A DNA stretch of 15,436 nt, from contig JAQGDQ010002088.1 of assembly GCA_030141605.1 (NCBI GenBank), positions 1-15,436 of the forward strand, in the 5' to 3' direction. Each line of letters begins with the position of its first letter. Position 1 is the stretch's first letter. Below, piece after piece: positions 1 to 15,436 of this stretch. The translations under genes were made by a program, and so were the position numbers. The notes beneath the pieces were generated by a model, which was given only the letters and a program-made list of their open reading frames with translations, was not told the DNA's origin and did not search any database. This DNA comes from Tubiluchus corallicola. Taxonomy: Eukaryota > Animalia > Priapulida.

Positions 1-325
1 TGTGTGGTGTGTAGGTGGGTGGGTGGTGTGGTGCAGTGTGGTGTTATGGTGTGGTGCTGTGCGGTGTGATGTGGTGGAGTATTATGGTGTGGGTGGTGTG
101 GTGTGGTGTGTGGGTGGTGCAGTGGTATGGTGTGGTGCAGTGTGGTGTGATGTGGTGGAGTGGTATGGTGTGGGTGGTATGGTGTGGTGTGGGTGGTGTG
201 GTGTGTAGGTGGGTGGGTGGTGTGGTGCAGTGTGGTGTTATGGTGTGGTGCTGTGCAGTGTGATGTGGTGGAGTGGTATGGTGTGGTGCAGTGTGGTGTG
301 ATGAGGTGGAGTGGTGTGGTGTGGG
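1..325. repeat. G/T-rich low-complexity simple repeat, (TGGTG)n-like, with a ~194-bp higher-order duplication
   Basis: Almost only G/T pentamer variants; the block GGTGTGTAGGTGGGTGGGTGGTGTGGTGCAGTGTGGTGTTATGG occurs at 6 and again at 200. Runs off the window start. Confidence 0.9.
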
Positions 326-604
326 TTTTGTGTTGATTTGTGCACAAAATTCTTTTTGTGGGGTTTGGCTAGTCCATAATAATTTTGTTACGTTGCATCA
401 TATTATCGTTTTATGCGCTGTGTTTTTCGTCCCCTTAAAGGTGATAAATAAAGATACTCATTCGGCCAACGACATGGTTAGTACTCGAACTTTGAACTGT
501 TTATTTATCGCTCGAATGAGTAGAGTTTATGCACAGTTAAATTTCCAATCTTTGTTTGATGAAAGATTATTTAAAATAGCCTTTTTTTAAAATGGATTGC
601 TAAT

Positions 605-645
605 GGTGCGTTCACACGTTGCAACTTTACTCCCAGAGTAAAGTT
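605..645. mobile_element. Possible orphan terminus of a PIF/Harbinger-like MITE with a subterminal hairpin
   Basis: GGTGCGTTCACAC (605) resembles Harbinger TIR starts and is followed by a perfect 10-bp stem AACTTTACTC-cca-GAGTAAAGTT (623-645). No partner TIR found. Confidence 0.3.
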
Positions 646-1432
646 ATCGAGAGAGGTCTTTACGGCTGAACGTGTCATGAGAAATGTGATTATTTTGCTA
701 TCATTTTCGCAAAGATGCATTGGACACCATCTTTGTTCACTATGAAATGCGCACGACTTTTGACAGACATGGGCAAAATTAAGGAAGGACGCGAATTTCA
801 AGAATTGTGTGGTGCAAACTAACACCGACCTTGGTCAAACTAAAGGCGAGTAATTAATGAGTGAAACACGCTGCCTGACCATGTAGTTCAAGCCGCCAAT
901 CCTGCCCAGTTTAAGTCTCGTCTCGATAGATATTGGAAAAACAATGCTGAAAAATATATAGACCCCAGGTTGCCACAATGGCAACAAAAAAACCCAGTGC
1001 TTCGCTTGGCGACACTGATCGCAGTGTCGCCACCTATTATCTATTTTTTATATTAATAAAGTAAACAATTAAGAGTGGAGAGGTTCATAAGCTATTTATG
1101 CTTAATGTCTATCCGTTGACGGTAACGGTAAAGAAAGGTAATTCTCTGATAACGTTGGGAAAATACCTGAGGTAAAGTATATACACACTGGCTGATAAGT
1201 CTTACAATATTTACAAAGTGTCACATGTAAGTAAATAACCATAGAGAGATACTTTAAGGGTAATTTAATCTATGTTCAAGGGTAATTTACCCGTTTAAAC
1301 AAATTAACATGTGTCTTTGTGTAATTTCAAACGGTCGTTAATAATGAACTTTATGGTGAACACGTGTACTATAAAGGCTAGATTTCGTCGAAGCTGCGCA
1401 CATTACACATTATACATTCGCAAGTTGCAAAA

Positions 1433-1629
1433 ATGAGTTCTTACGACGATACTGTCCTCTTTTATGTGTTTGGGGCACTAATCGCGTCCGTTACAATAAA
1501 TATTTGCTGTTTCTCTGTTGCTTTGCTTTCTAGTTTTTTCTGTAAACTTGCCTTCGCTACTCCGAAAATCTTCAGAAGCCAGAGTGACGCCATTAGCGAG
1601 AAGGAAAAGACAAAAGCTGCTGCTGTTCT
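1433..1629 (+). CDS. Exon 1 of a 304-aa TLC-domain-like (TLCD1/TLCD2-like) multi-pass membrane protein
   Basis: ATG in aaaATG context, hydrophobic N-terminal segment, and a consensus donor CT|GTAAGT at 1630. The phase-2 end (CT) is completed by the first base (A) of exon 2 to give CTA Leu in frame. Confidence 0.8.
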
Positions 1630-1644
1630 GTAAGTAGTGATAGC

Positions 1645-1894
1645 CAGGGCCTATTTCAAGGGGGGGGAGTGGGGATACTTCCCCGGGGCCTCACCCTCCA
1701 GGGGGCCTCGCGCCGTGGTAACATTATTTTTTTGCTTTACACGAACATACTGTATAACTCCATATTTTCTCTTCGAAAATGCTTCTCCGGCGTTCTAGCA
1801 GTTCAAAAATTTTCTGGGCGACCGACCCCCCCCCCACGAGGAGGCCTCACACACCTCACTTCCCTGGGCCTCGCTTAGCCTGAAATTCGCCCTG
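1645..1894. mobile_element. hAT-type MITE (family A, CAGGGC...GCCCTG)
   Basis: TIRs CAGGGCCTATTTCAAG vs reverse complement CAGGGCGAATTTCAG; GC-rich subterminal GGGCCTC motifs. Left flank GTGATAGC (1637-1644); right flank GTGAT (1895-1899), then interrupted. Confidence 0.75.
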
Positions 1895-1899
1895 GTGAT

Positions 1900-2718
1900 T
1901 TTTCTCATACTTAATTTTTTATAACTGTGCCTGCTCCACTTATGTTTTTACTTCCATACTATGCTTTTCTCACTTCATATATATTCACTTTGTTATGATT
2001 ACTTTGCTCATTGTTTCACAGTTATCATTAAGTTTTTATTATATTTTTTGAGCCATATAGTCTATTTAGTCACATAGTCAAATTTCACTACATATTTTGT
2101 TTGCTCCATTTTTCTGCACTAGTTCTTGCATTGCATAGTATTTTATCATTACGCTTAATTTGACACGATTGCATATCTTTGCTTCAGTATATTTTGTTTG
2201 AGTTTATTATGCATATTTTTTTTTCATTCACTGATTTATTATTTATGTTTTTTCTTTTTGTTTTTTTTGGTTTGACATTTTTCTAGTTTTTTATATTTTC
2301 TTCGGTTAGTTAAATGCTTTACATATTTTGTTAATCATCATTTCATATTTTTCATTTTATTTTTTTGTTGCATAGCTTATTTAGTTATTTCACTTTCATG
2401 TTTAATGTATCCCCTCCCCCCCATAAATTCATGTTAACAGCAGCACCACAAATTTTTTACAATTTTCACTAACCTGAGAAGGGTAGCTGACTCGATGACC
2501 AATTGGTCTTTCGCTACCCTTTCTCCTGCACGCCCCTTAACTCTTTCCTTTATGCTTAATTTATCCTTTTTAATCAATAACTATAAAATTAATAGTCAAT
2601 TTGTATACAGGTGTAAATGAGGAGATAAATAAAAATGTCTATGTCTATGTCTATGTCTATGTCTATGTCTATGTTTATGTCTATGTCTATGTCTATGTCT
2701 ATGTCTATGTCTATGTCT
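1900..2718 (+). mobile_element. 3'-UTR fragment of a non-LTR retrotransposon (CR1/L2-like) with microsatellite tail
   Basis: Very T-rich tract, then a stem-loop AAGGGTAGC(2479-2487)/GCTACCCTT(2513-2521) enclosing GACC-aatt-GGTC, then AATAAA (2628-2633) immediately followed by (ATGTCT)n. This is the usual 3'-end layout of CR1/L2 LINEs. 5' boundary approximate. Confidence 0.6.
2635..2718. repeat. (ATGTCT)14 hexamer microsatellite
   Basis: Directly visible, with one ATGTTT variant at 2671. Explains the MSMSMS / DIDIDI ORFs. Confidence 0.97.
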
Positions 2719-3074
2719 AGGGGTAGGCATTCACTACCAGAATTCGAATTGGAAACCGAATTTACGACTTTCGTATTCGAACCGAGTTTGAATAATTTTC
2801 GAACCATCAGTAAGAGGCGTTTTTACAAATACCATGCATATCTAAGGCACTTTTGCCTCGATTTTATCCTGCAATAAACCACTAATAATTAGTTTGAAAA
2901 TTGCGCACAAAAATCTCTACTAAATTGCGTCAATTGCTTGATGTTTAAAACTTCTTAATGACAAAAACGTACGAGGTTGAACTGCTGAATTATTCGAATA
3001 TATAATTTTAGGTTCGAATCGAATTCGAATTAAAAAAACTCGTTCGAATCGAATTCGAAAGTTCGATTTTACTA
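2718..3074. mobile_element. hAT-type MITE, family B, copy 1 (TTCGAA-rich)
   Basis: Starts TAGGGGTAGGCATTCACTACCAGAA and is colinear along its length with the copy at 10116-10490. Right TIR eroded (...TTTTACTA) and followed by GTGATAGG. Confidence 0.75.
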
Positions 3075-3094
3075 GTGATAGGCTTATATTGTTT

Positions 3095-3945
3095 TTGTGT
3101 GCACTGTAACTTAATTTGTGTGCCCACTGTAACTCAATTTGTGTGCCCACTGTAACTCACTTTGTGTACCCACTGTAACTCACTTTGTGTGCCCACTGTA
3201 ACTCACTTTGTGCATCCACTGTAACTCACTTTGTGTGCCCACTGTAACTCACTTTGTACCCACTGTAACTCACTTTATACCCACTGTAACTTAATTTGTG
3301 TGCCCACTGTAACTCACTTTGTGTGCCCACTGTAACTCAATTTGTGTGCCCACTGTAACTCACTTTGTGTACCCACTGTAACTCACTTTGTGTGCCCACT
3401 GTAACTCACTTTGTGCATCCACTGTAACTCACTTTGTGTGCCCACTGTAACTCACTTTGTACCCACTGTAACTCACTTTATACCCACTGTAACTCACTTT
3501 GTCTTTGTGTGTCCACTGTAACTCACTTTGTGTACCCACTGTAACTCACTGTGTGCCCACTGTAACTCACTTTGTGCATCCACTGTAACTCACTTTGTGT
3601 GCCCACTGTAACTTACTTTGTGTGCCCACTGTAACTCACTTTGTGTTCCCACTGGAACTCACTTTGTGTGCCCACTGTAACTCAATTTGTGTGCCCACTG
3701 TAACTCACTTTGTGTGCCCACTGCAACTCACTTTGTGTGCCCACTGTAACTCACTTTGTGTGCTCACTGTAACTCACTTTGTGTGCCCACTGCAACTCAC
3801 TTTGTGTGCCCACTGTAACTCACTTTGTGTGCTCACTGTAACTCACTTTGTGTGCCCACTGTAACTCACTTTGTGTGCCCACTGTAACTCACTTTGTACC
3901 CACTGTAACTCACTTTGTGTGCTCACCGTAACTCACTTTGTGTGC
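3095..3945. repeat. 23-bp minisatellite TGTGTGCCCACTGTAACTCACTT, ~37 units
   Basis: Directly visible head-to-tail array with 21-bp variants and a re-duplicated block of variant units; no spacers. Confidence 0.95.
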
Positions 3946-4204
3946 AGATGACACCACCCAGAGAGCATTTAGTCATTTTAAACAGAGTGTCAAAATATGT
4001 TCATTAAAAGACACGAACATTTTCTAATGATTTTTAATGCAGGTCTCAAACATTTAGTTTTTTGCTCAGATTTACACATGTTGCTGGTTTGCACGTATTA
4101 ATTAAAATGAGGATACTGGAAAATTAGCATTAGATTATTTAGCTAGTCGTGTATTTAATTACATAATTAATTACATGTAGCCTGAGTTGGTGAGGGGGTA
4201 AATC

Positions 4205-4673
4205 TATTAGAATTATATAGAACATTGTAGAATGTTCCGTTAGAATAATCGTCTTACCTTGTAGAATGTTCCGTTAGAATAATCGTCTTACCTTGTAGAA
4301 TGTTCCATTAGAATAATCGTCTTACCTTGTAGAATGTTCCATTAGAATAATCGTCTTACCTTGTAGAATGTTCTGTTAGAATAATCGTCTTACCTTGTAG
4401 AATGTTCTGGAACAAAACTTCACGGGCACCCTGTATAAGGCGAAGCAGGCCCATGAGACACACGCAGATTTCGCATGGATGCCACTTACACATTCTCTTG
4501 TATACTTGTATTTTCAGATACACTTAAACGTTTTCCAGATTTTCACGTTTAATGTAATCATTTCGCGTTCCTTCATACTTTTGTGTTGTAGAATTCTCGC
4601 TTAATAAACTAGTTTAATTTGACGAAGTGTTTTCTGGTTTTCTCTACGAGCCTTCCGAGAAAAACAAAACACA
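4205..4673 (+). mobile_element. Probable solo LTR (Gypsy/BEL-like)
   Basis: U3-R-U5-like order: tandem enhancer-type repeats, TATAAG (4434), AATAAA (4603), ends ...AAACACA. Start is either 4205 (TATTAG, perhaps from TGTTAG) or 4226 (TGTAG, which gives imperfect flanks ACAT/GCAT). No clean TSD. Confidence 0.5.
4226..4413. repeat. 34-bp tandem repeat x5.5, each unit containing GAAnnTTC
   Basis: Unit TGTAGAATGTTCCGTTAGAATAATCGTCTTACCT starts at 4226, 4260, 4294, 4328, 4362 and 4396 (partial). Confidence 0.95.
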
Positions 4674-4725
4674 GCATAAAACGAGGTTTGACTGTACTGA
4701 TTTACCCCCTCACGAACTCATGATA

Positions 4726-5047
4726 CAGTCAACCCTTGTAAAATCTGGACTAATTGGGGGGATGGGTGGTCCGGTTTAGCCGATTGTCCGATATGCCTAT
4801 ATATGGTCTATACTATACAGGAATAAACACCTTAATAAGGCCTATATACATTGCGCTATATACTATGCTGTATATTACTTTAAAATAGTTAACCTGTGAT
4901 GATAAAGAAATTATTGTACAGTTGGTAGGCCGTGTTGTGTTTAGCGTTCCGGCTCGGGCGGAAATCGGTCACTTTCCTTTACCACGGATGACGTCCGTCT
5001 TATCCGATATCTGGGCTAACGGGGTCCGGTTTAACGAGGGTCGACTG
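4726..5047. mobile_element. Tc1/mariner (pogo/Tigger-like) MITE
   Basis: TA|CAGTCAACCCTTGTAAAATCTGGAC ... GTCCGGTTTAACGAGGGTCGACTG|TA; ~24-bp imperfect TIRs and a TA TSD. Confidence 0.85.
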
Positions 5048-5291
5048 TACTACACGTAATGAATTATGCAATTAAATACATAATTAGCTAAATAATCTAA
5101 TTCTAATTTTCCATTATCCTCATTTTAATTAATACACGCAACAAGCAGCACATTTATAGTGGACTGACTGTACAATGTTCATAAAGTCAGACATATTGGG
5201 CAGCATGAATGTAAAAAGTATTTATGGTCAAATTTTTCAATTTAAATATCTGCATTGATCATATGGTACTAACTGATTTCCTTTAATGCAG

Positions 5292-6009
5292 ATTGGTTGA
5301 CACGCTGATCATACTAACACTGTCCATCATGGCTGCAGCTTTTCTCCCTGACCACTGGTCACTCACATCTTGGCACTCTCACTACGATGCCGCTCAGTTT
5401 TTTGAGGACCCTCGTCTCCGCTGCGTAGCCGTAATGTTGATGGTCAATGCCGGACGGTCACTCCACCGCACCTTCGCGGCCGCATTTGACCACACCGATA
5501 CGACGGGCTGGTTCATCACCGTGTTAGAGTCGGCAACTGCAACGGTGCTGTCTCCGTTGTTCCTAAACGAGGCGCTCATAATTGGACTAGTGGTACTCAT
5601 CATGCAGGTGACCGTATGTTTCAACAACGTGGCCAACTTCCTGCGCATGCGCAACCGTCAACGAATCGACCATACATTGCCGTACATTGCCACGTGCGCA
5701 ATTGTGACGATTCTCCTACGAGTGGTTTTATTCGTTGCTATGGTAACAACGTTCGTCGGCAAGTATTCTCTCACGTTCTGTCTCTCGCGTGACTTCATTC
5801 TACTGTTGACATGTCTGTGCTACTCGGTAGTCAACACAGGCATAATAGTTACCGTGACAACGGCGGTGATTCGTTACATCAGGAATACGGAAACGAAAGC
5901 CGAGCAGTACAGTTATAAACGATTCGACATTTTATGGGGACATGAGAAGGTAAAAACGAGGTCAATTTATGACAACCTCGCACGAGTTTCTAACTCGCTG
6001 TTGCAATGA
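5292..6009 (+). CDS. Exon 2 (terminal coding exon) of the TLC-domain-like membrane protein
   Basis: Acceptor ttcctttaatgcag| at 5291; 718-nt open frame, GC-richer than its flanks; 197+718=915 nt = 304 aa + stop. Segments LLVDTL, NAGRSLHRTF, TTGWFITVLE, GLVVLIMQVTVCF and VTILLRV are colinear with recalled TLCD1 motifs LLVSFAH, SAGYFIHDTV, RASWEYLVHH, GVLTLLVEVSNIF and MYFLFRL. Confidence 0.8.
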
Positions 6010-6305
6010 TCAGCTTTTTATAATTATATATATATATATATGATCTTTATTTGCCATAAAAAATCGATATTCATAACTATAAAAGCATAAAAGAACATGG
6101 CAGCATGAGAATAAAATTCACACAACTGTTAAAGGCAAATGCGTCCAGTGCAAACTAAAAACTACTGGGCCAAAAATTTAAAACAAAATACACATTATAA
6201 TATTACACGGAAATTATAATAGACTATATACAATATATACATATAATTTAAAACGGACGTGGGTAAATAAAATTTGTGGATGAATATATATTATCGTTTA
6301 CGTAT

Positions 6306-7255
6306 AGTAAAGAGAATCGGGAAAATGTTAAATATCTAATGATTAATGGTTCGATAATTAAAGATGCTATATGATTAATGGTTCGATAATTAAAGATGTT
6401 ATATGATTAATGGTTTGATAAAGATGTTACATATCTAGAAAAGATGCCTAGGAAGCCAGACTGCTGAACACGAGATTAAGGTGCGGCAGTCACGTGATGG
6501 CCTCTCCACTAAGAATCCCAAATACGGAAGTGGCCATACTGAACCGTCAGTCTGGTGCCAGTGCAATGCCCATTTTCCCGTGCATGCGCCGTCAGCCTGA
6601 CGCCAGTGCAATGCCCATTCTGGACCGTCAGGTTGGCGCCAGTGCAATGCCCATTCTGGACCGTCAGTCTGGCGCCAGTGCAATGCCCATTTTCCCGTGC
6701 ATGCGCCGTCAGCCTGACGCCAAAGAGGAAGCCAGGAATTCGAAGAAGTCGGCTAGTAAGACAGATCAGGTTAGGATCTCAGGAAAGAAGGCTTGACAGA
6801 TCAGGGGGCTTGGCATAGCTATGATATGTTTACACTTATATAATATGATATTGTGAAATAAACGTGTTAGTCGTCATCAATCCAGATCTTATAGCTTTGT
6901 CATCACCTCACGCCAATAAACAGCTACTGTGACCTTCATAAGTACTACCACTATACAAACAAGCTTATTAATTTTACTGGAATAACCCAGGTTCGAATCC
7001 TGGTCACGGCACCGAATGGGCATCGCACTGGCGCCAGACTGACGGTTCAGAATGGCCACTTCTATATTTGGGATTCTTAGTGGAGAGGCCGTTACGTGAC
7101 TGCCGCACCTTAATCTCGTGTTCAGCAGTCTGGCTTCCTAGGCGTCCTTCCTAGATATGTAACATCTTTAATTATCAAACCATTAATCATATAACATCTT
7201 TAATTAACAAACAATTAATTATTAGATATTTAACATTTTACCGATTCTCTTTACT
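6306..7255. mobile_element. 950-bp non-coding element with long TIRs, AGT...ACT termini and 5-bp TSD (Polinton/Maverick-like ends; class uncertain)
   Basis: Left TIR 6306-6574, right TIR 7015-7255 (AGTAAAGAGAATCGG... / ...CCGATTCTCTTTACT); TSD CGTAT at 6301-6305 and 7256-7260. Removing the element plus one TSD restores the LINE frame (..ENPTY-VNDNIYSSTNFIYPRPF*). Internal 37-45-bp repeats at 6544-6722. Confidence 0.9.
6983..7013 (+). pseudogene. 3' fragment of tRNA-His(GUG): variable loop, T-arm, acceptor 3' strand, discriminator and CC
   Basis: TAAC-CCAGG-TTCGAAT-CCTGG-TCACGGC-A-CC has a perfect 5-bp T-stem, the B-box GGTTCGAATCC, and the TCACGGCA end recalled for metazoan tRNA-His. The 5' half is absent, so this is not a tRNA gene. 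Confidence 0.8.
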
Positions 7256-8760
7256 CGTATGTTGGGTTTTCAAAACGAATTAATGTATGTGTTTTTAATT
7301 TTGATTTGAACTCGTCGAAAGACTTGATTTGTTTTAAATTTGATGGCAGGGTATTCCAAATTTGAACTCGTTGTTTAGTGATAGAATTGCTGCCGTATTT
7401 GTTATTAGTGCGTATTTGTTTAATATTGTGTGTTCTTGGATTTAATGTTGCCTCCAAGAGGAGTGGAAGTTTATTTTTGACGAAGGGCCTGTTCATATTG
7501 TTGATGTATTTATATAAAAACAGGATTGTGTAGAAGTCTTTACGTGCTTGTAAAATTGGGATTTTAAACATTGTTCTTAATTCTGTTGCAGAGGTTTGAT
7601 TTGTTATGAGGGACGTTTTATTTAATTAGCCAGCGACTAATCTTAATGCAGACTAATTAGTTTGTTATAGCTGTCTCTTGAAACTTCATGAAAAAGTGTG
7701 CATCCGTATAAAAAGTGAAATGAGAGTTTTAAAAATTAATAACTTTGTCTCTTTAGTTAGTTGATCTTTTACCTGCCGTAAGTAGGACGTTCCGCATGCC
7801 ATTTTATCGTAAATTTTATTAAAGTGGTTATCCTAAGAAAGTTTGTTATCTACACAGATACCAAGAAAACTTACATTGTTTTTCTGTTTTATTATGCTAT
7901 TTTCAACTTTTATTGAAGTTTTATTGATGTGTTAGTGTTTTAGATATATTGTTAATATAAAGACAGAAAAGTAAGGGACCCAAAAGTGTGCCTTGTGGTA
8001 TGCCCTGCTGTAATGTTAGCCATTCTGAGAGCGTATTTGTGGATAATTTAACTCTTTGTTTTCTGTTTCTGAAGTAACTGTTAATAAACTTTAATGAAGT
8101 TGCATCAAATCCTAATGATTTTAAATTGTCTTTCAAAAGATTGTGGTCTAGGCTATCAAAGGCTTTACTTAAGTCTAAAAATGCGGCTACAACATATTTA
8201 TTTTCATTTAAGTTTGATCTCCAGTTTTCAGTTGCATATATGATGGCATCAGTAGTTGTTTTCGTCTAAAACCAAATTGATGTTTACTAAGTATATTTTT
8301 TACGTTTATATATGAATTCATTTGTTCATATAGTACTTTTTCCAAAATTTTTCCAAAACAATGAACAACGGATATAGGACGGTAATTAACATGGTCAGTC
8401 GATGAGTCTTTTTTGTGGACTGGTGTTACATTGACTAGCTTACAAATACTGGGGAATTCACTGCGCATGATCATTTGGTTTGCAATGTAGGCAACATGAG
8501 GTGCTATTATAATTTAACGTCACATTATTTTCATGGAAGACGTATCATAATCAAAACTAGTACTACCTGCTAATCACAATTTATTGATACAAATAATTAT
8601 GACATCTGTATTAATTTATGACAAAAACAATGCATATACACTTTTCTTATATATTGGTCATATTTACAAATTTTACAGTAATTTATAGACATCCACAGTA
8701 TTTAACGTAATGGTTACTGCTATCGTAGGCGTGTGAGTTACACTAATACGGTGAGATTAG

Positions 8761-9160
8761 CTCTCTAAAACTGCACAGTGATCAACACTTATCTCTCTAA
8801 AACTGCACAGTGATCAACACTAATCTCTCTAAAACTGCACAGTGATCAACACTTATCTCTCTAAAATTGCACAGTGATCAACACTAATCTCTCTAACACT
8901 GCACAGTGACCAACACTAATCTCTCTAAAACTGCACAGTGATCAACACTAATCTCTCTAAAACTGCACAGTAAACAACATTTTTCTGACAGCACTATGAG
9001 AGATTAGTTTTACAGAGATTAGTGTTGATCACTGTGCAGTTTTAGAGAGATTAGTGTTGATCACTGTGCAGTTTTAGAGAGATTAGTGTTGATCACTGTG
9101 AGGTTAGAGAGATTAGTGTTGATCACTGTGCAGTTTTAGAGAGATTAGCGTTCATCACTG
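8761..9160. repeat. 32-bp minisatellite arranged as two inverted arrays
   Basis: ~6.5 units of CTCTCTAAAACTGCACAGTGATCAACACTAAT (8761-8975), a short spacer, then ~4.5 reverse-complement units (~8997-9160). Confidence 0.92.
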
Positions 9161-9445
9161 TTAACTCTTTACCCTACCAATGGCACAACGCAATTTGCAA
9201 CCTGGGATTAGTGAATTTATGAATGTTACATAGAGTTTAAAAGCTAACATCTCTTATCCGGTTGATCATACCGAAATGTCTAACAATATCTATACACAGC
9301 TATCCAAGGAATCTATGTATTAACTGCAAAAAACGAGCATGATAATATCTGATGCCCAGTGTTGCCAAGTTTATCAGAGTTACCCTGACAGGAATAACAA
9401 AAAAAACATCTTAGGCTGACTTATTTGTTTTAAAGTTCTAGTAAC

Positions 9446-9888
9446 TAGGGCCGGAACTAGATGTGGCAAGCAGGGGGGGCGCAAAAATTTTCTGGGGGGG
9501 GGGGCGAGGTATCCGAAGTGGTTAAATAATGGTTAAGCCAATTTTTAACCCCTTTTATACTGCATGCAGGCCTATAATTAGCATGTGTGTAGGACGGCGT
9601 AGGGTACAGAGCAATAATGAGAAAATTAACTCTCAGTTAACCTAACGTTATTAATGTGCCTCTAACTAAATTGTTATTTACAGAAATTTATCACACAAAA
9701 GTTTTAAGAAAATAATACACTGAAGCTACCAAACATTTATTACCTGATTCTAATTCATATTGAAAATGATTACATGCGAACTGCAATTTTGACTGCAAAA
9801 AAATTATTTGTCCGATTTTGCAGAGGGGGGCGCAAATTTTGACAAGGGGGGCACGCGCCCCCCCTCGCTCCCCCTAGTTTCGCCCCTG
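9446..9888. mobile_element. hAT-type MITE (family C)
   Basis: Perfect 8-bp TSD CTAGTAAC (9438-9445, 9889-9896); TIRs TAGGGCCGGAACTAG vs reverse complement CAGGGGCGAAACTAG; G-run subterminal motifs. Confidence 0.9.
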
Positions 9889-10115
9889 CTAGTAACTCAA
9901 GTGCTGGCTAGTACTATTGATAAATTTTTACCTTTTAATTAAAATTCTGTCCAATAATAGAATATTAAAGCATTATAATAGTTTTAATAAAGAGGTACAA
10001 GTGAGCAGAAACACCTACACCCATCCACCTACTTTATTGAGCCTCTCTCACTTTGATATTTTATACATTATCACAATGTCGCATCATGAATTTCAGTGAG
10101 CAGCTTGCCGGCTTC

Positions 10116-10490
10116 TAGAAGTGAGCATTCTCTACCAGAAAGCGAATTCGAATCGAAACGAATTTGTGACTTTCGAATTCGAACCGAATTTGAATTGAGA
10201 TTGAAAGATTTTCGAACAAGTTTTCGAACCACCAGTAAAAACTAGTCTTACAAAGATCATGCCAATCACTAGATTTTGTTCTGCAATAAAACGACTAGTA
10301 ATTTGCTTAAAGTTGTGCACAGAAATCACAGCTAAATTATGTTAATTGCGTGATGTTTCAATCGTTTTAGTGATAAGGAACATGTGTGACTGAAGTGCTG
10401 AATTATTCGAATCTATAGTTTTGGATTCGAATCGAGTTCGAACTAAAAAACTCGTTCGAATCGAATGCGAACGTTCGATGCTCATCCCTA
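10116..10490. mobile_element. hAT-type MITE, family B, copy 2
   Basis: Perfect 8-bp TSD CCGGCTTC (10108-10115, 10491-10498); TIRs TAGAAGTGAGCAT vs reverse complement TAGGGATGAGCAT; homologous to 2718-3074. Confidence 0.9.
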
Positions 10491-10528
10491 CCGGCTTCTT
10501 TGTACGATTTACAAATGCATTAGTCCTC

Positions 10529-10534
10529 TTTATT
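10529..10534 (-). promoter_or_regulatory. Candidate polyadenylation signal of PIK3C3
   Basis: AATAAA on the minus strand ~127 nt after the stop codon. A second AATAAA overlaps the stop itself (10665-10660). Confidence 0.5.
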
Positions 10535-10660
10535 ATACCAATAGTAGAACAAATGCTCTCCCGCTAACTGTGAAGAGCTCTACCCCCACGCATTTATACC
10601 CGTCAGATTTTCGAACTGTACTGTTGTGTTGCATACAGAGTAGAAATGTGATGAGTGTCT

Positions 10661-10675
10661 TTATTTTCTCCAGTA
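10661..10675 (-). CDS. PIK3C3: PIK3C3/Vps34 final coding exon (YWRK*)
   Basis: Acceptor tctcattttttgcag| then TAC TGG AGA AAA TAA; completes the conserved FAQ-YWRK C-terminus in phase 0. Confidence 0.92.
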   Translation of the reverse strand, partial: YWRK

Positions 10676-10839
10676 CTGCAAAAAATGAGAACGAATTTAA
10701 GAATGAGATCGAAATTGTCGTTTTCTTTTCAGTGAGCGACTTTAAGCGATAAAATACGTTAAGCGATAAAATGTGTCGTTAAAAATGATTAGCGTCGTTA
10801 AAACAAAATGTCGCTAGGCAAAGTGTCATTAAGCGTGGA

Positions 10840-11130
10840 TATAAAACATATATGTATACAAAGAATGCTTTTAAATATATAAAATCTTTATGTATACAAA
10901 GAATGCTTTCAACGTATATAAAACCTTTATGTATACAAAGAACGCTTTTAATGTATATAAAACCTTTATGTATACAAAGTAAACACACTTTCAACGTATA
11001 TAAAACCTTTACGTATACAAAGTAAACACACTTTTAACGTATATAAAACATTTATCTATAGAAAAAAATGTTTTTAATGTATATAAAACTTTTATCTATA
11101 CAAAAATTTTTTAACATATAGAAAGCTATA
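10840..11130. repeat. Degenerate ~39-42-bp AT-rich minisatellite, ~7 units
   Basis: Recurring TATATAAAACCTTTATGTATACAAAG core in the last PIK3C3 intron. Confidence 0.8.
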
Positions 11131-11335
11131 TGTCATGAAAGAAACAACTTCAATGGTTTCATCAAAAGTTTTAATCCTTGACTTTTTAGAAACGTTTCAA
11201 AATTCTGTAAAACTGTACCTTCTGTAATGACAGGTACAAAAACTACTTACCTGTGCCTTCTGTAATGACAGGTACAAAAATAAATGGTACAAAAATAAAA
11301 TAAAAAAAAATAAAAAAAATAAATACACAACTTAC

Positions 11336-11461
11336 CTGTGCAAACTGATGAATTCGCTCAACAACGACGGCCATGACAGCAGTAACGCTGACATCGATCA
11401 GGTTTAGTAAGTACTGAACTGCCTCTTCCTCCGTTAAATCCAGTCGAAACTTGTCCTGCAC
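11336..11461 (-). CDS. PIK3C3: PIK3C3/Vps34 penultimate coding exon (126 nt)
   Basis: tttcag|[42 protein letters not shown]|gtaagt; matches the Vps34 C-terminal helices; phase 0/0. Confidence 0.95.
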
Positions 11462-11620
11462 CTGAAATGATTTTGCACAATGAGGGAGACATAAAGAAAT
11501 TCTTAATACAAGGAAAGTATTCAGCCTTACAAACCTCGTTAAAAGATTACTTAGAGTGGATGTAGTTGACATTTATGTGTAAAAAAAACTCAGTTTTGTA
11601 ATGCATTTTATTGAATTTCT

Positions 11621-11810
11621 GTCTCCCTCTCACCTGGGTTCAAAACTTACTGTGAGCGACTGCATTCGCCGTGCCGATTCTGTCTATTCACCTTGTAAAG
11701 GGGTTATATATACGCACTTGGTTCAGTGGCTCATTTTAGAGGGTTATTATCATTGATAATGAGCTACGTTCCGGTCACGTCACAACGTCCCACTCAGTTT
11801 AATGATCTCT
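11621..11810 (+). mobile_element. Possible tRNA-derived SINE remnant
   Basis: TCTCCCTCTCACCTGGGTTCAAAAC includes a degenerate B-box (11637-11646), followed by a GC-richer body with CTGTCTATTCACC. No A-box or TSD seen; boundaries rough. Confidence 0.3.
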
Positions 11811-11860
11811 GTTAATGCTGGATTCCAGTATGCCAGAGTGTATGAACAAAAATATCCATC

Positions 11861-12027
11861 TTGAATTGAATTGAAATTTTTTCTCTCCAATTTACAAATG
11901 TACAGTAACTACCTCAAGTCTGTACAGGTGTAAATAGTTGAATTGAGTACAGGTAAATAAGGCCTAACTGCTAGTAATGAGTGAAAAAAAGAGAGAATAG
12001 CGAGGCGATCAAAAGGTGATCCAGTCA
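11861..12027 (-). mobile_element. Short LINE 3'-end fragment related to the one at 1900-2718
   Basis: Minus strand GACTGGATCACCTTTTGATCGCCTCGCTATTCTCTC resembles GACTCGATGACCAATTGGTCTTTCGCTACCCTTTCTC (2489-2525); ends TGTAAATTGGAGAGAAAAAA-(TTCAA)3, comparable to TGTAAATGAGGAGATAAATAAAA-(ATGTCT)n. Confidence 0.5.
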
Positions 12028-12030
12028 ATA

Positions 12031-12498
12031 AAGTCAATCTCGGATATGACGGACACATTCAGGCTGGAAAAAATTGTCCCTTATATCCAATGTTCCTTAC
12101 AGCCGATATTGAGTCAGACCGAGGGTGTATCTAGACCTGTACCCATATTTTTATGGATTATTGGTACACATTCAGTGCAAACGGTATGTAGGAAGCTTCT
12201 TCAGTGATGCGAGATGTATGTGACCGTGAAAACCGAGCTGTTCGAAGGCCGAGTTTGCGAAAAATTGAGGTTAAAAATCGATCATTTTCGCTTTCATCAT
12301 AGGGTCCCTTATATGCGAGGTAATTTACCTCGGTTTTTGTTACGCGGGACCTGAAGATATCGTCCATTACAACCGGAGTACCTTATATACGAAGATTTTT
12401 ACATAGTAAAAACGTTACGAAAAATCGGAACCAGTGTTAGTGGTCCCTTATAAGTGAGTGTCCCTTATAAGAGAGTACCTTATTCTCGAGGTTGACTG
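12031..12498. mobile_element. Tc1/mariner (pogo/Tigger-like) MITE
   Basis: TA|AAGTCAATCTCGGATATGACGGACAC ... GTACCTTATTCTCGAGGTTGACTG|TA; degenerate CAGTCAACCTCG TIRs, repeated subterminal GTCCCTTATA motifs and TA flanks. Confidence 0.75.
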
Positions 12499-12926
12499 TA
12501 TGCTAAAAAAAGTAAATGATCACATGCAGCACTAGTGAGTAATGAGGTACAGACAATAAATTCATTTAATCAGCTTCATTTCCTAAATTAGTAGTTTCTA
12601 AACAAAATTGTGGTAATTAACATATAATTTTACGTATATTTACAGTTAGTTGACTAATGAACATTTGATTTATTGTAATATTGTTAATTTATTACATTGT
12701 TACAGTGACAGAAATAAGCACTAAGTTTAGCTTAAGCAATGATATGCAATCCTTAGTAACTTTCTACAAATTATCAAAACAAAAAGAAAATATGACAATT
12801 TTCATGAGTTTAATGATATGTGGTTATTATTTATTAAAAAAACTAATCAGAATTTAAGAGGAGCTGCTTTTTACTGTTAGGAAGGTAGTTTACAGCAGTG
12901 TGTGTCATTGAAAAATCTCAAACTTT

Positions 12927-13882
12927 GATCATGGCAACACTGGCCACCAGATATACTGTGATCATGCTTGTTTCTTGGCAACACTGGCCACCAGATGTAC
13001 TGTGATCATGCCTGTTTCTTGGCAACACTGGCCACTGGATATACTGTGATCATGCCTGTTTCTTGGCAACACAGGCCACCAGATATACTGTGATCATGCC
13101 TGTTTCATGGCAACACTGGCTACCAGATATACTGTGATAATGCTTATTTCATGGCAACACTGGCTATAGATATACTATGATCATGCCTGTTTCTTGGCAA
13201 CACTGGGTACCAGATATACTGCGATCATGCTTGTTTCTTGGCAACACTGGCCATCAGATATACTGTGATCATGCCTGTTTCTTGGCAACACTGGCTACCA
13301 GATATACTGTGATCATGATTGTTTCTTGGCAACACTGGCTACCAGATATACTGTGATCATGCCTGTTTCATGGCAACACTGGCTACCAGATATACTGTGA
13401 TCATGCCTGTTTCATGGCAACACTGGCTACAGATATACTGTGATCATGATTGTTTCTTGGCAACACTGGCTACCAGATATACTGTGATCATGCCTGTTTC
13501 ATGGCAACACTGGCTACCAGATATACTGTGATCATGCCTGTTTCATGGCAACACTGGCTACAGATATACTATGATCATGGCTGTTTCTTGGCAACACTGG
13601 CTACAGATATACTATGATCATGGCTGTTTCTTGGCAACACTGGGTACCAGATATACTGTGATCATGCTTGTTTCTTGGCAACACTGGGTACCAGATATAC
13701 TGCGATCATGCTTGTTTCTTGGCAACACTGGCCATCAGATATACTGTGATCATGCCTGTTTCTTGGCAACACTGGCTACCAGATATACTGTGATCATGCC
13801 TGTTTCATGGCAACACTGGCTACAGATATACTATGATCATGGCTGTTTCTTGGCAACACTGGGTACCAGATATACTGTGATA
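12927..13882. repeat. 44-bp minisatellite, ~22 units, in a PIK3C3 intron
   Basis: Unit ATCATGCCTGTTTC(T/A)TGGCAACACTGGCTACCAGATATACTGTG with 43-bp variants; no unique spacers. Confidence 0.95.
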
Positions 13883-14028
13883 ACGCTTATTTTTCCACAA
13901 TTAGTACATTTATACGGCTTCTTAATGAACAACACTAATATTACTGAAAACAAAAGGTGCTGAAAGTTCTTCACTATGAAATTTGGCAAGAAAATATCAC
14001 AAATAATGCAAATTGTTTACTTGTTTAC

Positions 14029-14119
14029 CTTTTTCACGGTTTTGTCGGGTTCTAAAGCAATGTCTGGTATACTGGCATCAACCATCAGTGAAATCAAGTT
14101 TATTATTAGATTAGCTGAT
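14029..14119 (-). CDS. PIK3C3: PIK3C3/Vps34 internal exon (91 nt)
   Basis: ttttacag|A then [30 protein letters not shown]|gtaaac. The first base completes AG+A (Arg) from the previous exon. Not in the ORF track. Confidence 0.95.
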
Positions 14120-14459
14120 CTGTAAAAATAAGTAAAAATAATAAAATAAAAGCTAAAGTTTTAACAAAGAAAAACAAATTTTTACTCTACTATTATTGAC
14201 AATATTATACAGTTTGAAAATTTCTGTCAGCTGCTATTTATTTACTAACACATCACAAACAATTTATCTATAATATTAGCATTGCAAAAACAACTTTGAT
14301 ATAAGGACAGCAGTCACCCAACGTCTAAAAATCAAAGCGTGCCATGAATTGAACATTCACGACAATATCTAAATTGCAATGAAGTTGGCACAAATTGTCA
14401 AATTATTTGTATTTTTGCCCGATTCGACCACCAAAATGATTTAATAATCTTTAATATTA

Positions 14460-14540
14460 CCGTATATACTCATATACACGTCAAATTTTTGGGAGGCGAT
14501 TTTAAGGTGAAATGTTTGGGGTCGACTTATACTTACGATA
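14460..14540. mobile_element. Orphan left end of a Tc1/mariner-type MITE
   Basis: TA|CCGTATATACTCATATACACGTC...GGGGTCGACTTATAC is a typical CCGTATATACTCG-type terminus with an internal inverted motif; partner end not found. Confidence 0.4.
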
Positions 14541-15253
14541 TGCTTTTGGGAGATGTCGCTAAAGAGTCGTCTACAATACGAATACGTAAAGAAATAAGTC
14601 TTTGTATACATAAAGGTTTTATATATGTTATATAAACTAAAATGATCTCGACTTTTTTTTGGTAATATTTTATTTATTTTCAGCTGCTAAATTATTCGAA
14701 AACCATTTTCAAATACACATTACGAAAACCGGATGACGGATATTTACGATTATGAAATTTTTATAACTAGCGGATATCGGATACGGATACCTGGAAAAAT
14801 CGAGTCACAAATTCGAAAAAAAAGTAGTAAACAAAGAAATTTTAGTAACGTGTCACACACCAAAGGTCAAAGGTCATTTTGCTCAACAACAACCATGACA
14901 GCTCAACACGAACTGTTGAACTTGAACACCAGGAAAGTAAACAGACAGACATTTTGCGCACGAAACATTCCTTTTGCTTATAATGGAAGGTAGCTAATAA
15001 CTAGTACTCACATATGAAACAAGAAAATTCTTATCTGTAGTTGTTTCAACTAACTTTGTAGCGCTCATGAGTGAATAACATACAACGTGAGACAAAAGTT
15101 CTGACCAGGCATATGTAAATGATCCCAAACCAAATTCACTGGAGCCTTGTGGTTGTGTAACAACCCCCCCCCCCCCCGCATACATACACACACACCCTAA
15201 ATTATTACTTAGACGTTGAATTTCAAGACTGCGAAGCAAAAAGAACCATTCAC

Positions 15254-15421
15254 CTTCGTAGATGTAGAAAGGAGGTGATACAAAGAGTCCTGAAATCACT
15301 GAAACACTCAGAGTTGGTCCCTCCCATTGCTTCGACCATCTCCTTGGTCAACTTCATGGGGGGTGGCATCGGTTTGGGATCCCGACCAAGAATGTAGCCA
15401 AAATCTATGTGAAACAGCTTC
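15254..15421 (-). CDS. PIK3C3: PIK3C3/Vps34 kinase-domain exon with DFG and activation loop; the gene continues beyond the window
   Basis: [34 protein letters not shown]...FLHLR-AG|gtgaat is diagnostic of class III PI3K. Acceptor ttatag| at 15422 is tentative. Confidence 0.95.
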
Positions 15422-15436
15422 CTATAATTCAATATT

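What the first reader, a model, noticed from the sequence alone, without database searches (positions are those of the whole stretch)
6983..7255. 3' end of mature-type tRNA-His fused to the inner edge of a long terminal inverted repeat: possible tRNA-primed, inverted-repeat mobile element
Seen: inside the 950-bp TIR element, TAACCCAGGTTCGAATCCTGGTCACGGCACC (6983-7013) runs directly into GAATGGGCAT..., the start of the right TIR. Established: this matches the recalled 3' end of metazoan tRNA-His. CCA is added post-transcriptionally in eukaryotes, so the trailing CC hints at an RNA origin, although two bases could be chance. Read on the minus strand the order is terminal repeat, then GGTGCCGTGACCAGGAT..., which is how an LTR abuts its primer-binding site. 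Two things differ: the repeats are inverted rather than direct, and the match is 31 nt rather than the ~18 nt set by the m1A58 stop. Read on the plus strand it resembles a frozen strong-stop product (tRNA primer followed by the complement of the element's left end). The left-arm repeat units read ATGCCCATTC-TGG (6611-6623), placing a CCA-complementary TGG at the equivalent junction. Inference: this may be a non-autonomous member of an element class that uses tRNA-His priming to make or repair one TIR and an integrase to insert. Alternatives are a one-off tRNA capture or the leftover of a nested LTR element.
Basis: partly seen in the sequence, partly recalled or inferred. Interest (0 to 1): 0.8.

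Follow-up and report, generated by a model that had tools for sequence, protein, structure and literature searches.

The report
Retrotransposon misfire with two left ends
This 950-base insertion with mirror-image ends consists of one whole long terminal repeat, 33 bases of histidine tRNA and an upside-down piece of the same repeat; it is likely a one-off copying error of an ordinary retrotransposon and likely not a new class of tRNA-primed mobile element.

Summary
The tRNA-His piece is real and slightly longer than reported: 6981-7011 plus CC, tRNA positions 42-75. The 950-bp insertion has a 5-bp target duplication and interrupts a LINE. The "TIR element" reading fails. Positions 6306-6978 form one whole LTR, with AGTAAA...TTTACT ends, a TATA box and AATAAA. 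Position 6978 is a free terminus in 6 other contigs of run X1. In 7 X1 contigs the tRNA end plus CCA abuts that LTR end in ordinary primer-binding-site (PBS) orientation. The right "TIR" (7014-7255) is an inverted copy of the LTR's left (U3) part. The odd joint appears at about single-copy depth in the one contig shown to cover it. Best reading (0.75): a reverse-transcription misfire of a Gypsy-type LTR retrotransposon. Two plus-strand strong-stop DNAs were joined tail to tail, one ending at the LTR plus GG, the other having overrun the tRNA primer 16 nt past A58. That left two U3 ends for integrase. Residual interest: the overrun, hints of equally long tRNA matches at other loci, and unreviewed scan notes on similar mirror-ended products in five other genomes. 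No host genome was available, so copy number is not settled.

The parts
6301..6305 (.). Left copy of the 5-bp target-site duplication (CGTAT)
   Evidence: Sequence; empty-site joint 6300 to 7256 with 5 shared letters in 4 of 4 runs
6306..6978 (+). One complete 673-bp LTR (AGTAAA...TTTACT) of a Gypsy-type retrotransposon; order U3-R-U5 inferred
   Evidence: Terminal 6-bp inverted repeat, TATATAA at 6837, AATAAA at 6857 and 6915; loose ends behind 6978 in 6 X1 and 4 X2 contigs with unrelated continuations; depth peak over 6836-6927
6328..6421 (+). 32-bp tandem repeat (3 copies) in the U3 part
6531..6722 (+). GC-rich 36/45-bp sub-repeats in the U3 part; their number varies between family copies; two units carry GCCCATTC followed by TGG
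   Evidence: joints 6518 to 6803 and 6690 to 7018
6979..6980 (+). GG: with the LTR's last T, the first three bases of a PBS or tRNA copy, at which this strand breaks off (inferred)
   Evidence: Sequence; contig X2 record 9 (6934-7010, 0 differences, depth 4.84) carries the joint
6981..7013 (+). tRNA-His positions 42-75 in sense orientation; on the minus strand an over-long PBS-type copy reaching 16 nt past A58 (6996); the terminal A of CCA is absent
   Evidence: numbering is my own count on the gene bodies printed
7014..7255 (-). Inverted copy of the first ~242 bp of the LTR (U3 part); supplies a second left end
   Evidence: Alignment; loose ends behind 7255 and 7256 in 4 + 3 X1 contigs show this end at other loci
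7256..7260 (.). Right copy of the target-site duplication (CGTAT)
6100..8513 (-). Host target: decayed LINE; the insertion lies about 18 codons before the end of its long reading frame
   Evidence: Pfam RVT_1 E=6e-13 at 7924-8265; frames; flank depth 1e5-5e5 against 5e2-1e4 inside the insertion in X1

Best explanation
The insertion is one whole LTR, two G residues, 33 bases of tRNA-His and an inverted copy of the LTR's left part, and it is likely a faulty reverse-transcription product of a Gypsy-type LTR retrotransposon that was still integrated because it carried a left end at both termini. Shown: the anatomy, the target duplication, use of both LTR ends at other loci, and tRNA-His 3' ends abutting the LTR end in PBS orientation elsewhere. 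Inferred steps: (1) a first, dead-end plus-strand strong-stop DNA copied the tRNA-His primer past A58 to position 42; (2) a second strong-stop DNA, made after primer removal, ended at the LTR plus GG; (3) that strand jumped end-to-end onto the 3' end of the first (or the two were end-joined) and copied it back; (4) 431 bp of the second arm were skipped, either by a second jump into the U3 sub-repeats or by later deletion from an unstable palindrome, losing the A of CCA; (5) integrase inserted the two-U3-ended duplex into a LINE copy; (6) the arms then drifted apart by private mutations.
For: LTR anatomy: the only internal TTTACT lies at 6973-6978, 2 nt before the tRNA piece (chance about 0.002), with TATA box and AATAAA in LTR order. 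In X1, depth over 6836-6927 is 8.5 times the median over 6330-6835, as expected if R/U5 is more conserved than U3 (PMC3601003, passages). 6978 is a real terminus: 6 X1 and 4 X2 contigs leave the window there, X1 agreement 0.53 (unrelated sequences give 0.49 +/- 0.02 for n=6). 7 X1 contigs match up to 7013 and continue with letters whose first 8 equal the reverse complement of 6971-6978 (chance 1.6e-4 for the 7 letters after the obligatory A). Their agreement of 0.60 fits about 8 shared letters (simulated 0.61). tRNA-His PBSs are known in Gypsy elements: 23 of 1512 errantiviruses in the PMC13524379 table; the 17 rows labelled His_GUG that were displayed are annelids, molluscs, barnacles and one wasp, with LTR spans of about 245-770 bp. 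AGT...ACT-type ends occur in the Zam clade. Ty3 makes a dead-end strong-stop DNA with a tRNA copy and then one that ends at U5 (PMC5371799 section 2.2). Extension beyond A58 is documented for HIV-1 (PMC13191261, passages). Both arms carry private changes: at 7063, 7093, 7207, 7213 and 7220 all X1 depth shows another letter, and at 6525 and 6538 it shows the right arm's letter. This fits near-identical arms at insertion. The only listed contig over the odd joint has depth 4.84, where other listed X2 pieces have 5-20.
Against: No host genome was held, so no full-length parent, PPT, gag/pol or family target-site length was seen. The 7 PBS-type contigs share only about 8 letters with each other, so several may belong to sister families, and no opposite-strand joint for this exact LTR's PBS was listed. 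No listed contig bridges 7013/7014; 158 pieces and 52 loose ends were not shown. The duplication is 5 bp, whereas Gypsy-mobilised animal Helenus TRIMs make 4 bp (PMC10886601); 4 bp plus one extra base is formally possible. The termini do not match the full Zam motif AGTTAYRK/TAAYT. There is no microhomology at the GG/tRNA joint, and only a weak one at the tRNA/U3 joint (15 of 664 sites as good). The missing A of CCA is not explained without an extra deletion. Contig depth is not a copy number, and contigs drop rare variants.
Confidence: 0.75

Rival explanations
1. Host-level rearrangement: a normally integrated element with a long genomic PBS was rearranged by template switching during replication or repair, rebuilding the right end from the left end through the shared 6-bp TTTACT.
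For: Both LTR ends share TTTACT, so a switch there would keep the target duplication intact. At most 2 of the 4 X1 contigs that begin at 6981 can be tRNA genes (agreement 0.58; simulated 0.81 for three identical, 0.62 for two), so long tRNA matches exist at other loci and could be a long PBS.
Against: It needs three switches plus loss of the whole internal region, and one joint has no microhomology. Similar products are reported in unrelated LTR families in five other genomes (unreviewed AI notes), which fits a reverse-transcription route better.
Confidence: 0.1
2. Born as a misfire but since copied: the mirror-ended form has itself been amplified as a small non-autonomous family.
For: The left end occurs at several loci (4 + 3 X1 contigs). 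Notes on other genomes report recurrent joints (unchecked).
Against: The multi-locus ends are explained by ordinary LTRs. The one listed contig over the GG/tRNA joint has single-copy-like depth (4.84). The form lacks a PPT, and retroviral-type integrases do not excise (recalled).
Confidence: 0.08
3. One reading: a TIR element class in which tRNA-His priming on a TGG in the left arm builds or repairs the right TIR.
For: Inverted arms with AG...CT ends and a clean target duplication. TGG follows GCCCATTC in two sub-repeats, and the tRNA 3' end has some likeness to that site (score reached by 15 of 664 sites).
Against: An internal LTR terminus at 6978 is used as a free end in 6 X1 and 4 X2 contigs. 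The tRNA end joins the U5-type end, not the arm, in 7 contigs. Ginger termini (TGT) and their 4-bp duplications do not fit (PMC2836005). No second copy of the structure was seen.
Confidence: 0.04
4. Standard fold-back product (LTR, forward tRNA copy, inverted U3) followed by a 31-bp micro-inversion between the flanking GG and CC.
For: The 31-nt core is bracketed by GG (6979-6980) and CC (7012-7013). The un-inverted anatomy is the one described in scan note e1-8602347 (unchecked).
Against: Only 2 bp of inverted repeat flank the segment, and the joint region folds no better than shuffles (z = -0.02). It adds an event.
Confidence: 0.03

Closest known systems
Ty3/gypsy LTR retrotransposons, errantivirus-like (Zam-type ends, PMC3601003 passages; 'ancient errantiviruses' with tRNA-His PBS, PMC13524379 passages and supplementary table rows)
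   Same: AGT...ACT-type LTR ends, TATA box and AATAAA order, conserved R/U5, tRNA-His PBS next to the LTR end at other loci, LTR length within the listed range
   Different: Ends do not fit the full Zam motif; 5-bp duplication; no coding region seen, so clade and env status are unknown; here the second repeat is inverted and partial, and the tRNA match is 33 nt against the usual 8-18
Dead-end plus-strand strong-stop DNA of yeast Ty3/Ty1 (PMC5371799, section 2.2 read)
   Same: Provides in one particle both inferred building blocks: a strand carrying a tRNA copy and a strand ending at U5
   Different: Ty3 copies 12 nt of tRNA, and the section read reports no tail-to-tail joining or integration of such products
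Primer over-extension and aberrant end junctions of HIV-1 (PMC13191261, PMC11251516, PMC5618025; passages)
   Same: Read-through of m1A58 and retention of tRNA or PBS sequence at joined DNA ends
   Different: Known stops are at 58, 55, 54 and 37, not 42; the known junctions are U5-U3 circles, not integrated two-U3-end duplexes
Ginger1/Ginger2 and Polinton-type integrase DNA transposons (PMC2836005 passages; Polinton features recalled)
   Same: Inverted ends of about 250 bp and a short target duplication; likely insertion by a Gypsy-like integrase
   Different: Ginger has TGT ends and 4-bp duplications (5 bp in TDD-4/5), and the word tRNA does not occur in that paper; here one 'TIR' is part of an LTR and no family is shown
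TRIMs Helenus and Ajax (PMC10886601, passages and supplement search)
   Same: Short, non-coding, LTR-derived; some use a tRNA-His PBS
   Different: They have two direct LTRs with PBS and PPT; the two His PBS passages shown leave the tRNA sequence after 18 nt

Membership tests
Ty3/gypsy LTR (for 6306-6978) | Short terminal inverted repeat, with both ends used as termini at many loci | tested here: met
   AGTAAA...TTTACT; loose ends at 6978 (6 X1, 4 X2 contigs) and at 7255/7256 (4 + 3 X1 contigs)
Ty3/gypsy LTR (for 6306-6978) | TATA box and AATAAA in U3-R-U5 order, R/U5 more conserved than U3 | tested here: met
   boundaries inferred, no RNA data
Ty3/gypsy LTR (for 6306-6978) | PBS directly after the 5' LTR | tested here: inconclusive
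   7 X1 contigs show tRNA-His end plus CCA abutting the same terminal 8 letters, but they may include sister families and no joint for this exact LTR was listed
Ty3/gypsy LTR (for 6306-6978) | PPT before the 3' LTR; gag-pol with Gypsy domain order | not testable with these tools
   No genome held; loose-end lines are 30 letters and mixed
Errantivirus (Zam/gypsy clades) | Integrase motifs AGTTAYRK / TAAYT | tested here: not met
   Window has AGTAAAGA and TTACT; motif from PMC3601003 Table 3, built on 8 insect LTRs
Errantivirus (Zam/gypsy clades) | env gene and Pol phylogeny | not testable with these tools
   No coding sequence of the family was obtained
TRIM (non-autonomous LTR element) | Two direct LTRs with PBS and PPT between them | tested here: not met
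   Second repeat is inverted and partial
Ginger DNA transposons | TGT termini and 4-bp duplication (CCGG/CCGT for Ginger1) | tested here: not met
   AGT termini, CGTAT duplication
Non-autonomous TIR family (MITE or Polinton derivative) | Multiple dispersed copies with the same two-ended structure | tested here: inconclusive
   One listed contig over the inner joint at single-copy-like depth; internal free terminus at 6978; tables were cut and no assembly was available
DIRS (inverted-repeat YR retrotransposons) | No target-site duplication and no tRNA primer (recalled) | tested here: not met
   5-bp duplication and tRNA piece present

The most novel reading that the evidence does not exclude
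This Gypsy lineage routinely reads through A58 of its tRNA-His primer to a fixed stop near position 42 (or 38, next to m1G37). Long tRNA copies therefore recur at its LTR ends and seed mirror-ended, two-U3-end insertions that look like DNA transposons and may be re-mobilised: a live route from LTR retrotransposons to Ginger-like TIR elements.
Probability: 0.17. Interest if true: 0.62.

Novelty: new variant of a known kind. Interest (0 to 1): 0.33.

Why it matters
If the best reading holds, this is a germline fossil of an intermediate that is otherwise known from yeast and HIV particles: a dead-end plus-strand strong-stop DNA, here with a 16-nt overrun of the tRNA methylation stop. It shows that a Gypsy-type integrase can insert a molecule with two left ends. 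It also warns that some 'TIR elements' in repeat libraries are folded LTRs. It matters more as one of a recurring class than as a single locus. Mirror-ended LTR products would make hairpin RNA and are a plausible first step from LTR retrotransposons to integrase-type DNA transposons. As a single old, non-coding insertion it has no shown function.

Tried and rejected
ARAGORN and Rfam found no tRNA in the window (the Rfam hits are microRNA-like matches far below threshold, on another hairpin). Viral contigs: 0 hits for a PBS-type motif and for the 33-nt piece. Genome contigs: 6 bacterial hits of an 18-nt motif, taken as chance and not examined further. No look-alike of the element among earlier scan windows and no LTR/tRNA note for this genome. 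Sequencing runs: no RNA holder listed. My recollection that Ginger1 elements carry tRNA 3' ends was not borne out (0 occurrences). The ZAM integrase paper gave nothing on extra terminal dinucleotides, so GG as an unprocessed end is not supported by a citation. Cryptic priming at the U3 TGG: weak; the best PBS-like site in the LTR is 6554, not the joint. A stop at m1G37 as the family boundary: the simulations cannot separate it from other mixtures (0.605 vs 0.622 vs 0.543; observed 0.58). No special fold at the joint. Literature searches for integrated fold-back or two-U3-end products and for long PBSs found nothing on point: searches returned 0 papers; two searches returned only unrelated listings (titles and abstract starts seen). 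The library lacks most subscription and older virology papers, and Repbase and Dfam could not be searched.

Full report
Observation. The quoted sequence is at 6983-7013 and abuts GAATGGG at 7014. In the printed flanks the matches lie in tRNA-His genes of other eukaryotes, and ARAGORN called tRNA-His 106 times. In 36 of 127 the identity extends to 6981 and in none further, so the piece is tRNA positions 42-73 plus CC (my numbering; A58 = 6996). 0 of 127 are followed by CC; these are not host genes. The arms are 93% identical, with 17 mismatches and a 28-nt gap.

Insertion limits. Contigs of 4 of 4 runs join 6300 to 7256, skipping 955 letters with 5 fitting both sides (3, 4, 1 and 1 contigs). 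So 6306-7255 is an insertion with a CGTAT duplication. The empty form probably comes from other copies of the target repeat and need not be an empty allele. The target is a decayed LINE on the minus strand (RVT_1, E=6e-13; 2 of 4 frames scanned had a hit, 1 above the Pfam cut-off). It is hit about 18 codons before the end of its long frame.

TTTACT, the complement of the element's first six bases, occurs once internally, at 6973-6978, two bases before the tRNA piece (chance about 0.002). Between 6306 and 6978 lie tandem repeats, then TATATAA (6837) and AATAAA (6857, 6915): the layout of an LTR (PMC3601003, passages). In X1 the depth over 6836-6927 is 8.5 times the median over 6330-6835, as expected if R/U5 is shared by more subfamilies than U3; depth is a rough measure only. 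Laying contigs on 6932-7268 (runs X1, X2, X4; 96, 62 and 19 contigs laid) showed three things. First, 6 X1 and 4 X2 contigs leave the window exactly behind 6978; the X1 agreement of 0.53 is close to the 0.49 of unrelated sequences. Second, 4 + 3 X1 contigs leave behind 7255 and 7256. Third, 7 X1 contigs match up to 7013 and continue with letters whose first 8 equal the reverse complement of 6971-6978. That is the ordinary arrangement of an LTR end followed by a tRNA-His PBS, read on the other strand (chance 1.6e-4). Their agreement of 0.60 fits about 8 shared letters (simulated 0.61), so sister families are probably among them. The right 'TIR' is therefore an inverted copy of the first ~242 bp of the LTR.

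Copy number. One listed contig carries the odd LTR-GG-tRNA joint: X2 record 9, 6934-7010, 0 differences, depth 4.84, where the other listed X2 pieces have 5-20. It shows that the joint exists in DNA, at about one copy. X1-X3 are one sample and may be the window's source. No listed contig bridges 7013/7014, and 158 pieces and 52 loose ends were not displayed. Further copies cannot be excluded.

Age. At 5 of the 17 arm differences all X1 depth on the right arm shows another letter than the window (7063, 7093, 7207, 7213, 7220). At 6525 and 6538 it shows the right arm's letter. Both arms thus carry private changes, which fits near-identical arms at insertion and a few per cent of later drift. Contigs drop rare variants, so this is a hint.

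Mechanism (inferred). In Ty3 the first plus-strand strong-stop DNA copies part of the primer tRNA and is a dead end; the next one stops at the end of U5 after the tRNA is cut at or near the junction (PMC5371799, section 2.2). The window reads as these two products joined tail to tail: LTR plus GG, then the complement of a strand that had overrun the tRNA to position 42. Extension beyond A58 is documented in HIV-1, with minor stops at 55, 54 and 37 and more overrun when m1A58 is lacking (PMC13191261 and PMC11251516, passages). tRNA or PBS remnants occur at HIV-1 circle junctions (PMC5618025, passages). The second arm lacks 431 bp (the rest of U3, R and U5) and the A of CCA. This is either a second jump into the U3 sub-repeats or a later deletion from a long palindrome. 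The likeness of the tRNA end to the sub-repeat TGG site is weak (15 of 664 sites as good), and the site in register in the window's own left arm lacks TGG. The product has two U3 ends, and the clean duplication suggests integrase action. The CC cannot be assigned to the tRNA or to the sub-repeat from this copy alone.

The long tRNA match. Four X1 and two X2 contigs begin at 6981 with unlike upstream sequence (agreement 0.58 and 0.62). Three or four tRNA genes would give 0.81-1.0, so at least two X1 contigs are non-tRNA loci whose tRNA match reaches position 42 or beyond. Chance exact matches of 17 letters to the laid stretch would number about 102 in X1, more than the 96 contigs laid. The tool's threshold is therefore probably above the 17 letters that a plain 18-nt PBS gives, and the 7 PBS-type contigs likely run past A58 as well. 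This depends on an unknown seed rule, so it is only a hint. Whether it is a long genomic PBS, recurrent overrun or truncated tRNA pseudogenes is open.

Comparison with known systems. tRNA-His PBSs are ordinary in invertebrate Gypsy elements: 23 of 1512 errantiviruses; the 17 displayed rows labelled His_GUG are annelids, molluscs, barnacles and one wasp (PMC13524379, supplementary table). That paper gives usual PBS lengths of 8-18 nt (passages). Drosophila errantiviruses use Lys or Ser (PMC3383448, passages). AGT...ACT-type ends recall the Zam clade, but the full motif is not met, and the 5-bp duplication differs from the 4 bp of animal Helenus TRIMs (PMC10886601, passages). The parent is therefore filed only as 'Gypsy-type, clade unknown'. 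Ginger, TRIM and DIRS each fail a defining feature (see membership test; DIRS and Polinton features are recalled).

Novelty. I found no paper on integrated two-U3-end products or on long PBSs (0 papers; listings not on point). The library omits much older virology, and Repbase and Dfam were not searchable. Unreviewed notes of this scan describe similar LTR + tRNA copy + inverted element insertions in five other genomes. I saw them after forming the LTR reading and did not test them; one pointed me to the Ty3 paper. The variant here differs in that the tRNA copy belongs to the inverted, truncated arm.

Verdict. This is most likely a single aged reverse-transcription misfire of a Gypsy-type LTR element (0.75), a new variant of a known kind. 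Interest 0.33.

Noticed in passing
window 6100-6305 and 7256-8513, minus strand: Decayed LINE (RVT_1 hits) whose 3' end has very high depth in X1 (1e5-5e5); it is the target of the insertion
   Followed up: partly
window 8761-9161: Fold-back element made of 32-bp tandem units in two opposed arrays (6.8 and 4.9 copies), a near-perfect hairpin; gives only sub-threshold microRNA-like Rfam scores
   Followed up: no
window 4089-5141: Inverted arms of 92 nt (89%) enclosing a 34-bp tandem array: MITE-like
   Followed up: no
window 2720-3080 and 10120-10480: Two diverged copies of a repeat rich in TTCGAA motifs (families D14, D15, D19)
   Followed up: no
window 5287-6009, plus strand: 240-codon stop-free frame with hydrophobic stretches, no Pfam hit at E<=0.01; possibly an exon of a membrane-protein gene
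   Followed up: partly
window 3094-3945 and 12932-13881: Long minisatellites with 23-bp (37 copies) and 44-bp (22 copies) units
   Followed up: no
runs X1/X2, contigs beginning at window 6981: At least two non-tRNA loci carry tRNA-His sequence reaching position 42 or beyond: possible long PBS or recurrent overrun
   Followed up: partly
L001, L009, L030 and similar loci: Some metagenome tRNA-His genes carry short inserts after the anticodon, probably introns
   Followed up: no
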